Program-made: the position numbers and the translations under genes
In this document: one piece after another, positions 1 through 64,000 of the stretch
Numbering within the stretch: position 1 is the first letter of the stretch
Layout of the letters: each line of letters starts with the position of its first letter
Notes under the pieces: model-generated
Told to the model about the DNA's origin: nothing
Databases searched by the model: none
What the model saw: the letters and a program-made list of their open reading frames with translations, nothing else
Origin: Alphaproteobacteria bacterium
Lineage (GTDB): Bacteria; Pseudomonadota; Alphaproteobacteria; UBA828
Length of the DNA: 64,000 bases
NCBI GenBank assembly: GCA_965237415.1
Contig: CBDEFM010000001.1
Coordinates: forward strand, 224,001-288,000
Direction of reading: 5' to 3'

Positions 1-384
1 GCCGGGCTGGAGACGCCCGCTCAGGTGGCGCCTGCGATCGCCGGGATCAAGGAAGCGCTCACCGAGACCGGGCGGCGCATCGATGCCGACCATTACGGCG
101 CGAGCTTCGACTTCCGCTTCGGCAGCTGGGACGAACCGCTCATGCAGCGGGTCGCCGAGGCCTACGCGGCGCGCTTCCAACGCGATCCGAGGGGCGGCAT
201 CGTCGCCGGCGACAGCGCGGCCATCATGCAGCGGATCGAGGAGTTCGTCGCGGCCGGCGCGTCGAAGTTCGTGCTCAGGCCGATCGGCGGCGATGACGAC
301 GACATTCTCGACCAGACACGCCGCCTGATCGGGGAGGTGCAGCCCGCGGTGGAGGCGTTGAACCGCCGGGTAGACGCCGCATGA
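1..384 (+). CDS. LLM-class flavin-dependent oxidoreductase, C-terminal part (5' end outside window)
   Basis: Frame open from base 1; ends with 'VAGDSAAIMQRIEEFVAAGASKFVLRP', typical of the luciferase-like C-terminus. Confidence 0.7.
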   Translation, partial: AGLETPAQVAPAIAGIKEALTETGRRIDADHYGASFDFRFGSWDEPLMQRVAEAYAARFQRDPRGGIVAGDSAAIMQRIEEFVAAGASKFVLRPIGGDDDDILDQTRRLIGEVQPAVEALNRRVDAA

Positions 385-391
385 CGCCGAC

Positions 392-1186
392 ATGACCCCG
401 CTCGCCGTCGACCAGGCGGTCGCGCTCTACGTTGCCGCGCGCCACCGTCGGCAACGGATCGCCGTGCTGCCCGGAGATTGCCGTCCGGCCACCCTCGACG
501 AGGCCTATTCGGTCCAGGCCGTGCTCAACCAGCGCCTTGGTGCGACGCACGGCGCGGTTTGCGGCCGCAAGATCGGCTGCACCACGCCGGTGATGCAGCG
601 CTATCTGGAGATCGCCCATCCCTGCGCCGGCGCGCTCTACGAGCAGCGGACGCACGCAGCGCCCGCGACGGTGGCTTATGCCGACCACTGGCGGCCCGGC
701 GTCGAGTGCGAGATCGCGGTAAGGCTGGGCCAACCGCTGCCGGCAGACGCCGCGCCCTTCGACCGCGAGACTGTCGCCGCCGCCGTCGAGGCCTGCATGG
801 CGGCCATCGAGATTGTGGACGACCGCTATGAGGACTTCCGTGCCCTCGACACGCCGACGCTCATCGCCGACGACTTTTTCAGCGCCGGCGCCGTGACCGG
901 CCCGGCCGTCACCGCGTGGCGCGACGTCGACCTCGCGGCGGCGGGCGGTGTCATGACGATAAACGGCGCGCAGGTGGGCGCCGGCACCGGCGCCGACGTG
1001 ATGGGCCACCCCTTCGAGGCGCTGACCTGGCTCGCGAACCACGCCGCGGCGAGCGGGCGGCCGCTCGCGGCGGGCGATGTGGTGCTGACCGGCAGCGTCG
1101 TCGAGACCAAGTGGGTCGAGCCCGGCGATACGGTCCACGTTGCGATTGAGGGTTTGGGCGAGGCCAGCGTCACATTTGCGCGATGA
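392..1186 (+). CDS. 2-keto-4-pentenoate hydratase / fumarylacetoacetate hydrolase family protein
   Basis: Motifs GRKIGCT, VECEIA, EIVDDRY, IADD, GDVVLTGS. Confidence 0.85.
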   Translation: MTPLAVDQAVALYVAARHRRQRIAVLPGDCRPATLDEAYSVQAVLNQRLGATHGAVCGRKIGCTTPVMQRYLEIAHPCAGALYEQRTHAAPATVAYADHWRPGVECEIAVRLGQPLPADAAPFDRETVAAAVEACMAAIEIVDDRYEDFRALDTPTLIADDFFSAGAVTGPAVTAWRDVDLAAAGGVMTINGAQVGAGTGADVMGHPFEALTWLANHAAASGRPLAAGDVVLTGSVVETKWVEPGDTVHVAIEGLGEASVTFAR

Positions 1187-1294
1187 GGCCCCGCGCCGGA
1201 CCCGGCGCGTTGACAGGGGCGCCGCGAAGGGCCTGAATCGAGCGACCGCCACCACGGCCTGCTAAGCGAGGCCGGGCAAGAGAGGACGAACATC

Positions 1295-2392
1295 ATGACC
1301 AAGCTGCCGCTGACCGCCGGCGCCGCCGCTGCGGCGCTCCTGGCCGCGACCACGGCCTTCGCCGAGGAAGAGGCCGTCGTCAACGTCTACAACTGGTCGG
1401 ACTACATCGACGAGGAGATCCTCACCGAATTCGAGGCCGAGACCGGAATCAAGGTCGTCTACGACGTCTTCGATTCCAACAACATCCTGGAGACCAAGCT
1501 GCTCACCGGCAGCACGGGCTACGACGTCGTGGTGCCGAGCGGCACCTTCCTCGCGCGCCAGATCCAGGCGGGCATCTTCCGGCAGCTCGACAAGAGCAAG
1601 CTCGCCAACATTGGCAACCTGGACGAGACGATCATGACGGTCGTGAGCCAGTGGGATCCGGGGAACAGCTACGCCATCAATTACATGTGGGGCACCACAG
1701 GCTTCGGCTACAACTCCGAGAAGATCGCCGAGCGCGCGCCCGACGCGCCCACCGGCTCCTGGGGCATGCTCTTCGACCCCGACGTGGTCTCGAAGTTCGC
1801 CGATTGCGGAGTCTACATGATGGACGAGCCGGACGAGGTGGTTCCGGCCGTGCTCAACTATATCGGCGAGGACCCCAACAGCCACGACACCGACGTGATC
1901 GCCAAGGTCGAGCCGGTGCTGCTGGCAATCCGGCCGCACATCCGCCGCTTCCACAACTCGGCCCAGATCAACGATCTTGCGAACGGCGACATCTGCCTCA
2001 CCATGGGCTGGTCGGGCGACATGCTGCAGGCCCGCGACCGCGCCTGGGAGGCCGAGAACAATGTTGAGATCGCCTATGTCATCCCGGACGAGGGCGCGCT
2101 GTCATGGTTCGACATGATGGCGATCCCGGCGGACGCGCCGCATCCGGGGAACGCGCACAAGTTCATCGACTACATCATGCGGCCCGACGTGATCGCCAAG
2201 GCGTCCAACTACGTCTACTACGCCAACGGGAACGCCGCCTCGACGCCGCTGCTGGATGCGGAGATCACCGAGGACCCCGGCATCTACCCGACGGATGAGG
2301 CACGGAAAGGGCTCTATGTGACCAACCCCTATCCGCCCAAGGTGCAGCGCTTCATCACCCGGATGTGGACCAGCATCAAGGGCGCGCAGTAG
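1295..2392 (+). CDS. potF: Putrescine/polyamine ABC transporter substrate-binding protein
   Basis: Signal peptide; VYNWSDYI, YDVVVPS, YMWGTTG, GWSGD, WFDMMAIP; RBS GAGGA upstream. Confidence 0.92.
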   Translation: MTKLPLTAGAAAAALLAATTAFAEEEAVVNVYNWSDYIDEEILTEFEAETGIKVVYDVFDSNNILETKLLTGSTGYDVVVPSGTFLARQIQAGIFRQLDKSKLANIGNLDETIMTVVSQWDPGNSYAINYMWGTTGFGYNSEKIAERAPDAPTGSWGMLFDPDVVSKFADCGVYMMDEPDEVVPAVLNYIGEDPNSHDTDVIAKVEPVLLAIRPHIRRFHNSAQINDLANGDICLTMGWSGDMLQARDRAWEAENNVEIAYVIPDEGALSWFDMMAIPADAPHPGNAHKFIDYIMRPDVIAKASNYVYYANGNAASTPLLDAEITEDPGIYPTDEARKGLYVTNPYPPKVQRFITRMWTSIKGAQ

Positions 2393-2425
2393 GCACGACG
2401 ACGGCACCGCACGGGCGCGGCGCCC

Positions 2426-3574
2426 GTGAACCGGCGGCCTGAGCACGCCGGGGGAGAGGCTTCGCCTGCCCCCGGCGGCGAGGGCGTGTTTCTTCGCATC
2501 GAGGGCGTCAGCAAGCGCTTCGGTAGCGTTGTCGCGGTCGACGATGTCTCTCTCGACATCGCGCAGGGCGAGTTCTTCGCCCTGCTCGGCCCGTCGGGCT
2601 GCGGCAAGACCACGCTGCTTCGCATTCTCGCGGGCTTCGAGACGCCGAGCGCCGGCGCCCTCCTGCTCGATGGCATCGACCTCGCCGTGCTGCCGCCCTA
2701 CCGGCGGCCGGTCAACATGATGTTCCAGTCGTACGCGCTCTTTCCCCATATGACCGTTACCGGCAACGTCGCCTTCGGGCTGCGCCAGGACCGGGTGCCC
2801 AGGGCCGAGATCGCGGCGCGGGTGGAGGAGGTGCTGGCGCTGGTGGAGCTCTCCGCGCTCACCCGGCGCAAGCCGCATCAGCTCTCCGGCGGCCAGCGCC
2901 AGCGCGTGGCGCTCGCCCGCAGCCTGGTCAAGCGGCCCAAGCTCTTGCTGCTCGACGAGCCGCTCGCTGCGCTGGATAAGAAGCTCCGCGAGCAGACCCA
3001 GTTCGAGCTCATGGAGATCCAGCAACGCGTTGGCATCACCTTCGTGATCGTGACCCACGATCAGGACGAGGCGATGACCGTCGCCGACCGGATCGCGGTG
3101 ATGGATAGAGGCCGCATCGCCCAGGTAGACACGCCTTCCGCGATCTATGAGGCGCCCCGCTCGCGCTACGTGGCCGAGTTCATCGGCGACGTGAACATCT
3201 TCGAGGGGCACGCCAAGGCCTTGAATGGCGGCGATATCGTGGTCGATCAGGCTGACGCGCCGGCAGGGCTCGCGGCACCCGCGCGCGCCGACGGCCCCGC
3301 ATCAGGCGAGTCCGTGCTGCTTGCGGTGCGGCCGGAGAAGATCGAGATCGCCCCCAGCCCGCCGCCACCCGGCACCGCCAACGCCATGGCAGGCGAAGTG
3401 ACCGAGATCGCCTATCTGGGGAGCGTCTCGACGTACCGGGTGCGCCTCGATAGCGGCAAGATGGTCGTCTCCACCCAGACCAACCGGCTCCGCCACGGCG
3501 GCACGGCCATCGGCCGGGGCGCGCGCGTTCATCTCTCCTGGTCGGTCGAGGCGAGCATCCTGCTCCGGTCATGA
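2426..3574 (+). CDS. potG: Polyamine ABC transporter ATP-binding protein
   Basis: Walker A GPSGCGKT, LSGGQRQR, LLLLDEP, C-terminal TOBE domain; operon position. Confidence 0.9.
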   Translation: MNRRPEHAGGEASPAPGGEGVFLRIEGVSKRFGSVVAVDDVSLDIAQGEFFALLGPSGCGKTTLLRILAGFETPSAGALLLDGIDLAVLPPYRRPVNMMFQSYALFPHMTVTGNVAFGLRQDRVPRAEIAARVEEVLALVELSALTRRKPHQLSGGQRQRVALARSLVKRPKLLLLDEPLAALDKKLREQTQFELMEIQQRVGITFVIVTHDQDEAMTVADRIAVMDRGRIAQVDTPSAIYEAPRSRYVAEFIGDVNIFEGHAKALNGGDIVVDQADAPAGLAAPARADGPASGESVLLAVRPEKIEIAPSPPPPGTANAMAGEVTEIAYLGSVSTYRVRLDSGKMVVSTQTNRLRHGGTAIGRGARVHLSWSVEASILLRS

Positions 3575-4497
3575 CCGTTGAGCGCGAACGCCGCACGCCG
3601 GCGCGCGCATGGGGGCTGCTCGGGCGCGGCTCGGTGATCGCGAGCCCCTATGTGTGGCTGCTCTTCTTCTTCCTCGTTCCCTTCGCGATCGTGCTCAAGA
3701 TCAGCGTGGCCGAGATCCAACTCGCCATCCCGCCCTATACGCCGCTCTTCGCCTGGCCCGAGGGCGGCTCCTTCGAGCTCTTCGCGGTCGGCGACAACTA
3801 CCGGCTCCTGATCGAGGACAGCCTCTATATCCGCGCCTACGCGAACAGCCTCAAGATCGCGGCGCTCTCGACAGCGTTCGCGCTGCTGGTGGGCTTCCCC
3901 ATCGCCTACGCCATGGCCCGCGCGCCCCGCGCCTGGCAGGCGACCCTGGTGATGCTGATGATCCTGCCCTTCTGGACCTCCTTCCTGATCCGGGTCTACG
4001 CCTGGATCGGGATCCTGAAGAACGAGGGGATGCTGAACGGGGTGCTGCGCTGGATCGGGGTGATCGACGAGCCGCTGATCATCCTCAACACCGACATCGC
4101 GGTCTATATCGGCATCGTTTACTCGTACCTGCCGTTCATGGTCCTGCCGCTCTACGCCAACCTGGTGCGGATGGACCGCTCGCTGCTGGAGGCCGCGGCC
4201 GACCTCGGCTGCCGCCCGGCCGGCGCCTTCTGGAAAATCACCGTGCCGCTGGCGAGACCCGGCATCGTCGCCGGGTGCTTCCTGGTGTTCATCCCGGCCG
4301 TCGGCGAATTCGTGATCCCCGACCTGCTCGGCGGCTCCGGCACGCTGATGATCGGGCGGATGCTCTGGACCGAGTTCTTCAGAAACCGCGACTGGCCCGT
4401 GGCCTCTGCGGTCGCCGTGATCCTGCTTCTGGTGCTGATCGTGCCCATCGTGCTGTTCCAGCGCCACCAGCAGTCCCAGCGGGAGCGGGAGGCCTGA
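3571..4497 (+). CDS. potH: Polyamine ABC transporter permease
   Basis: LPFWTSFLIRVYAW, EAAADLG loop; ATGA overlap with potG. Confidence 0.9.
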   Translation: MTVERERRTPARAWGLLGRGSVIASPYVWLLFFFLVPFAIVLKISVAEIQLAIPPYTPLFAWPEGGSFELFAVGDNYRLLIEDSLYIRAYANSLKIAALSTAFALLVGFPIAYAMARAPRAWQATLVMLMILPFWTSFLIRVYAWIGILKNEGMLNGVLRWIGVIDEPLIILNTDIAVYIGIVYSYLPFMVLPLYANLVRMDRSLLEAAADLGCRPAGAFWKITVPLARPGIVAGCFLVFIPAVGEFVIPDLLGGSGTLMIGRMLWTEFFRNRDWPVASAVAVILLLVLIVPIVLFQRHQQSQREREA

Positions 4498-5309
4498 TGC
4501 GGCGGGGCTTGAGCGGGATCAATCTGGCGGCGCTCACACTTGGCTTCGCCTTCCTCTACATCCCGATCCTCCTGCTTATCATCTATTCCTTCAACGAATC
4601 GAAGCTCGTGACCGTGTGGGCGGGGTTCTCCACCAAGTGGTACGTCGCGATGGTGGAGAACACGCGGTTGCTCGACGCCGCCTGGATGACGCTGAAGGTC
4701 GCCGTGGTCTCGTCCACCGTGGCGCTGGTGCTGGGCACTCTCGCGGGGCTCGCGCTCGCCCGGCTCGGGCGCTTCCCCGGCCGCACGCTCTTCTCGGGCA
4801 TGGTGTACGCGCCGCTGGTCATGCCCGAGGTCATCACCGGCCTTTCGATGCTGCTGCTCTTCGTCGCGCTCTCCTGGTCGCGCGGCTACTGGACCGTGAC
4901 GGTGGCCCACATCACCTTCTCGATGGCCTATGTCGCGGTGGTCGTGCAGTCGCGGCTGCTCACCATGGACCGCTCGCTGGAAGAAGCCGCGATGGACCTG
5001 GGCGCGCCGCCGGTCAAGACCTTCTTCGCCGTCACGCTGCCGATCATCAGCCCGGCGTTGGTTGCCGGCTGGCTCCTGGCGTTCACGCTTTCGCTCGACG
5101 ATCTGGTGATCGCGTCGTTCACCAGCGGCCCCGGCTCGACGACGCTGCCGATGAAGATTTACTCGCAGGTGCGCTTGGGCGTGACACCGGAGATCAACGC
5201 GGTCTCCACGGTGCTGGTGGGCGTCGTCTCCATCGGCGTGATCGCCGCGAGCCTCATCAACAAGCGCGCCATGGTCATCCGCGAGCGGGAGGCACAGACC
5301 GCCGCATAG
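4497..5309 (+). CDS. potI: Polyamine ABC transporter permease
   Basis: True start is the ATG at 4497 (TGATG overlap) within the 3609..5309 ORF; PLVMPEVITG, EEAAMDLGA, SLDD. Confidence 0.9.
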   Translation: MRRGLSGINLAALTLGFAFLYIPILLLIIYSFNESKLVTVWAGFSTKWYVAMVENTRLLDAAWMTLKVAVVSSTVALVLGTLAGLALARLGRFPGRTLFSGMVYAPLVMPEVITGLSMLLLFVALSWSRGYWTVTVAHITFSMAYVAVVVQSRLLTMDRSLEEAAMDLGAPPVKTFFAVTLPIISPALVAGWLLAFTLSLDDLVIASFTSGPGSTTLPMKIYSQVRLGVTPEINAVSTVLVGVVSIGVIAASLINKRAMVIREREAQTAA

Positions 5310-5509
5310 GGCCAAATTTTTAGGAATGCAGCTTCTATAGTGGAGTTTCGGGGCGGGTCAGTTGTGCCAGTGCTCAAGGCCAATAACACGGTTGGAGCGC
5401 TGACGAACTCGGCTACGTCCACACTACCTTCAATAATTTCTACTATGGCGACTCCGAGTTCGATGCGGTAAGCTCCCCAAGCTCCTTAACTGTTCTACGA
5501 GAACTAACC

Positions 5510-6472
5510 GTGTCCAAATTGGTGTTCCCAGATGTTAAATTTGACGAATGCGCACTGTGTGGTGAATCATCCGATCTTCAACTCAGCCACATCGTGCCTG
5601 GATTTGTCTTCCGATGGTTCCGGGAAAGCTCTGCCACTGGACACATGCGGTTTGGAGAGGCCCCCAATGTCCGCACCCAAGACGGCCTAAAACTTCGGAT
5701 GCTATGCCATAAATGTGAACAGTTGTTTTCTCCTTGGGAGAAGAATTTCTGCGAAAATTGTTTTGGGCCTATCAATGATGGATGTGTTGAACACCTCCCT
5801 TACGGGGCGTGGATGCTCAAATGTGCGACGTCAATTTCTTGGCGCGTTCTACGTGTCTTCGCTGCCAGCAACGAACTTTCCGATTTTCCCCCAAGAATTC
5901 ATCGTGCGACCAGTAAGGCGCTTCACGGCTGGGCCAGTTTTCTCAAGGGCAACAAAGCCTATCTGGGTCGTCATGAGCAACACATGTTTTCGATTGACGC
6001 GATCAGGGAGATTGCGAATCGAAATGGACCGCCAAATATTAATAGATATTTGAATCGTGCAATCGAGATTCACGTAGCCCATGACAACACATCTTCTTTT
6101 TCTTATACTAAGATGGGGAAGTTGATACTATTTGGCTTCATTGACATGCGATATTCGCACAACTGGAGAGGGACGAAATTGAACACCGAGCAGGGAAGGG
6201 TCCGCACTAGCGACATAGACGTACCGGCAGATATATTGGAGTACATATACGAACGTGCCAGACGGTTCGCAGCCAGGTACACTCAGATTTCGGAATCACA
6301 ACAGACGAAGATTCGGCAATCATATGAGAAAGATATGGCCCGCGCGACCAATAGCGATACTTTGCGTGCAATGCATCAAGATGTACTGTTGTTTGGCAAG
6401 AGCGCCTTTGAGTTCACGCAGGCAAGTGCAAAAGCCACTACGAAAGAGAGCGGTGGTGAGAACAGCGATTGA
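5510..6472 (+). CDS. Hypothetical protein with N-terminal CxxC...SHIVP...CxxCE (HNH-like zinc-binding) region
   Basis: 320-aa ORF in visibly AT-richer DNA; CALC-x8-SHIVP and LCHKCE. Confidence 0.65.
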   Translation: MSKLVFPDVKFDECALCGESSDLQLSHIVPGFVFRWFRESSATGHMRFGEAPNVRTQDGLKLRMLCHKCEQLFSPWEKNFCENCFGPINDGCVEHLPYGAWMLKCATSISWRVLRVFAASNELSDFPPRIHRATSKALHGWASFLKGNKAYLGRHEQHMFSIDAIREIANRNGPPNINRYLNRAIEIHVAHDNTSSFSYTKMGKLILFGFIDMRYSHNWRGTKLNTEQGRVRTSDIDVPADILEYIYERARRFAARYTQISESQQTKIRQSYEKDMARATNSDTLRAMHQDVLLFGKSAFEFTQASAKATTKESGGENSD

Positions 6473-6508
6473 TCCAATTGGCTATTCGCGGCGCAGCGCA
6501 GTGCGCCC

Positions 6509-7810
6509 TCACAATCTGTCGCGCAGCGCGCCGTAGGCGAGCGCGAGCGCAAGCGTCGGCCAGCGGAGGGACTTCCCGCCGGGGAAGGGTCTCTGCGGCA
6601 GCCGGGCAAAGACATCGAAACGCTCCAGCGTGCCGGCGATGGCCTCGGCGACCAACGCGCCGCCGAGCGTGGCTAGCGCCACGCCGTGGCCGGAATAGCC
6701 TTGCGCGTAGTAGAGCCCGCCCTCGAGCCGGCCGATGCTGGGCATCCGGCTCCTGGTGATGGCGAGGGTGCCGCCCCAGGCATGGTCGATGCGCACATCG
6801 GCAAGCTGAGGAAAGATTCGCAGCATCTGGCGTCGCACGAGGGAGCGCGGGTCATCGGAGAGGCGCCGGCCTGCGCTCTCGCCACCGCCGAAGAGAAGCC
6901 TCCCGTCGGCCGAGAGCCGAAAATAGTTCACCACGAAGCGCGTATCGACGACGGCGATATCGCGGGGAATCAATTCCCGCGCGCGCGCTTCGCCCAAGGG
7001 TTCGGTGGCCAGGATGAAGTTGTCGATCGGCATCATGCGCCCGCCCATGCCGGGGTCCAACGCATCCAGATAGCCGTTGCAGGCGAGCACGACCGCATCC
7101 GCCGCGATCGTGTGCGCGCCGGCTTCGACCGTGCAGGGCGAGCCGGAGGCGAGGCCGGTGACAGGCGAACCCTCGCGGATATCCACGCCTGCCTCTACCG
7201 CCGCCTGGGCGAGGCCGCGCGCGTAGTCGAGCGGATGAAGGTGGCCCGCGCCTCGATCCAGAAGGCCGCCGTGAAACCCCTCCGCCGCCACCTCTGCACG
7301 GATAGCCGCGCGGTCGAGCACGTCGATCTCGTCGTAACCGTAGCGGGCGCTGAGGTGCGCAGCCTCCTGCGCCAGCGCGCGCGCGTGGCGCGGGCGGTGT
7401 GCGGCGATGGCGATGCCGGGCTTCAGGTCGCACTCGATCCCATGCCGGGCGATGCGGGCGCGGACGAGGGCCTTCGCTTCCTCGGCAAGCGACCAGAGGA
7501 GCTGCGCCCGGTCTTGGCCGAGCTCCCGCTCCAGAGTGGACTGATCGCGCCGATGCCCGCTGCCGAGCTGCCCGCCGTTGCGGCCGGAGGCGCCGTTGCC
7601 GATGCGCCGCGCCTCAAGCAGAACGGTGTTGAAGCCGCGTTCGGCGAGGTGGAGCGCGCAGGAGAGCCCCGTGTAGCCGCCGCCGATGACGCAGACATCC
7701 GCGCGCTTATCGCCGTCGAGCGCTGGCCAGGCCGGGTTCGTCCGCGCGCTTGCCTCGTACCAGGTGGGCGCCGCGCCGTCGTGCTGTGCGTAGCGGCCGG
7801 CTCGGCTCAT
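6509..7810 (-). CDS. puuB: FAD-dependent gamma-glutamylputrescine oxidoreductase-like protein
   Basis: GGGYTG, GASGRNGGQ, HLHPLDY, YAQGYSGHGV; adjacent to a GS-family gene and pot genes. Confidence 0.8.
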   Translation of the reverse strand: MSRAGRYAQHDGAAPTWYEASARTNPAWPALDGDKRADVCVIGGGYTGLSCALHLAERGFNTVLLEARRIGNGASGRNGGQLGSGHRRDQSTLERELGQDRAQLLWSLAEEAKALVRARIARHGIECDLKPGIAIAAHRPRHARALAQEAAHLSARYGYDEIDVLDRAAIRAEVAAEGFHGGLLDRGAGHLHPLDYARGLAQAAVEAGVDIREGSPVTGLASGSPCTVEAGAHTIAADAVVLACNGYLDALDPGMGGRMMPIDNFILATEPLGEARARELIPRDIAVVDTRFVVNYFRLSADGRLLFGGGESAGRRLSDDPRSLVRRQMLRIFPQLADVRIDHAWGGTLAITRSRMPSIGRLEGGLYYAQGYSGHGVALATLGGALVAEAIAGTLERFDVFARLPQRPFPGGKSLRWPTLALALAYGALRDRL

Positions 7811-9168
7811 CAGACGGCGAGGAGGAGGAACTTGCGCTCCCAGGAACTCACGACGCGCAGGTAGGCGTCGTACTCGGCGCGGACGATTTCGTTGAAGCCC
7901 CTGACGAAGAGATCACCGAACATGGCGCGCGCCTCGTCCGATGACTCGAACTGCTCGAGCGCCGTCCTGAGGTCGAGCGGCAGTGTCTCGAACGCACCGG
8001 TCTCTTCGCCTTCGACCGGGGGCGAGGGCTCGAGCGCCTGCGTCATGCCGAGATAGCCCGCAGCGAGCGTGGCGGCGATGGTGAGGTAGGGGTTCGTGTC
8101 GGAACCGGGCAGGCGGTTCTCGACCCGGCGGTTCCGGGGCGGTGCGTCCGGCACGCGCAGTCCCGCGATGCGGTTGTCGTAGCCCCAGCCGACGTTGAAC
8201 GGCTTGCTCGCGCCGAAGCGAAGCCTGCGGAACGAGTTGACGTTGGGCGCCATGAGCGGCGTGAACGCCGGCAGAAAGCGCTGCAGGCCGCCGAGGTAGT
8301 GGCGGAACGCCGCCGACTCGGCCCCGTCTTCGTCGGAAAAGAGCGGCCGACGCTCCGCGCCCTCGTAGACCGACTGGTGCACGTGCATGGCGCTGCCCGG
8401 CTCGCCCTGCATCGGCTTCGCCATGAAGGTGGCGTAGAAGCCGTGGCGCAGGGCGGTCTGGCGCACCGTGCGCTTGAAGACAAACACCTGGTCGGCGAGA
8501 CGGAGCGCCTCGCCGTGGCGGAAGTTGATCTCCACCTGCCCGGCCCCGCTCTCATGGTTGAGCGTATCGATATCGAGCTCCTGGGCCTCGCAATAGTCGT
8601 AGAGATCTTCGAAGAAGGGGTCGAACTCGTTGACCGCGTCGATGCCGAACTCCTGGCGCCCCGCCTCGCGCCGGCCAGAGGCGCCGATGGGCGGCTTGAG
8701 CGGCTGGTCCGGGTCGGTGTTCTTCTCGACCAGGTAGAACTCGATCTCCGGTGCGATGACCGGATGCCAGCCGCGCTCGACGTAACTTTCAAGCAGGCTC
8801 GCGAGCACGCGGCGTGAGTAGAACGGCGAATGCCCGCCGTCCCGCAGCACGCAATCGGCGATCACCTGGGCGGTGGGCTCGTTGTACCAGGGCACGAGGG
8901 TGAGCGTCGCCGGATCCGGCTCCAGCACGAAATCGCTGTCGCTCACGTCGATGGAGACGGCGCCCGGCGGCGGGAAGTCGCCGGTGAGCGTATGGACCAG
9001 GACGTTCTTCGGCAGGCGGTGTTCGCCGCCGGCGAGGCCCTCGATGAACTTGTCCGTGGGCAGAATCTTGCCGCGCGGCACGCCCGCGAGGTCCGGGACG
9101 ATGCACTCGACCTCGACGATGCTCCGCTCTCTGAGCCAGGCCTCGATTGCCCGGTGGCCGTCGCTCAT
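7810..9168 (-). CDS. Glutamine synthetase family protein, probable gamma-glutamylpolyamine synthetase (PuuA-like)
   Basis: APEIEFY, HESGAGQVEIN, FMAKP, GSAMHVHQS, RVENRLPG; start chosen at MSDGH. Confidence 0.85.
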   Translation of the reverse strand: MSDGHRAIEAWLRERSIVEVECIVPDLAGVPRGKILPTDKFIEGLAGGEHRLPKNVLVHTLTGDFPPPGAVSIDVSDSDFVLEPDPATLTLVPWYNEPTAQVIADCVLRDGGHSPFYSRRVLASLLESYVERGWHPVIAPEIEFYLVEKNTDPDQPLKPPIGASGRREAGRQEFGIDAVNEFDPFFEDLYDYCEAQELDIDTLNHESGAGQVEINFRHGEALRLADQVFVFKRTVRQTALRHGFYATFMAKPMQGEPGSAMHVHQSVYEGAERRPLFSDEDGAESAAFRHYLGGLQRFLPAFTPLMAPNVNSFRRLRFGASKPFNVGWGYDNRIAGLRVPDAPPRNRRVENRLPGSDTNPYLTIAATLAAGYLGMTQALEPSPPVEGEETGAFETLPLDLRTALEQFESSDEARAMFGDLFVRGFNEIVRAEYDAYLRVVSSWERKFLLLAV

Positions 9169-9214
9169 GCGCGCTTCTCCACGCTCCCTATGTGGGTGCA
9201 CTCACGACCCAATT

Positions 9215-11134
9215 CTAGCGCTCGCTGCGGTCGCCGAAGAGCATCGTGACGTTGACGCGCCGGTTCTCGTAGCCGGGGCGGAAATCCAGATCGTCGGTGT
9301 GGTGGAAGAGGTCTGAATCGAAGATCACCACGCGGTTCCGCCGATAGGGCACCGTCACCGGCTCGTCGCCCGCGTCTGCGAGAAACTTCGCCATGCGGGC
9401 GCTGTCGGCATTGTAGGTGCGGAACGCCCAGTCCGAGGGGGCATGCGTCTTATGAATCACGAGCCCGCCCGAGTCTGGATTCCGGTTCGCCTCATCGGGA
9501 GTCACCCAGAAGTTCACGTTGACCGCGGCGAAGTCGGCATGGGTGGCGATCCCCTGCAGTCTCGAATCGTACTTGTAGGCCCAGAGCTGCTCCAACCGAT
9601 GGGATCGGAAGATGCCGGGTAAGCACGAACGAAGCTCGTCCGCGATCTGCAGCGCGAGCGAAGTGGCGAAGCCATCCACCAGATAGGCACCGAGATAGCC
9701 GCGCTTCACCTGGTACCAGACCGTGGCGTCGAGGCAGAAGCGCCACAGCCGGTCCAGCGCGTCCTGGGTCAGAAAGTCGTCGACGACCACCAGATTGGGC
9801 GCGCTCTCCTGGTAGGCGGCCTCAATGGCCGAGGCGTCGAGGTCGGGATTGACGGCGGCGTCGGCCACAGCCGGGGCCTCGGGGAGGTGGAGCGGGCGGT
9901 TGTAGGCCGCCGCGATGCGCCGCCAGTCCGGGGCTTCCAGGGCGACCGGCTCCTCCGGCGGAGCGTCGGCGGGCAGTGCTGCGAGAATCTTCTCGTAAGC
10001 CTCGGCGACCCTTTCGAAAGAAGCGTCGATCCGGCCCTCACCGCAGAGCCAGCGGATCTGCTCGGCGTCGTGCTGCAGCTTGAACGGCGCAACGGGAACC
10101 GCCGGCCGCTCCTCCCGCCGCTGCGTCAGCACGTCGGGCGCGAGCGGCGAGCCGTGGCTCAGCGTTGCCGCGTCGCCGAAGCAGGCGAGCGCTGCGGGCG
10201 CGTCGCCGCGCGCCGCATGGACCATACCGAGATTGGCGCGGTAGGTCGCGCGATCCGGTTTCAGCGCCAGCGCGCGCTCCAGGCTTGCGATCGCTTCGTC
10301 CTCGCGTCCCAAGCGCTTGAGGGCGTTGCCGAGATTGGCGTGCGCCGCCGCGTGTTCGGGATCGAGGGCGATCGCCTGGCGATAGGCGGCCTCCGCCTCC
10401 TCCACACGGTAGAGGTCCTGCAGCACATTGCCGAGATTGGCGTGTGCCACTGCGTGCTGCGGGTCGAGTTCGATGGCGCGGCGGAGGCTCGCTTCCGCCT
10501 CCTCCAGCGCGCCGGATTCGCGGAGCGCGTTGCCGAGGTCGGATTGGGCGCTTGCGGAGCCCTCGTCCGCCGCAACCGCCTGCTTGAGGACTTCTACCGC
10601 CTCCTCGGCCCGGCCGAGGTCCAGCAGCGCGCGGCCAAGCTCAAAGAGCGCCGGCCCGTGATCGGGCCGGATCGAGAGCGCCTTGCGGAGCCACGCCACT
10701 GCGTCCGCCGGGCGGCCAGCGCCGCGCAGCGCGTGGCCGAGATTGTAGCGGACGTTGGCATTGCCGGAGTCGAGCGCAGCCGCGCGGCGATAGTGCGCCA
10801 CCGCCTCGTCGTGGCGGCCCAAGCCGTTCAGAGCATTGCCCAGATCGTTGAGGAAGCCCGCGTTGCGCGGCGCCCGTCGCGCGGCCTTGGTCAGCAGCGG
10901 GATCGCCGTCTCCAACCGGCCCGTCTGGGCATGGAGCACGCCGAAGAGGTGCAGCGCATCCGCGTGGCCGGGCCGCTGTTGCAGGACCCGCTCGTAGAGT
11001 GCCGCCGCCGCCGCCGCCCGGCCCGCCCGATGATGGCCGAGCGCAGCCCGAAGGGCATGGTCGACCGGGTCGATACTAACCGGCGCCGCGCCAGAAGCCC
11101 GTCCCTTCGCCCTGCGCCGCTCGCGTCGCGTCAT
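9215..11134 (-). CDS. Tetratricopeptide repeat protein with C-terminal 2OG-Fe(II) oxygenase-like domain
   Basis: About 9 TPR units (e.g. AHANLGNVL), then HAD...GGL...NRVVIFDSDLFHHT...RVNV (HxD...H...R pattern). Confidence 0.75.
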   Translation of the reverse strand: MTRRERRRAKGRASGAAPVSIDPVDHALRAALGHHRAGRAAAAAALYERVLQQRPGHADALHLFGVLHAQTGRLETAIPLLTKAARRAPRNAGFLNDLGNALNGLGRHDEAVAHYRRAAALDSGNANVRYNLGHALRGAGRPADAVAWLRKALSIRPDHGPALFELGRALLDLGRAEEAVEVLKQAVAADEGSASAQSDLGNALRESGALEEAEASLRRAIELDPQHAVAHANLGNVLQDLYRVEEAEAAYRQAIALDPEHAAAHANLGNALKRLGREDEAIASLERALALKPDRATYRANLGMVHAARGDAPAALACFGDAATLSHGSPLAPDVLTQRREERPAVPVAPFKLQHDAEQIRWLCGEGRIDASFERVAEAYEKILAALPADAPPEEPVALEAPDWRRIAAAYNRPLHLPEAPAVADAAVNPDLDASAIEAAYQESAPNLVVVDDFLTQDALDRLWRFCLDATVWYQVKRGYLGAYLVDGFATSLALQIADELRSCLPGIFRSHRLEQLWAYKYDSRLQGIATHADFAAVNVNFWVTPDEANRNPDSGGLVIHKTHAPSDWAFRTYNADSARMAKFLADAGDEPVTVPYRRNRVVIFDSDLFHHTDDLDFRPGYENRRVNVTMLFGDRSER

Positions 11135-11188
11135 CGCGTCCTCAAGGTGCCCTCACAGGGCTGGGTGTACCTGCGGCCGGGCGGCCAC

Positions 11189-12274
11189 TCACCCGCTCTG
11201 TGCAAGCAAGAGCCCGGAGGCGGCGTCGAAGAGCGCGATGCGGGTCGCGCGGAACGCGAGACCGACTCGGGCGCCGACGGTGACCGGCTCATGCACGTCG
11301 ATGCTCACCGCCACGTACTCGCGATTGACCAAGAGCTCGTCGGCGCCATCGAGCGCGACGAAGGCAATGATGACGCCGCCGTAGGATTCGGTGAACTCGA
11401 TCGTGCCGTCGATGATGCCCTCGCCGGGCGGTTGCAGCTTCACGTCCTCGGGCCGGATGCCGAGGACGACCGACGCGGAGCCCTCGGCATTGACGCCCTC
11501 GAGCACGCGGCCGGCGACGGCGACCGTGCCCTCGTTCAGGGTGCCGCTCAGGAAGTTGATGCCGGGGCTGCCGATGAAGTCGGCGACGAACATGTTCGCC
11601 GGGCGCTCATAGATCGCGACCGGATCGGCCACCTGCTGGACTTCGCCCTTATTGAGCACGGCCACGCGGTCGGAGAGGATCAGCGCCTCGGCCTGGTCGT
11701 GGGTTACGTAGATCGTCGTGACCTTGTACGCCTGATGCAGGCGCTTGAGCTCGGTCCGCATGTGCTCGCGCAGCTTGAGGTCGAGATTGGAGAGCGGCTC
11801 GTCCATCAGGTAGCAGGCGGGACTCCGCACCATGGCGCGGCCGAGAGCGACGCGCTGGCGCTCGCCGCCCGAGAGCTTCGCCGGCTTGCGCTCGAGCAGC
11901 GGCTCGATGTTGAGGAGCCTCGCCGTCTCCCGCGCCTTCTCGTTAGCCTCGGCCTTGGACATGCCCGCGACCGTCAGGCCGAGCGTCATGTTCTGCAGCG
12001 CGGTCATGTGGGGGTAGAGCGCGTAAGTCTGAAAGACCATCGCCACGTCCCGGTCGCCGGGATCGACGTGGGTGACGTCGCGCTCGCCGATGGCGATGGA
12101 GCCCTCGGTCGGCTCCTCCAGCCCGGCGATCAGGCGGAGCGTCGTGGTCTTGCCGCATCCAGACGGCCCGAGCAGGGTCAGGAACTCGCCCTTGGCGATG
12201 TCGAGGTCGATCCCCCTGACGGCCTCGGTGCCGTCGCGAAAGCGCTTAACCAGTCCCCTGAGCGTGACGTTCAT
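11189..12274 (-). CDS. CUT1 (MalK-like) ABC transporter ATP-binding protein
   Basis: GPSGCGKT, LSGGERQR, MDEPLSNLD, FIGSP. Confidence 0.9.
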   Translation of the reverse strand: MNVTLRGLVKRFRDGTEAVRGIDLDIAKGEFLTLLGPSGCGKTTTLRLIAGLEEPTEGSIAIGERDVTHVDPGDRDVAMVFQTYALYPHMTALQNMTLGLTVAGMSKAEANEKARETARLLNIEPLLERKPAKLSGGERQRVALGRAMVRSPACYLMDEPLSNLDLKLREHMRTELKRLHQAYKVTTIYVTHDQAEALILSDRVAVLNKGEVQQVADPVAIYERPANMFVADFIGSPGINFLSGTLNEGTVAVAGRVLEGVNAEGSASVVLGIRPEDVKLQPPGEGIIDGTIEFTESYGGVIIAFVALDGADELLVNREYVAVSIDVHEPVTVGARVGLAFRATRIALFDAASGLLLAQSG

Positions 12275-12281
12275 GGCGGCC

Positions 12282-13103
12282 CTATTTCACCGCGCCGAGC
12301 GCGAGGCCGCGCGCGATGTGTCGCTGGAGCAGGAACACGACGGCGATCATCGGCAGCAGCTGTATCACCGCGCCGGCGCTGAGCGAACCCCACAGCACGT
12401 TGTAGAGGTCGATGGTCTTTTGCAGCGCGACCGGCATCGTCGTCGCCTTGTCGTAGGTGAGGAACAGCGCATAGAGATATTCGTTCCAGCTGAAGACGAA
12501 GGTGAAGATGGCCGTGACCGCGATGCCGGGCGCGGCCATCGGCAGGATGAGCCGGAAGATGATCTGCAGCCAGCTCAGCCCGTCGAGCCGGGCTGCCTCC
12601 TCCACCTCCTTCGGCAAATCCAGCAGGAATCCGCGCAGAATCCAGACCGCGAACGGCAGACCGAAGGCGACATAGACGACGATCAGCACGATCTGCGTGT
12701 CGATCAGGCTAAACCAGTTGGCCATCTTGAAATAGGGCAGCACGACGACCACGCCCGGCATGAATCGCAATGACAATATGACAAGGGCCCAGGTATCGCC
12801 CCCCATGAGCCCCATTCGCGCAACGGCGTAGGCCGCAGGCAGCGCGAGAATCATCACAATCAGCGTCGAGACACCGACCGTGATCAGGCTGTTCGCGATC
12901 GCACGGTCGAAGCGGAAGCGGTCGAAGATCTCGACATAGTGCTCGCCGGTGGGCTCGAATGTATAGAAGGTGGGCGTCTCGGCATTGATCACATTTGTGG
13001 GCTTGACCGAGGTGAGCGCCACCCACACCACCGGGATCAGCCACACGATGACGACGACGACTGCGAGCACATTGATCGCGCGCATGTAGATCGTCGACGT
13101 CAT
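12282..13103 (-). CDS. Carbohydrate ABC transporter permease (MalG-like)
   Basis: EEAARLDG loop, SWNEY, GLALGAVK terminus. Confidence 0.9.
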   Translation of the reverse strand: MTSTIYMRAINVLAVVVVIVWLIPVVWVALTSVKPTNVINAETPTFYTFEPTGEHYVEIFDRFRFDRAIANSLITVGVSTLIVMILALPAAYAVARMGLMGGDTWALVILSLRFMPGVVVVLPYFKMANWFSLIDTQIVLIVVYVAFGLPFAVWILRGFLLDLPKEVEEAARLDGLSWLQIIFRLILPMAAPGIAVTAIFTFVFSWNEYLYALFLTYDKATTMPVALQKTIDLYNVLWGSLSAGAVIQLLPMIAVVFLLQRHIARGLALGAVK

Positions 13104-14065
13104 GGCTGGTCGGCGGCGCGCGCCGCCTTCTCCGTTCGGTAGAGCGTATTGAGGAACAAGACGACGACTAGGTTGATCAGAATCAGGATGACGAACCCGT
13201 AGGCCGCCATCAGGCCGAGATGGCCCTGCTCGAAGATGGTGTAGTCATAGACGCTGGCGAGCAGCGTCGACGATCCCGGCCCGCCCCTTGTCATGATGAA
13301 GTTGAGATCGAAGATACGGATCGCATCCACCAGCCGGATCAGGATCACCACCATGATGACCGGGCGGATCAGCGGGATCACGATGCGCGTGTAGAAGGTG
13401 ACGCCGCGCACCCGGTCGAGCTTAGCCGCCTCCGTGATCTCCGGCGAGATGCTCTGCATCCCTGCGAGCAGGATCAGCGCGATGAAGGGCGTCCACTGCC
13501 AGCAGTCGACGAGCATCAGCGTGGCGAGCGCGGTGTCCTTGTGCGAGATCCAGGTCCATTTCTCGAGGCCGAAGCCGGTGTTGAGGATCCAATTGGCAAG
13601 GCCCGAGACCGGCTCGAAGATAAAGCGCCAAGTGAGCCCCATGGCGATCGGCGAGATGAACACCGGAATGATGATGAGCGTGCGCAGCAGACCGGCACCC
13701 TGCATCTTGCGATCGAGCAGCACGGCGAGGAAGAAGCCGAGCACCATCTGGATGGAGACGACGATAACGGCCCACATCACGGTGAGCCGGATGCTGTTCC
13801 AGAAGCGATGGTCCTCGAACAGGTCGTCGTAGTTGCGCCAGCCGACGAAGCGCGCCACGTCCGGGTTGTAGAGCGGGTCGACCTTGAACGAGAGCGTACC
13901 CGAGAAGGCCAGCGGGAAGATTGCGAGCGCCAGCAGGACCAGCACGCAGGGCGCGAGCAACATGTAAGCGGTGCGCCGCTGCTGGCGCGCCACCGCACCC
14001 GGCCGCAGCGGCCGGGACGGCCCGGCCGCACGCGGCGGCCGGGCCTCAAGGCTGGCTACAGTCAC
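13100..14065 (-). CDS. Carbohydrate ABC transporter permease (MalF-like)
   Basis: WQWTPF, EAAKLD, TRGGPG. Confidence 0.9.
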   Translation of the reverse strand: MTVASLEARPPRAAGPSRPLRPGAVARQQRRTAYMLLAPCVLVLLALAIFPLAFSGTLSFKVDPLYNPDVARFVGWRNYDDLFEDHRFWNSIRLTVMWAVIVVSIQMVLGFFLAVLLDRKMQGAGLLRTLIIIPVFISPIAMGLTWRFIFEPVSGLANWILNTGFGLEKWTWISHKDTALATLMLVDCWQWTPFIALILLAGMQSISPEITEAAKLDRVRGVTFYTRIVIPLIRPVIMVVILIRLVDAIRIFDLNFIMTRGGPGSSTLLASVYDYTIFEQGHLGLMAAYGFVILILINLVVVLFLNTLYRTEKAARAADQP

Positions 14066-14100
14066 GCCCGAGGTTCCGGGAAGACCCCGGCCTCACGCAC

Positions 14101-15528
14101 TCAGGCGTAGTAGCCGCTGTCCTCCATGATGCGATGGACCCGCTTGCTATTGGCCTTCATCGCATCCTCGATGCTTTGCTCCTCGTTGACCGCGTCGGCC
14201 ACCTCCTCGCCCATGGCACCCATGATGGCGTAGGCCTCCGGCACCGTCGGCGTGTTGACCACCGAAACCGGATAGGCCTTCATCAGGCCGACGAAGAAGG
14301 GCTTGCGGTCCGACCAGCGCTTGAGCGTCGAGACCCGCGAGAGCTGGCCGCCGGCACCCACGATCGCATCCGCGATGAGGGGGCTGCCGTCCAGATCCTC
14401 CCGATCGCCTGAGTTGAGGAACTTGATCCAGGCGAAGGCGGTCTCCCGATTGCCGCCGAAGGTCGGCATGAACTGGCCGAAGCCGCCGGCGAGCGCGCGG
14501 TGAGCGCCGTTGGGTCCGGTGCCTCGCGGCGAGAGATCCATGTGCCAATGCTCGTGCAGGTCGGTGTAAGACGCGTCGTTGAGCACCGCCGTGCCCCAGG
14601 TGAGCGGGCTGTAGAGCGCGGTGCCGGCGGCGAACACCTGGTTGACCTCGTCCTCGCCGGCGTTGGCGGCGACCGGGTGCGCGTATTTCTGGAGCTCGAC
14701 CAGCACCTTCAGGGCTTGATAGGCCTCCTCGCTCTCCAGCGTCACCGTATAGTCCTTGTTCTCCTCGTCGGCGAAGACGGCACCGCCCATGCCGCGCAGT
14801 GCGCCAAAGTACTGGTAGCCAGCCCAGAAGCTGCGCTGCATCGCCGCGCAATAGGCGTAGCGCTCGTTGTCCGGGTCGTGGATCTCCTTGCAGGCGTCGA
14901 TCACCTGGTCCCAGGTCTCGGGCACAGGCACGCCGTACTTCTCGAAGACGTCCTTGCGGTAGAAAGTCATCATCGCGTTGCCGTCGGGCGCGAGGGCCGC
15001 GACGTAGCCTGGCGGGGCCGGCCCCTTGGGCAGGTTCCACATGTGTCGGTAGTTCTCCGGCACATCCTGCTCATAGTCCGCGTACCAGTCCGGGAAGGGC
15101 TCGATATAGGGCCCGAGGTCGGTGAGCGCGCCCATCGCGTCCAGCGCCGCAAACTGGGCGTGGTCCTGGGTGATGATGTCGAAGGCGTCGCTCTTGGACC
15201 GCATGTAGGTGTTGATCTGGGTCAGCGCCTCGCTCATCGGCTTCGAGACGACCTCGAGCGTCACGTTCGGAAACACCTTGTCGAAGAGCGGCTTGACCGC
15301 CCGCAAGGAATTCGCGAGCCGTTTGCCGGACGAGGCGAAGTGGACGATGGTCCCGCCCACGTCGGCATGCACCTCGCGCGGCACGAACTGCGACGCAAGT
15401 GTCGCGCCGAGCGCCGTCGCGGCCGAGGCCTTCAGCACCTGACGGCGGGTGAGCTCCCGCCCCCGGAAGTGCCTGATGCGTTTTATCGCATTGTCGTAGG
15501 CTCGGATGTCACTGTCTGATTTTCGCAT
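14101..15528 (-). CDS. CUT1 ABC substrate-binding protein with Tat signal
   Basis: TRRQVLK twin-arginine motif; FYRKDVF, PETWD; RBS AGGGAGG before ATG 15528. Confidence 0.85.
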   Translation of the reverse strand: MRKSDSDIRAYDNAIKRIRHFRGRELTRRQVLKASAATALGATLASQFVPREVHADVGGTIVHFASSGKRLANSLRAVKPLFDKVFPNVTLEVVSKPMSEALTQINTYMRSKSDAFDIITQDHAQFAALDAMGALTDLGPYIEPFPDWYADYEQDVPENYRHMWNLPKGPAPPGYVAALAPDGNAMMTFYRKDVFEKYGVPVPETWDQVIDACKEIHDPDNERYAYCAAMQRSFWAGYQYFGALRGMGGAVFADEENKDYTVTLESEEAYQALKVLVELQKYAHPVAANAGEDEVNQVFAAGTALYSPLTWGTAVLNDASYTDLHEHWHMDLSPRGTGPNGAHRALAGGFGQFMPTFGGNRETAFAWIKFLNSGDREDLDGSPLIADAIVGAGGQLSRVSTLKRWSDRKPFFVGLMKAYPVSVVNTPTVPEAYAIMGAMGEEVADAVNEEQSIEDAMKANSKRVHRIMEDSGYYA

Positions 15529-15717
15529 ATGTGCCTCCCTTGAGTTTGGCTGCGCCGGACAGATCGGAAAGTTCCAACCTGAAAAAACGCTACGGTTGCC
15601 GGCGGAACCTGTCAAGAAAGCAGCTGGCCGGATTCGGCCGGGGCTGCCTGTCCTTTGAGCACGCCCCGCGTGTAGACTGCGCCGCAGCGCGCACCTTCAC
15701 GATCCGGGAGCGGAGCC

Positions 15718-16341
15718 TTGTTCAACCTGTCCAAAATCATAACGCGATGGTTCCCCGCCGTTTTGGCGCTCGCCGTCGCGGCGGGGACCATGATGACCGA
15801 TCAGACCGAAAGCCACGCCGACGAAGGCGGAAGCCCGCTCGTCACGTTCGAGACCACGCACGGCTCGTTCGCAGTCGCGCTCGAGCTCGAGACCGCGCCC
15901 GAGACGGTTGCGAACTTCGTCCAGTATGTCCGGGACGGCTATTACGACGGGACGATTTTCCACCGGGTGATCGCAGGCTTCATGATCCAGGGCGGCGGCT
16001 ACACGCAGCGCTACGAGCAGATGCCGACGCGCGCGCCGATCCAGAACGAGGCCCCGAATGCCCCCGGCAACGATCGGGGAACGATCGCCATGGCGCGCAC
16101 GGCCGACCCCCACTCCGCCACCGCGCAGTTCTTCATCAACGTCGTCGACAACGACTTCCTCAACCATCGCGGCAAGAACCCGCAAGGATGGGGCTATGCC
16201 GCGTTCGGCCGGGTGGTCGACGGCATGGAGACGGTGGACCGCATCGCTGCTCTGCAAACCGGCCCCGGCGGCCCCTTCCCGAGCGACGTGCCGCAAGAGG
16301 CCGTGGTCATCGAAAAGGCGACGGTCAGCGGCGGATCCTAG
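15718..16341 (+). CDS. ppiA: Cyclophilin-type peptidyl-prolyl cis-trans isomerase (exported)
   Basis: FHRVIAGFMIQGGG, IAMART, SATAQFFIN, GYAAFGRV. Confidence 0.9.
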   Translation: MFNLSKIITRWFPAVLALAVAAGTMMTDQTESHADEGGSPLVTFETTHGSFAVALELETAPETVANFVQYVRDGYYDGTIFHRVIAGFMIQGGGYTQRYEQMPTRAPIQNEAPNAPGNDRGTIAMARTADPHSATAQFFINVVDNDFLNHRGKNPQGWGYAAFGRVVDGMETVDRIAALQTGPGGPFPSDVPQEAVVIEKATVSGGS

Positions 16342-16365
16342 CCCCCACGCTCTGAACCTTCGCTA

Positions 16366-17982
16366 ATGGTCCGGGCGATGCGGTCGGACCATCAGGCGGA
16401 CTATATCGTCGTCGGCGCGGGCTCCAGCGGCAGCGTGGTCGCCGCACGGCTCTCGGAGGACGGGCGCAACCGGGTGCTGCTGCTGGAGGCCGGCGGCTCG
16501 GACCGCCGCATGGTCATCCTGATGCCGGCGGGCACCATGCTCTACGGCATCACCAATCCGCGCTACGACTGGCGCTTCATGGCCCAGCCGGATCCCACCC
16601 GCGGCGGGCGCGAGGATTACATGCCGCGCGGCAAGGTGCTGGGCGGCACCAGCTCGATCAACGCCACCTCCTACGTGCGGGGTGCGCCCGAGGACTACAA
16701 CGGCTGGGCGGCGCTCGGCTGCCGCGGCTGGGACTTCGAGAACGTCCTCCCCTATTTCCGCCGCCTGGAAGACTTCGAGGGCGGCGCTGACCAATACCGG
16801 GGCGCGGGAGGGCCGCTCTCCGTCTCCCACATCCGCTCGCTGCATCCGCTTTCCCGCGTCCTGGTCGAGACCTGCGTCAAGGCGGGCATGACCTTCCGCG
16901 AGGACATCAACGCACCGCCGCAGATGGGCGTGGGCTACGTCCAGGCCACCCAGCGCCGGGGCTGGCGGCACAGCGCGTCACGGGCGTATCTCTGGCCGGC
17001 CAAGGGCCGCGACAACCTGCGTATCGTGACCCACGCCCAGGCTCTGGGCTTGGTGTTCGAGGGCACGCGCGCCGTCGGCGTGGACTACCTCCGGCGTGGC
17101 AAACGCAGGCAGGCAACCGCCGCCAAGGCAGTCGTCCTCTGCGCCGGCACCTTCGGCTCGCCGCAGCTCCTGATGCTGTCTGGCGTCGGGCCTGAAGCCC
17201 ACCTCCGCGAGCACGGCATCGAGGTCCGCCATGACCTGCCCGGCGTGGGCGAGAACATGCAGGATCATGCCGGGATCAGCCAGACCATGTGGGTCAACCG
17301 CAAGACCTACAATGTCCAGACCGGGCTGCTGAGCGCGCTCTTTTACGGTGCCCAGTGGCTGCTGGCCGGCACCGGCCCGGCCTCCACGCCGATCGCCCAG
17401 GTCTGCGGCTTCCGGCGCTGCGATCCGAGCAAGTCGCGCAGCCACGTGCAGTACCTGTTCTCGCCGGCGGGCTACGACCTCACCGCCGACGGGCCGGAGG
17501 TCTTCGACAGGCCTGCGATCACCGGCCTCACCAACCTGCACCGGCCCTACTCGGCCGGCACCGTGCGCCTTGCGTCGGCCGACCCCCTCGCCCAGCCCGC
17601 GATCCAGCCGAACCTGTTTGCCGATGAGCGCGATATCGAGACCCTGGCGCTCGGCGCACGCTTCTTCCGCACCGTCCTGGCCAGCGAGCCCATCTCGCGC
17701 TACATCGTCGGCGAGTACCTGCCCGGCGCGGGCGTGCAGAGCGACGACGAGTGGCGCGAGTACATCCGCGCCAACGCCATCGGCGTCTATCACCCCGCCG
17801 GCACCTGCAAGATGGGGAACGACCCCATGGCGGTGGTCGACGACGGCCTCAAGGTGCACGGGCTTGACGGCCTCTATGTGGCCGACGCCTCGATCATGCC
17901 GACCGTCGTCAGCGCCAACCTCAACGCCACCTGCATCATGATCGGCGAGCGCGCGGCGGAGATGATCCGCGCCGCCGCCTGA
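16366..17982 (+). CDS. GMC family oxidoreductase (choline dehydrogenase-like)
   Basis: GAGSSG, RGKVLGGTSSIN, GENMQDH, YHPAGTCKMG, NLNA. Confidence 0.9.
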   Translation: MVRAMRSDHQADYIVVGAGSSGSVVAARLSEDGRNRVLLLEAGGSDRRMVILMPAGTMLYGITNPRYDWRFMAQPDPTRGGREDYMPRGKVLGGTSSINATSYVRGAPEDYNGWAALGCRGWDFENVLPYFRRLEDFEGGADQYRGAGGPLSVSHIRSLHPLSRVLVETCVKAGMTFREDINAPPQMGVGYVQATQRRGWRHSASRAYLWPAKGRDNLRIVTHAQALGLVFEGTRAVGVDYLRRGKRRQATAAKAVVLCAGTFGSPQLLMLSGVGPEAHLREHGIEVRHDLPGVGENMQDHAGISQTMWVNRKTYNVQTGLLSALFYGAQWLLAGTGPASTPIAQVCGFRRCDPSKSRSHVQYLFSPAGYDLTADGPEVFDRPAITGLTNLHRPYSAGTVRLASADPLAQPAIQPNLFADERDIETLALGARFFRTVLASEPISRYIVGEYLPGAGVQSDDEWREYIRANAIGVYHPAGTCKMGNDPMAVVDDGLKVHGLDGLYVADASIMPTVVSANLNATCIMIGERAAEMIRAAA

Positions 17983-18021
17983 ACGGTGTCGCAGACACCA
18001 TCCACCACGGGAGACCCCGCA

Positions 18022-18330
18022 ATGCCCTACACCGTCGCCGCAGCCCTCAGGATCAAGACGAAGCACGTCGCCGAGTTCACCCGGCTGGTGAAGCGCCACG
18101 CCGCCAACTCGATCTCCAGGGAACCGGGCTGCATCGCCTTCGAGGTGAGCGTCGACCGCGACGATCCGCAGCGCTTCATCTTCTACGAGATCTATCTCAC
18201 CGAAGCCGACTTCGACGCCCACACCCAGACCCCCTGGTTCAAGCGCCAGACGGAGCGGACGGCCCACATGGTCGACGGCGAGTTCGAGATGTTCGCCCTC
18301 GGCCACCGCATCGCCGCGCCCAACAAGTAG
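18022..18330 (+). CDS. Antibiotic-biosynthesis-monooxygenase (ABM/LsrG-like) domain protein
   Basis: EPGCIAFEV, FYEIY, AHTQTPWF. Confidence 0.75.
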   Translation: MPYTVAAALRIKTKHVAEFTRLVKRHAANSISREPGCIAFEVSVDRDDPQRFIFYEIYLTEADFDAHTQTPWFKRQTERTAHMVDGEFEMFALGHRIAAPNK

Positions 18331-18368
18331 CGCTTCAGGGCCGCAGCCGCTTTATCCCACCTCTCCCT

Positions 18369-18400
18369 GTCCCTCTCCCCCTGAAGGGCGGAGAGGGGAC
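18369..18400. repeat. Intergenic palindromic element (gtccctctcc...ggagaggggac)
   Basis: Imperfect hairpin resembling CCCTCTCCC...GGGAGAGGG alphaproteobacterial intergenic repeats; may also act as a terminator. Confidence 0.55.
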
Positions 18401-18844
18401 GAAGACGGAGTAGCGACCAAAAAATTAGGTGAAATGGACCGAGAAATAACCTGAAACGCCAGGACTCGAGGTCAAATCAGCCGGGAAATGGGCGGCTGCG
18501 CCGGGCTGGAAAGGGCGATGCACGGGCCGGCAGGGGCAGTGCAGCGGACATGCTCCGGGTAGGCCAAGGTGCTACCGAGGGCCGCTGCCAGTCATGCCTT
18601 GATGATGTAGCACGCGGTGCGCTAGGGCGGCATATTGCGCGGGGCACTCCTCCAACCGCGGTTCGCGCCCCTTGGGTGCTTCCGATCGCCACCGAGGAAT
18701 CGACGCCGCCCACGCCGGTGAGATTGTTCCGAGCAGCATCCGTTTCTGTTGTTGCGTTTGCCGCTGAGGATATAGCCATACGGACGCATCTCGGCGATTG
18801 TCAACGCGTGCGTCGCAGCGCCGCCGCTGGCGGTGATCCTTTAG

Positions 18845-18970
18845 CAGGTAACGAAGCGAACAACGCTGCGGGTCGGCGACCGGGTGGAGGTGCGCGTCGA
18901 CGAGGCCAACGTTCAGGTGATGGACATGGAGACTGGCAGAAACGTTGCCGCATCGCTCGACGGTGAATAG
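18845..18970 (+). pseudogene. Remnant C-terminus (TOBE domain) of an ABC ATPase
   Basis: Manual translation QVTKRTTLRVGDRVEVRVDEANVQVMDMETGRNVAASLDGE*; no start codon, in-frame TAG at 18842. Confidence 0.55.
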
Positions 18971-19082
18971 GGCGAGAGACGCGGCTTTATGAGCTTGAGT
19001 GGGGCATCCGCTGTGCGTTGGCAGACAGTCCTCCAGGCGCTCTCGCTGAATGTTGGACTCTGACACAGGGGAGGTTGAATTC

Positions 19083-21251
19083 ATGCCACGTGATCCGAAA
19101 CACGACATCTTGTTCGAACCTATCGCAGTGGGCCCGAAAATCGCTAGGAATCGGTTCTGGCAGACACCGCATTGCGCTGGGCCGGGCTCCGAGAGACCGG
19201 GCGCGCAGGCAGCGTTCCGGGGCATGAAGGCCGAAGGCGGGTGGGGCACCGTGTTCACGGAATTCTGCTCGATCGATCCCGAATCCGACGACTATCCTTA
19301 CGTGTCCGCGCGCCTTTGGGATGAAGGCGACATCGTCAATCTGCGCCACCTCTGCGACACCCTTCACGGTCACGGTGCCCTGGCCGGCGTTCAGCTCTGG
19401 TATGGCGGTATCCAGTCGGCCTGCCTCGAATCCCGCGAGGTGCCGCGCAGTTCGGGCGACCTTCCATCCGACGGCTACCGCTCGCGAGCCCTTTACGGCT
19501 ACGAGGCCGACGCGAACGACATCAAGGCGCTCATCGAAATGTACGTGGAAGCGGCGAAGCGCGGCCAGCAGGCGGGCTTCGACATCCTCGAAGTGATCTG
19601 CAGCGACAGCAACATCACCATGCAGTTCTTCGAGCGGCGCTATAATCACCGAAACGACGGCTACGGCGGCTCGCTGGAGAACCGTGCGCGCTTCACTATC
19701 GAGGTCTTGAGCGCGCTCAAGAGCGCGTGCGGCGACGACAGCGCCATCTGTGCCCGGTTCAGTCTGGACACCACCCGCGGAGAAAGGGGCATCCAGCATT
19801 TCGACGAGGGCCTCGGCTTCTGTGAAATCCTGGCGCGCGAGGGCGTGGTGGACGTGCTGTCGACCAAGATCGGCGATCTCGAGGAGTGGGCGGGCGAGGA
19901 TGCCGGCGGCTCGCGCTTCCGCAAGACCAACTGGACCAGGCCGTTCGTCGATCAGGTCAAGTCCGTGATGGGCGATATACCGGTGGTCAACAACGGGCGC
20001 TTCACCAGTCCCGACGACATGGTCGGCGTCATCAACGCGGGCCAGTGCGATATCATCGGCGCGGCGCGGCCATCGATCGCCGACCCCTTCCTGCCGAAGA
20101 AGATCGAGGAAGGGCGCAGCGAGGACATTCGCGAGTGCATCGGCTGCAACATGTGCGTCTCGAAGTTTCAGCAGAACGGCCAGATTTACTGTACCCAGAA
20201 CGCGACCACGATGGAGGAATATCGCCGCGGCTGGCATCCCGAGAAGTTCGCGAAGACGACGGACCCCTGCGCGGTTCTGGTGGTGGGCGGCGGGCCGGCC
20301 GGCATGGAGTGCGCGCGGGTCTTGGGGGAACGCGGCTACGACGTGCACCTGCGCGAGGCCGAGGCCGAGCTCGGTGGTCTCTGGAAGGATGTCGCGCGTT
20401 ATCCGCGCTGCGCCGAGTGGGGCCGGGTCATCAGCTACCGGGAAATCCAGCTCGCCAAGCTCCGGAATGTTGAGGTTCATCTCGGCGTGGGCAGGATGAC
20501 GACGGACGACGTGCTCGACTATGGCGCCGATCGGGTGGTGATCGCGACAGGCTCGCGCTGGTCGGACAACGGGCTGGCGGCCGAGACGCACGCCCCGATC
20601 CCCGGCGCCGACGCGGCGCTGGCGCACTGTCTCACGCCCGAACAGGTCATGGCCGGGAAGCCCGTCGGCGAGCGGGTCGTGATCGTCGACGGTGACAACC
20701 ACTTTACCGGGGCTGCGATGGCCGAGCTTCTGGCCGATCAGGGCAAGCAGGTGACGATCGTGACCGATGCGGCCAACGTCGCGGAATACACCTACTTCAC
20801 GATGGAGATGGGCAACCTCAAACGCATGATGCACGAGAAGAGGATCGGGAAGTTCACCTGCCATTGGCTGGAACGGATCGCGCCCGGCGCAGTTACTCTG
20901 TACGACCTCTACCGCGACAGTCCCGATTTGACCGATCTCGGCAATGGGCGGTTCGGGCGCCGCGAGGGCACCGAGACCATCGAGGCGGCGTGCGACTCTG
21001 TTGTGCTGGTCACCGCGCGCGTCCCGAACGCCGCACTCTATCGAGAGCTCAAGGCGCGCGCCGGCGAGTGGCAGGCGAAGGAGATTCTCAACATCTACCG
21101 GGTCGGCGACTGCCGCGCGCCGCAACAATTGATGAACGCGATCTTCGACGCGCACCGGCTGGCACGCGAATTCGATTCACCGCACCCCGAGCGCCCCCTG
21201 CCGTGGATCCGGGAACGCCAGATCTGGGGCGCCGAGATACCGTCCGGCTGA
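19083..21251 (+). CDS. Trimethylamine/histamine dehydrogenase family flavoprotein (OYE-like FMN barrel, 4Fe-4S, ADP-binding), paralogue 1
   Basis: QTPHC, KAEGGW, ARPSIADPF, ECIGCNMC-x12-C, GGGPAG; RBS GGAGG before ATG 19083. Confidence 0.9.
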   Translation: MPRDPKHDILFEPIAVGPKIARNRFWQTPHCAGPGSERPGAQAAFRGMKAEGGWGTVFTEFCSIDPESDDYPYVSARLWDEGDIVNLRHLCDTLHGHGALAGVQLWYGGIQSACLESREVPRSSGDLPSDGYRSRALYGYEADANDIKALIEMYVEAAKRGQQAGFDILEVICSDSNITMQFFERRYNHRNDGYGGSLENRARFTIEVLSALKSACGDDSAICARFSLDTTRGERGIQHFDEGLGFCEILAREGVVDVLSTKIGDLEEWAGEDAGGSRFRKTNWTRPFVDQVKSVMGDIPVVNNGRFTSPDDMVGVINAGQCDIIGAARPSIADPFLPKKIEEGRSEDIRECIGCNMCVSKFQQNGQIYCTQNATTMEEYRRGWHPEKFAKTTDPCAVLVVGGGPAGMECARVLGERGYDVHLREAEAELGGLWKDVARYPRCAEWGRVISYREIQLAKLRNVEVHLGVGRMTTDDVLDYGADRVVIATGSRWSDNGLAAETHAPIPGADAALAHCLTPEQVMAGKPVGERVVIVDGDNHFTGAAMAELLADQGKQVTIVTDAANVAEYTYFTMEMGNLKRMMHEKRIGKFTCHWLERIAPGAVTLYDLYRDSPDLTDLGNGRFGRREGTETIEAACDSVVLVTARVPNAALYRELKARAGEWQAKEILNIYRVGDCRAPQQLMNAIFDAHRLAREFDSPHPERPLPWIRERQIWGAEIPSG

Positions 21252-21265
21252 CCGGAGGCCATCCC

Positions 21266-21394
21266 TCAGTCGGTGTCGAGCCTCTCAGCGGGCGGGACCA
21301 CGTCGGTTGCCAGGTCGCGGATCACCCGCGTGTTGCAGAGCGGCTCCAGCGTCATGGTATTGCGCTCAAGGCGGGTCGCGCAGGTCTCCGTCCA
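21266..21394 (-). pseudogene. Remnant of an SdhB/FrdB-type 2Fe-2S domain protein
   Basis: Manual translation WTETCATRLERNTMTLEPLCNTRVIRDLATDVVPPAERLDTD*; LEPL..RVIRDL motif; cut at CTAA 21395. Confidence 0.5.
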
Positions 21395-21764
21395 CTAAGC
21401 TGGGCGCGTAAACCATACCGCGACGTTAGCGTCCAATGCGGCGGGTGTAGGCGCCGTAGGTCTCGATCGGGTACGCATTTCGGTCGCTCCTGACGGATCG
21501 AACGCCTGGGCGCAACGCCATCCGTAATCGTGAAGCAAAATCCGGACTAAGAACTGGGTCACGGAGCTTGGTGTCAGCGGCAGAGAGACTATGCGCCGGC
21601 GCTGGAGCGCGCCCCGGAGACCGGACGGATCGTGGGTCGTGATCCGATTGCTTGCACTCGGACCGTGCACTTGTATCGCCTTTGGCACTATCCTATCCTG
21701 ACGGTCTCGTTGCACCGCTTTCCCTTCGAATATTCAATAATCGACCGTAGAGGTGAGTATTGCG

Positions 21765-22535
21765 ATGATGAACTTCAGTGGAAAAGTCGCGTTGATCACG
21801 GGATCCACTACTGGCATCGGTGAGGCCTGCGCCAATGCTTTCGCTGAGGCAAGGGCGTCGGTAATGGTCACCGGCCGCAACGAAGAGCGCGGCTCATCCG
21901 TTGTCGCGGCGCTAAAAGCGCAGGGAGCCGATGCCGATTTTTTGGCGTGCGATGTGCGCGCCGAAGGGGTCGGGGACAGGCTCGTCTCGGCGACTGTCGA
22001 GCGCTTTGGTGCTCTCGACGTATTGGTGAACAATGCGGGAGTTCTCAGCGCCGGCGACGTCGTAGAAACAACCGAGGAGCAATGGCGCGAGATCGTCGAT
22101 GTCAACATAACCTCGCTCTTTGTGATTAGTAAGTCGGCGGTTGTGCAGATGCGTAAGCAGGGAGGCGGCTGCATTATCAATCTTGCTTCGGAATGGGGCC
22201 TCAATGGCGAGGCCGGCTACCTCGCCTATTGCACGAGCAAGGGTGCCGTGGTGCAGATGACTCGGTGTATGAGCCTCGATCACGCGCAAGAGAATATACG
22301 GGTCAACTCGGTCTGTCCCGGCGAGGTACATACCCAGATGGTCGACGAGATGTTGAAGGAGGCCGGCAGCACGCCGGAGGAGCTGGCGTCGGGCGTGCCC
22401 ATGCGTCGCCTGGCGAAGCCCAGCGAGGTGGCGAATTGCGTGTTGTTTCTAGCCAGCGATCTTTCCAGTTACGTCACCGGAACGAACTTCTCAGTCGATG
22501 GCGGAAACGACGCCACCGGAGGGGGCTATCCCTGA
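21765..22535 (+). CDS. SDR family oxidoreductase
   Basis: TGSTTGIG, NNAG, YCTSK, VDGG. Confidence 0.9.
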   Translation: MMNFSGKVALITGSTTGIGEACANAFAEARASVMVTGRNEERGSSVVAALKAQGADADFLACDVRAEGVGDRLVSATVERFGALDVLVNNAGVLSAGDVVETTEEQWREIVDVNITSLFVISKSAVVQMRKQGGGCIINLASEWGLNGEAGYLAYCTSKGAVVQMTRCMSLDHAQENIRVNSVCPGEVHTQMVDEMLKEAGSTPEELASGVPMRRLAKPSEVANCVLFLASDLSSYVTGTNFSVDGGNDATGGGYP

Positions 22536-22689
22536 CGCTCGTGCCCGCCCAAGGTGACTGCGAGCCCTAAGCGGCGACCCGCATTCCGCTGGTTAGAGGA
22601 CGATTGCTTCATCGGCGTCGCACCCGCGCGGCTCCTCGATGAGCAGGGGTGGCAGGCAGCAGGAGCGCGGCCGCGAGACGGCACGCTCC

Positions 22690-23063
22690 TCAGCCCTTCA
22701 CTGCGCCGAAGGTGAGGCCGCGAACCAGGTAGCGTTTCACAAAGAAAATCAGGACAAGCACCGGCACGCTCTGGAAGATGCAGGCGGCCGCGACCTGCGG
22801 CCACAGACCCTTGGGGTGCCCCACCAGAGACGGGATCATCGCCGTGAACGTGCGGTCCTCGCCTCCCGTGAGGACCAACGCGAACAAAAGCTCGTTCCAG
22901 GAGAATATCAGGACGAAAATGATAACCGCCACCAGTCCCGTGTATGTCATCGGCAACGCGATTTGAAAGAACACGCGAAACGGACCCGCACCGTCGAGAA
23001 AGGCTGCCTCCTCCACCTCCCGAGGGACGTCGTCGAAGAATGATTTCATCATCCAGACCAATA
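22690..23063 (-). pseudogene. 5'-truncated carbohydrate ABC permease (MalG-like)
   Basis: EEAAFLDG, SWNEL, GLTFGAVKG; cut exactly at the IS21 end (23064). Confidence 0.85.
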
Positions 23064-23200
23064 TGTCAACGGCGGCGAGATTATGTACCGGCGCGGCGGC
23101 GCAAAGTTGTGCCACGGGCTGGGTGGCAGCTTGTCCCTGTAGATCCTATGAGGCGACTCGGCGAGCGGCGCTACGGTGCCGCCGGCCAGGAATCCTCAAC

Positions 23201-24394
23201 ATGAGACACGAGATGCCCCCAAGTAGCGACATCGTCGCGTCGGTCGGCGCGGAGCACAACACGCTGTACGTCGCGATCGAGATAAGCCGGAAGAGTTGGG
23301 TGGTTGGGATCAAGAGCCCGGCGAGTGAGCGGATCGGCCTGCACTCGCTTGCGGCAGCGGACGTCGTAGGTCTTCTGATCGAGCATCAGCAGACCAGGGC
23401 CGAACGCGCGCTCGGCCGTGAAGTGCGTGTTCTGTGCTGTTACGAAGCGGGCTATGAGGGGTTCTGGCTGGCGCGCTGGCTGGACCGAACGATGTCTGTC
23501 GAGACGGTCGTGCTCGATCCTGCGAGCCTTTTGGTGAACCGAAAGGCGAAGCAGCGCAAGACGGATCGGATCGACGCCAGGAAGATGGTGCGCGCGCTGC
23601 TGGCGCACGACCGGGGCGACGCGGCGGTGCTCAGCCGGGTGCGGATACCGAGCGTTGAGGAGGAAGACCGCAAGCGATTGCTCCGGGAGCGCCGGCGCCT
23701 GGTGAAGGAGCGGACATCGCTGACCAACGCGGTCAAAGGGCTCCTGAAGCTGCCCGGCATCTTCGACCTGCAGCCCCGCGCCAAGGGCTTCGAGGCCCGG
23801 TTCGCCGAAGTGAGGACCGCATACGGATCGACGTTCCCGCCGTGGGCCCGGCAGGAGATCCTGCGCCTTGCGGAGCGGTTGTCCCTCGTGGAGCGCCAGA
23901 TCGCGCAGGTCGAGGCCGAGCGCGACGCGATCGTCCGCCAGGGCGAGGCTCTCGCGGTGCCGGTGGCGCCCGAGGGAAGCGATGCGCAGGCGGCGGCGAG
24001 AATGGCGACGCTGACCCGGTTGAAGGGGATCGGCGAGAACGACGCGACCCTGCTGACGCACGAGATCTTCTATCGCGGGTTCCGCAACCGCCGGGAGCTC
24101 GCGAGCTGGGTTGGTATAACGCCAACCCCTTGGGCGAGCGGGGACACGCAACGCGACCAGGGGATCAGCCGTGACGGTCCAGCCTGGATCCGGGCTCAGC
24201 TCGTTCAAATGGCGTGGCGCTGGTTGCGCCATCAGCCAGACAGCGCGCTTAGCAAATGGTTCGAAGACCGAACCGCGGGAGGCCGGGGACGAATCCGTCG
24301 TGTGATGGTCGTAGCGCTCGCCCGCAAGCTGCTCATCGCTCTCTGGCGGTTCTGTGAGACCGGTCTCGTGCCGACAGGCGCCAGGCTCGCCTGA
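23201..24394 (+). CDS. IS110 family recombinase/transposase
   Basis: AIEIS, YEAG, KTDRID (DEDD-type RuvC with first acidic residue E); GIG..A, GITPTPWASG, ALARKL. Confidence 0.92.
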   Translation: MRHEMPPSSDIVASVGAEHNTLYVAIEISRKSWVVGIKSPASERIGLHSLAAADVVGLLIEHQQTRAERALGREVRVLCCYEAGYEGFWLARWLDRTMSVETVVLDPASLLVNRKAKQRKTDRIDARKMVRALLAHDRGDAAVLSRVRIPSVEEEDRKRLLRERRRLVKERTSLTNAVKGLLKLPGIFDLQPRAKGFEARFAEVRTAYGSTFPPWARQEILRLAERLSLVERQIAQVEAERDAIVRQGEALAVPVAPEGSDAQAAARMATLTRLKGIGENDATLLTHEIFYRGFRNRRELASWVGITPTPWASGDTQRDQGISRDGPAWIRAQLVQMAWRWLRHQPDSALSKWFEDRTAGGRGRIRRVMVVALARKLLIALWRFCETGLVPTGARLA

Positions 24395-24587
24395 TCCTGA
24401 GACCGCACTGTTCCAGTCCGGCCGGACGCGGCCGGCGCTGGGCCGGGTGGTGAGTGGCCGACCGTGGACAGGGCAGAAAGACGCCGCCCCGTAGAAGGGT
24501 CCCGCCTCCGGAACGCTGTGCCCGCAGCAAGCGGGATTGGGGGACGGATCCGGCGCATCGGCGCCGGAAACCGCCCGAATAAAAGTT
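24395..24587 (+). ncRNA. Predicted bridge/seek RNA region of the IS110 (continues at 25622-~25747 after the IS1595 insertion)
   Basis: CCGTGGACAGGG (24462-73) is the reverse complement of the reconstructed target; ATAAAAGT (24579-86) matches the donor junction; hairpin ccggcgc-atcg-gcgccgg. RNA ends unknown. Confidence 0.7.
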
Positions 24588-25613
24588 GGCTCAATTCGCG
24601 AATCATATGCGCTACCTCGTCACGGCGGCGGCGAGGCAGGCGCGATCATTGGCGCCGGGGGCGAGGCCGACGAGGTGGAACCAGCTCAGATAGTTGTCCA
24701 GATAGCGGGTGGCGACCCCGCGGCGAGGTCGCAGGAAGTCCTTCCTCCGGCTGTGGCGGCTGTTCACCGTCTGCACATGCAGATCGCCCCGAACCCGTTC
24801 CCCAATCGACCGGTTGAGTGCTTCGTGGCTCACCCCGAGCGCGGCGGCGCACGGCGGGTAGCTCGCGCCGCCGTCGGAGACCAGCAGGGCGTCCCTGGCG
24901 AGCACCGGATCGAGGGCGGCCGTGAGGGCCGTCGCGTCAACCCTGGGCAGCACCGCGCTGAACGTCGTCCCGCTCCGGTCCGCTGCCATGAGAACCGGCA
25001 CCTGCTCGCGCGAGAGGCCACGCTTCTTCGCCTTGCCGCCCCGCCGCCGTGCCTTGCGCCCCAGCTTGCGCGCCCCCTTCCGGCTCTCCAGCACATAGGT
25101 CTCGTCCGCTTCCACGATCCCCTTGAGCACCCCCGAACGATGACGGGCCGCCGCCAGAAACCGATGACGCCAGCGGAACGCCGTGCTCACCGCCACATCG
25201 CAGCGCTCTGCCGACGCCTTCACCGTCTCCCCCTCCGCAAGCGAGGCCCCGAACGACAGCCAGCGCTCCTTGTGGTGCAAGCCCGACAGCGGGGTGCCGG
25301 TTAGCGCGTTGAAGGTCCTGCCGCAGCCTTTGCATTGGTAGCGCCGAAGACCACGTGCCTTGCCCCGTGAAACCGCCCCCTCCCGCGCGCAATGCGGACA
25401 GCGCCGGGCCTCGTCCACAGCGAGTTCGATCGCCGCCTTCGACGCCTCGCCCGTACTCCGGCCAGACAGAACCGCCCAGTGCCTCGCGCCGCTGTGCCCG
25501 CGTCAGCCCGCTCGCCGCCGAAAGCCAGCCCTGAAAATCCTGACTATCCATGACCAAACCTCCTGAGATTCGGGCCATTCTACCAACGATGCGTACGATT
25601 TGCGAATTGAGCC
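24588..25613 (-). mobile_element. IS1595-family element
   Basis: 23-bp TIRs GGCTCAATTCGCGAATCATATGC / GGCTCAATTCGCAAATCGTACGC (3 mismatches); 8-bp TSD TAAAAGTT at 24580-87 and 25614-21. Confidence 0.92.
24612..25551 (-). pseudogene. IS1595 transposase with a +1 frameshift near 25476
   Basis: MDSQDFQGWL... in one frame joins CPHC...CKGC, VEADETY, SDG, VNSRHS in another. Confidence 0.8.
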
Positions 25614-26302
25614 TAAAAGTTGGGCATCCGCACGGTCGTGCGACCCATGCGAGAAGCGTTCCGACCCGGCAAGACGCGCCGCCGATCTGGCCAACCAAAG
25701 GAGACAAGACATGCTCGAGACATAGCGTGCATCGCACCTTGACTTCTGTTGCCTCATAAAAGTCCACGGGAGGGACCCGCGCGCGCGGGTCGACGCGCCC
25801 TGTGCGCGGCTGGCGGCGGCCCGCGCGTGGGTGGGGCCTATGGGCCCACGGGGACAAGCGGGGGGTTATTCGGACGGGCGCTGGCGTCGCGATCGGCTCT
25901 GCCTGAGCCGGTAGCTGTCTGCGTTCATCTCCAGGATATGGACATGGTGGGTGATGCGGTCGAGCAGCGCGCCGGTGAGGCGCTCGCTGGCGAAGACCGT
26001 TGTCCATTCCTGGAAGGGCAGGTTTGAGGTCACGATTGTGGCGCCGTTTTCGTAGCGCCGGCTGAAGACGTCGAACAGCAGTTCGCTTCCGGTCTGCGAG
26101 AGGGGCACGTAGCCGAGCTCGTCGACGATCAGGAGATTGACCCTGGCGAGCTGGTCCTGGAGGCGGAGGAGCCTCTTCTCGTCGCGCGCCTCGATCATCT
26201 CGTGGACCAGGTGAGAGGCGGTGGTGAAGCGCACGGAGAGGCCCTTCTGGCAGGCGGCAAGCCCGAGGGCGAGCGCGACATGCGTCTTGCCGACGCCTGA
26301 CG

Positions 26303-26773
26303 GAACAGCCACACACTGCCCGATACCAGGGCGGTCCGACGAAGATCCACTACCCCTTCCACCCCCGCACGGGCCAGCGCGTGGAAGTGGTTCGGCGCCA
26401 CCGCTTCAAGGGGACCATGATCTACGTCGTCCGCCAGCCGGATGGCACGCTGGCGCAGATACCGACCTGGATGTGCTTTCCAGACGCGGCGGCGATGACG
26501 GTGACGGATCAGCCGCGGATCGCGCTGGACGCCCTGCGCGACCTCCGTTCGGACATCGACGCTGTTCTACCATCGCCCTCCCGCATGGATTTGGGAGGGC
26601 GACATGGGAAGACAGGGAGAGCTGTTGGAACTACTGGAGCCGGGTCCGGCACTCACGCCGGCGATGCGAGGGGCGGTAATCCCGATACTGGCGGCGCTGC
26701 TGCTCGAAGCGGCAGCGAACCCGACGGAGGACATGGCGGACGGGACGGCCACGGAGAAGGAGGCGGGCGATGA
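26303..26773 (+). CDS. DUF5372 / Y4bD-like accessory protein lacking its start codon in the integrated state
   Basis: IHYPFHPRTGQRVEVVRR...DGTLAQIPTWM; frame open to the element's left end; family assignment from memory of the motif. Confidence 0.6.
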   Translation, partial: EQPHTARYQGGPTKIHYPFHPRTGQRVEVVRRHRFKGTMIYVVRQPDGTLAQIPTWMCFPDAAAMTVTDQPRIALDALRDLRSDIDAVLPSPSRMDLGGRHGKTGRAVGTTGAGSGTHAGDARGGNPDTGGAAARSGSEPDGGHGGRDGHGEGGGR

Positions 26774-26789
26774 ACAAGATCGCGCCTGA
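26604..26789 (+). CDS. Small hypothetical protein upstream of the recombinase
   Basis: RBS GGGAGG before ATG; 61 aa; overlaps the recombinase start. Confidence 0.55.
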   Translation: MGRQGELLELLEPGPALTPAMRGAVIPILAALLLEAAANPTEDMADGTATEKEAGDEQDRA

Positions 26790-28829
26790 CCATCTGGCGC
26801 GCGAGGCGGTCGTCTACATTCGGCAGTCGACGCCGGACCAGCTGCGGCACAACCACGAGAGCCGCCGTCGTCAGTACGGCCTTGCGGATCGGGCTCGCGG
26901 TCTGGGCTGGGACGAGCCCGTGATTATCGACGAGGATCTCGGCCGCTCTGGAGGCGGAACGTCGCGGCCGGGCTTCGATCGGCTGCTGCTGGCGATCTGC
27001 GAAGGGCGCGTCGGCATCGTGCTGTCGCTGGAGGCTTCGAGGCTCGCTCGAAACGGCCGCGACTGGCACACGCTGCTGGAGTTCTGCGCGCTTGTGGGCT
27101 GCCTGCTGGGCGACGAGGACGGCTTGTATGATCCTCGCCTGCCGAACGACCGTCTATTGCTGGGTATGAAGGGGACGCTGTCGGAGATGGAGCTCTCGAC
27201 GCTGCGCCAGCGCTCGCTCGAGGCGCTGCGCCTGAAGGCGTCCCGTGGCGAGCTATTCCTCAGCGTCGCGGTGGGCTACGTGAAGGTCCGATGCGACCGG
27301 ATCGCCAAGGATCCCGACCGGCGCGTGCGTGAGGCAATCGATCTCGTGTTCCGCAAGTTCGCGGAGTTCCGGAGCATCCGCCAGGTCCACCTCTGGCTGC
27401 GGCAGGAGGAAGTGCTGCTGCCGGCCGTCAGGATCGTTGGCAAGGAGCGCCATATTGTCTGGAAGCCGCCGGTCTACGGCACCGTCCACAAGCTGATGAC
27501 CAACCCCGTCTACGCCGGCGCGTACGCGTTTGGCCGGACGGAGAGCCGCGTGACCGTCGAGAACGGACGCAAGCGCGTCACGCGCGGCTTTCGCCGCGAT
27601 CGCGCGGACTGGGACGTGTTGATCCGCGATCACCACGAAGGCTACGTTTCCTGGGACGAGTACGAGAGGAACCAGCGTCTGATCGCCGACAACGCCAACT
27701 GCGGGGCTTGATGGCAAGGGGCGCCGTGCGCCGCGGCGATGCGCTGCTCGCGGGCCTGCTGCGCTGCGGACACTGCGGCCGGCGTGTGCACGTCCACTAC
27801 AGCGGCACCAAGGGGTACTGCGTCCGTTACGGCTGCCAAGGCGCGCATGTCAACCACGGCACCAGGCCGTGCATCGCCTTCGGCGGCTTGCGCGTGGATA
27901 CTGCGGTCGGCGATGCAGTGCTGCGACTGCTATCTCCGCTCGGCGTCGAAGCGGCGCTGGCCGCCATCGAGACCCGTGAGAGCGACAACGCCGAGATCCG
28001 ACGGCAGGCGGAGCTGGCGCTGACGCAGGCGCGCTACGAGGCCGATCTGGCACAGCGCCAATACGATGCCGTCGATCCAGCTAACCGCCTTGTCGCGGCC
28101 GAGCTGGAGCGACGGTGGAACGACCGGCTGGCGGATGTGCGCCGGCAGGAGGAGCGGCTCGCCGCCACTGCGGCCGCCCGTCCGGAGGCACCGTCATGCG
28201 CGGAGAAACAGCGCTTGATGGCGCTGGGCGATGATCTCTCGACGGCGTGGTCGCGCCCCGATGCCACCGCCGAGACGCGCAAGGCCATCCTGCGCGCGGT
28301 TCTGGAGGAGATCGTCGTCACGCTGGCCGATGGCTGCGTTGACCTTCTTCTCCACTGGCGTGGCGGCGACCACACGCGTCTGAGCGTGCCGCGCAACCGT
28401 AGGGGACAGCATCGCTGGGCGGCGAGCGCCGAGGTGGTCGACCTGGTTCGCGGACTGGCGAGGCAGCTGCCGGACGGCGCGATCGCGGCCACGCTCAACC
28501 GCCTCGGCAAGAAGACCGGGCGAGGCAACTCGTGGACGGAAGCGCGGGTGCGCACCTTCCGCAATAGCCGTGGCGTTGCCGTCTTCCGATCAGGCGAGAT
28601 GGCGGAGCGGGGCGAGCTGACGCTGACCGATGCCGCCGCACGGCTCGGCATCAGCAAGATGACGGTGCTGCGGTTGATTGCGGGCGGCACAATCGACGCC
28701 ACGCAGGTGTGCAAGGGAGGGCCATGGGCCATCCCGGAGGCGCTGATAGACGCCCTGTACGGCACTGACCTGCGCCAATCGCGCCCGCTAACAGCCGATC
28801 CGAACCAGGAACAGCTGGATTTTCAATAA
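26770..28829 (+). pseudogene. Large serine recombinase (resolvase + recombinase + Zn-ribbon + HTH), frameshifted near 27705
   Basis: YIRQST (catalytic Ser), D-GRSG, SRLARN, LRCGHCG, C-terminal HTH; split into ORFs 26770-27711 and 27708-28829. Confidence 0.85.
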
Positions 28830-29185
28830 CGTAGCGAGGTGTGCATTATGCACTCGGACTCGAGGGCCCGAGCAGGATCGCGTTCTCGCGCCGCTCGATC
28901 CACTCGCAGCGCGCCAACTCCAGCACCTGCGCCTTGTTCAGCGCGGGGATGGCCTTGAAGTCGAAGCTCTCGAGCTGTTTGACGACGGGGAACCTGGCCT
29001 GCCTGATGCGCCGCTCGACCAGGCGGCGCTCGCGGTCGATCATCTCCAGCTCCACCAGCCGGGCCAGGAACCGCACATGATCCAGCCCCTCGGCCGTGCA
29101 CTGGCGCGCCAGTTTCTCGTACTCGCGCAGAAAGGTCGGCAGCTTCAATCTCTTCAGGTGATGCTCGAGCAGGATGCGGGGGGCC

Positions 29186-30682
29186 TCAGCCATGGCCGGC
29201 GGCCAGCAGGGTGGCGTAATCGGCGCTACGGGTGGCGGCGACGAAGGGCTGGGGGAGGTGCGGATAGCGTGTCAGGTCGAGACGGGCCGGCCGCTTCTCG
29301 ATGCGCGCCAGCAGCAGGTGCTTGACCGCATCGAAGCCGATCACGCGCCGCTTCACCGCGTCCTGCACCGCGGCCGTCACCTGGCGCTCCGGAAAGTCCT
29401 CCAGCAGGCGCAGCACCTGGATGTATTCGCGCTTGCCGCGCGGCCCGAAGCGGGCTTCGAGGAGGCGGCGCAGCGTGTCGAAGGCCGGATCGAGCTTCCA
29501 CCCCCGCAGCGGCGCCGCCTGGTCCAGGGCGCCCGGCTTCCTCTCCAGCAACGACAGATAGTGCAGCGGGTCGTAGACGACGTCGCCGCGGACATAGGAG
29601 CGCCTATGGCGGGCGACGATCTCGGCGCCGAGCGCGATCTCGACCCGGTCGACATAGCCCTTGACCGTCACCTTCTTGTGGGCGTGCACCGCCGGCGCCG
29701 AGTAGTCCACCAGCCGGTAGCGCACCAGGGCCGTCGACGAGACCTGGCCCGGCACATGCTCGCAGGCCTCGAAGGGGACGGCGGGCAGATCGCGCAGGGC
29801 GTCGAGATCGGCGAGCAACGCCGCCGCCTGGTCGCCTGCCTCCAGCGCGTCGAGCCGCTCCAGGCAGCGCGCCATCAGCCGCTCGTTCAGGACCGACAGG
29901 TCGTGCACCTTCGGGATCGGCACCATGAACCGGCGCCGTGCCGTCTTCACCAGGGCCTCCACCTTCCCCTTGTCGTTGCCTTTGCCGGGCCGGCCGAAGC
30001 GGTCGCGGAACAGGTAGTGCGACTGAAGATGTGAGAACGCCTGCGTCCTGCGGCGCGTGCCGTCCCCCAGGATCCGCGCCACCGCAAGGGTGGTGTTGTC
30101 GTAGAGGATCGAGCGCGGAACCCCGCCGAGGAAGGCGAAGGCGCTGACATGGCCGTCGAGGAAGGCCTCGGTCGTCTCCCTCGGATAGGCCTTGACGAAC
30201 CAGACATTGGAATGGGGCAGGATCAGGCAGAAGAAGGCGACCTTCTCCCGCTGCCCCCGCAGCTCCACCACCGCCTCGCCGAAGTCGACCTGGGCATGGC
30301 CCGGCGGGTGATGCAGTGGAACGAAGGCCTCGCGCGTCGATTGCCGCCGGGAACGCACATAGTCCTTCACGATGGTATAGCCGCCGGTGAACCCGTACTC
30401 GTCCCGCAGCCGCTCGAAGATCCGGTGCGCCGTGTGGCGCTGCTTGCGCGGCACATCCGGATCCGTGTCCGCCTCCAGGATCGCGTCGACGATGCCGGTG
30501 AACCCGTCCAGCTTGGGCCGCCTGACCGGCTTCGTCCGGCGGTAGCCCGGCGGCGCCGAGTAGCTCAGCATCTTCTTCACCGTGCGACGGTCGATGCCGA
30601 ACCGACGGCCCGCCTCGTGATGGCTCAAACCCTCGTCGACAACCGCCAGTCGAACCGCCGCATAGAGCTCCACGCCGTACAT
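29186..30682 (-). CDS. istA: IS21 family transposase IstA
   Basis: N-terminal HTH, AQVDFG, ILYDN, KGKVE; start chosen at MYGVELY. Confidence 0.92.
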   Translation of the reverse strand: MYGVELYAAVRLAVVDEGLSHHEAGRRFGIDRRTVKKMLSYSAPPGYRRTKPVRRPKLDGFTGIVDAILEADTDPDVPRKQRHTAHRIFERLRDEYGFTGGYTIVKDYVRSRRQSTREAFVPLHHPPGHAQVDFGEAVVELRGQREKVAFFCLILPHSNVWFVKAYPRETTEAFLDGHVSAFAFLGGVPRSILYDNTTLAVARILGDGTRRRTQAFSHLQSHYLFRDRFGRPGKGNDKGKVEALVKTARRRFMVPIPKVHDLSVLNERLMARCLERLDALEAGDQAAALLADLDALRDLPAVPFEACEHVPGQVSSTALVRYRLVDYSAPAVHAHKKVTVKGYVDRVEIALGAEIVARHRRSYVRGDVVYDPLHYLSLLERKPGALDQAAPLRGWKLDPAFDTLRRLLEARFGPRGKREYIQVLRLLEDFPERQVTAAVQDAVKRRVIGFDAVKHLLLARIEKRPARLDLTRYPHLPQPFVAATRSADYATLLAAGHG

Positions 30683-30793
30683 CCCCCGCCCCTCGTCGCA
30701 ACCGACAAAGGACCATGGTTGGCGCATTTTTGCGCCGCCGCGACCGGACCGTCCGGTCGCTCCGCGTGGAGCATTATTCCTCCGCCGTTAACA

Positions 30794-31929
30794 CGGGGGG
30801 TTGCAGACTTCGTCGGCTGCGCCCGCCCGTCGATCGCCGATCCCTTCATTCCCCGCAAGATCGAGGAGGGCCGTCTCGACGACATCCGCGAATGCATCGG
30901 CTGCAATATCTGCGTGACCGGGGAGCATCTGAAGACGCCCATGCGATGCACGCAGAACCCGACTGTGGGCGAGGAGTGGCGCCGCGGCTGGCATCCCGAA
31001 AGGATCGAGCCCAAGGGCTCCGATTCCTCGGTGCTCGTGGTCGGAGCCGGACCGGCTGGCCTGGAATGTGCGCTCGCGCTCGGACAGCGCGGCTACCGGG
31101 TCGGGCTGGCCGAAGCCTCGCGTGAGCTTGGGGGGCGGATGACTCACGAATCCGCGCTGCCGGGCCTCTCCGAGTGGGCGCGCGTGCGCGACTACCGCAC
31201 GTACCAGATCGAGAAGCTGCATGAGCGGGTCGAGGTCTTCCGCGAGAGCGAGATGACGGCCGAGACGGCGCTCGAAGCCGGGGGTATCAGCACGTGGCCG
31301 TCGCCACCGGCTCCCGCTGGCGCCGGGACGGCATCGGCCGCGCGCATACCGCGGCAGCGATCCCAGGCAGCGATGCCGCGCATGTGCTCACGCCCAACGA
31401 CGTCTTCGCCGGCGCCACACCGGCTTCCCCGGTCGTGGTGTTCGATGACGATCACTACTACATGGGTGGAGTGATCGCGGAGAAGCTCGTCAATGACGGC
31501 CTCGCCGTCATTCTCGTGACGCCCGGTCCGGTGGTCTCGGCCTGGGCCGAAGGGGCTCTCGAGCAAGAGGGCATCCAGTCGAACCTCGTCAAGATCGGCG
31601 TTGAGATCGTCACCGGCCACAACCTGGCGCGGATCGATGCAGGCGGGGTGCAGGTGGGGGGCGTCTACGGCGAGGGCGAGCGATCTCTCGAGTGCGCCTC
31701 CGTTGTGATGGTCACCTCGCGGCTGCCCAACGATGCGCTCTACTACGCACTCAAGGAGTCGCTGGAACGCCTGGCGGAAGCCGGCATCCGATCGGTCAAG
31801 CGGGTCGGCGATGCCCTCGGCCCCGGGCTGATTGCCGCCGCTGTGTGGAGCGGCCACCGCTTCGCCCGCGAGCTGGATGGGCCGCCGCCCGGCGATGTCC
31901 CGTTCAAGCGCGAACTGGTGGTCGTGTGA
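30794..31929 (+). pseudogene. Trimethylamine/histamine dehydrogenase family, 3' half only, with a frameshift near 31285 (paralogue 2)
   Basis: Begins at the IS21 end with ADFVGCARPSIADPF, ECIGCNIC; continues in the 31294-31929 frame. Confidence 0.85.
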
Positions 31930-32074
31930 TGTCGCCGAGCCTTGCCGACCGGCTCGCCCGGGTGAGGTCGCGGCGAGACGATCCTAAGAGTCATGCATCC
32001 CGTATCGTAACCAGGCCATGGTGCGGGGTGACGTCATGGGAACAGCCTGGATGCAGCAAATTTGGGAGGTCTCA

Positions 32075-33385
32075 ATGGTGAACAGGCCGACACATCAACG
32101 CCTGAAATCGCTTCTCGTCGCCGGTTCTCTGGCATTGGGCGTTGCCGGGACCATGGGGCCGACGGAGGCTTCGGCGTGGTCGCTGGAAGAAGCCGCGAAG
32201 CCCTACGCCGGCAATGAGGTGCGGGGAATTTGCGACGGCTATTCTCCTTGCCTCGCTTATACCGAAATGGCCAAGAAGTTCGAGGAGCTGACGGGAATCA
32301 AGGTGGTCCTGGAAGTCGCCGATCTCGAGGCGGTCTGGCGTCAGGTGCTGGCCGACCAGCTCACGGGCGGGCAGTACTACGACATCTTTCCCGCCGCCAA
32401 CAATCAGACGGTGGCCTTTGCCGAACCGGGCTTCACCAGCGACCTGACGCAGTTCATGGACGATCCCGCTCTGCGCGACCCCAGCGTCAAGGTCGAGGAC
32501 TTCGTGCAGACCCATTTCAAGATCTCGGGCTACCACAATGGTGAGTTGGTCTCCGTTCCCTATCACTACCTGCCGCCCTATGCGGCCTACCGCACGAGCA
32601 TCGCCAACGATCCCACGGAGCAGGCCAACTTCGAGGCGGCCTATGGCTACGCCATGCCCCTGCCGCCCACGACCTGGGAGGTGTTCCGGGATCTCGCCGA
32701 GTTCTTCACCCGCGAGAAGGGCGAGACACTGGCCGGTCAGACTCTCGAAACCAACTTCTACGGCACGATTGCAGCGTTCAAGCGCCATCTCACGGTCTAC
32801 TACGACTATGAGCGCATCCTGCTGGGCATGGGCGGCGAATATGTGGACACGGACCTGAACGTCTCCATCGACAGGGACGACACGGCCGTCAGAGCGCTTC
32901 AATACATGCTCGACCTGCGCCAGTTCGCGCCACCCGGTCATACCGAGGCGACGTGGGACACGGAATATTCCGAGATGTGCAGCGGCAACGTGTTCATGAT
33001 CTTCACCTGGGGCGACACGACGCCGTACCTGGAGATCCCCGGCGACTGTCCGGCATCGGCGGGCGACATGACATACTTCGTCCACCCCGGGACCGGGATC
33101 ACGGCGGCCTACGGCCAATCTTGGATCATTCCCAAGAGCGCGCAGAACAAGGAGGCAGCCCGGCTCTTCGTGCAGTGGCTGCTGACCACGGAAGTCCAGA
33201 ACGAGTGCCTGCCTCTCGGGTGCCTCGCGATCCGCAGCGACGTGCTCGGCGATCCGCGCTGGGAGGATGAAGGCTGGGAGAATCGCCAGCGGGAAGCCAT
33301 CCACATCTGGCTGGACGAGAACGGCAAGCTCTACAACCTGCCCAACACTCCGAACTGGTTCGTGTGGCAGGACATCATCATCTAG
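32075..33385 (+). pseudogene. CUT1 ABC substrate-binding protein, 3'-truncated by a MITE
   Basis: RBS GGAGG, signal peptide, PTTW; its stop TAG is the CTAG of the MITE end; no permeases follow. Confidence 0.8.
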
Positions 33386-33514
33386 TCACCTGACACTGAA
33401 GTTGAGATCATTTTCAATTGGCAGTGTCGTCACACTAAGTCGCTCTATTGTCGAAGAATGTGGTCGTGCAATATAGTTGTCTTTATGTGGCGAACTTCAG
33501 ATTCAGGTGACTAG
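33382..33514. mobile_element. 133-bp MITE, copy 1 (CTAG-bounded)
   Basis: TIR CTAGTCACCTGA..CTGAAGTT / AACTTCAG..TCAGGTGACTAG; near-identical copy at 34015. Confidence 0.85.
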
Positions 33515-33706
33515 GAGCTGAGCGCGGCTGGTGCCGATCAGAAGGATGCTGCAACGGCGATCGCGGACATCGCCTCACGCATGCGCGAGGCGGTCGAATA
33601 GCAGGCGCAGGACCGATGGCCCCGCCGCTCGCGCGGGGCCATCGATTCGCGATCCATGTAGGCTGAACAGCGGCGCGCAGACCTTGATGGTGGGGAGAAT
33701 TCCGCG

Positions 33707-33927
33707 CTAGTGCTGGCTCGGCTCGCCGAGCATCGCCGTCTTGAAAAGCGTGCTGTCGTCGACATATTCGCCGCCTTCGGAGGCGGCCGGCATGACATCG
33801 CGGTAGCGACCCGGTCGACCACCTCGTCGTCAACGACCTGACGGTAGATGACGGCACCGTCCTCCTCGAGAATCGCCATCGCTTCGTCGGCAGGCGTATG
33901 CCGGTCAATTGAACGCACTTCTGCCAT
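33707..33927 (-). pseudogene. Fragment of a phytanoyl-CoA dioxygenase (PhyH)-like gene
   Basis: MAEVRSIDRHTPADEAMAILEEDGAVIYRQVVDDEVVDRV resembles PhyH N-termini; joined out of frame to a short C-terminal piece. Confidence 0.5.
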
Positions 33928-33957
33928 GGTCACCGCGCTCTGTTCGGTCGGACGATG

Positions 33958-34413
33958 TTAGCCCGGAATTCTCGCCACGGACACGGCCTGCGTCGCGGCT
34001 AGGCGTTCGATCCGCTAGTCACCTGACACTGAAGTTGAGATCATTATAAATTGGCAGTGTCGTCACACTAAGTCGCTCTATTGTCGAAGAATATGGTCGT
34101 CCAATATAGCTGTCTTTATGTGGCGCACTTTGGATTCAGATGACTAGGAGCAGGCCGAAAAGCATAGCGGTGCCTACGGTTGAGGCTCGCGACGTCGCGC
34201 GGGACGCGCGCGGAGCGCACGATGCGGGCGGGCGCCTGGACGCGACCCGAAGGGCGGCGCTCTCTGGCCGACAGCGTGCGTCACGGCGCTTGCCCGATGC
34301 CCCGCATCGTGCGCTCCCGCGCGCGTGGCCGCGCGACGCGCTGCGCGCCGTTCCTGCTCTGTCAGCCGGACAGCGCCGCGCAGACCATGACCGTGGTGAG
34401 AAATGCGGGCTAG
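33958..34413. mobile_element. Non-autonomous IR-bounded element containing MITE copy 2
   Basis: 31-bp imperfect IRs (25/31) after TTAG 33958 and before CTAG 34410-13. Confidence 0.6.
34015..34147. mobile_element. 133-bp MITE, copy 2
   Basis: Same length and nearly the same sequence as 33382-33514. Confidence 0.85.
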
Positions 34414-34438
34414 TCTGTCGAGCGGGTCCCGTTGCCGG

Positions 34439-36517
34439 TCAGGCAACAGCACGGTCGGCGCGAACATACTCCAGCTTGTAGGGCACGTCGGCGATCGCTC
34501 CGGCGTCGAGCTCGCGGGCGGAGCGGTGGCCCTCGTAAACAGCATGCTGGATCGTCGAGGCGGCCACGCAATCGCCGATCCGTTCGAGCCTCTTGATGCC
34601 GGCCTTCTCCAATTTCTCCGGCGCCGCCGCGAGCTCCCGATAGAGAGCGTCGTTCGGCAACCGCGAGGTGGCGAGAACGAGAGACTGATAGCTGAGGTGC
34701 TGCCGCCTTACATCGTGATAAACATTATAGATCTCGATGCTGTTGTCGCCGATCTGGGCGATGTTGTGATCGGTGATCAACTCGATCCCCATGGAGAGGA
34801 CCTGGCTCATGATCTTCTCCAGCTCCAGGGTGTTTTCGGTCCAGCGCGAGAGCTCCATCAGCGGCGTGACGATGGTCACCTCGTGACCCGCAGCGCGGAG
34901 CTTCTCGGCAATCACGCCACCCATGTAGAAGTGATCGTCGTCGAACACGACCACCGGGCCTTCGAGTGCCTTCCCGCTCATCACGTCGTCGGGCGTGAAG
35001 ACCCTCCTCCCGTCGCATCCGGGAATTGGGTGCGCGTTGGTGTAGGCAACGCCGTCGCCACGCCAGTGGGAGCCGGTCGCGATGATCACGGTCTCGGCGC
35101 CGTAGTCCAGCACGTCCTGTGCCGAGAGGCTGGAGCCGGTGTGCACCTCGACGTTCTTCATCTTTTCGATTTGACCGACCCGGTAATCGCGTACACGTCC
35201 CCATGCCGCAAGGCCGGGAAGTGCGCTCTCGCGCGTCACGCGGCCGCCGACGTCGGGCTGCGCCTCGACGAGGTGCACCGTGTAGCCCCGCTGCCCGAGC
35301 GCGCGGGCGCATTCCAATCCGGCCGGCCCCGCGCCGACGACGAGGACGCCGTCATCGGACCCCTTAGGCTCGATCTCTTCTGCGTGCCAGCCGCGCCGCC
35401 ATTCTTCGCCGGCGGTTGGGTTCTGCGTACACCGGAAGAGGCTGCCCGTATTCTCGGAAGCAACGCACATGTTGCAGCCGATGCACTCACGGATATCGTC
35501 GTTGCGGCCTTCTTCGATCTTCTTGGGCAGGAAGGGATCGGCGATCGAGGGCCGCGCCGCGCCGATGAAGTCGGTGATTCCGCGGTTGATCTGGGAGATC
35601 ATCGTGTCGGGTGAGGTGAACCGCCCCACGGTGACGACCGGCCTGTCGGTCTTCTGCTTGACGAAGGCCACGAAGGGTTCCTGGAAGCCTTCGTCGGTGA
35701 AGCGCGACGTGGCGGAGTCGTAAGCCCAGTCGCTGATGTTCACGTCCCACAAGTCGGGCAAATCGGAGAACATCTCGACCACCGCCTGGCCTTCCTCCTG
35801 CCAGGTGATGCCGTGCTCGCCGCGATTCTCGTCGACGGCCAGCCTGAGTGCCACCGCCGCCCTGTCGCCAACGGCTTCCTTGGTGTCTTCCAAGAGCTCA
35901 CCGATCAGCCGCGCGCGATTCTCGACGCTGCCGCCATATTCGTCGGTGCGGTGATTAGTGTGGGGCGAGAGGAAATGCTGCGGCAGAGCGATATCGTGAC
36001 CGGCATAGACGTAAACGATGTCATAGCCCACATTGACCGCGCGCTTTGCCGCATCGACCTGCCAGCGCCTGAACTCGCGAATGTCCGCCTTGTCCATCTC
36101 CCGGCCCATGATCGGGTCCCAATTGTAGTGAACCGTATTGGGCGAAGGGCCGAGCGGAACTTCCTTGGTCTTGCGGTTGGAAAAGCCGAGCCCGTTATGA
36201 ACCAGCTCCACGGAGGCGAGCACCCCGTATTCGTGCATCGTATCCACCCAGCCGCGCAACTGCTCCGCGTACTCGTCATTCCAGAGTCGCCGTTCCCCAT
36301 AAGGTGCTGAGCAGGAGCTTGGATGAATGCTGCATTGCTCGGTGGAAATGACGGCCCATCCGCCTTCGGCTTTCATGCGCCGATGCGCGACATCCCCATG
36401 GTGCTCGGTGTACCCCATCGCATTGCAGTGAGGCACTTGATAGAAGCGATTCTTGGCAATCTTCGGGCCGATCTTGATCGGCGTGAACAGGATGTCATGG
36501 CGGGGATCGCGGGCCAT
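34439..36517 (-). CDS. Histamine/trimethylamine dehydrogenase family flavoprotein, paralogue 3
   Basis: YQVPHCNAMG, VYVYAGH, ARPSIADPF, ECIGCNMC; RBS GGGAGG. Confidence 0.9.
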   Translation of the reverse strand: MARDPRHDILFTPIKIGPKIAKNRFYQVPHCNAMGYTEHHGDVAHRRMKAEGGWAVISTEQCSIHPSSCSAPYGERRLWNDEYAEQLRGWVDTMHEYGVLASVELVHNGLGFSNRKTKEVPLGPSPNTVHYNWDPIMGREMDKADIREFRRWQVDAAKRAVNVGYDIVYVYAGHDIALPQHFLSPHTNHRTDEYGGSVENRARLIGELLEDTKEAVGDRAAVALRLAVDENRGEHGITWQEEGQAVVEMFSDLPDLWDVNISDWAYDSATSRFTDEGFQEPFVAFVKQKTDRPVVTVGRFTSPDTMISQINRGITDFIGAARPSIADPFLPKKIEEGRNDDIRECIGCNMCVASENTGSLFRCTQNPTAGEEWRRGWHAEEIEPKGSDDGVLVVGAGPAGLECARALGQRGYTVHLVEAQPDVGGRVTRESALPGLAAWGRVRDYRVGQIEKMKNVEVHTGSSLSAQDVLDYGAETVIIATGSHWRGDGVAYTNAHPIPGCDGRRVFTPDDVMSGKALEGPVVVFDDDHFYMGGVIAEKLRAAGHEVTIVTPLMELSRWTENTLELEKIMSQVLSMGIELITDHNIAQIGDNSIEIYNVYHDVRRQHLSYQSLVLATSRLPNDALYRELAAAPEKLEKAGIKRLERIGDCVAASTIQHAVYEGHRSARELDAGAIADVPYKLEYVRADRAVA

Positions 36518-36655
36518 TGTTGCCTCCCTGCACAGAATGCAGGCAGCGCCGCTGCAGGGGCGCGCCCTCTTATACGTCCTTGGCGATAGTCCGGCAGCGA
36601 ACGCGCCGAGCGCGTGGGCGCAAGGCGCGGCGCTGCCGGGATGTGAGACCCTCGC

Positions 36656-37036
36656 CTAGGCGGCGAGCTGCTCGGCCTCGGGATCGTGAATGAAGAAGAC
36701 CTTGCGCACGGTCTCCTCGATTACCCAAGTCACCTGCTCACCCTTCGACGTGTAAAAGATATCGCCGGCGGTATAGGTGTGGGTCGTGCCGTCCTGCTCC
36801 GTTACGTGGATCTTGCCCTGGAGCAAGGTGCAGATCTCGTCGCCGGGATAGGTGTATTCGAACTTGCCCGGCGTGCACTGCCAGACGCCCGCCATCGTGC
36901 GCATGCCGAAGCCGCCCAGATCGAAACGTCCCTCGTGCACCGGGTTCCCTTCGAGCACATTCACGAACGGCAGATCACCCAGCGGCGGCCATGGCTCGAG
37001 GCCGCCCTCGTCCTTCAGCGTCACATAGTTGAGCAT
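36656..37036 (-). CDS. Cupin domain protein (DUF861/EutQ-like)
   Basis: GVWQCTPGKF, EICTLLQG, ETVRKVF. Confidence 0.85.
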   Translation of the reverse strand: MLNYVTLKDEGGLEPWPPLGDLPFVNVLEGNPVHEGRFDLGGFGMRTMAGVWQCTPGKFEYTYPGDEICTLLQGKIHVTEQDGTTHTYTAGDIFYTSKGEQVTWVIEETVRKVFFIHDPEAEQLAA

Positions 37037-37154
37037 TCTCTTTTCCTCTCCTTTGTGGGGTCTTGTCCCCTATCAGTCTACCCGGTCCATCGGTTGAGTC
37101 ATCGGTCGCTTTGCAGAAGCCTCATGAGCCCGATGCAGGAACATGTGTGACCTC

Positions 37155-39444
<2,290 letters not shown>

Positions 39445-39722
39445 ATGTACTTACAATGCAAGACTTACATACATCAAAGTCGTTCTTGGCACTTCAATCT
39501 AAAGAGTTCGTTCGACCCGATCACACAGGGAAGAACCGACGTCGCGCATTGAGATAAGACTCTTCGAAATCCGAATTCCGCTCTGCCCCTGCCTCCAGGC
39601 GTCCCGTCCACCCTACTCCGGGCGGGCCATCGGGCGCTATCGCGCGAGGCGGCACACTTGCCCTCGCGCGGCCGCTGACTGCAAGCTGAGCACGCAACGC
39701 CCGCAGGGAGAAGGACAACGCA

Positions 39723-41243
39723 ATGGCGAACGCAACGTACGACGCAATCATCGTCGGCGCGGGCCATAATGGGCTCGTCGCCGCCTTCTATCTCGCGCGG
39801 GCGGGGCGCAAGGTGCTGCTCTGCGAGCGCAGACCCTTCGTCGGCGGCGCCTGCGCGACGGAGGAGCTTTTCGAAGGCTACCGCGTCTCGTCTTGTTCCT
39901 ACGTCATGTGGAAGCTCGAACAGAAGGTGCGCGATGACATGGGCCTCGACGCGCGCGGGTTGACCATGCACTTGATCGACCCGCCCGTGTTCCTTCCCTA
40001 CGAAGACGGCTCGCACGCACTCCTGCACTACGACATGGAGACCACGGTGGAATCGATCGCGCGGCTGAATACGCGCGACGCGGCGCGCTTTCCCGAATGG
40101 GTCGACCTCTGGACCAGGGCAACCGCGCTGGTGCAGCCCTACATGCTGACCGATCCGCCGACACTCTCCGACGTTTGGGAACGCGCCAAGGCGAACGGCG
40201 ACGAAGCGGTGTTGGAGCGTTTATTCACCTCGTCGCTCGTCGACCTCGCGGCCGACTATTTCGAGGACGAGCGCGTGCGCGCGATGATGCTCTACGTGCA
40301 GGATATGGCCGACCCCTACGCCAATGGCAGCGCCTGGGCCGAGATATTCTTCCAATTCGGCGCTGCTGGCGGGCACGGCTTCTACGTCGTCGAAGGCGGC
40401 ATGGGCTCGATCACCCGCACCATGGCAGAGGCGGTGGCGGAGCAGGGCGGCGAGATCCGCTGCGATGCGCCGGTCGTGCGGGTGCTGGTGGAGGGCGGCG
40501 CAGCTACCGGCGTGCGCCTCGCCTCGGGTGAAGAGATCCGCGCCGAGATCGTGCTCTCGAATGCCGATCCCAAGCGCACCTACCGGAGCCTCTTCGGGCC
40601 CGAGGATCTGCCGGCGGGTCTCATGAACCGCGTGGAGCGGCTCAAGACCGAGACCGGCTACTTCAAGTTTCACTGCGTGATGGACGAGCCGCCGGACGTT
40701 TCGGGTTATCTCGACGGATATGACGGCCCGCCCATCTCCTACATTCTGATCGCGCCGAGCCTTGATCATTATGCCCGGGCGGGAGCGGAAATGCGGGCGG
40801 GAGAGCCCTGCAGCGAGCCGATCTGCCACCTTCAGGTGCCGACCTTCTATGACAAGACACTGACCGATCGGGATGGCCATATTTGCTCGATCTGGGGTCT
40901 CTACGCGCCGCCGCGGCTCGCGACAGGCACCTGGGAGGAGCGGCGCGAGGAAGTGGGCGAAGGAGTCGTCGATTACGTGACGCGCTTCGTCCCCAATTTC
41001 CGCTCAGCCATCCGCGAGTGGATGTTCATGAGCCCCTGGGACATCGAGCAGCGCACGGGGATCACCGATGGCGCAATCCGCCATCTCGACGTGGTGCCGA
41101 GCCAGTTCCTGAGGGGGCGGCCCGGCTACGATACCGAGATTCGCAACTTCTATCTCTGCGGCGGCGGCACGCACCCGGCCGGCGAGGTTACCGGCGCACC
41201 CGGCCACAACGCCGCCCACCACATCCTTCGCACCAACGCCTGA
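39723..41243 (+). CDS. Phytoene desaturase family (PYROXD2-like) FAD oxidoreductase
   Basis: GAGHNGL, GGACATEE, GGMGSI, YLCGGGTHPAGEVTGAPGHNAA. Confidence 0.88.
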   Translation: MANATYDAIIVGAGHNGLVAAFYLARAGRKVLLCERRPFVGGACATEELFEGYRVSSCSYVMWKLEQKVRDDMGLDARGLTMHLIDPPVFLPYEDGSHALLHYDMETTVESIARLNTRDAARFPEWVDLWTRATALVQPYMLTDPPTLSDVWERAKANGDEAVLERLFTSSLVDLAADYFEDERVRAMMLYVQDMADPYANGSAWAEIFFQFGAAGGHGFYVVEGGMGSITRTMAEAVAEQGGEIRCDAPVVRVLVEGGAATGVRLASGEEIRAEIVLSNADPKRTYRSLFGPEDLPAGLMNRVERLKTETGYFKFHCVMDEPPDVSGYLDGYDGPPISYILIAPSLDHYARAGAEMRAGEPCSEPICHLQVPTFYDKTLTDRDGHICSIWGLYAPPRLATGTWEERREEVGEGVVDYVTRFVPNFRSAIREWMFMSPWDIEQRTGITDGAIRHLDVVPSQFLRGRPGYDTEIRNFYLCGGGTHPAGEVTGAPGHNAAHHILRTNA

Positions 41244-41325
41244 CTCCCCTCGCCCCGCTTCGTGATCCCACAGACCCGCTGATAGACTGAGCGCCGCCGA
41301 GCGCAATGCGGGAGGGCTGCAGCCG

Positions 41326-43773
41326 ATGACCCAAGGGTTTCCCGACCAGGCGCGTGTCGTGATCATCGGCGGCGGGGCGATTGGCTGTGCCACCGCGTAC
41401 CATCTGGCGAAACACGGCTGCGATGATGTCGTCCTGGTCGAGAAAGCCAAGCTCACTTCTGGATCGACCTGGCATGCCGCCGGCGCCTTCGCGCAGTTCC
41501 GCACAGATCCGAACGCGGGGCGGCTTATGGCCTATGGCGCCGACCTCTACGCCTCGCTCGAGGCCGAAACCGGCCAGGCCACGGGTTGGCGGCAGACCGG
41601 CGGCATGCGGGTCGCCTCGAACCGCGACCGCCGCCACGAGTACGAGCGGGCGATCACGACGGCGCGCTCCTTCGGCGTCGAGATGCAACTGATATCGGCG
41701 AAGGAAGCGCAGGCGCTCTTCCCCTTCATGACCATCGATCATGTGGATTGCGCGCTCTATATCCCCTCCGACGGCGCCCTGAGCCCGTCGGATACATGCA
41801 TGGCACTGGCGAAAGGGGCGCGCCAATACGGTGCCCGGCTCTTCGAAGACACCGCGGTGACCGGTTTCGAGATGGAGCGCGGCCGTGTCAACGCAGTCAG
41901 GACGGAGCGCGGCACGATCCGCTGCGAGATCGCGGTGATCTGCTGCGGCATCTGGTCGCGCGAAGTCGGGCGGCTCGCGGGGGTGAACGTCCCAATCCAG
42001 CCCTCGCATCATTGCTATTTCATCACCGAGCCGATCGAGGGCGTGACCCGCGACCTGCCGACGACGCGGGACCCCGACCTCTGGCACTACATCCGCGAGG
42101 AGGTCGGCGGACTGCTCGTCGGCCAGTACGACCCCGATCCGATCCCGTTCACCGATCCGATACCCAGGGACCACGAGTTCAAGCTCATGCCCGAGAACCT
42201 CGACCACTTCATGCCGAGGCTCGAAGGGTTGCTCGACTGGATTCCCGTGCTCAAGACGGTGGGCATCAAGAGCTGGTTCAATGGCCTGGAATCCTTCACC
42301 GAAGACCAGAATCCGGTGATGGGCGAGGCGCCGGAGGTGCGCAACATCTTCGTGAGCGCGGGCTTCAATGCCTACGGTCTCACCGGCTGCGGCGGCGCCG
42401 GTATGGCGCTCGGCGAGTGGATCCTGAACGGCGAGCCGCCCTACGACATCTGGAGCTTCGATATCCGCCGCTTTAGCGGCTACCACAGGGCCGACAGCCA
42501 GGTTCTGGTTCGTTCGCTGGAAGGCCAGGGTCACCATTACACCATCGTCTGGCCCCGCGAGGAGATGAAGGCCGGCCGGCCGCTACGGCGTAGCGCGATC
42601 TACGATCGCCTGGCAGACAGCCGCGCCTGCTTCGGCGCCAAGTTCGGGTGGGAGCGGCCCAACTGGTTTGCGCCCGAAGGGGTCGAGCCGGTGGAGATCG
42701 ACAGCTTCGTGCGCCCCCACTGGCACGCGCACGTCGCCGTCGAGCACGCGTCCTGCCGGGGTGCGGCCGCCCTCTTCGACCAGTCGTCCTTCGCCAAGTT
42801 CGCCCTGGTTGGGCGCGATGCGGAGTCCTGCCTGCAGCGCATCTGCGCCGCGGATGTGAGCAAGCCGCCGGGGCGCATCACCTACACGCAGATGCTCAAG
42901 GGGCACGGCGGGATCGAATGCGACCTGACCGTCGCGCGCATCGCGGACGACTCCTTCTACATCGTTACCGGCACCGGCTTTGCGACCCACGACTTCGACC
43001 ATATCAGCTGCAACATCGATCCGGACGCCCACGCCTCGCTGATCGACGTCACCTCGGCCTACGGGGTGCTCGCGCTGATGGGGCCGCGCGCCCGCGAAAT
43101 CCTCGCTGCCGTTGCCGAAGGCCCTCTCGGGCCGGAGGACTTTCCCTTCGGCGCGGTGCGGGAGATCTACGTGGCCGGCGCGCCCGTCCGCGCCATGCGC
43201 ATCACCTTCGTGGGCGAGCTCGGCTGGGAGCTCCACGTTCCGACCGACTACATGGTCACGGTCTACGATGCGCTGAAGGAAGCGGGTGACGCGCACGGGC
43301 TGCGCGATGCGGGCTACCGGGCGATCGACAGCCTGCGGTTGGAGAAGGGCTACCGCGTGTGGGCGGCGGATATCGGTCCTGACTTCAACCCGCTGGAGGC
43401 CGGCCTCGACTTCGCAGTTGCGTTCGACAAGGCGACGCCGTTCATCGGCCAGGACGCTGTGCGGAGGCAGCGGGAACAGCCGCTGACCCGCCGCCTCGTG
43501 ACCTTCACCATCGCGGACGACCCCGAGGTGCAGCTGTGGGGCCGTGAGACAATCATTCGGAACGGCGAGCGCGTGGGCTGGCTCGCTTCCGGCGGTTTCG
43601 GCCACACCGTCGGCCAGAGCATTGGCATGGGCTATGTGCGAAACCCGGCGGGCGTCGGCGACGACTATCTCGCGAGTGGCACGTATTCGCTGGAGGTCGC
43701 AACGCGCGAGGTGCCGGCCGAACTCCACCTACGGCCGCTCTACGATCCGGACAACGAGCGGGTCAAGGCGTGA
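41326..43773 (+). CDS. GcvT family FAD-dependent oxidoreductase (dimethylglycine/sarcosine dehydrogenase-like)
   Basis: GGGAIG, GSTWHAAG, ESFTED, GWERPNWF, GELGWELH, SLRLEKGY. Confidence 0.92.
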   Translation: MTQGFPDQARVVIIGGGAIGCATAYHLAKHGCDDVVLVEKAKLTSGSTWHAAGAFAQFRTDPNAGRLMAYGADLYASLEAETGQATGWRQTGGMRVASNRDRRHEYERAITTARSFGVEMQLISAKEAQALFPFMTIDHVDCALYIPSDGALSPSDTCMALAKGARQYGARLFEDTAVTGFEMERGRVNAVRTERGTIRCEIAVICCGIWSREVGRLAGVNVPIQPSHHCYFITEPIEGVTRDLPTTRDPDLWHYIREEVGGLLVGQYDPDPIPFTDPIPRDHEFKLMPENLDHFMPRLEGLLDWIPVLKTVGIKSWFNGLESFTEDQNPVMGEAPEVRNIFVSAGFNAYGLTGCGGAGMALGEWILNGEPPYDIWSFDIRRFSGYHRADSQVLVRSLEGQGHHYTIVWPREEMKAGRPLRRSAIYDRLADSRACFGAKFGWERPNWFAPEGVEPVEIDSFVRPHWHAHVAVEHASCRGAAALFDQSSFAKFALVGRDAESCLQRICAADVSKPPGRITYTQMLKGHGGIECDLTVARIADDSFYIVTGTGFATHDFDHISCNIDPDAHASLIDVTSAYGVLALMGPRAREILAAVAEGPLGPEDFPFGAVREIYVAGAPVRAMRITFVGELGWELHVPTDYMVTVYDALKEAGDAHGLRDAGYRAIDSLRLEKGYRVWAADIGPDFNPLEAGLDFAVAFDKATPFIGQDAVRRQREQPLTRRLVTFTIADDPEVQLWGRETIIRNGERVGWLASGGFGHTVGQSIGMGYVRNPAGVGDDYLASGTYSLEVATREVPAELHLRPLYDPDNERVKA

Positions 43774-43801
43774 GCGCCGCCCGCAACCGGGCGCATGAGG
43801 C

Positions 43802-44779
43802 ATGACGGACAAGCCCATAACAGACGACGAGGTTTATTCGCTGGTCGGCGGCGCGCGCGGCATGGAGGCGCGCAGCGGCGCGGCGATCGAACGCGCCCGC
43901 GCGCTGCCGATCTGGACCGGCGCCGTCGAGCCCGCCTTGTTGAGCGGCGGTCTCAGCAACATCAACCTCACCGCAGAAGACGATGGCCAGCGCTACGTGA
44001 TCCGCGTCGGCGAGGACGAGCCCTTCTTCGGCGTCTCCCGCGAGCACGAGCTCCAGGCCTTTCGTGCGGCCCACGCCGCAGGGGTCGCGCCGGAGGTGGT
44101 CTACGCCGAGCCCGGCCTGATGGTGATCCGCTTCATCGAAGGCCGTTCGCTCCTGCCGGCCGACGTGCACGAGCCGGAGCAGCTCGCCAAGGTGGCCCGT
44201 CTCTTTCGCCAGCTCCATCGCGAGGCGCATAAGCACCTGGACTCGACGGGCTTCATGTTCTGGCCGTTCCAGCATCATCGCTCGTACATTCGGTTGTTGC
44301 AGGAACGCTCCGACCGGCTCTACGAGCGATGGCTAGCCATGTTGCCGGGCCTCGCCGCAGCGAACGAGGCGCTGGAGCGCGCGATGGGTCCGGCGACCAT
44401 CGTCTTCGGCCATAACGACCTCAACCCGCAGAACATCATGGACGACGGCGAACGGCTCTGGTTCGTGGACTGGGAGTTCGCCGGGTTCGTGGTAGACCTG
44501 TTCGACCTCGGCGTCCTCGCCATGAATATCGAGATCAGGCCGGACGAGATCGACCCTTATCTCGAGAACTATTTCGACGCCCCGGCTACCGACGAGCTTC
44601 GCTACCGCTTTGCCGCCGCGACAGTGGTTGCTGCCATACGCGAGACCACCTGGAGCATCGTCTCCGAGGTGATGGACAAGCCGATTGACTTCGACTTCCG
44701 GATCTACTCGACGATGAATGCGGACCGCTACGAGCGCATGTACGCTGAATTCTGCGAGACCTATGGCACTTCGGGGTAG
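43802..44779 (+). CDS. Choline/ethanolamine kinase family phosphotransferase
   Basis: GGLSN, HNDLNPQN, VDWEFAG. Confidence 0.85.
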   Translation: MTDKPITDDEVYSLVGGARGMEARSGAAIERARALPIWTGAVEPALLSGGLSNINLTAEDDGQRYVIRVGEDEPFFGVSREHELQAFRAAHAAGVAPEVVYAEPGLMVIRFIEGRSLLPADVHEPEQLAKVARLFRQLHREAHKHLDSTGFMFWPFQHHRSYIRLLQERSDRLYERWLAMLPGLAAANEALERAMGPATIVFGHNDLNPQNIMDDGERLWFVDWEFAGFVVDLFDLGVLAMNIEIRPDEIDPYLENYFDAPATDELRYRFAAATVVAAIRETTWSIVSEVMDKPIDFDFRIYSTMNADRYERMYAEFCETYGTSG

Positions 44780-44793
44780 CAAGGGGGCGATCG

Positions 44794-45681
44794 ATGAGTG
44801 AAGAGAGGCAGCCCAACGAGACCTGTCGCGTCGCCGTGGAGGGCGGCGAGGTGGCCGTCTACAGCTACGGCGCGAGCGAGCGGATTCTGCTTGGTCTTCA
44901 CGGCGGCCCCGGTCTTCCCTGCGACTATGTGCGAGACAGCCATTCGGTGATGGCGGATCACGGCTATCGCGTGGTGGTCTATGACCAGCTCGGCTGCGGC
45001 CAGTCCGACAAACCGGACGATACCTCGCTCTTCAACGTGGCCCGCTATGTGGACGAGGTGGAGGCGGTTCGGTCCGCGCTCGGGCTCGGCCGGGTCCATC
45101 TGCTCGGGCAATCCTGGGGAACCTGGTTGGGCACCGATTACTGCCTGAAGTACCAGGATAACGTCGCATCCTACGTGATCGCGAACGGCTCAGGCTGTGT
45201 GCCGCACACGGTGGCGGAGATGAAGCGCCTTCGCGCCGCCCTGGGCCCCGAGACGGTGGCCATGATGCAGCGTCACGAGGCGCAAGGAACCACGGACCAC
45301 CCTGCCTATCAGGCCGCCATCACCATCCTGTACTTCAGGCACCTGTGCCGGGTCGACGAGTGGCCCGCGCCGCTGCAGCGCTCGCTCGACGGCATCAACA
45401 TGGCGGTCTACGGCACGATGTGGGGACCCAACGAGTTCTGCTGCGTCGGCACGCTCAAGGATTGGGACCGGCTCTCGGAGATGTCACGCATCACCGTGCC
45501 CTGCCTGATTGTGAGCGGCCTCCACGACGAGCTCACCCCGGAAGGCGCCATGCTCATGCAGGACGTGCTACCGAATGCAACGAGCGTCGTCTTCCCCAAC
45601 AGCTCGCACACGCCTTTCTTCGAAGAGCCCGACGCCTATTTCGCGGCGCTGCGCGACTTCCTCGATCGCCAGCCCGGCTGA
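44794..45681 (+). CDS. Proline iminopeptidase family / L-amino acid amidase
   Basis: HGGPG, YDQLGCG, GQSWG, MWGPNEF, SSHTP. Confidence 0.88.
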   Translation: MSEERQPNETCRVAVEGGEVAVYSYGASERILLGLHGGPGLPCDYVRDSHSVMADHGYRVVVYDQLGCGQSDKPDDTSLFNVARYVDEVEAVRSALGLGRVHLLGQSWGTWLGTDYCLKYQDNVASYVIANGSGCVPHTVAEMKRLRAALGPETVAMMQRHEAQGTTDHPAYQAAITILYFRHLCRVDEWPAPLQRSLDGINMAVYGTMWGPNEFCCVGTLKDWDRLSEMSRITVPCLIVSGLHDELTPEGAMLMQDVLPNATSVVFPNSSHTPFFEEPDAYFAALRDFLDRQPG

Positions 45682-45694
45682 GCCCTGCCGCTCC

Positions 45695-46480
45695 TCAGTG
45701 GATGCTGAGGCCGGCGCAGACATTGATCGCTTGCCCGGTCACGTAGCGTCCGGGATCGCCGGCGAGGCAAACGGCCATCTCGGCGATCGCGGTCGGCGGG
45801 ATCAGGGCGTTCATCATGTTGGTGCGCATGCTCTCGTCATAGACCTTCTCGTAGGGTTCGCCGAGATCGCGCGCCATGTTCTCGTGCAACTCCACCGCCA
45901 TTTTGGTCTCGATCCAGCCGGGACAGATGGCGTTCACCCGGATGTTGTGCTCGCCCACCTCGGCGGCGAGACAGCGCACGAAGCCGACCAGGCCGTGCTT
46001 GGTGGCGTTGTAGGCGGTCCACTCCGCATCCGCGGTCTTGGCGTTGGTCGAGGCGTTGAAGAGCTGCACGCCGCCGGCACCCTGCGCGATCATCGTCGGC
46101 AGCGTGTGCTTCGAAATCAGGTACGGCGCCTTCAGGTTGACGGCCATGATCCAGTCCCACATGGCCTCGTCCATGTCGACGACCTTGCTGTAATCGGCGA
46201 CTCCGGCATTGTTTACGACCACGTCGATGCCGCCGAGCCTCTCGATGGCGGCCTTGCACATCGCCTCGATGGCCGAAGGGTCTGTCAGATCGGCGGGGGC
46301 GGCAAAGGCCTTGCCGCCAGCGTCGGCGATGGCCTCTAGGGTCTCCGCCGCTCGTGCCTCGCTCCGTGCGTGGATTGCGACCGTCGCGCCTTCTCGTGCG
46401 TAAGCCTCCGCGATCGCGCGCCCGATGCCGCTCGCCGCGCCTGTGACGAGTGTCCGTTTGCCCTCCAGTCCTACTCTCAT
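45695..46480 (-). CDS. SDR family oxidoreductase
   Basis: TGAASGIG, NNAG, YNATK; start chosen at MRVGLEG. Confidence 0.88.
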   Translation of the reverse strand: MRVGLEGKRTLVTGAASGIGRAIAEAYAREGATVAIHARSEARAAETLEAIADAGGKAFAAPADLTDPSAIEAMCKAAIERLGGIDVVVNNAGVADYSKVVDMDEAMWDWIMAVNLKAPYLISKHTLPTMIAQGAGGVQLFNASTNAKTADAEWTAYNATKHGLVGFVRCLAAEVGEHNIRVNAICPGWIETKMAVELHENMARDLGEPYEKVYDESMRTNMMNALIPPTAIAEMAVCLAGDPGRYVTGQAINVCAGLSIH

Positions 46481-46520
46481 GACTCTCTCTCCAGGGTTGC
46501 CGCCAGCGTGACCGGGTTGT

Positions 46521-47231
46521 CTAGGCGACGCCCAGATAGGTCTGCTGCACCTTGTCATTCTCGCGCAGGTCGGCCGCCGGGCCTTCGAGAACGATCCGTC
46601 CCGTCTCCATCACGTACCCCTTCTGGGCAAGCGCAAGGGCAAGCCGGGCGTTCTGCTCGACCAGCACGATGGTCCGTTTCTCGGTGTGCAGCGCGCGGAT
46701 GATGCGGGCGATTTCGCGGCACATGATGGGAGACAACCCGAGCGACGGCTCGTCCATCAGGATCACGTTGGGTCTCGACATCAGGGCGCGGCCCATGGCG
46801 AGCATCTGCTGCTCGCCGCCGGAGAGCGTGCCCGCGAGCTGGCTGGCGCGCTCCTGCAAGCGCGGGAACCGCCTGAAGACATCGTCGAAATCCGCACGCA
46901 GACCGTCCGCGTCCTTGCGCAAGTAGGCGCCCATCTCCAGATTCTCGCGCACGGTCATCATGGGGAAGACACGCCGCCCCTCGGGCACATGGGCGATGCC
47001 AAGTCCGGCGATCTTCTCCGGCGAGGCGCCGTTGATGCGCGCGCCCCCCAGGCGGATTTCGCCGCCGCTCAGACGCTCGAGGCCGGAGATCGCCCGCAAT
47101 GTGGTGGACTTCCCCGCGCCGTTGGCACCGATCAGGGTGACGATCTCCCCCTCCTCGACGCCGATGGAGATCCCCTTGACGGCTTCGATCTTGTTGTAGC
47201 TGACCGATACGTTCTCGAGTTCAAGCAGCAA
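46521..47231 (-). CDS. livF: HAAT ABC transporter ATP-binding protein (LivF-like)
   Basis: GANGAGKS, VPEGRRVF, LSGGEQQM, DEPSLGL. Confidence 0.85.
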   Translation of the reverse strand: MLLELENVSVSYNKIEAVKGISIGVEEGEIVTLIGANGAGKSTTLRAISGLERLSGGEIRLGGARINGASPEKIAGLGIAHVPEGRRVFPMMTVRENLEMGAYLRKDADGLRADFDDVFRRFPRLQERASQLAGTLSGGEQQMLAMGRALMSRPNVILMDEPSLGLSPIMCREIARIIRALHTEKRTIVLVEQNARLALALAQKGYVMETGRIVLEGPAADLRENDKVQQTYLGVA

Positions 47232-48006
47232 AGTCGTCGTCTCCCAAGATGTCCTCGGAGCCGAGATAGGCCTCGATCACCTCCGGGTTAGAAACGATCT
47301 CCGCCGGCACACCTTCCGTCAGCTTCTTTCCGAAATTCAGGACCGTGATGTACTCGCAGAGGCCCATCACAGTCTTCATGTCGTGCTCGACCAACAGGAT
47401 CGTGATGTTCCATTCGTCGCGCAGCTTCCGAATTATTGCGGTCATGCGCTCTGTCTCGGCCGGATTCATCCCGGCGACGGGCTCGTCCAGCATGAGGATG
47501 CGGGGTTCCGTGGCGAGCGCCATCGCGACACCGAGCGCGCGCTGATGACCGTGCGAGAGATTGGGCGCGAGTTCGTCTCTGAACGCACTCAGGCCGATGT
47601 AATCGAGAATCTCCAGAGCCCGCCTCTCATTGGCCTTCTCCATGCCGCGCGCCGTGCCGACAATCGCGCCGAACAGGCTCTCGCGCGCATGCAGGTGCCG
47701 TGCGATCAGCACATTCTGAAGCACCGTGAAGTCGCTGAACATCGCGGAGCGCTGAAAAGTGCGCACTCCACCCTTGCCTGCGATCCGGCTCGGGCGCAGG
47801 CCGGTGAGCTTGTCGCCGTTCAGGAAGACGTCGCCGGAGGTCGGCCTGTAGGTGCCCGAGATGACGTTGAAGAGCGTCGTCTTGCCTGCCCCGTTCGGCC
47901 CGATGACGCCGCGGATTTCACCTTCCTCGACCGTCATGTCGAGATCGGAAATGGCGAGGAGGCCGCCGAAGCGCTTGGTCAGTTGTCTGACTTCGAGAAG
48001 CGCCAC
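47221..48006 (-). CDS. livG: HAAT ABC transporter ATP-binding protein (LivG-like)
   Basis: GPNGAGKT, RTFQ, DEPVAGMN, VEHDM, EAYLG. Confidence 0.85.
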   Translation of the reverse strand: MALLEVRQLTKRFGGLLAISDLDMTVEEGEIRGVIGPNGAGKTTLFNVISGTYRPTSGDVFLNGDKLTGLRPSRIAGKGGVRTFQRSAMFSDFTVLQNVLIARHLHARESLFGAIVGTARGMEKANERRALEILDYIGLSAFRDELAPNLSHGHQRALGVAMALATEPRILMLDEPVAGMNPAETERMTAIIRKLRDEWNITILLVEHDMKTVMGLCEYITVLNFGKKLTEGVPAEIVSNPEVIEAYLGSEDILGDDDFAA

Positions 48007-48017
48007 GATTTCGGCCC

Positions 48018-49064
48018 CTATGTGCGCGATGCGAACGTCGTCACCCAGGCGCGCAGACGTTCGAGTTGCTGGCCCGGCGGTGTGCGGAGCGCATTGGCGA
48101 CCTTAGGGAACAGGCTTTCCAGCCCGCCCGGCAAAAAGATGAGGAAGAAGATCAGGACGGTGCCGAACATCAGCGGTCGCCATTCCAGCAGCGGCCGGCT
48201 CCATTCGAAGGCGATGGTCACAACGACCAGTCCCACGATCGGACCCCAGAAGGTGGCGATACCGCCGACCACCACCCAGATGATCAGATAGATCATCGTG
48301 GTCAGGTCGAAGTTGCGAGGATCGATCGAACCCATTCGGTACGCCAGCAGAGCGCCCGCGATACCGGCGAAGAACGCGCCCGCGATGAAGGCGAGGCTGC
48401 GGTAGCGCGCGACGTCGATACCGACGCATTCGGCCAGAAGGTCGTCGCTGTGGATCGACTTCCAGGCGTTCCCGAGGCGCGACTTGTCGAGCCTCCACAT
48501 AATGAAGACGGCGGCAAGCATGACGATAAAGCAGGTGAAGTAATAGGGCACCGGCGGCGACAGCCTGAGCCCGACGATCTCCGGCGACGGGATATTGATG
48601 ATCCCACGCGTACCGCCGAACGGGAACTGCACCTTCACCCAGATAAGCCGGATCAGCTCACCCATGGCGAAGGAGCCGATGAAGAAGCCGAAGCCCGCCG
48701 TTCGCAGCAGTGGCACGATGAAGGCGGCGCCCACGATTGCCGCGGTGATCCCCGCCATCGGTACAACGACACCGAAGGGCAGCCCGGCATGCTTGGCTAT
48801 GAGCGCCGCGCCATAGGACCCTGCGCCCATCAGCACCACATGGGCGAAGCTCCAATCCCCGGTCGTGGTGATGAGCCGGTAGCTCGTCACCATGATGACG
48901 TTGATGAAGAATACGATCGCGAGCTCGCGGTGATAGGGCTTCAGCTCGAAGCCAAGGACACACAGGACGGCGAGCACCGCGGCGAGAAGGAGCAGCGGGG
49001 CGAACCGCCGCATCGCGTTCGCGGTCGCTTGGCTGGTCTCCACCGCTTCGTCAGGCGCGCTCAC
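48018..49064 (-). CDS. livM: HAAT ABC transporter permease (LivM-like)
   Basis: Multi-TM protein; VVVGGIATFWGP, PGGL. Confidence 0.8.
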   Translation of the reverse strand: MSAPDEAVETSQATANAMRRFAPLLLLAAVLAVLCVLGFELKPYHRELAIVFFINVIMVTSYRLITTTGDWSFAHVVLMGAGSYGAALIAKHAGLPFGVVVPMAGITAAIVGAAFIVPLLRTAGFGFFIGSFAMGELIRLIWVKVQFPFGGTRGIINIPSPEIVGLRLSPPVPYYFTCFIVMLAAVFIMWRLDKSRLGNAWKSIHSDDLLAECVGIDVARYRSLAFIAGAFFAGIAGALLAYRMGSIDPRNFDLTTMIYLIIWVVVGGIATFWGPIVGLVVVTIAFEWSRPLLEWRPLMFGTVLIFFLIFLPGGLESLFPKVANALRTPPGQQLERLRAWVTTFASRT

Positions 49065-49920
49065 GGCCCAAGAGCCCCTGTGGCCGGACGATCAGGGTGA
49101 TTGCCATGAAGCCCACGCCCACCATCGTCGCGATCAGGTTGTCGGTGACCGTGGTGACGAAGGTGTGGATGAATCCGAGGATGGCAGCCGCCAGAATCGC
49201 ACCCTCGATACTCGCCATCCCGCCCACGATGACGACCACGAAGGCGATCAGGATGACGCCGTGCCCCATATAGGGTGTCACGGAATGGATCGGCGCCATG
49301 AGCGCGCCGGCGAGCCCCGTCGAGGCACCGGCGAGCGCCATCGCCAGCGCCGTCATGCGGTTGGTGCGAATGCCCTGCAGCGCGGCGATCTCCGGATCCT
49401 GCGCGCAGGCGCGCAACGCCTTGCCCAGCTTGACGCGATAGAGGAAGAAGCGCAGCGCCAGCAACATTGCAAACGCGCAGGGGATCACGATCAGGCGTTG
49501 CCAGCCGAGCGTGGCGTCGCCGATGTCAGCGGCGCCCATATAGGGGGTCGGGATGCTCTTTGCCATCCCGACCCCCCAAATTTGCCCCGCGGCGACTTGC
49601 AGAATAAATGCTAACCCGGCAGTCGCCATGAAGCCGGCAAGGATGTTCTTGCGGGTTGGACGGAAGATTAAGCGCTCCGTCACCAACCCGAACAGGGCGA
49701 CGATCGGGATCGCAAGAACGACCGCCAGAGGAAACGGCAGGCCGACGAGCGCGTAGAGAACGTAGACGCAGTAGGCGCCGACCATGAAGAACTCGCCATG
49801 GGCGAAGTTCGCCATCTTCATGACGCCGAAGGCGAGCGCGAGACCGACCGCAACGAGCGCGTAGATCGACGACGCCACCACTGAATTCAGCAGCGTCTGG
49901 ATCAGGGTAGCGGCGTCCAT
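49051..49920 (-). CDS. livH: HAAT ABC transporter permease (LivH-like)
   Basis: NFAHGE, GKALRA, VIVGG, RPQGLLG. Confidence 0.82.
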   Translation of the reverse strand: MDAATLIQTLLNSVVASSIYALVAVGLALAFGVMKMANFAHGEFFMVGAYCVYVLYALVGLPFPLAVVLAIPIVALFGLVTERLIFRPTRKNILAGFMATAGLAFILQVAAGQIWGVGMAKSIPTPYMGAADIGDATLGWQRLIVIPCAFAMLLALRFFLYRVKLGKALRACAQDPEIAALQGIRTNRMTALAMALAGASTGLAGALMAPIHSVTPYMGHGVILIAFVVVIVGGMASIEGAILAAAILGFIHTFVTTVTDNLIATMVGVGFMAITLIVRPQGLLGRERA

Positions 49921-49939
49921 GCGACTGGGTTCCGAGAAA

Positions 49940-50037
49940 CGGTCTCCGGACTATCCGGAGACCGCTGGTCCGTACACTGTCGACCGATACGGAAGAACGG
50001 GGCGAGCGATCATGACGTTGTTTTGCTCGCCCCGTTC
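49940..50037 (-). other. Two stem-loops between the binding-protein gene and the first permease
   Basis: cggtctccgga-cta-tccggagaccg (49940-64) and gaacggggcgagc...gctcgccccgttc (49995-50037). Confidence 0.6.
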
Positions 50038-50043
50038 ACATGC

Positions 50044-51354
50044 TTACTGGCGCTGATCCCACATCTGACCGCGCGCCCGCACCTCGGCGATGATCGCCTC
50101 CTTATGGGCGTCGAACCACGGCTCGAAGCGCATCATGGAGACGATGCGCTTGCACTTGCAGTCGGCGTCGAAGACGTTGGTCGGGATCGGGTGCGACATC
50201 ATGTTCCTGATGCCCCACATGTCTTCGCCCGAGATCAGTGCCGGCCCCTCGATGGTCATGATGGCCCTCTCGGCCCGGATGGCCTCGAGCACGGCATCGG
50301 GATCGAAGCTGCCGGCCTTCTGCAGGCCGTGCAGATAGACCTGAACGATCGGCATGTAGAGCCAGTCGATTCCGGTCATCGGCGCGTTCACGTCTTCCGG
50401 TGCCCCGTCGCCGAAGCGCGCCTGCCAATCCTCGACGAACTGGCTTTGCATTGAGGGATTGCCCCACCAGGGGTCGTCCATGGTCGGATAGCTGTCGTAG
50501 CCGCCGACCTTCGCGGCCCACTCAGGCGGCACCTTCTGCAGCACCGATTCCCACTCGATGTAGTTCGCGTTGATGGGTCCTTCGAAGCCCTGCTGATAGA
50601 GCTGCTCCATCACGAGCGGAATAAAGTCCGGCCAGGTGATATTGAGCGCCACGGCATCCGGCTTGGCCGCGAGCAACGCGGTGACGACCGGCGCGAAGTC
50701 GGTGGTCTCAGGCGAGAAATGCTCGTCGTAGACGATCTCCCATCCTGCCGCCTTGGCCGCGCCCACTTCCCAGCTCTGCCCGACGAAGGTAACCGCGTCC
50801 TCCTGAGCGATGACCCCATAGGTGCGGAGCTCGGGATAGATGTTCTTGATGTAGAGCGGACGCATCATTTCGCCACGAGGGAACGAGTCCTCGCCGGCGA
50901 TCACGTAGGGGCGGTTGGGGTTGATGTCGGTGGACGCAAGCGGTGCATAGAACACTCCATTGTCCATCAAGAACGGAATCTGGGAATCTCCGGTCGTGCC
51001 GCCGACACCCAGCACCATCTTGACTTCGCTCTCGAAGACGAGCTGCTTCGCGCCCTGAAGGGCTTTGCTCGGAACATATTCGTTGTCGAACTGGTGAATC
51101 TCGATCGGATGGCGCGTATCGCCGACCAGGAGCCCGCCGTCCGCATTGACCCAATCCGCCAGAATTTGCAGGCCGGTAAGCCCGGGAAGACCCCAGCCCG
51201 CAACCGGGCCGGACAACGGCGCATTGAAGCCGATGCCGATGGGATCCCCGATCTTCTCCTCCGCGTTCGCGTCGGGCAGCGTGCCGAACGCGAGGGCGCC
51301 CGCAGCAGTGAGTATCCCGACTGACCGAAGGGCCATCCTTGCTATCGACTTCAT
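50044..51354 (-). CDS. HAAT ABC substrate-binding protein
   Basis: Signal peptide, PLSGPVAGWG, TTDF; RBS AGGGAGG. Confidence 0.85.
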   Translation of the reverse strand: MKSIARMALRSVGILTAAGALAFGTLPDANAEEKIGDPIGIGFNAPLSGPVAGWGLPGLTGLQILADWVNADGGLLVGDTRHPIEIHQFDNEYVPSKALQGAKQLVFESEVKMVLGVGGTTGDSQIPFLMDNGVFYAPLASTDINPNRPYVIAGEDSFPRGEMMRPLYIKNIYPELRTYGVIAQEDAVTFVGQSWEVGAAKAAGWEIVYDEHFSPETTDFAPVVTALLAAKPDAVALNITWPDFIPLVMEQLYQQGFEGPINANYIEWESVLQKVPPEWAAKVGGYDSYPTMDDPWWGNPSMQSQFVEDWQARFGDGAPEDVNAPMTGIDWLYMPIVQVYLHGLQKAGSFDPDAVLEAIRAERAIMTIEGPALISGEDMWGIRNMMSHPIPTNVFDADCKCKRIVSMMRFEPWFDAHKEAIIAEVRARGQMWDQRQ

Positions 51355-51381
51355 GGTACCTCCCTTTCTCCTGACTGCGCC

Positions 51382-51660
51382 TTACTTAGTCATGTGAACC
51401 GCTAGCAGCCGGGCAGCATAGTCCTGCGGGAATCGCGGTTCAAGGCGCCCTCCCCCCAGGGCATGGCCAGGCATCCGCGCAGGATCACCCCCGCACATGC
51501 GACGCGCCGAGACCTTGGCGAGTGACCGCGCCGAGGTCGAGGCCAAAGCCAGCGCATCGCGCCAGCGCCGGAAGGTCCGCTCCGACACGCCGAGCACCTC
51601 CGCCGCCTCGGCCTGGCTCAACGGCCGCGCCGTGGTCCGCGCATACACCTCCTCACGCAC
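51382..51660 (-). pseudogene. Transposase N-terminal HTH remnant (ISNCY/IS481-like)
   Basis: EEVYARTTARPLSQAEAAEVLGVSERTFRRWRD. Confidence 0.6.
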
Positions 51661-51766
51661 CTTCGGTTCTAACTATTTGAAATAGGGTCGGTTTTCTCCT
51701 GAAATTCGGTGTCGGGGAACGGATTCTGCAACTTTTCGTTCCCCGGCTGCAACCGCAACCGGGAGA

Positions 51767-52894
51767 ATGAACATGTCCAGAATCGCGTTCACCGAGGCCC
51801 GTATCAGGGCGCTCAAAACGCGCAAGGCAGCTTACGACCTACGCGACAGCAAGCTCACCGGATTCGGCGTCCGGGTCCTGCCCTCGGGCCGCAAACGCTT
51901 CTTCATCCACTGTCAGCATAGGGGGGAGCGCCTCTGGAAGATCGTCGGCGACCCCGCGACGATGGATGTCCGCGAGGCACGGTCTCAAGCCACGGCGATG
52001 CTCGCCGCGATCCGGCGGGGCGAGGATGTGCCGGGCGAAACGGGCGGGGATTACTTCGAGGCGGTCGCCGAGACCGTGTTCCGGCGTCACGAACGGGTCT
52101 GGAAGTCGAGGACCCTTTACGTGAACCGGTGTTATCTGCGCAATCAGCTCCTGCCGCATTTCGCCGGACGCCGGGTCGCGGACATCGGCATGGACGATGT
52201 CCGGAACTGGTTTGCTTCGCTGCGTGCAACCCCGGTCGCGGCGGATCGCTCCATGCCGGTGCTTTCCGTCATCATGCGGGAGGCGGAAGCGATGGGCCTT
52301 CGGCCCGAGGGGTCCAACCCGTGCCGAGGCATCAGGCGATACCGCCGGAAGGGGCGGGAGCGCTTCCTGTCCGACGAAGAGATCCGCAGGTTGTCCGCAA
52401 CGCTGTCGGCCCATGCGGACCGTCGCCCCGGACAGGTTGCGGTCATTCGCCTTCTCCTGCTGACCGGATGCCGCCAAGGCGAGATCCTGACACTGCGCTG
52501 GTCGGACTATCGCGAAGGCCATCTGTTCCTCCGGGACAGCAAGACGGGCCCCAGAACCGTCTGGCTGTCGGACCCGGCCAGGCGCATTCTCGATACCCTG
52601 GAGCGAACCGGTCCATGGGTCTTTCCGGCCGCGCAGCGGGACCGCCCGCGGAGCGCGGGGTGGCTGCACCGGTTCTGGTACCGGGTCCGCACGGAACCCG
52701 GCCTGTGCGACGTGCGCCTTCACGACCTGCGCCACACTCATGCCAGCATCGCCCTGAAGCAGGGCGCAACCGTCCTCGCGATCGGCAGGCTGCTCGGACA
52801 CCGCAGCCCAGAGACGACGCTCAAATATACCCATCTCGCCGACACGATGGTCCACGAGGCCGCCGAGACGGTCGGCGCCGTGCTTGAGGGCTGA
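51767..52894 (+). CDS. Tyrosine recombinase/integrase 1 (arm-binding N-terminal domain)
   Basis: GFGVRV.PSG; TGCR, DSKTG, HDLRH, LLGH, TLKY all present. Confidence 0.92.
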   Translation: MNMSRIAFTEARIRALKTRKAAYDLRDSKLTGFGVRVLPSGRKRFFIHCQHRGERLWKIVGDPATMDVREARSQATAMLAAIRRGEDVPGETGGDYFEAVAETVFRRHERVWKSRTLYVNRCYLRNQLLPHFAGRRVADIGMDDVRNWFASLRATPVAADRSMPVLSVIMREAEAMGLRPEGSNPCRGIRRYRRKGRERFLSDEEIRRLSATLSAHADRRPGQVAVIRLLLLTGCRQGEILTLRWSDYREGHLFLRDSKTGPRTVWLSDPARRILDTLERTGPWVFPAAQRDRPRSAGWLHRFWYRVRTEPGLCDVRLHDLRHTHASIALKQGATVLAIGRLLGHRSPETTLKYTHLADTMVHEAAETVGAVLEG

Positions 52895-52897
52895 GCG

Positions 52898-54046
52898 GTG
52901 GCGCACAAGAAACGCGTGCGACTCACCGATACGGCCATCGCCCGCCTGCGCCCCCGCGAGCGGGAATATACGGTCTGGGACGGGAGCCTGCCCGGTCTCG
53001 GGGTCCGGGTCCGTCCGTCCGGAGGACGCAGCTGGATATTCCTGCTCAAGACGGATGGAGGGACCCGCAAGATCTCCCTCGGGCCGGCGGCGCTGAAGAT
53101 AGCCGAGGAGGCCCGCCGCGAGTGCCACGTCCTGTCCGCGGCGCCCGGCCACGAGCGCGAGCCCGAGGAGACCGGGCACGTGGCACCTTTGTTCCGGGCT
53201 TTCGTCGCCGGCGCGTGGAAGACGGCTCACTTCAACCGGTACAAGCCTTCGACGCGGAGGGGCGTGCGATATGTCCTTGCCAGGCAGCTCTTGCCCGCGT
53301 TCGGATCGAGGCCATTGGATCGAATATCCCGGGCACAGGTCAGATGCTGGTTCGACACATTCAGCCAGACCGCCCCGGCGGGTGCCAACCGTGCTCTCGA
53401 CATCTTGCGGCAGATCATGAACTTCGCAATCGCCTGCGGCCACATCGACGCCAATCCCGCGCGCGGCGCAAAAAGGAACCGACGTCAGCCGCTCACCCGC
53501 TTCCTGTCCCGCGAGGAGATCGGCCGCCTCCATAGCGTCCTGGACAAGCAGTCCGGCAAGAGCCGCACGCGGCAGGCCGACATCATCCGGCTTCTGCTGC
53601 TCACCGGATGCCGCAAAAGCGAGATCGTGCAGCTGCGCCGGTCCGAGGTCCGGGACGACGTGCTCACCTTGGCCGACAGCAAGACCGGGCCGCGAAACGT
53701 GCCCCTCAACGCAGGAGCCCGGCGCATCCTCGAACGGCAGCCCCAATGCGGGAGCCCGTTCGTGTTTCCGTCGCCCCGCGACCCGGCCCGGCCGCGCAGT
53801 CTCAACCTCCCGCTATGGTATCGGGTCCGGCGGGAAGCCGGGATCGAGGATGTCCGTCTTCATGATCTCCGCCATACGGTGGCGAGCCATGCCGTCATGA
53901 ACGGGGTGCCGGTGCCGGTGGTATCCCGGCTGCTCGGCCACTCCAATGTGCGCATGACGCTACGCTATGCCCATCTCGGGGACCGGGAAATCGAGGCTGC
54001 GGCCGAAAGCATCGGCCAATTCATCGCCGATATCATGGACATGTAG
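52898..54046 (+). CDS. Tyrosine recombinase/integrase 2 (paralogue of integrase 1)
   Basis: GLGVRV.PSG; TGCR, DSKTG, HDLRH, LLGH, TLRY all present; starts 3 bp after integrase 1. Confidence 0.92.
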   Translation: MAHKKRVRLTDTAIARLRPREREYTVWDGSLPGLGVRVRPSGGRSWIFLLKTDGGTRKISLGPAALKIAEEARRECHVLSAAPGHEREPEETGHVAPLFRAFVAGAWKTAHFNRYKPSTRRGVRYVLARQLLPAFGSRPLDRISRAQVRCWFDTFSQTAPAGANRALDILRQIMNFAIACGHIDANPARGAKRNRRQPLTRFLSREEIGRLHSVLDKQSGKSRTRQADIIRLLLLTGCRKSEIVQLRRSEVRDDVLTLADSKTGPRNVPLNAGARRILERQPQCGSPFVFPSPRDPARPRSLNLPLWYRVRREAGIEDVRLHDLRHTVASHAVMNGVPVPVVSRLLGHSNVRMTLRYAHLGDREIEAAAESIGQFIADIMDM

Positions 54047-54165
54047 AATGACCGTTGGCCGGCGTATTCGCCTCGTACCGCTGGTCCGTGGGGTGTGAAA
54101 ACCAACGCGGCTCCGCCCTTGTAGCCGGACGACGGCACAGCTTATGGTTAGGACTCTTTGCTGTT

Positions 54166-54257
54166 TGTTGGTCGGCGCGCGGATTGGACGCCGATCGGCG
54201 CGCTAACTAGTTGTTTTCTTTTGACTCATAGGGGTCAACATCGCGCGCTTAACAACA
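54166..54257 (+). repeat. ~91-bp site, copy S1
   Basis: TGTTG-x-TCGGCG...CGCCGATCG-R-CGCG-x-TAA-N4-TTG...GGGGTCAA...AACAACA; 69/92 identical to reverse-complemented S3. Confidence 0.85.
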
Positions 54258-54442
54258 CTCAAGCTCGCTGCGCTCCTCCGCAGTCAACTTGATCTCCACC
54301 GATGGCCGCATCACCATGCCCCCCGATTCGATACCACCCCTTTAACAATACGAACTTTTGGGAATTATATCGAATAGTCACATTTTCCGCTTGACCATGC
54401 GCCCATCAATCTTTATCTTATAGTCACACAAGGGGATTGAAG

Positions 54443-55429
54443 ATGGCTCGCAAGGCACCCGGTAAATCGCATCGCAAGGGACTGACCTTCATGGAGGTCG
54501 CCGACATGTTCCGCGACGAAGAGACGGCGCGGGAGTGGATCGAGAAAGAGCGCTGGCCCGATGGCCCGTACTGCCCAAAGTGCGGATCGTTCAACGTCCA
54601 GTCCAAGATCAAGCACAAGACCATGACGCACCGTTGCCGGGAGTGCATGAGCGGCAAGAGCAAGACCATGTTCACCGTCCGCATCGGCACCGTCATGGAA
54701 AGCACGAAGATGCCCTACCGCGCTTGGGCGGTCGGCATTTACCTGTTCACGACGAACATCAAGGGCGTGTCGTCCATGAAGCTGCATCGCGAACTGGGCA
54801 TCAGTCAGAAGGCGGCATGGTTCATGCTGCATCGGCTGCGGCTGGCGTTTGACGCCGAGACCGGGCCGTTCACGGGGCCGGTGGAAGTGGACGAAACGCA
54901 TATCGGTGGCAAGCGGAAGAACAAGCCGTTGGCGAAACGGAAAGAGCTGAAAGGTCGCGGCGCGGTGGACATGACCACCGTTGCCGGGGCGAAGGACCGC
55001 GAGACCAACCGGATTGCGGCCCGCGTCGTTGCAGATACCGATGCGCCGACGCTGCAAGGTTTCGTTCGCGAGCACGCCAAACCCGGCGCGACGGTCTATA
55101 CGGACGAGGCGAGAGCCTACAAGGGGATGCCCGAATTCACCCATGAGGCCGTCAATCACAGCGTCGGCGAATATGTCCGCGATATGGCTTCGACGAATGG
55201 CATGGAGAGCTTCTGGTCCATGCTGGAGCGCGGGCATCAGGGCATCTACCACAAGTTCTCGCCGAAGCATCTTGATCGCTACGTGACGGAATTCGCCGGC
55301 CGGCATAACGACCGCGAAGCCGATACCGTCGATCAAATGACGGGGATCGTTGCGGGCATGGTCGGGAAACGGCTGACCTATGCCGATCTGACCGCGGACA
55401 ATGGGCTGGACTCGGGAGCGCGCTCATGA
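54443..55429 (+). CDS. IS1595 family transposase
   Basis: CPKCG Zn ribbon, VEVDET, YTDE, VNHS..EYV, TNGMESFW, YVTEF. Confidence 0.93.
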   Translation: MARKAPGKSHRKGLTFMEVADMFRDEETAREWIEKERWPDGPYCPKCGSFNVQSKIKHKTMTHRCRECMSGKSKTMFTVRIGTVMESTKMPYRAWAVGIYLFTTNIKGVSSMKLHRELGISQKAAWFMLHRLRLAFDAETGPFTGPVEVDETHIGGKRKNKPLAKRKELKGRGAVDMTTVAGAKDRETNRIAARVVADTDAPTLQGFVREHAKPGATVYTDEARAYKGMPEFTHEAVNHSVGEYVRDMASTNGMESFWSMLERGHQGIYHKFSPKHLDRYVTEFAGRHNDREADTVDQMTGIVAGMVGKRLTYADLTADNGLDSGARS

Positions 55430-55842
55430 CCGATGAAGAACGCCGTCAACAGAACTGGGTGGAACTCCGGGCAGACTGCACGGCGCAAGGAATCTTCGAT
55501 CTCATTGTGAACGCCGTGAAGCGCGACGTTGAGCGATTCAACAAACTCCCTCCGCAGAGGCGCCGAGACCGAACCTTCAAGCTCGAACAGAATGAACGGG
55601 AAATCGTTGGTGTCGCTCAAGTGAACGATTCCGGGGAGTGGATAAAAGGGCTGATGGGCATAAACATTGAAAAGACCGGAGCGACTATTAGGGTATGGCG
55701 CAACCGAGATTGTCAATTTGCGGTCGAACAGGAATGGAATGAAGAGACGCTCGCCTGCGACCTGAAGATCGACGGTAAGCGCTATTCGGTCTGGCAGATC
55801 AGTCAGAAGGCGATCGGTGACCTGCTGTTCGGCTATGGCTGA
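55426..55842 (+). CDS. Hypothetical passenger protein (138 aa)
   Basis: ATGA overlap with the transposase stop; overlaps the MTase start. Confidence 0.7.
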   Translation: MTDEERRQQNWVELRADCTAQGIFDLIVNAVKRDVERFNKLPPQRRRDRTFKLEQNEREIVGVAQVNDSGEWIKGLMGINIEKTGATIRVWRNRDCQFAVEQEWNEETLACDLKIDGKRYSVWQISQKAIGDLLFGYG

Positions 55843-57244
55843 TCCCAACTTCGCGAGCGGCACGGTCTGGACGGGCGACAACCTCGCGGTCATGCGGGGC
55901 ATGAACAGTGGGTGCGTCGATCTGATCTACTTGGACCCGCCGTTCAACTCCAATCGGCACTACGAGGCGCCGATAGGGAGCAAGGCCGCCGGGGCCTCGT
56001 TCAAGGACGCATGGACCCTGGACGACGTTGACGTGTGCGAGCATGGCGAACTAGCCGATCGCAACCCAGCGGCATACTGTGTCATCGAAGCGGCACGCAT
56101 GGCGCATGGAAAGTCCATGCAATCATACTTGATCTTCATGGCGGTACGGTTGCTGGAAATGAGGCGCATCCTAAAGCCCACGGGCAGCATCTATTTGCAC
56201 TGCGATCCGACTGCGAGCCATTACCTGAAGTTACTAATGGACAGTATTTTTGGACAAGACAGCTTTCGTAATGAAATTGTGTGGCAACGGACGCCCGCGA
56301 AGGCGTTGATGACCACGCGGCTGGCGACCAACCATGATATTTTGTTTGTTTATCAGATGGCAGAGCGTGCAACATGGAATGCAGACGCAGCCTTCATCCC
56401 ATATGATCCGAACAACCTCGACAGTCGGACGGCTTCTAAATATCGGCACTTAGATGCCGACGGGCGGGTGTACCGTCTTGATAACTTGACTAATCCGAAC
56501 AGAAATAGGCCGAACCTAACATACGAATTCATGGGCGTTACTCGTGTATGGCGCTGGACACAAGAACGAATGCTAGAAGCGTATGACGCGGGATTGATCG
56601 TTCAAAACAAGCCGGGAGGTGTGCCTCAGCTAAAGCGGTATTTGGATGAGCAGAAGGGACGGCCAGTCGGAGATGTATGGGCAGATATTCCGCCTATAAA
56701 TTCGCAAGCGAAGGAGCGGATAGGCTATCCCACTCAAAAGCCCTTAGCCTTGCTAAGGCGGATCATTACACTGAGTACCTATCCCGATGATTTTGTGCTT
56801 GATCCCTTCTGCGGTTGCGCCACGGCCCTTGTCGCGGCGGATCGGCTCCAACGGAAGTGGGCCGGTATCGACCTCTCGCCGCTCGCCATAAAGCTAGTTA
56901 ACGAGAGAATCGCGGGAGATCGGGCAGCCACCAAGGAGGCCGAACACAACCCCGTGATCGGCGGCTCCCTGTTCCGCGTAACAGCCCTGACAGAGCCCCC
57001 CAGCCGAACGGACCTAGGAGACCTTCCCAACTACCGGACACACCGGCACCGCCTCTACGGCGTACAGGAGGGCGTCTGCGCAGGCTGCGAGACGCACTTC
57101 CCGTTCCGCGTCATGGACGTTGACCACATGCTGCCCCGCTCACGCGGTGGGACGGATCATCCCGACAATCTTCAACTGCTCTGCTCCGGTTGCAACCGGA
57201 GCAAGGGCGGTAAAACGATGGCCGAATGGAGGGCCGCGCAGTGA
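55835..57244 (+). CDS. N6/N4 DNA methyltransferase (beta class) fused to a C-terminal HNH endonuclease domain
   Basis: DLIYLDPPF, YPTQKP, DPFCGCAT; then CAGC...DHMLPRSRGG.D.PDNLQLLCSGCN. Confidence 0.9.
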   Translation: MADPNFASGTVWTGDNLAVMRGMNSGCVDLIYLDPPFNSNRHYEAPIGSKAAGASFKDAWTLDDVDVCEHGELADRNPAAYCVIEAARMAHGKSMQSYLIFMAVRLLEMRRILKPTGSIYLHCDPTASHYLKLLMDSIFGQDSFRNEIVWQRTPAKALMTTRLATNHDILFVYQMAERATWNADAAFIPYDPNNLDSRTASKYRHLDADGRVYRLDNLTNPNRNRPNLTYEFMGVTRVWRWTQERMLEAYDAGLIVQNKPGGVPQLKRYLDEQKGRPVGDVWADIPPINSQAKERIGYPTQKPLALLRRIITLSTYPDDFVLDPFCGCATALVAADRLQRKWAGIDLSPLAIKLVNERIAGDRAATKEAEHNPVIGGSLFRVTALTEPPSRTDLGDLPNYRTHRHRLYGVQEGVCAGCETHFPFRVMDVDHMLPRSRGGTDHPDNLQLLCSGCNRSKGGKTMAEWRAAQ

Positions 57245-57420
57245 CCGACAAACCCCGCAAGCGCAAGCTGCCGAAGCCCAGGACGATCACGCTGCCCGAT
57301 CAGAGCTACCAGCCGCCGAAGGCGGAGCAGGAGAAAGAGCACGACATGCCGGGTGCGTCCAAGAAGACGGTGCGCCGTGCATTCTTCCGTCCGGTCAACG
57401 TCCGCCGCGAGGACGGATGA
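57241..57420 (+). CDS. Small basic hypothetical protein (59 aa)
   Basis: GTGA overlap with the MTase-HNH stop and ATGA overlap with the next ORF. Confidence 0.6.
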   Translation: MTDKPRKRKLPKPRTITLPDQSYQPPKAEQEKEHDMPGASKKTVRRAFFRPVNVRREDG

Positions 57421-57758
57421 AGGGGAAGAAATATAGAAGGCAGATGAAGCGCCTGCGGAAGATGCTGGCCGATGGAACGCGCTACCAGGGCGGGGCGTAC
57501 AAAGACGGCAAGAGGCATGGCCCTTGGGTGGCAATCCGTCGTAATGGGACTGTTGTGGTGTGCGAGTACAAGGAGGGCGCGATGGTTGGCCGTCCTCGCA
57601 AACTCAAGAAGGGTCATTGGCCGCCGGTCATAGCTACGGTGCGGGCCCAAGGCTCTGTTTCAGCACGGAGCTGGGGCCACGCGAGGATGCACGGCCCACC
57701 TCTTCGGGGTGGGAGGGCTGACGGCAATCAGGTGTCGCGACTACGATTCACAATGTGA
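57417..57758 (+). CDS. Small basic protein with MORN-like repeats
   Basis: YQGGAYKDGKRHGPW...EYKEG; stop lies inside the right TIR. Confidence 0.5.
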   Translation: MKGKKYRRQMKRLRKMLADGTRYQGGAYKDGKRHGPWVAIRRNGTVVVCEYKEGAMVGRPRKLKKGHWPPVIATVRAQGSVSARSWGHARMHGPPLRGGRADGNQVSRLRFTM

Positions 57759-57810
57759 CTATTCGATATAATCCCCGAACTTTTCGTACAGAACACTAGC
57801 ACCGGAGGAC

Positions 57811-58179
57811 ATGGACATGTTGAAGACACTAATGTGGGCGACAGTAAGCGTGATCGCCATAGTGGCAACCACAGAAAACCTGACGGGCGCTGACGGCACT
57901 AAGGCTGACACCTGGGCCAAGCAGATAGCAGAGAAGGACCCGCGGAACGCAAATTGGAGGGCGCTGAAAGCTCGCAAGATGAGCGTGGGTCTGATAGAGC
58001 AGCAGTGCCGCAAATACATCAACGGACCACGCAAGGCAGAGGCATTAGACGAGGTAGCCTCACAGCTGTACCACTGGCGAGAGACTGCATACGACATCGC
58101 GGATGCCATGAACTACGACCACATACCGACTGCAAGGACCCTGTGCATGGACTTGAAGACCTTGAGCATCATACGCTGA
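57811..58179 (+). CDS. Hypothetical exported protein (cargo between S1 and S2)
   Basis: RBS GGAGG; hydrophobic N-terminus; 122 aa. Confidence 0.65.
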   Translation: MDMLKTLMWATVSVIAIVATTENLTGADGTKADTWAKQIAEKDPRNANWRALKARKMSVGLIEQQCRKYINGPRKAEALDEVASQLYHWRETAYDIADAMNYDHIPTARTLCMDLKTLSIIR

Positions 58180-58221
58180 CCAAATAGCGCTCCGCCCTAC
58201 CCATAGGCGTTGAACGCTGGC

Positions 58222-58311
58222 TGTTGTTCGGCGAGTGGTTGCGCGCCGATCGACGCGATAAGCTATTGAAGTGGCTTGATATTGGGGGTCAAAATTGCAC
58301 GCCGAACAACA
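58222..58311 (+). repeat. ~91-bp site, copy S2
   Basis: Same motif blocks as S1/S3; perfect terminal IR TGTTGTTCGGCG...CGCCGAACAACA. Confidence 0.8.
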
Positions 58312-58349
58312 ATAGAAGAAGGGGCAATGCGGTGGGAGGGCATCGCCGG

Positions 58350-59102
58350 ATGACAGAAATGAAACTGACGATCGATCTGCAAAGTTTTTCACCGAAGAAC
58401 GAAGTGCGGAAGCGAGGAATCGCGACCACGCTGGAATCGACGTTCGAAGCCTTCATGTCGGTGTTCGAAAGGCAACCGGATGCGGGTGTGAACGTGGCAT
58501 GGTGGGGATCGCCGAAGCCGCCGAGGACGTTGTTCGACCGTCGGCCGTACGAGATACGGCTGACAGCCCGGGGAAACGGCTGGCCGCAGTACGCCTATCA
58601 GTTTGCCCACGAGCTGTGCCACGTGATGACCAACTTTGATCGTGTCAAGGAACACCGGCACAAATGGTTCGAGGAAAGCCTGTGCGAGCTTGCCTCGCTC
58701 TTCGTGCTCTACAGGCTTGCCAAAGCATGGGCGGCCGATCCGCCTGCCGGAATAAGCGCAGCCGGGAGTTATGCCCCCGCCCATGCGGAGTACGCGCGGA
58801 GCGAGATGGGAAAGTCCGCTCCCGTACCGCGATCGGGACTTCCGGCGTGGATGAAAGCCAACATCGGCACGATGGAGGAGAACAGCACGAAACGTTGTCT
58901 CAATCGGGTTGTTGCGGTCGCACTCCTGGATTGTTTCCGGCAAGACCCCGCGCTCTGGCGGGACTGCGCGTGCCTGAATTTCTGGGATGCCAGCAAGGAC
59001 CCGACATTCGCGGCGTATCTCGACTCGTGGGACGGGATTCTCAGCGGTCGGGGCGCCGTGCCGGGAGCGACGCCAAGCCTTGTGAGGGCACTGGTTCTTT
59101 GA
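58350..59102 (+). CDS. HExxH zinc-metallopeptidase-like hypothetical protein (cargo between S2 and S3)
   Basis: YQFAHELCH followed by WFEESLCE; RBS GGGAGG. Confidence 0.7.
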   Translation: MTEMKLTIDLQSFSPKNEVRKRGIATTLESTFEAFMSVFERQPDAGVNVAWWGSPKPPRTLFDRRPYEIRLTARGNGWPQYAYQFAHELCHVMTNFDRVKEHRHKWFEESLCELASLFVLYRLAKAWAADPPAGISAAGSYAPAHAEYARSEMGKSAPVPRSGLPAWMKANIGTMEENSTKRCLNRVVAVALLDCFRQDPALWRDCACLNFWDASKDPTFAAYLDSWDGILSGRGAVPGATPSLVRALVL

Positions 59103-59198
59103 GAAGGGTGGTGTGCCGAGTCCAGTGTCCTGTTTCATAAATTACTAGTCACGATTGTTGTTCTGTGATTCGTTATGCCTCGGGTTGTCGATCTGGAG

Positions 59199-59290
59199 TG
59201 TTGTTAAGCACGCTTTGTTGACCCCCCGGAATCCAGCCAGATCAATGGATTACCGCGTCGATCGGCGCCGAACCCGCGCGCCGATCAACA
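59199..59290 (-). repeat. ~91-bp site, copy S3 (inverted relative to S1/S2)
   Basis: Reverse complement aligns without gaps to S1. Confidence 0.85.
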
Positions 59291-59341
59291 ACCGGTTGCC
59301 GACGCAATGAAATTCTGACGCTGCGCTGGGAATTTATCGAT
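59291..59341 (+). pseudogene. Tyrosine integrase catalytic-Arg fragment
   Basis: Translates TGCRRNEILTLRWEFID; compare integrase 1 TGCRQGEILTLRWSD. Confidence 0.65.
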
Positions 59342-59528
59342 TGTGGATTTCCTGCAAGGCGAGAATTTGCATAACTGATTGTAACCAATCTATTTATTCT
59401 ATTTCTCGCCGCCGCCTGGAAGACGGTTTCCTGCACTGTTCAACACTATTTCAACACGGGACCTCCGGTCATGAGCGAGCGCATCCCGGGCGCCGCACGC
59501 CGCAAAGGTAACCGTTCGGCGGCCCTTT

Positions 59529-60223
59529 CAATTACCCACATCTTGGTATTTTTAGTGTCTTGCCACAATTTGTTGTGTTTGTGGAGTAGAGCGTGATTCC
59601 TTGTCCGGCACCGAATCGGGAACGGAGAGGTGCGGATCATGGAGCAACGTTGGTTCGACGAGGAACTATCGGGTTGCCAGCTTGGCGACGGTCGTCTGGA
59701 TAGTCGCCTTCGCCAACTGGTGGAGCGCATGGATGCCGGGTTCGGCGAGAGCATTCCTCTTGCCTGCCAGGACTGGGCCAGCACGAAGGCGGCGTACCGC
59801 TTCTTCTCCAACGACCGGGTGAGCGAAGAAGATATTCTTCGGGGCCATTTCGACGCAACGCGGCGCCGGTTCGTCGCCAGCGACGGCCCGATGCTGGTTC
59901 TTCACGACACGACGGAGTTTACATGGAAACGTAGGCGTTCCGAGGCAGTGGGCTTCACCACGAAGGTAAGCAGCGGCAAGGACAAGCGCGGTCGCGAGCG
60001 CATGCACACGGTCTGCGGGCTATTGATGCATTCGAGCCTGGTGGCGACGACGGATGGGTTGCCGCTGGGAATAGCCGCGGCCAAGTTCTGGACCCGGAAG
60101 AAGTTCAAGGGCACGAACGCCCTCAGGAGGAGGATCAACCCAACGCGCGTGCCGATCGAGGGCAAGGAGAGCATGCGCTGGCTGGACAACCTGCGTCGGC
60201 GGCCGGGGGATTTCAGCGATTGA
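59529..60223 (+). mobile_element. Truncated IS4-family (IS50/Tn5-like) element; transposase 5' part 59639-60223
   Basis: End sequence CAATTACCCACA at 59529; LGDGRL, SIPLAC, KAAYRFF, LHDTTE, ESMRW; C-terminal half missing. Confidence 0.8.
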
Positions 60224-60496
60224 GGGTTCGCTTCCAATCCCTTCTGAGGGGCCGGAGCCAGATGTCCTTTTTCGGCTGGGCGCGTTTCATGTGCCTGTCG
60301 TAGCGCCCGCGATCCTGGGTGGTTCCGACACGGATCCAGCCCGATGCCCTGTACGGCGCCGGTGTAGCGCGGGGTCTCGACGAAGGTCTCGATGAGCACG
60401 GGCGTTGTGTTGTAGCGCTCGGTCCAGTCCTCGGGCAGGCGGCGGCGGACGATGGCGAGGATGTGCGAGCCGAGGTTGGGGATCGTGATCCATGGG
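60213..60496 (-). pseudogene. C-terminal remnant of a DUF4338 (DruA-like) protein, frameshifted
   Basis: PNLGSHILA..RRRLPEDWTERY..PVLIETFV..RYTG / YRASGWIRVGTT.RGRYD. Confidence 0.7.
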
Positions 60497-60803
60497 ATTC
60501 CAGGACAGGTGGTGTACGATAACGGGCGGGATCGGATTCAGGCTGACGGCGCGGTGGGAGGCGTACTGATCCTCACGATCGCGTTCGACGCGAGCGGCAT
60601 CGGAAGGCAAGAAAGGGGATAACGTGTTCCGGGGCACACAACAGACTGGTGCGTGGCGTGGACGAGTGCACCCCCATCATCAAGCCGGCTCACAACGGTG
60701 GCGCGCGGGTCGGCGTGCACCCCGCGCGCCGGACCACGACCACTTGCAAGACCGGCCCCCTACGGCTGGCATCGCCGCCCGGAATAGGCCCGTGCGCTCC
60801 ACC

Positions 60804-63800
60804 ATGGCTCGCGGGACCGCAGCCGCGCTGCTCACGCTGGCCGTGCTGTTGGGCGTGGCCCTGCCGGGTTCCCCCGCCTACGCGAGCGACGTGCTGTGGG
60901 AGGCCTCGTTGACGGTGGGCAACTACCTGACTGCGGACGAGCCGCATTCGGAGAGGGAACGAGGTTTTCGCAGGGAGTATTGCGTTCCGGAATCCTGGGG
61001 GTCGTACCTCGGTGAGGATTGGTCAAATCTTCTTGAAGAGGATCGATCCAATTATGATATGTGCTATGGCAGCATTTCCGACCGTACGTTCGAAGTGGAT
61101 GGAAGGACCTACACGCTGGAAGGTGTATTTCACTGGGTTTCCGACGAAGTGTTCCTACTCGAATTCACGAGATCGGTCGATATGACCCCGCTGTTGGGCA
61201 AGGAGTTCATCGTCAACGGGGTCACGTTCCGGATGGCAGACGGGAGCTTCCCGGCTGGCAATAGAGGCGACGGCATCGTCTGGCATGCACCCCAATGGAA
61301 CGCCGCCATGGGCTGGGAGGTGGGTTCCACCATCTCGGTGCAAATCAAGGAGTCGGGGCCGCTGACGGCAAAATTCCGGAACCTGCCGAACAGCCACAAC
61401 CGGGAGCCGGCCCTTTTGGGGCTGTATCCGTTTGCCTTTCTGCTTGAGTTCAGCGAGGAGGTCGCGGTCGACGCGGACACCTTGCGCTCGGTGCTGACAG
61501 TGACAGGCGGCGAGATGACCGGCATCGCGCGGCGATATCCGCCGAGGAACCAGATCTGGCGGATCACCGTGCAGCCGGCCTCGCTGGTCGCACCGGTGAT
61601 GCTCACGCTGACGGCGAAGGCGAGCTGCGAGGACGATGGGGCCATCTGCACCGCGGACGGCCGCCGCATGGCCGAGGCGGTCGAGGCCGAGGTGCCGGGC
61701 GCCCCGCCGCCCCGGGTGACGAATGTGGCGATACCGGGATCGTCGGGTCCCGGAGAGAACGGCACCTGGGACACGGGCGAGATCGTCCTTGCGCAGGTGA
61801 GCTTCAGCGTGCCGGTGACATTGGTGAAGCCTGGGGGCAGGGAACCGACCCTCGGCATCCTGCTCGACGGTATGCGCCGCGAGGCGGCGTACTGGACCAG
61901 AACCGAACGGACCCTCCTGTTCCGCTACACGGTGACCGCGGAGGACGACGGGGCGCGCAACGCGTGGGTGGTGTCGAACGGGCTGTCGCTCAACGGTACG
62001 ACCCTCCGTGACGAGATCGACCGGGACGCGAATCTCGGCTTCTCTATCGCGCCGCCCCTCCCCGGGCTTTCGGTAGCGGATGTCACGGTGACGGAGGCCG
62101 CAGGCGCGACGGCGGATTTCGTGGTGACCCTGAGCCCGGCGGCGTCGGAGACGGTGACGGTGGACTACGCCACCTCGGACGGCACCGCGACCGCGGGGGC
62201 GGACTACACGGACACCTCGGGGACGCTCACCTTCAACGCCGGCGAGACCTCGAAGACGGTCTCGGTGCCGGTGGTCGATGACGCCCACGAGGACAGCGGA
62301 GAGACCTTCACGCTGACGCTCAGCAACGCGTCGGGCGGCGAGGCGTATCTTGCCGACGCAAGCGCGACCGGGGCTATCGAGAACGACGACCCCGCGGTGG
62401 AAGCGACGCCGCTGACGGCGGAGGTCCGGGACATTTCCGTGGAGGCCCACGATGGGAGCACGGCGTTCACCTTCGAGCTTCGCTTCAGCGAGGACGTAAC
62501 GGGCCTGAGCTACGCGACGCTACGCAATTCCGCGTTCTCGGTAACGAACGGGCAGGTGACGCGGTCGCGACGCCTCGTGCAAGGGAAGAACAGACGCTGG
62601 GAAATCACCGTCGCGCCCGACGGCAACGACGACGTCACCATCACGCTGCCGGCGACGACGGACTGCGCGGCCACGGGCGCCATCTGCAACGAAGACGGCC
62701 GTCCACTCTCGGCGGCGGTCACGGCGACGGTCCCGCATACGGCGCAGGCGCAGACGGACACGCCCCCGCCGCCGGACTTCCGGGTCCGGTTCGAGGACAT
62801 TCCGGCCGTGCATGACGGGACGAGCGCGATCGTCTTCAAGGTCAAGTTCAACACGAAGCCCAAGGCCAGCTACAGCTACGTCACGATGCGCGACGGCACG
62901 CTGGTCGTCCGGCAGGGCGGAGCGGCCATTGCGGTCACGCGGGCCAAACGCCTCAACAAGCCGCACAACGACCAGTGGGAGATCACGGTCAATCCGGTGT
63001 CGAAGGCGAACATGACGGTCGCGATCCGGCAGACCGCCTCGTGTAGCGAGACGGGCGCGATCTGCACGGAGACGGACGAGCCGCTCGCGAATGGCGGGCT
63101 CTCGCAGACGATCCTCGGCCCGCCGGGGCTCCGGGTGATGGATGCGGAGGTGCGGGAGGCCGCGGACGCGACGGTGGATTTCTCGGTCATCCTGAGCCCC
63201 GTGTCGTCGGCGACGGTGACGGTGAACTACGCCACCGCGGACGACACGGCCACCGCGGGCTCGGACTACACGGCCACGTCGGGGACGCTGACCTTCGAGC
63301 CGGGCGTCACCTTAAAGAGGGTGTCGGTGCCGGTGCTCGACGACGTCCTTGACGATGACGGGGAGACGTTCACGCTGACCTTGAGCAATCCCTCGGGGGC
63401 GAATGCGTATCTGGTGGACGCCACGGCCACGGGCACCATCCGGAACTCCGACCCGCTACAGCAAGCGTGGCTGGCGCGGTTCGGCCGCACGGTGGCCGAC
63501 CAGGTGATCGAGGCGGTGCAGGGCCGTATTCAGGCGCCGCCGCGTCCCGGGGTCGCGGTGAGTCTCGCCGGCCAGGCGATCGGCGGCGACGGATCGTTGT
63601 CCGGGGCCGGTTCCGCGGAGCCGGACGGCGCGGACGCGCGGGCGTCGCTGGCCGAGGAGACCGAGGCCCGGTCGCGGCTGGAGACGATGTCGAACTGGTT
63701 GCAGGGCGAGAATGAGGAGGATGGCAGTCGGGCCGGGTTCCGGTCACGCAGCGTGACGGAACGCGACCTGCTGACCGGGACGTCGTTCTCGCTGACGGGC

Positions 63801-64000
63801 GAGGCCGCGGCGGACGGCGGCTACGCGTCGCTGTGGGGCCGGGGCGCGGTCTCAAGCTTCGACGGCCGCGACGGCGACCTCACGCTCGACGGCGAGGTGA
63901 CGAGCGCCATGCTCGGGGCGGACTGGACGCGCGACCCCGGATCGGGGTCCGGGGCAGGTGCGTGGACCGCCGGGCTTCTGGTGTCGCATTCGCGCGGCGA
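60804..64000 (+). CDS. Large secreted adhesin/autotransporter with Calx-beta and Ig-like repeats (runs off the window)
   Basis: Absent from the ORF track because no stop falls in the window; frame checked at 60804 and 63441. MARGTAAALL...AYA signal; two Calx-beta units (VDYATSDGTATAGADY..SGTLTF); three C-x4-AIC repeats; AWLARFGRTVA linker and start of a beta-barrel-like region. Confidence 0.85.
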   Translation, partial: MARGTAAALLTLAVLLGVALPGSPAYASDVLWEASLTVGNYLTADEPHSERERGFRREYCVPESWGSYLGEDWSNLLEEDRSNYDMCYGSISDRTFEVDGRTYTLEGVFHWVSDEVFLLEFTRSVDMTPLLGKEFIVNGVTFRMADGSFPAGNRGDGIVWHAPQWNAAMGWEVGSTISVQIKESGPLTAKFRNLPNSHNREPALLGLYPFAFLLEFSEEVAVDADTLRSVLTVTGGEMTGIARRYPPRNQIWRITVQPASLVAPVMLTLTAKASCEDDGAICTADGRRMAEAVEAEVPGAPPPRVTNVAIPGSSGPGENGTWDTGEIVLAQVSFSVPVTLVKPGGREPTLGILLDGMRREAAYWTRTERTLLFRYTVTAEDDGARNAWVVSNGLSLNGTTLRDEIDRDANLGFSIAPPLPGLSVADVTVTEAAGATADFVVTLSPAASETVTVDYATSDGTATAGADYTDTSGTLTFNAGETSKTVSVPVVDDAHEDSGETFTLTLSNASGGEAYLADASATGAIENDDPAVEATPLTAEVRDISVEAHDGSTAFTFELRFSEDVTGLSYATLRNSAFSVTNGQVTRSRRLVQGKNRRWEITVAPDGNDDVTITLPATTDCAATGAICNEDGRPLSAAVTATVPHTAQAQTDTPPPPDFRVRFEDIPAVHDGTSAIVFKVKFNTKPKASYSYVTMRDGTLVVRQGGAAIAVTRAKRLNKPHNDQWEITVNPVSKANMTVAIRQTASCSETGAICTETDEPLANGGLSQTILGPPGLRVMDAEVREAADATVDFSVILSPVSSATVTVNYATADDTATAGSDYTATSGTLTFEPGVTLKRVSVPVLDDVLDDDGETFTLTLSNPSGANAYLVDATATGTIRNSDPLQQAWLARFGRTVADQVIEAVQGRIQAPPRPGVAVSLAGQAIGGDGSLSGAGSAEPDGADARASLAEETEARSRLETMSNWLQGENEEDGSRAGFRSRSVTERDLLTGTSFSLTGEAAADGGYASLWGRGAVSSFDGRDGDLTLDGEVTSAMLGADWTRDPGSGSGAGAWTAGLLVSHSRG

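Follow-up and report, generated by a model that had tools for sequence, protein, structure and literature searches.

The IS1111-group elements ISEc11, ISKpn4, ISPst6, and ISPa11 carry a 3′ seekRNA or bridge RNA (PMC11187229; PMC11208160). IS621 (PMC11208158) carries its RNA in the left end, with the order left guide, stem-loop, right guide and with a CT core. Another member of the IS110 family, ISEc21, inserts in IS3-family transposase genes (PMC11187229). Targeting of other transposons by IS110-family elements is already published in principle. IS4321/IS5075 reportedly target the terminal repeats of the Tn21 family (Partridge and Hall 2003, as cited in PMC11208158 and PMC11208160). The element described here resembles ISEc21 and IS4321/IS5075 in being what we read as an RNA-guided insertion sequence of the same family with a mobile element as its natural target, but differs from them in occupying, in one fixed orientation, a noncoding spot of an IS21-family element, 77 bp in from its right end and lying between the stop codon of istB and the terminal repeat, where the host insertion sequence retains both its ends and its genes. 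Our account, to which we assign a probability of roughly 0.85, is that this window (the whole stretch of 64,000 nucleotides analyzed) holds an IS1111-type member of the IS110 family that was guided by its RNA to an IS21 end at an AG core and whose copy here is now broken.

The resemblance to the IS1111 group extends to the sub-terminal inverted repeats, a short left and a long right noncoding end (≈70 nt and, after removal of a nested IS1595 element, ≈330 nt), an RNA encoded downstream of the transposase gene, and orientation-specific insertion without duplication into repeated sequences. The inverted repeat measures 8 (to 10) bp, and at 8 bp lies within the range of 7 to 17 bp (PMC11208160) and below the usual 11 to 13 bp (PMC11187229), whereas the transposase, at 393 residues, is longer than the 330 to 350 residues of the IS1111 family (PMC11187229). 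As in IS621, there are a target loop and a probable donor loop, in each of which the left guide would address the bottom strand and the right guide the top strand, along with a stem-loop between guides, a 2-nt core, and a DEDD plus serine recombinase; unlike in IS621, the RNA lies in the right end, the guides come in the opposite order, and AG forms the core. The AG core and the IS21-end target set the element apart from the IS1111-group examples, as judged from published descriptions rather than from an ISfinder tree.

Table 1. Coordinates of the features discussed; positions count from the first letter of the window, except those marked C2.
Feature	Position	Strand	Remarks
Outer 77 bp of IS21-family right end, begins TGTCAACGG...	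23064–23140	−	Separated by the IS110 insertion from the remaining IS21 sequence
IS110-family element, one AG core copy counted	23141–25760	+	2620 bp in the window; 1586 bp once the nested IS1595 and its duplication are subtracted
AG core, left copy	23141–23142	+	Right copy 25761–25762; empty sites carry one AG
Left sub-terminal inverted repeat TATGAGGC	23147–23154	+	Partner GCCTCATA at 25751–25758; conserved in homologues
IS110-family RNA-guided transposase gene, 393 aa	23213–24394	+	Named from Pfam and NCBIfam profiles
Bridge/seek RNA, 5′ portion	24445–24587	+	5′ strands of helices 3, 4, and 6; target loop; most of donor domain
Right target guide CCGTGGACA	24462–24470	+	Nine-base variable block between constant scaffold in all homologues
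Cap hairpin GGGC(A/U)GAAAGACGCCG between target guides	24471–24486	+	Helix 5 invariant in 22/22; near-constant
Left target guide CCCCGTAG	24487–24494	+	Covaries with the flank across 21 guide classes
Candidate right donor guide GGGATT	24533–24538	+	Complement of left end ATCC plus wobble to core G
GGATC	24546–24550	+	Helix 8 ends in its two G, the remainder is internal loop; not a guide
Left donor guide ATAAAAG	24579–24585	+	Equals last five bases of right end plus AG core
Nested IS1595-family element, 1026 bp	24588–25613	−	Inverted repeats 24588–24610 / 25591–25613
Bridge/seek RNA, 3′ portion	25622–25669	+	Helix 10 hairpin; 3′ strands of helix 6 (25655–63) and helix 3 (25664–67)
Shine-Dalgarno box and mini-ORF (GGAG ... 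ATG CTC GAG ACA TAG)	25700–25725	+	Conserved
TTGAC	25739–25743	+	Invariant columns; 11–12 nt 5′ of right-end CAT
Inner IS21-family part with C-terminal IstB fragment (25866–26312)	25763–26312	−	Pfam PF01695, profile positions 100–236 of 238
Fragment: 617-bp left part	C2:1588054		
Fragment: internal piece	C2:3047164		
Fragments: two nested left ends of a 74–76% relative	C2:3592386 and 3592063		

The coding part of the element is assigned by its protein profiles. The transposase combines an N-terminal DEDD/RuvC-like domain (PF01548, 31 bits against a cut-off of 29) with the IS116/IS110/IS902 C-terminal domain (PF02371, 54 bits), the architecture of the IS110 family, and matches the NCBIfam profile NF033542, "IS110 family RNA-guided transposase," over positions 2 to 338 of 343 with 185 bits against a cut-off of 140. 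The G--P----SG motif described for the family transposases (PMC11187229) is present, with its catalytic serine, as GITPTPWASG, the counterpart of GLTPRRYESG in the alignment to the IS621 and ISCro4 chains. Solved structures give distant matches, to IS621 (E 6.9e-4) and ISCro4 (E 1.2e-5), over the C-terminal part. An upstream in-frame ATG at 23201 would lengthen the protein from 393 to 397 residues; in the homologues, it is the second ATG of the gene that follows an AGGAGA box.

Nested within the right end is an element that carries a DDE_Tnp_IS1595 transposase (24612–25418; Pfam PF12762, NCBIfam NF033547), terminal inverted repeats, and an 8-bp duplication, TAAAAGTT, at 24580–87 and 25614–21, and that thus belongs to the IS1595 family. 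A form free of it also exists, with 24579 joined to 25614 in contigs of three runs. The full nesting order is IS1595 in IS110 in IS21 in a transporter gene. Beyond the RNA, the Shine-Dalgarno box and start-stop mini-ORF recur in 15 of 22 homologues, compared with 0.35 on average after shuffling, and a distant family has an ATG followed directly by TGA. This conserved ribosome-binding box and mini-ORF just 3′ of the RNA may suggest a control element. We considered a junction promoter across the joined ends and rejected it, as by eye there is no acceptable −10 box 16 to 18 nt past TTGAC.

The surroundings of the element are those of an IS21-family right end. The window retains an IstB fragment beside the terminal repeat, and in the homologue L018 the same site adjoins a full IstB and an IstA-like protein with rve and Mu-transposase C-terminal domains, the gene arrangement of the IS21 family. 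Blastn finds the same right end at five other places on C2 of the same genome. Altogether, eight occupied IS21-family right ends in three assemblies have the insertion at an identical position, and the homologues L018, L019, L020, L039, and L057 occupy that position of IS21-like ends. The suggestion of the sequence-only reading that the element aims at an IS21 end is thus borne out by a fixed site. Our literature search found no report of IS21-end targeting; the ISfinder target tables accompanying PMC11208160 and PMC11187229 may already list this clade.

To define the core, we compared occupied with empty sites. In the window, the junctions read ..GTCCCTGT|AGATCC on the left and ..ATAAAAGT|CCACGG on the right. 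The same genome has three uninterrupted IS21 ends, with the sequence GTCCGCGTAGTCCA(C/T)GG and one AG (GTAGTCC), and three occupied ones, which read GTCC(CT/CC)GTAG|ATCC. Four public runs were checked for empty-site contigs, and three of them (X14, X1, and X5) contain contigs in which 23140 is joined directly to 25761, with 2620 bases skipped and two shared letters. Because the empty IS21 ends and the contigs carry one AG between the flanks, the duplicated core is AG, and not GT as had been supposed; the uninterrupted target is CC(G/C)(C/T)GT-AG-TCCA(C/T)GG. All 23 copies of a distant relative have AG at each junction. Empty sites carry AG once, as does each junction, so that there is no target duplication, as is characteristic of the IS110 family. 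No circle junction was seen in the metagenome contigs examined.

The 3′ noncoding region encodes a structured RNA of ≈210 nt. An nhmmer profile of this RNA matches the window at 24443–24616 and 25614–25669. The consensus fold from 22 homologues comprises 56 pairs, of which 28 show compensatory changes on both sides; paired cells amount to 95.0%, compared with 30.9 to 49.2% when the pairing partners are offset by one to three columns, and none of 500 shuffles reached the observed fold value on any of five measures. Helix 4 closes the target loop, and helix 7, the putative base of the donor domain, never varies among the homologues. In the cap hairpin, A24475 is private to the window, with T in contigs of three runs. 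Rfam gave no match at E up to 1 for window positions 22000–27000, and two chance-level matches (E 1.6 and 3.7) for the intact L018 RNA. Two further pairings were considered: UGCCC:GGGCA after the donor guide, as a helix closing the donor loop, fails in L025 and L044, and a handshake-type pairing of the GGG after the right guide was rejected, as it conflicts with that GGG being near-constant while targets and ends vary. The metatranscriptome runs X14 and X17 contain the element as contigs, which are silent on transcription, strand, and ends; X17 barely covers the RNA and is uninformative either way.

The two sides of the target loop match opposite strands of the target and change with it, as in seekRNAs. 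On the 5′ side, CCGTGGAC within the right target guide is complementary to the top strand G-TCCACGG (25762–25769), while A24470, facing the first core base, is variable and unpaired; the next bases, GGG at 24471–73, consist of two invariant G and a third conserved in at least 90% of the 22 homologues, whatever their target. On the 3′ side, the left target guide, which is absent from the sequence-only reading, has the same sense as the left flank plus core and therefore would pair with the bottom strand. It agrees with the flank CCCTGTAG at seven of eight positions in the window and at eight of eight at both other occupied ends in the genome; the closely related L018 and L020 have two mismatches instead of the single one here. 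As in IS1111 seekRNAs (PMC11187229), the match to the top strand is located on the 5′ side of that to the bottom strand, and in the target they overlap at the insertion point.

Covariation of guide and target across homologues, which had been proposed as a check, held on both sides. Right guides scored a mean of 7.50 of 10 against their own right junctions (at least 8 in 14 of 22 guide classes) and 4.28 against those of other classes (sd 1.31, 462 pairs; 2.2% at 8 or more). For left guides the corresponding means were 6.71 of 8 (at least 7 in 14 of 21 classes) and 3.69 (420 pairs; 1.4% at 7 or more). The guide does not keep one register against the scaffold: it fits best at an offset of +1 in 8 and of −1 in 2 of 30 right-junction records, and the guides of L026 and L032 fit, by eye, at +2 only. 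Right-junction scores of 6 of 10 or less occur in L029, L057, and the first L021 record. The clade offers at least 22 natural guide sets, several of which aim at mobile or repeated DNA (IS21 ends and palindromic repeats).

The donor domain can be read in part. ATAAAAG, already proposed as a match to the circle junction, is the left donor guide: in 21 of 22 homologues this segment is identical to the right end, an agreement that is partly by construction in that right ends were located partly via the first five letters of this guide; an independent pattern and the fixed distance to the invariant TTGAC give the same right ends. The variants are ATAAAAG, ATAAGAG, ATACAAG, ATATAAG, and ATGAAAG. 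GGATC, the earlier candidate for the other donor guide, does not hold, as it occurs in 5 of 22 homologues despite constant left ends, and its two G belong to a covarying helix (compensatory changes at pairs 157/186 and 158/185 of helix 8). GGGATT is probably the better right donor guide, for the left end, judging from sequence comparison: GGGAT(T/C) is found in 22 of 22 homologues with left end ATCC, and a 51%-identical family with left end ATGCC has GGGCAT at the same place in its RNA. L038, with left end ATGC, shows no compensating change there.

These observations suggest how the element would have moved. The 9-nt guide (24462–70) on the 5′ side of the target loop would pair, right of the cut, with the top strand, and the 8-nt guide (24487–94) on the 3′ side, left of the cut, with the bottom strand, both extending to the AG core. 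In the second RNA domain, ATAAAAG would read the right end and the core, and GGGATT probably the left end. If it works like IS621 and the seekRNA elements of the IS1111 group, the transposase would bind this RNA, and the complex would bring together the circularized element and the IS21 end and exchange strands at AG without duplication.

The sequence-only reading had arrived at a GT core, the contiguous target CCCTGTCCACGG, and a single 12-nt guide spanning the core, and its appeal can be understood from this one copy, with which the GT and AG overlaps are both self-consistent. The strings it named, CCGTGGACAGGG, ATAAAAGT, and GGATC, do lie at 24462–73, 24579–86, and 24546–50, and the 12-mer CCGTGGACAGGG is an exact match and the sole one in the window at up to one mismatch. 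We nevertheless consider it extremely improbable, given that empty sites and metagenome contigs read GTAGTCC, that the sole genome-wide occurrence of contiguous CCCTGTCCACGG is the complement of the RNA gene (in the true target, AGT separates the halves), that the GGG is scaffold in 22 of 22 homologues regardless of target, and that a separate sense-strand guide matches the left flank. The apparent match across both sides of the core was a product of the wrong rejoining plus the three scaffold G; within the 12-mer, the eight bases CCGTGGAC keep their role as a guide, A24470 stays unpaired, and the GGG is no guide. Scarcely more credible is the idea that the flank matches are no RNA guides at all, having arisen by chance or as captured target DNA that is recognized as DNA. 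The lack of an Rfam family for the putative RNA would fit this idea, but the two matches, one sense and one antisense, lie on either side of a loop closed by a helix with compensatory changes, and they change with the flanks in 21 to 22 independent guide classes. Moreover, this pattern is the published signature of the family (PMC11187229; PMC11208158). Protein profiles, fold, and covariation agree with what the sequence-only reading had proposed in outline, an IS110/IS1111-type element with a downstream noncoding RNA in which target and donor guides can be read.

Whether this copy could still move is a further question. The IS1595 element sits inside the left donor guide and holds the strands of helices 3 and 6 ≈1 kb apart, and position 23202 is T in the window and G in contigs of three runs, which changes the ribosome-binding box. 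Because the insertion lies in the donor guide and splits these helices and the box is mutated, the copy is most likely a dead relic. Continued mobility, through a read-through RNA, assembly from two halves, or a 5′ half sufficient by itself, would be compatible with a transposase frame open over 393 residues, with the position of all four guide segments 5′ of IS1595, since the duplication keeps TAAAAGTT on both sides, and with the short length, 70 to 100 nt, of IS1111 seekRNAs, which carry target matches (PMC11187229). We think it unlikely: the covariation-backed helices 3 and 6 need strands that flank a 1034-bp interruption, and the altered ribosome-binding box counts against it as well. Nor does the genome offer a substitute, with no second copy that has a right end and no second RNA, the RNA-core profile finding only the split copy in the window; the other copies in the genome are all fragments, none with the RNA gene.

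We also entertained the possibility, doubtful at present, that the clade is a separate uncharacterized lineage of bridge recombinases (≈393 residues, AG core, reversed loop order, 9-nt and 8-nt guides), perhaps with an undescribed control element. As it stands, the results leave the known mechanism unchanged, and the element is an ordinary member of the RNA-guided IS110/IS1111 elements, now probably disabled. It does provide a clean natural case in which the guides and target of an IS1111-type bridge RNA can be read, by a rule that was checked against 21 to 22 independent guide sets; such a case helps in the annotation of elements of this kind and in the choice of new programmable recombinases. 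The locus also shows how reading from a single copy misleads, in that two 2-nt overlaps fitted the junctions and only empty sites distinguished them. Finally, the nested insertion sequences are a small record of mobile elements serving each other as landing pads.

The transposase of the element scores 185 bits (cut-off 140) against the NCBIfam model 'IS110 family RNA-guided transposase'. The element sits in a nest four deep, with an IS1595-family element inside the IS110 element, the IS110 element inside an IS21, and the IS21 inside a transporter gene; an ABC-type permease gene (BPD_transp_1, 22690-23063) is truncated by the IS21 end. The IstB gene of this IS21 is without the first 99 profile positions, and an identical (100%) truncated IS21 piece, with an empty IS110 site, occurs in the same genome at G000:C2:3767987-3768225, a locus at which the outer 73 bp of the IS21 end share only 92% identity with those of the window. 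The element's neighbours are genes of ordinary kinds (oxidoreductase, transporter, recombinase), and none for resistance was found among them. At 26770-28829, two overlapping frames resemble one large serine recombinase broken in two, the first with Resolvase and Recombinase domains and the second with Zn_ribbon_recom and HTH_17.

Features of the nested elements, the right-end RNA, and the right end (positions in the window)
Feature	Position	Details
IS110-family element	23141-25760	short left end, long non-coding right end
Transposase gene	23213-24394	Pfam DEDD_Tnp_IS110 and Transposase_20
Sub-terminal inverted repeat, 8 bp	23147-54 and 25751-58	TATGAGGC and GCCTCATA
IS1595-family element	24588-25613	interrupts IS110 right end; 23-nt inverted repeats, own transposase
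Duplication flanking IS1595, 8 bp	24580-87 and 25614-21	TAAAAGTT
Outer 77 bp of IS21-family right end	23064-23140	outside IS110
Remainder of same IS21	from 25763 on	IstB fragment 25866-26312
Helix 3	24445-48 with 25664-67	encloses second domain together with helix 6
Helix 4	24449-59 with 24498-506	closes internal loop
Helix 6	24509-17 with 25655-63	encloses second domain together with helix 3
Mini-ORF	25700-25725	Shine-Dalgarno box, then ATG, zero to three codons, stop (ATG to stop at 25711-25); also at homologous loci L018-L050 and L075-L097
TTGAC	25739-25743	invariant in 22/22 homologues, 11-12 nt 5' of right-end CAT

All of the strings quoted in a sequence-only reading of this DNA were found where it had placed them, and its 12-mer CCGTGGACAGGG (24462-73) occurs once in the window. 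The GT core that it derived by rejoining the flanks is, however, contradicted by empty IS21 ends and by contigs from public runs. A single copy is ambiguous, as its junctions (CCCTGT AG joined to ATCC, and ATAAA joined to AG TCCACGG) are compatible with either GT or AG. The element's own genome contains three uninterrupted IS21 ends, reading GTCCGCGTAGTCCACGG in one and GTCCGCGTAGTCCATGG in two, and two additional occupied ends in which GTCCCCGTAG is joined to ATCC; contigs from three of four public runs (X14, X1, and X5) join 23140 straight to 25761, with two letters that fit either side. Together, the empty ends, the occupied ends, and these bridging contigs establish that the core is AG and the target CC(G/C)(C/T)GT-AG-TCCA(C/T)GG. 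Apart from the complement of the RNA gene, the genome contains no instance of the contiguous target proposed earlier, CCCTGTCCACGG. The gtccct..agggac hairpin described around that target is found only at sites of the CT type, the empty sites reading GTCCGC.

The proposal that the target is the end of another transposon was borne out by eight occupied IS21-like ends, which all share one insertion position. They hold the window copy, a pair of partial copies from its own genome, and the homologous loci L018, L019, L020, L039, and L057 in two other assemblies. At L018, a complete IstB gene has its stop codon just short of the site, and an IstA-like gene is adjacent. The window's own genome contains six full-length ends of this IS21 type, and three of them are occupied. 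A relative of the IS110 element with 74-76% identity (L004/L005, G000:C2:3591897-3592473) is found at the same position of an IS21 end; a second copy of its left end is nested ≈320 bp within the first, and both copies are fragments. In other genomes, loci L042-L047, with guides ..CACCC(T/C) and (A/C)TACTCAG, lie in palindromic repeats (split between CTACTCAG and GGTGAGGG, with CCCTCATCCCGAGTAG further on), four copies of them in one genome, in keeping with the family's known habit of targeting repeats.

With each species represented by a single genome, the search for relatives found 167, from which 80 loci with protein identities of 48-98% were taken. The same scaffold follows the transposase gene on its 3' side in 35 of 81 sources (the window and the 80 loci; 36 records). 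In the window's version it runs from ..GGCCGA through a variable block of nine bases, GGGCUGAAAGACGCCG, and a second variable block of eight bases, the last two of them AG, to A(A/U)GGG..; the other sources are truncated copies or more distant families outside the search patterns. An alignment of 22 non-redundant homologous RNAs, with a core of 210 nt, yielded a consensus fold of 56 pairs, 28 of which have changes on both sides. Paired cells amount to 95.0%, versus 30.9-49.2% with partners slid by one to three columns, and all 500 shuffles fell short of the real alignment on each of five measures. The nine variable bases form the 5' side of the internal loop of helix 4 and the eight variable bases its 3' side, and a small constant hairpin caps this target loop.

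Each guide class was scored by setting its 5' block, reverse-complemented, against the right junction and its 3' block against the left one, with identical small offsets permitted for own and foreign junctions. The right guide matched its own junction at a mean of 7.50 of 10 positions (22 classes; ≥8 in 14), compared with 4.28 for foreign junctions (sd 1.31, 462 pairs; ≥8 in 2.2%), and the left guide at 6.71 of 8 (21 classes; ≥7 in 14), compared with 3.69 (420 pairs; ≥7 in 1.4%). Guide and target thus covary across homologues on both sides, the check that the sequence-only reading had proposed, and the comparison is conservative because the foreign set contains classes with similar targets. 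Five records missed on the right side with scores of 3 to 6 (the first L021 record, L026, L029, L032, and L057), although by eye the right guide fits at offset +2 in L026 and L032. The register is not rigid: of 30 records scored at the right junction, eight fitted best at +1 and two at -1.

The window's right guide, CCGTGGAC, is complementary to G-TCCACGG. Its left guide, CCCCGTAG, differs from CCCTGTAG at one of eight positions and agrees with the genome's two other occupied ends at all eight. The 12-mer read earlier as a single guide therefore stands in part: eight of its bases are true guide, but A24470 lies opposite the first core base, and its GGG is near-constant, with two positions invariant among the 22 homologues and the third kept in ≥90% of them. 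Public-run contigs carry a G-to-A variant at 24464, making the guide CCATGGAC, which suits IS21 ends of the TCCATGG type. Some contigs in these runs follow the window precisely as far as 24461-62, beyond which they carry different guides.

The left donor guide, and probably the right one, match the element's own ends. ATAAAAG (24579-85) repeats the five terminal bases of the right end followed by the core, and its assignment as a donor guide holds: of 22 homologues, 21 have a version of it, in five variants, identical to their right end. This agreement is partly by construction, the start of the guide having been used to locate right ends; the same right ends are obtained from an independent pattern and from the fixed distance to the invariant TTGAC. 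The suggested partner GGATC (24546-50) fails: it is present in only 5 of 22 homologues though 20 of 21 known left ends start with ATCC, and its two G lie within helix 8, which shows compensatory changes. All 22 homologues have GGGAT(T/C) at 24533-38. In a 51%-identical family (23 copies in one genome, L075-L097), the left end starts with ATGCC and the RNA has GGGCAT at the equivalent place. Because this is the single compensating case and L038 has no compensating change, we regard GGGAT(T/C) as the probable right donor guide. All 23 copies of this family, which represent 12 distinct flank pairs, have AG at each junction, and the family's right-hand flank consensus matches its guide. The right guide of L090, one of these copies, is a perfect match to one flank, AGGCCCCTGCA; most copies have a site one base shorter, AGCCCCTGCC, and three carry a variant left guide ending in GG, not AG.

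With the IS1595 element lodged inside the left donor guide, the two strands of helix 3, like those of helix 6, are separated by an extra 1034 bp. In three runs, contigs span 24579 to 25614 without it, and an uninterrupted form therefore occurs elsewhere. Searching the 4.7-Mb genome with an RNA-core profile gave no match outside the split copy in the window, and no other element copy with a right end was found there. Position 23202 is T in the window and G in three runs, a change that spoils an AGGAGA box 5' of the start codon, and position 24475, in the cap loop, is A in the window and T in the others. We infer that the window copy is inactive.

Near the right end, the mini-ORF keeps a fixed spacing, with its ATG 23-27 nt 5' of the conserved (C)TTGAC; at L030, which carries an insertion there, the spacing is 81 nt. 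The Shine-Dalgarno box and mini-ORF occur in 15 of 22 homologues (shuffle mean, 0.35), the codon and the identity of the stop being variable and a start and stop retained, and in the 51%-identical family TGA directly follows ATG. TTGAC resembles a -35 box; no -10 box was found at the right spacing from it across the joined ends.

RNA-guided choice of target and donor by IS110 and IS1111 elements has been in print since 2024. A right-end RNA is predicted for 93% of ISfinder IS1111 elements (PMC11208160), and ISEc21 targets another IS (PMC11187229). As in the IS1111 seekRNAs described in the latter, the top-strand match comes first and the bottom-strand match second, the two overlapping in the target; this is the opposite of IS621, in which the order is left guide, stem-loop, right guide (PMC11208158). 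The element differs from the usual IS1111 description in its 393-aa transposase and short repeats, and the solved ISCro4 and IS621 proteins are only distant relatives of this transposase. The element is a member of the already known IS110/IS1111 RNA-guided family, and the testable features of that family are found in it, the right donor guide as a probable one.

Follow-up and report, generated by a model that had tools for sequence, protein, structure and literature searches.

Expression that depends on recombination state through promoters is already known for mobile elements, and so is the splitting of archaeal integrase genes upon integration. In the case of Tn4451 and Tn4453, Lyras and Rood reportedly described in 2000 that the circular intermediate forms a promoter for tnpX, the gene of the large resolvase TnpX. 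Insertion sequences of the IS911, IS30, IS21 and IS110 types form junction promoters in circles or tandems, which boost expression at the non-replicating circle stage, and in SSV1-type archaeal integrases attP lies inside the int gene, which is split upon integration. In circle-junction promoters of the Tn4451, IS911 and IS30 type, one end contributes a -35 hexamer and the other a -10 hexamer. For the phage large serine integrases, phiC31 gp3 and Bxb1 gp47 are recombination directionality factors, proteins that bind the integrase and change which pair of sites may recombine, and known directionality factors act on the zinc-ribbon/post-coiled-coil region of serine integrases. As regards target sites, the phiRv1-type mycobacterial serine-integrase element integrates into the repeated element REP13E12. 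In ICEclc and ICEKp1, an end-proximal signal (Pcirc and P3'end, respectively) activates a gene located at the opposite end once the two have been joined at attP, and not before (PMC13023037).

In this work, we analyzed an element of the large-serine-recombinase (LSR) type, 2563 bp in length, that occupies positions 26301..28863 of a stretch of 64,000 nucleotides from an Alphaproteobacteria bacterium (the window). Here, attP parts the translation start from the body of an accessory gene (gene 1), predicted to encode a recombinase-binding protein, in a bacterial serine-recombinase element. It resembles Tn4451/Tn4453, also LSR elements in which the joined circle ends create an expression signal that is missing when integrated. 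Whereas a promoter is assembled for the recombinase in those transposons, here it is an accessory gene that is completed, its body receiving an RBS, a start codon and, counting the latter, five codons; moreover, the present element is cargo-free, has Walker-A codons as its target and showed no sigma-70-type promoter in 26100..29000. With the SSV1-type integrases it shares an attP within a gene of its own that is intact only when circular. In that case, however, the gene that is split encodes the tyrosine recombinase of archaeal viruses, while here the recombinase ORF ends at 28829, before the right arm. The gene that contains attP is an accessory one, carried by a serine-recombinase element of bacteria, and no more than its translation start and five codons are set apart. 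The IS911, IS30, IS21 and IS110-type elements differ in having DDE or DEDD transposases and a transcriptional signal, instead of a split translation start. The gene 1 product resembles phiC31 gp3 and Bxb1 gp47 in being a small accessory protein and a predicted recombinase binder, but it has no sequence or fold relationship to them (Foldseek against the PDB: 0 at E <= 0.001), and the circle, where this protein can be made, is the wrong state for an excision factor. Like phiRv1, the element lands in copies of another repeated or mobile sequence, although its target is sequence encoding Walker A, which occurs across phyla in the genes for IstB, Lon and others. Finally, ICEclc and ICEKp1 are tyrosine-recombinase ICEs in which the effect is on int transcription and the coding sequence is unsplit (PMC13023037).

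An index-level literature search returned nothing on serine-recombinase elements in IstB/IS21 Walker A sites, and a full-text search on the name DUF5372, the family to which the gene 1 product is related, found no paper.

Results

The features of the locus are given below as window coordinates, strand, description and basis.

25866..26300, minus strand: 3' part of istB, from the Walker A G-V-G-K-T on, left flank (attL side); Pfam IstB_IS21, E 1.4e-50
26299..26300, no strand: GA crossover dinucleotide at attL; junction comparison and empty-site contigs
26300..26773, plus strand: gene 1 body, DUF5372-like, SH3/Tudor-like barrel plus helices, startless when integrated; Pfam PF17342, alignment, AlphaFold2
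26301..26347, plus strand: left end, P' arm of attP, 11 nt followed by the anchor CACACTGC; conserved in 36 distinct left ends
26604..26789, plus strand: ORF2, 61 aa, +1 frame over the gene 1 tail, with its own GGGAGGG and ATG; codon-phase pattern, family alignment
26770..28829, plus strand: LSR, in the window split into 26770..27711 and 27708..28829; Pfam, NCBIfam
28830..28863, plus strand: right end, P arm of attP, with TAG, GAGGT, 7-nt spacer, ATG, four codons and GA core; motif in 31/31 recognisable right ends
28836-28840, 28848-28850 and 28862-28863, plus strand: GAGGT, ATG and GA core of the right end, respectively; sequence
28864..29193, minus strand: 5' part of istB, N-terminus up to L-L-G-P, right flank (attR side); Pfam IstB_IS21, E 1.2e-20
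29186..30727, minus strand: istA transposase of the host IS21-family element; Pfam rve and Mu-transpos_C_2

The element contains gene 1, ORF2 and the LSR, without cargo, and lies antisense to an IS21 istB at its Walker-A codons (G-P-x-G-x-G-K-[ST]). One istB is divided between its two flanks, with the join at G-P-S-G in the Walker A box; these flanks cover positions 2-101 and 100-236 of the Pfam IstB_IS21 profile and together rebuild an IstB_IS21 protein broken at that box. GA is the sole sequence common to both junctions and the rebuilt attB, and attL and attR carry this same 2-bp core while the target is not duplicated, as in other LSR elements. Furthermore, the empty site is exact: in contigs from three public runs, 26298 is followed directly by 28862, which leaves out 2563 bases, two letters being ambiguous. 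As read from these junctions, a crossover at GA placed the element in the Walker A-coding DNA of istB. Further copies in the same genome occupy the same spot in three different P-loop genes.

Gene 1 is divided at attP, with GAGGT, ATG and four further codons on the right arm and the remainder on the left arm. Its frame extends back to 26300 and offers no ATG, GTG or TTG from the upstream in-frame stop to GTG 26381; the left end (26301..26347) also codes for a startless N-terminal extension of the protein (codons 1-15). When the two ends were rejoined by script, an ORF of 162 codons was open from the right-end ATG. Since the two arms of attP separate the SD-like GAGGT and the ATG from the body, gene 1 is complete only in an excised circle or a tandem copy. 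These results bear out a sequence-only reading of this DNA, which had located the RBS and the ATG just behind the recombinase stop and a startless ORF ending at 26773, had joined right end to left end at the GA core into a continuous ORF, had seen no start codon ahead of the HYPFHP motif in the integrated state and had placed attP inside the accessory gene. The recombinase stop is a TAA at 28827-28829.

The match of the gene 1 product to DUF5372 begins at residue 16, with the IHYPFHP motif, and reaches 26.4 bits (cut-off 25, E 7e-6), thus passing the gathering cut-off with only positions 1-43 of the 78 in the profile matched. The nearest Atlas clusters are DUF5372 (0.94), and two full-length members of this family are encoded in the same genome (82 and 75 bits). 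The AlphaFold2 model has a pLDDT of 76.8, with 82-93 across residues 11-90; residues 1-10 are disordered and the first five are variable. A Foldseek search with this model against the PDB gave 0 matches at E <= 0.001 and only weak SH3/Tudor/KOW-like ones (best E 0.02).

Other starts considered for gene 1 were discarded. ATG 26280 is in another frame, which stops at the junction TGA; no in-frame start from the flank was present in the flank translations listed; and GTG 26381, besides not being conserved as a family start, would cut off the invariant Y18, H21, P22, R23 and G25.

The recombinase shows the domain order of an LSR (resolvase, recombinase, zinc ribbon), with PF00239 (E 1.6e-22), PF07508 (E 3.4e-12) and PF13408 (E 5.9e-9) on its two halves, and its C-terminus is an excisionase-type HTH (NCBIfam TIGR01764). 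A search of its sequence against solved structures gave 0 matches at E <= 1e-5. The window copy has a deficit of 1 nt at about 27701, i.e. a frameshift. In copy D there is one more base at this point and 688 codons are open, and public runs insert a C behind 27701 (X2, 18/18; X7, 24.7/24.7 depth). All three of the window's full copies have the frameshifted recombinase and may therefore be inert; an intact recombinase of 684-689 aa was found in 19 loci. The complex of gene 1 product and recombinase was modelled with a score of 0.72, the best of three controls scoring 0.00; scores this high were obtained for 58 of 80 solved complexes as opposed to 2 of 110 mismatched pairs, counts that calibrate it only roughly because custom alignments were used. 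The runs agreed in at least 85% of the contacts, with a partner pLDDT of at least 73, and the predicted contact, between residues 505-510 and 528-535 of the recombinase and 66-86 of the gene 1 product, is on the zinc-ribbon and post-coiled-coil region of the recombinase. The modelling supports binding of the gene 1 product to the recombinase, and the binding so predicted fits a role in directionality control or as a cofactor better than one in circle maintenance.

We then compared the locus with its relatives, using a family set of 46 loci (the window and 45 of the 49 loci found). The split-gene layout was kept in relatives from several bacterial phyla. The left flank read x-G-x-G-K-[ST] on the opposite strand in 36 of 39 cases, and Pfam assigned 20 family flanks to IstB (14, from profile position 101-102), Lon AAA+ (3) and an IS110 transposase (1), with two showing no match. 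In 23 of 27 loci, the two junctions had the same core dinucleotide. The right end was kept in 31 of the 46 loci, all 31 with the ATG, which the search pattern did not require; among 24 distinct right ends the upstream motif was AGGT in 22 and AGAT in two, always 7 nt before the ATG. Built in register, each of the 19 distinct joints gave an open frame of 100 codons or more, whereas a stop appeared within 20 codons in 17/19 and 8/19 for the two remaining frames, with the proviso that a frame once set is inherited and the loci are not independent trials. Four more distant DUF5372-LSR elements that differ in target and core, H2 (TG), G191 (twice, TT) and L201 (AC), have all retained the SD, the ATG, the spacing and the open frame.

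At the left end, no position carried a conserved start codon among 36 distinct sequences. An ATG, GTG or TTG appeared only behind the invariant HYPFHPR motif in 27 of 32 distinct left ends, and position 16 of gene 1 was ATC, ATT, GTC or GTT in the 36. Variation in extension codons 7, 9 and 10 fell mainly on the third position; the four codons behind the right-end ATG had no clear three-base periodicity. For one element, an in-frame joint is expected by chance once in three. The combined retention of the ATG, the AGGT spacing, the frame and its openness in relatives with gene 1 proteins only 39-86% identical is beyond chance. The expectation that homologues would conserve RBS, ATG and frame across attP held in 31/31 right ends and 19/19 distinct joints, while the possibility raised at the same time, that GTG 26381 is the normal start, was rejected as a rule for the family, this codon being GTG in 11 and ATG in one of 32 distinct left ends.

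Several searches were made for the rejoined form and its transcripts. A regular expression for the circle or tandem junction found none in the own genome or any of the loci. A pattern too degenerate to be informative gave at least 117 stretches in metagenome contigs; the gene 1 motif stood behind none of the matches in 80 loci, and the gap lengths among the matches listed were spread over 18-30. A stricter junction pattern had 0 matches in viral contigs and 0 in 401 genomes of the phylum. The back-joint was missing from the contigs of three DNA-type runs and one RNA run, which is not evidence of its absence, as contigs drop rare forms. One RNA-library contig crosses attL into gene 1, so that this region may be transcribed while integrated, a result that is silent on translation; coverage in the RNA run (14 of 30 bins, low depth) was too thin for a start, a strand or a junction transcript. 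A scan of the linear stretch 26100..29000 detected neither a sigma-70-type promoter nor an intrinsic terminator. As to the recombination-state switch proposed in the sequence-only reading, its structural part, an attP inside gene 1, stands; a circle junction did not appear in the data examined.

Discussion

Taken together, these results indicate that gene 1 is probably a real recombination-state-dependent gene, a reading drawn from sequence comparison to which we assign a probability of about 0.6. In the integrated state gene 1 would be without a start and would not be translated, whereas after excision it would be translated; the interval from the recombinase stop to the ATG has no terminator, which leaves transcription free to continue around the circle. 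The gene 1 product would bind the recombinase close to its zinc ribbon and to the part that follows the coiled coil and would act at the circle stage, most likely by favouring the capture of Walker-A sites and integration into them, i.e. the reverse of the role of a phage excision factor. Given that the gene 1 frame ends on the recombinase ATG, its translation may in addition raise recombinase synthesis in the circle.

A further step, which we put forward tentatively, is that the locus works as a self-resetting directionality switch, in which recombination assembles (upon excision) and dismantles (upon integration) the gene for a recombinase-binding protein needed in attP x attB capture of Walker-A sites. 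Because the state of the gene would follow recombination, integration would occur only from the circle and excision only from the chromosome, with no outside signal. It is possible, if doubtful, that such a switch represents the counterpart, with reversed logic, of the phage directionality factors, in a cargo-free serine-recombinase IS that preys on IS21 helper genes.

The conserved right end might also be explained by recombinase binding. The attP arms contain an inverted repeat (GCATTATG on the right, CATACTGC on the left) at 11 nt from the core on both arms, and the ATG lies inside it; both the ATG and its spacing could consequently reflect binding of the recombinase. According to this explanation, GAGGT and ATG would be parts of attP only, gene 1 would be made in the integrated state from another start, non-canonical, internal or derived from the flank (such as GTG 26381, ATC 26345 or one located in istB, read antisense), and the in-frame joint would be an inherited accident. 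It agrees with the invariance of CATACTGC even at wobble positions (CAT ACT GC being invariant even at third positions), with the M that homologues P0001 and P0003 have two residues ahead of the motif, with the GTG found at the I/V16 position in H-type relatives, with the RNA-library contig that spans attL and with the absence of the circle junction from the data examined. Nevertheless, the 36 distinct left ends share no start at any position, the in-frame flank translations listed show no M at any locus, and codon 28 is GTG in only 11/32, a start there removing invariant residues. Symmetry alone does not hold the ATG either, since distant relatives keep it although its left-arm mirror is TTA, TCA or CAC. 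Moreover, the AGGT-type motif stands at the textbook 7 nt in all 24 distinct ends, the left arm having nothing equivalent, and the 19 distinct joints are all open while the other frames are mostly closed. On balance, we consider it rather unlikely that the start signals serve binding only.

Two other explanations concern the function of gene 1. In 29 of 32 distinct loci, the TGA of gene 1 and the ATG of the recombinase are merged into ATGA (GTGA in two more), and the tail over ORF2 is low-complexity and unconserved as protein, features that would suit a translated leader feeding ribosomes to the recombinase start, or a decaying remnant, with no role of its own in this clade. This is improbable in view of the strong conservation of the domain (24 invariant columns in 29 sequences), the roughly twofold greater variability of third codon positions (1.39 against 0.70 and 0.72 for the first and second), the confident fold over residues 11-90 (pLDDT 82-93) and the complex model, which favours binding to the recombinase; besides, an AAGGAGG of its own precedes the recombinase ATG by 6 nt. 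The predicted contact on the zinc-ribbon/post-coiled-coil region would in turn be expected of an excision (directionality) factor of the classical kind, produced in small amounts when integrated and spanning attP by happenstance. The integrated state, however, offers no start codon, and an excision factor that is complete only after excision cannot start it, for which reason we regard this as very improbable.

If gene 1 does depend on the recombination state as proposed, it would provide a minimal, self-contained means of making a protein only at the circle stage and a first role for the uncharacterised DUF5372 family. The element itself probably belongs to an undescribed IS-like family targeting Walker-A sequences, and this would amount to a cargo-free LSR family with Walker-A coding sequence as its target in many genes and phyla, mostly disabling IS21 helper genes. 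For genome engineering, serine integrases whose target rules are relaxed but defined, and the small protein partners that set their direction, are of practical interest.

The tail of gene 1 is shared with ORF2, above which it has no protein-level conservation. The gene 1 frame stays open over ORF2 in 31/31 loci, but synonymous shuffles leave it open in 69% of cases on average, so that the open tail is only mildly beyond chance. ORF2 has a conserved motif (LLxLxEPGP...LLLEA...DEQDR) and no match in Pfam or NCBIfam, and the substitutions between copies A and D in 26600-26749 favour the third position of its frame (12, 3 and 1 by phase). Gene 1 and ORF2 as one protein was considered and rejected, the two being in separate frames in 31/31 loci checked. 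As a separate observation, the database homologues P0002 and P0009 appear to run from the domain into ORF2-like sequence in a single frame.

Element structure and boundaries

The flanks of the element (window 26301..28863, 2563 bp) are two halves of a single IS21 istB gene, matching IstB_IS21 profile positions 2-101 on the right and 100-236 on the left (Pfam), and istA adjoins them. Read on the istB strand, the two halves give the Walker A box, L-L-G-P | S-G-V-G-K-T, across the point where they join. GA are the sole letters common to attL, attR and the rebuilt attB, and contigs of three public sequencing runs contain the exact empty site, with 26298 joined to 28862, 2563 bases skipped and two letters ambiguous.

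Coding frames were traced by the position of substitutions between the window copy and copy D, an 88.7%-identical element copy in the same genome. They concentrate on third codon positions, first in the frame of gene 1 (DUF5372-like) from 26300, then in that of ORF2 and then in that of the recombinase. For ORF2 a separate GGGAGGG and ATG are present, along with a conserved motif; it matched no Pfam or NCBIfam family. The features concerned are:

26604..26789, + strand: ORF2, second small ORF
28827-28829, + strand: stop of the recombinase ORF
28836-28840, + strand: GAGGT, Shine-Dalgarno-like, right end
28848-28850, + strand: ATG, right end

The recombinase combines resolvase, recombinase and zinc-ribbon domains with a C-terminal HTH of excisionase type. 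Its gene is one base short near 27701 (27695..27711) in the window, as in the other two full copies of this genome, and so falls into two ORFs. In copy D, where the base is present, 688 codons are open, and public-run contigs put in a C behind 27701 (depth 18/18 in X2, 24.7/24.7 in X7 and 78.5/680.9 in X1), so the break is not a family trait but belongs to this genome, either as a variant or through an error of assembly. The three full copies show 0 to 2 differences inside the element, and their right flanks diverge 29 and 107 nt past the junction. Copy D, in the same genome, occupies another istB, and a relic is found in a third P-loop gene; there are two partial copies as well.

Gene 1 is split between the element ends

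The sequence-only reading had placed a ribosome-binding site and an ATG just past the recombinase stop, where both are indeed found, and had proposed that in the excised circle they fuse in frame to an ORF which is startless when integrated. The frame of this ORF, which ends at 26773, extends back through 26300. Past the upstream in-frame stop, its earliest ATG/GTG/TTG is GTG 26381, behind the IHYPFHP motif at which the Pfam DUF5372 match starts (residue 16; 26.4 bits, cut-off 25), and the integrated gene 1 is startless in this sense. When the ends were joined by coordinates in a script, the right-end ATG opened a run of 162 codons, bearing out the in-frame fusion.

Conservation of the split

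A family scan with one genome per species gave 49 loci, from Alphaproteobacteria, Gammaproteobacteria, Vicinamibacterales, Binatia, Thermodesulfobacteriota, Dormibacterota and others; four partial or weak matches (L032, L056, L058 and L059) were dropped, and 45 loci plus the window (46) were analysed. No position carries a conserved start in 36 distinct left ends, where the codon before the motif is ATC, ATT, GTC or GTT. With five aberrant or degenerate ends excluded (L034, L045, L053, L055 and L057), 32 distinct ends were counted. In 27 of them no ATG/GTG/TTG follows codon 1 until the invariant motif has been passed, and in the other five one precedes the motif. GTG 26381 itself, considered as the normal start, would delete the invariant Y18, H21, P22, R23 and G25, and the equivalent codon is GTG in just 11/32 ends (ATG in 1/32), which rules it out as the family rule.

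Right ends were sought with a pattern not requiring ATG, and all of those found (31 of 46 loci) have it. The pattern also matched four times within the recombinase gene, in L037 and L038. Where no right end was recognised, the locus is truncated or interrupted or runs off the end of its contig. Among 24 distinct right ends the Shine-Dalgarno-like sequence is AGGT in 22 and AGAT in two, with a 7-nt spacer to the ATG in every one. Joints were built for the 27 loci with both ends, the register being set from the fixed spacing of P-loop codons; all 19 distinct joints are open for at least 100 codons, while the other two frames meet a stop within 20 codons in 17/19 and 8/19. The check proposed earlier, that homologues keep start signals and frame across attP, thus came out in favor of the split. 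The core dinucleotide (GA, GG or CT) is identical at attL and attR in 23/27 loci, and L019 has lost one base at attR. The N-terminal extension shows some coding signal, variation in codons 7, 9 and 10 falling mainly on the third position; in contrast, CAT ACT GC does not vary at all.

These loci are not independent trials, because the frame is inherited. Furthermore, the ATG is part of an inverted repeat flanking the core (GCATTATG 11 nt to its right-arm side, CATACTGC 11 nt to its left-arm side), so that recombinase binding could account for the constancy of both the ATG and the 24-nt spacing. On the left arm, however, nothing mirrors the AGGT that stands at Shine-Dalgarno distance, and the left-arm position mirroring the ATG is CAC in the window and TTA, TCA or CAC in more distant DUF5372-LSR elements with other targets. 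The latter all keep the Shine-Dalgarno sequence, the ATG, the 11+2+11 geometry and the open frame:

C2:2282633..2286015 (L177), this genome: H2, 3383 bp, TG core, inserted in frame in an unrelated ORF
G191, two copies: TT core
L201 in G155: AC core

Besides, it is the clade at issue that has no internal start, H-type relatives having GTG at position 16 and two database homologues their own M. Taken together, these four observations argue, at the level of sequence, that recombinase binding is not the whole story, and we give the functional reading of the split gene a probability of about 0.6. The H2-type element carries DUF5372, an HTH protein and an LSR, and a second, truncated copy lies at C2:~3089782..3092115.

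Expression of gene 1

The gene-1 frame ends on the recombinase ATG (ATGA) in 29 of 32 distinct loci, and with GTGA in two more. It is open over ORF2 in 31/31, the third frame in 3/31, and in synonymous shuffles it stays open 69% on average. Translational coupling of gene 1 to the recombinase is therefore possible, although an AAGGAGG of its own precedes the recombinase. A scan of the element for consensus promoters and terminators found none, a result that transcription running round the circle would fit. A 529-nt metatranscriptome contig (window 26236..26764) runs from another istB flank through attL and gene 1 over most of ORF2, with 13 differing letters, mostly in the flank; it hints at transcription across attL in the integrated state and is silent on translation.

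No circle or tandem junction was found in the genome itself, the family loci, viral contigs, 401 genomes or the run contigs (contigs drop rare forms), nor in metagenome contigs among the matches listed, where the search pattern was too loose to tell. Short metagenome-assembled contigs of L047, L054 (2557 bp), L023 (2558 bp) and L036 start and stop almost exactly at the element ends, as would follow from the assembler breaking off at a repeat present in several copies with different flanks, and carry no junction.

In the database homologues P0002 and P0009 (alignment A1) the DUF5372 domain appears to continue into ORF2-like sequence in a single frame, whereas the two lie in different frames in all genomic loci checked; this may be a gene-calling or frameshift difference.

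The gene-1 protein

AlphaFold2 predicts for residues 1-110 (mean pLDDT 76.8; 82-93 over residues 11-90) a small SH3/Tudor-like barrel followed by helices, the first ten residues being disordered; Foldseek of this model against the PDB gave no match at E <= 0.001. When the intact L011 recombinase was modelled in complex with residues 1-100 of the L011 gene-1 protein, the score was 0.72, and the best of three controls gave 0.00. That mark was reached by 58/80 solved complexes and 2/110 mismatched pairs, a rough guide only, own alignments having been used. Between runs at least 85% of contacts are shared, partner pLDDT is at least 73, and the predicted contacts join recombinase 332-338, 386-402 and 471-536 to gene-1 residues 20-23, 46-54 and 66-90. 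As a prediction, the model supports binding of the gene-1 protein to the recombinase. Excision cannot be started by a factor whose synthesis has to await it, and the most economical reading is that this protein would act as a circle-stage cofactor for integration or target capture.

Comparison with known systems

In Tn4451 a promoter for TnpX is assembled in the circle, junction promoters are known for IS elements, and the SSV1-type integrase gene is split by integration. Passages of one report describe Pcirc of ICEclc and P3'end of ICEKp1 as state-dependent promoters of integrative elements (PMC13023037). By analogy, expression of the window element would likewise be tied to the recombination state. 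Three things set it apart: the split separates a translation start from an accessory ORF, the enzyme is a large serine recombinase from bacteria, and the element is a cargo-free IS-like unit targeting Walker-A codons. Full-text literature searches found no paper on such elements, nor any containing 'DUF5372'.

Target choice

The sequence x-G-x-G-K-[ST] lies on the opposite strand right at the junction in 36 of the 39 loci with enough left flank, and Pfam assigned 20 flanks to IstB from profile position 101-102 (14), Lon-type AAA+ (three), an IS110-family transposase (one) or no match (two). The family thus inserts in Walker A-coding DNA, almost always antisense to the gene, which in most cases is an IS21 helper. 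In L017, L022 and L024 (left flanks 4099-4998) the interrupted Walker A box belongs to Lon-type AAA+ protease genes of Vicinamibacterales, and L038 (4624-4995) has the element at the PGVGKT of an IS110-family transposase gene, so that the target is motif-coding DNA and not istB as such. L051 has three ~37-nt direct repeats with ~35-nt spacers, CRISPR-like, ~+2500..+2720 from the element left end, in the expected place of the right end. Just left of the IS21 copy in the window is an IS-rich island (23063..25418):

23063..24394, + strand: IS110-family transposase gene
24612..25418, - strand: IS1595-family transposase gene
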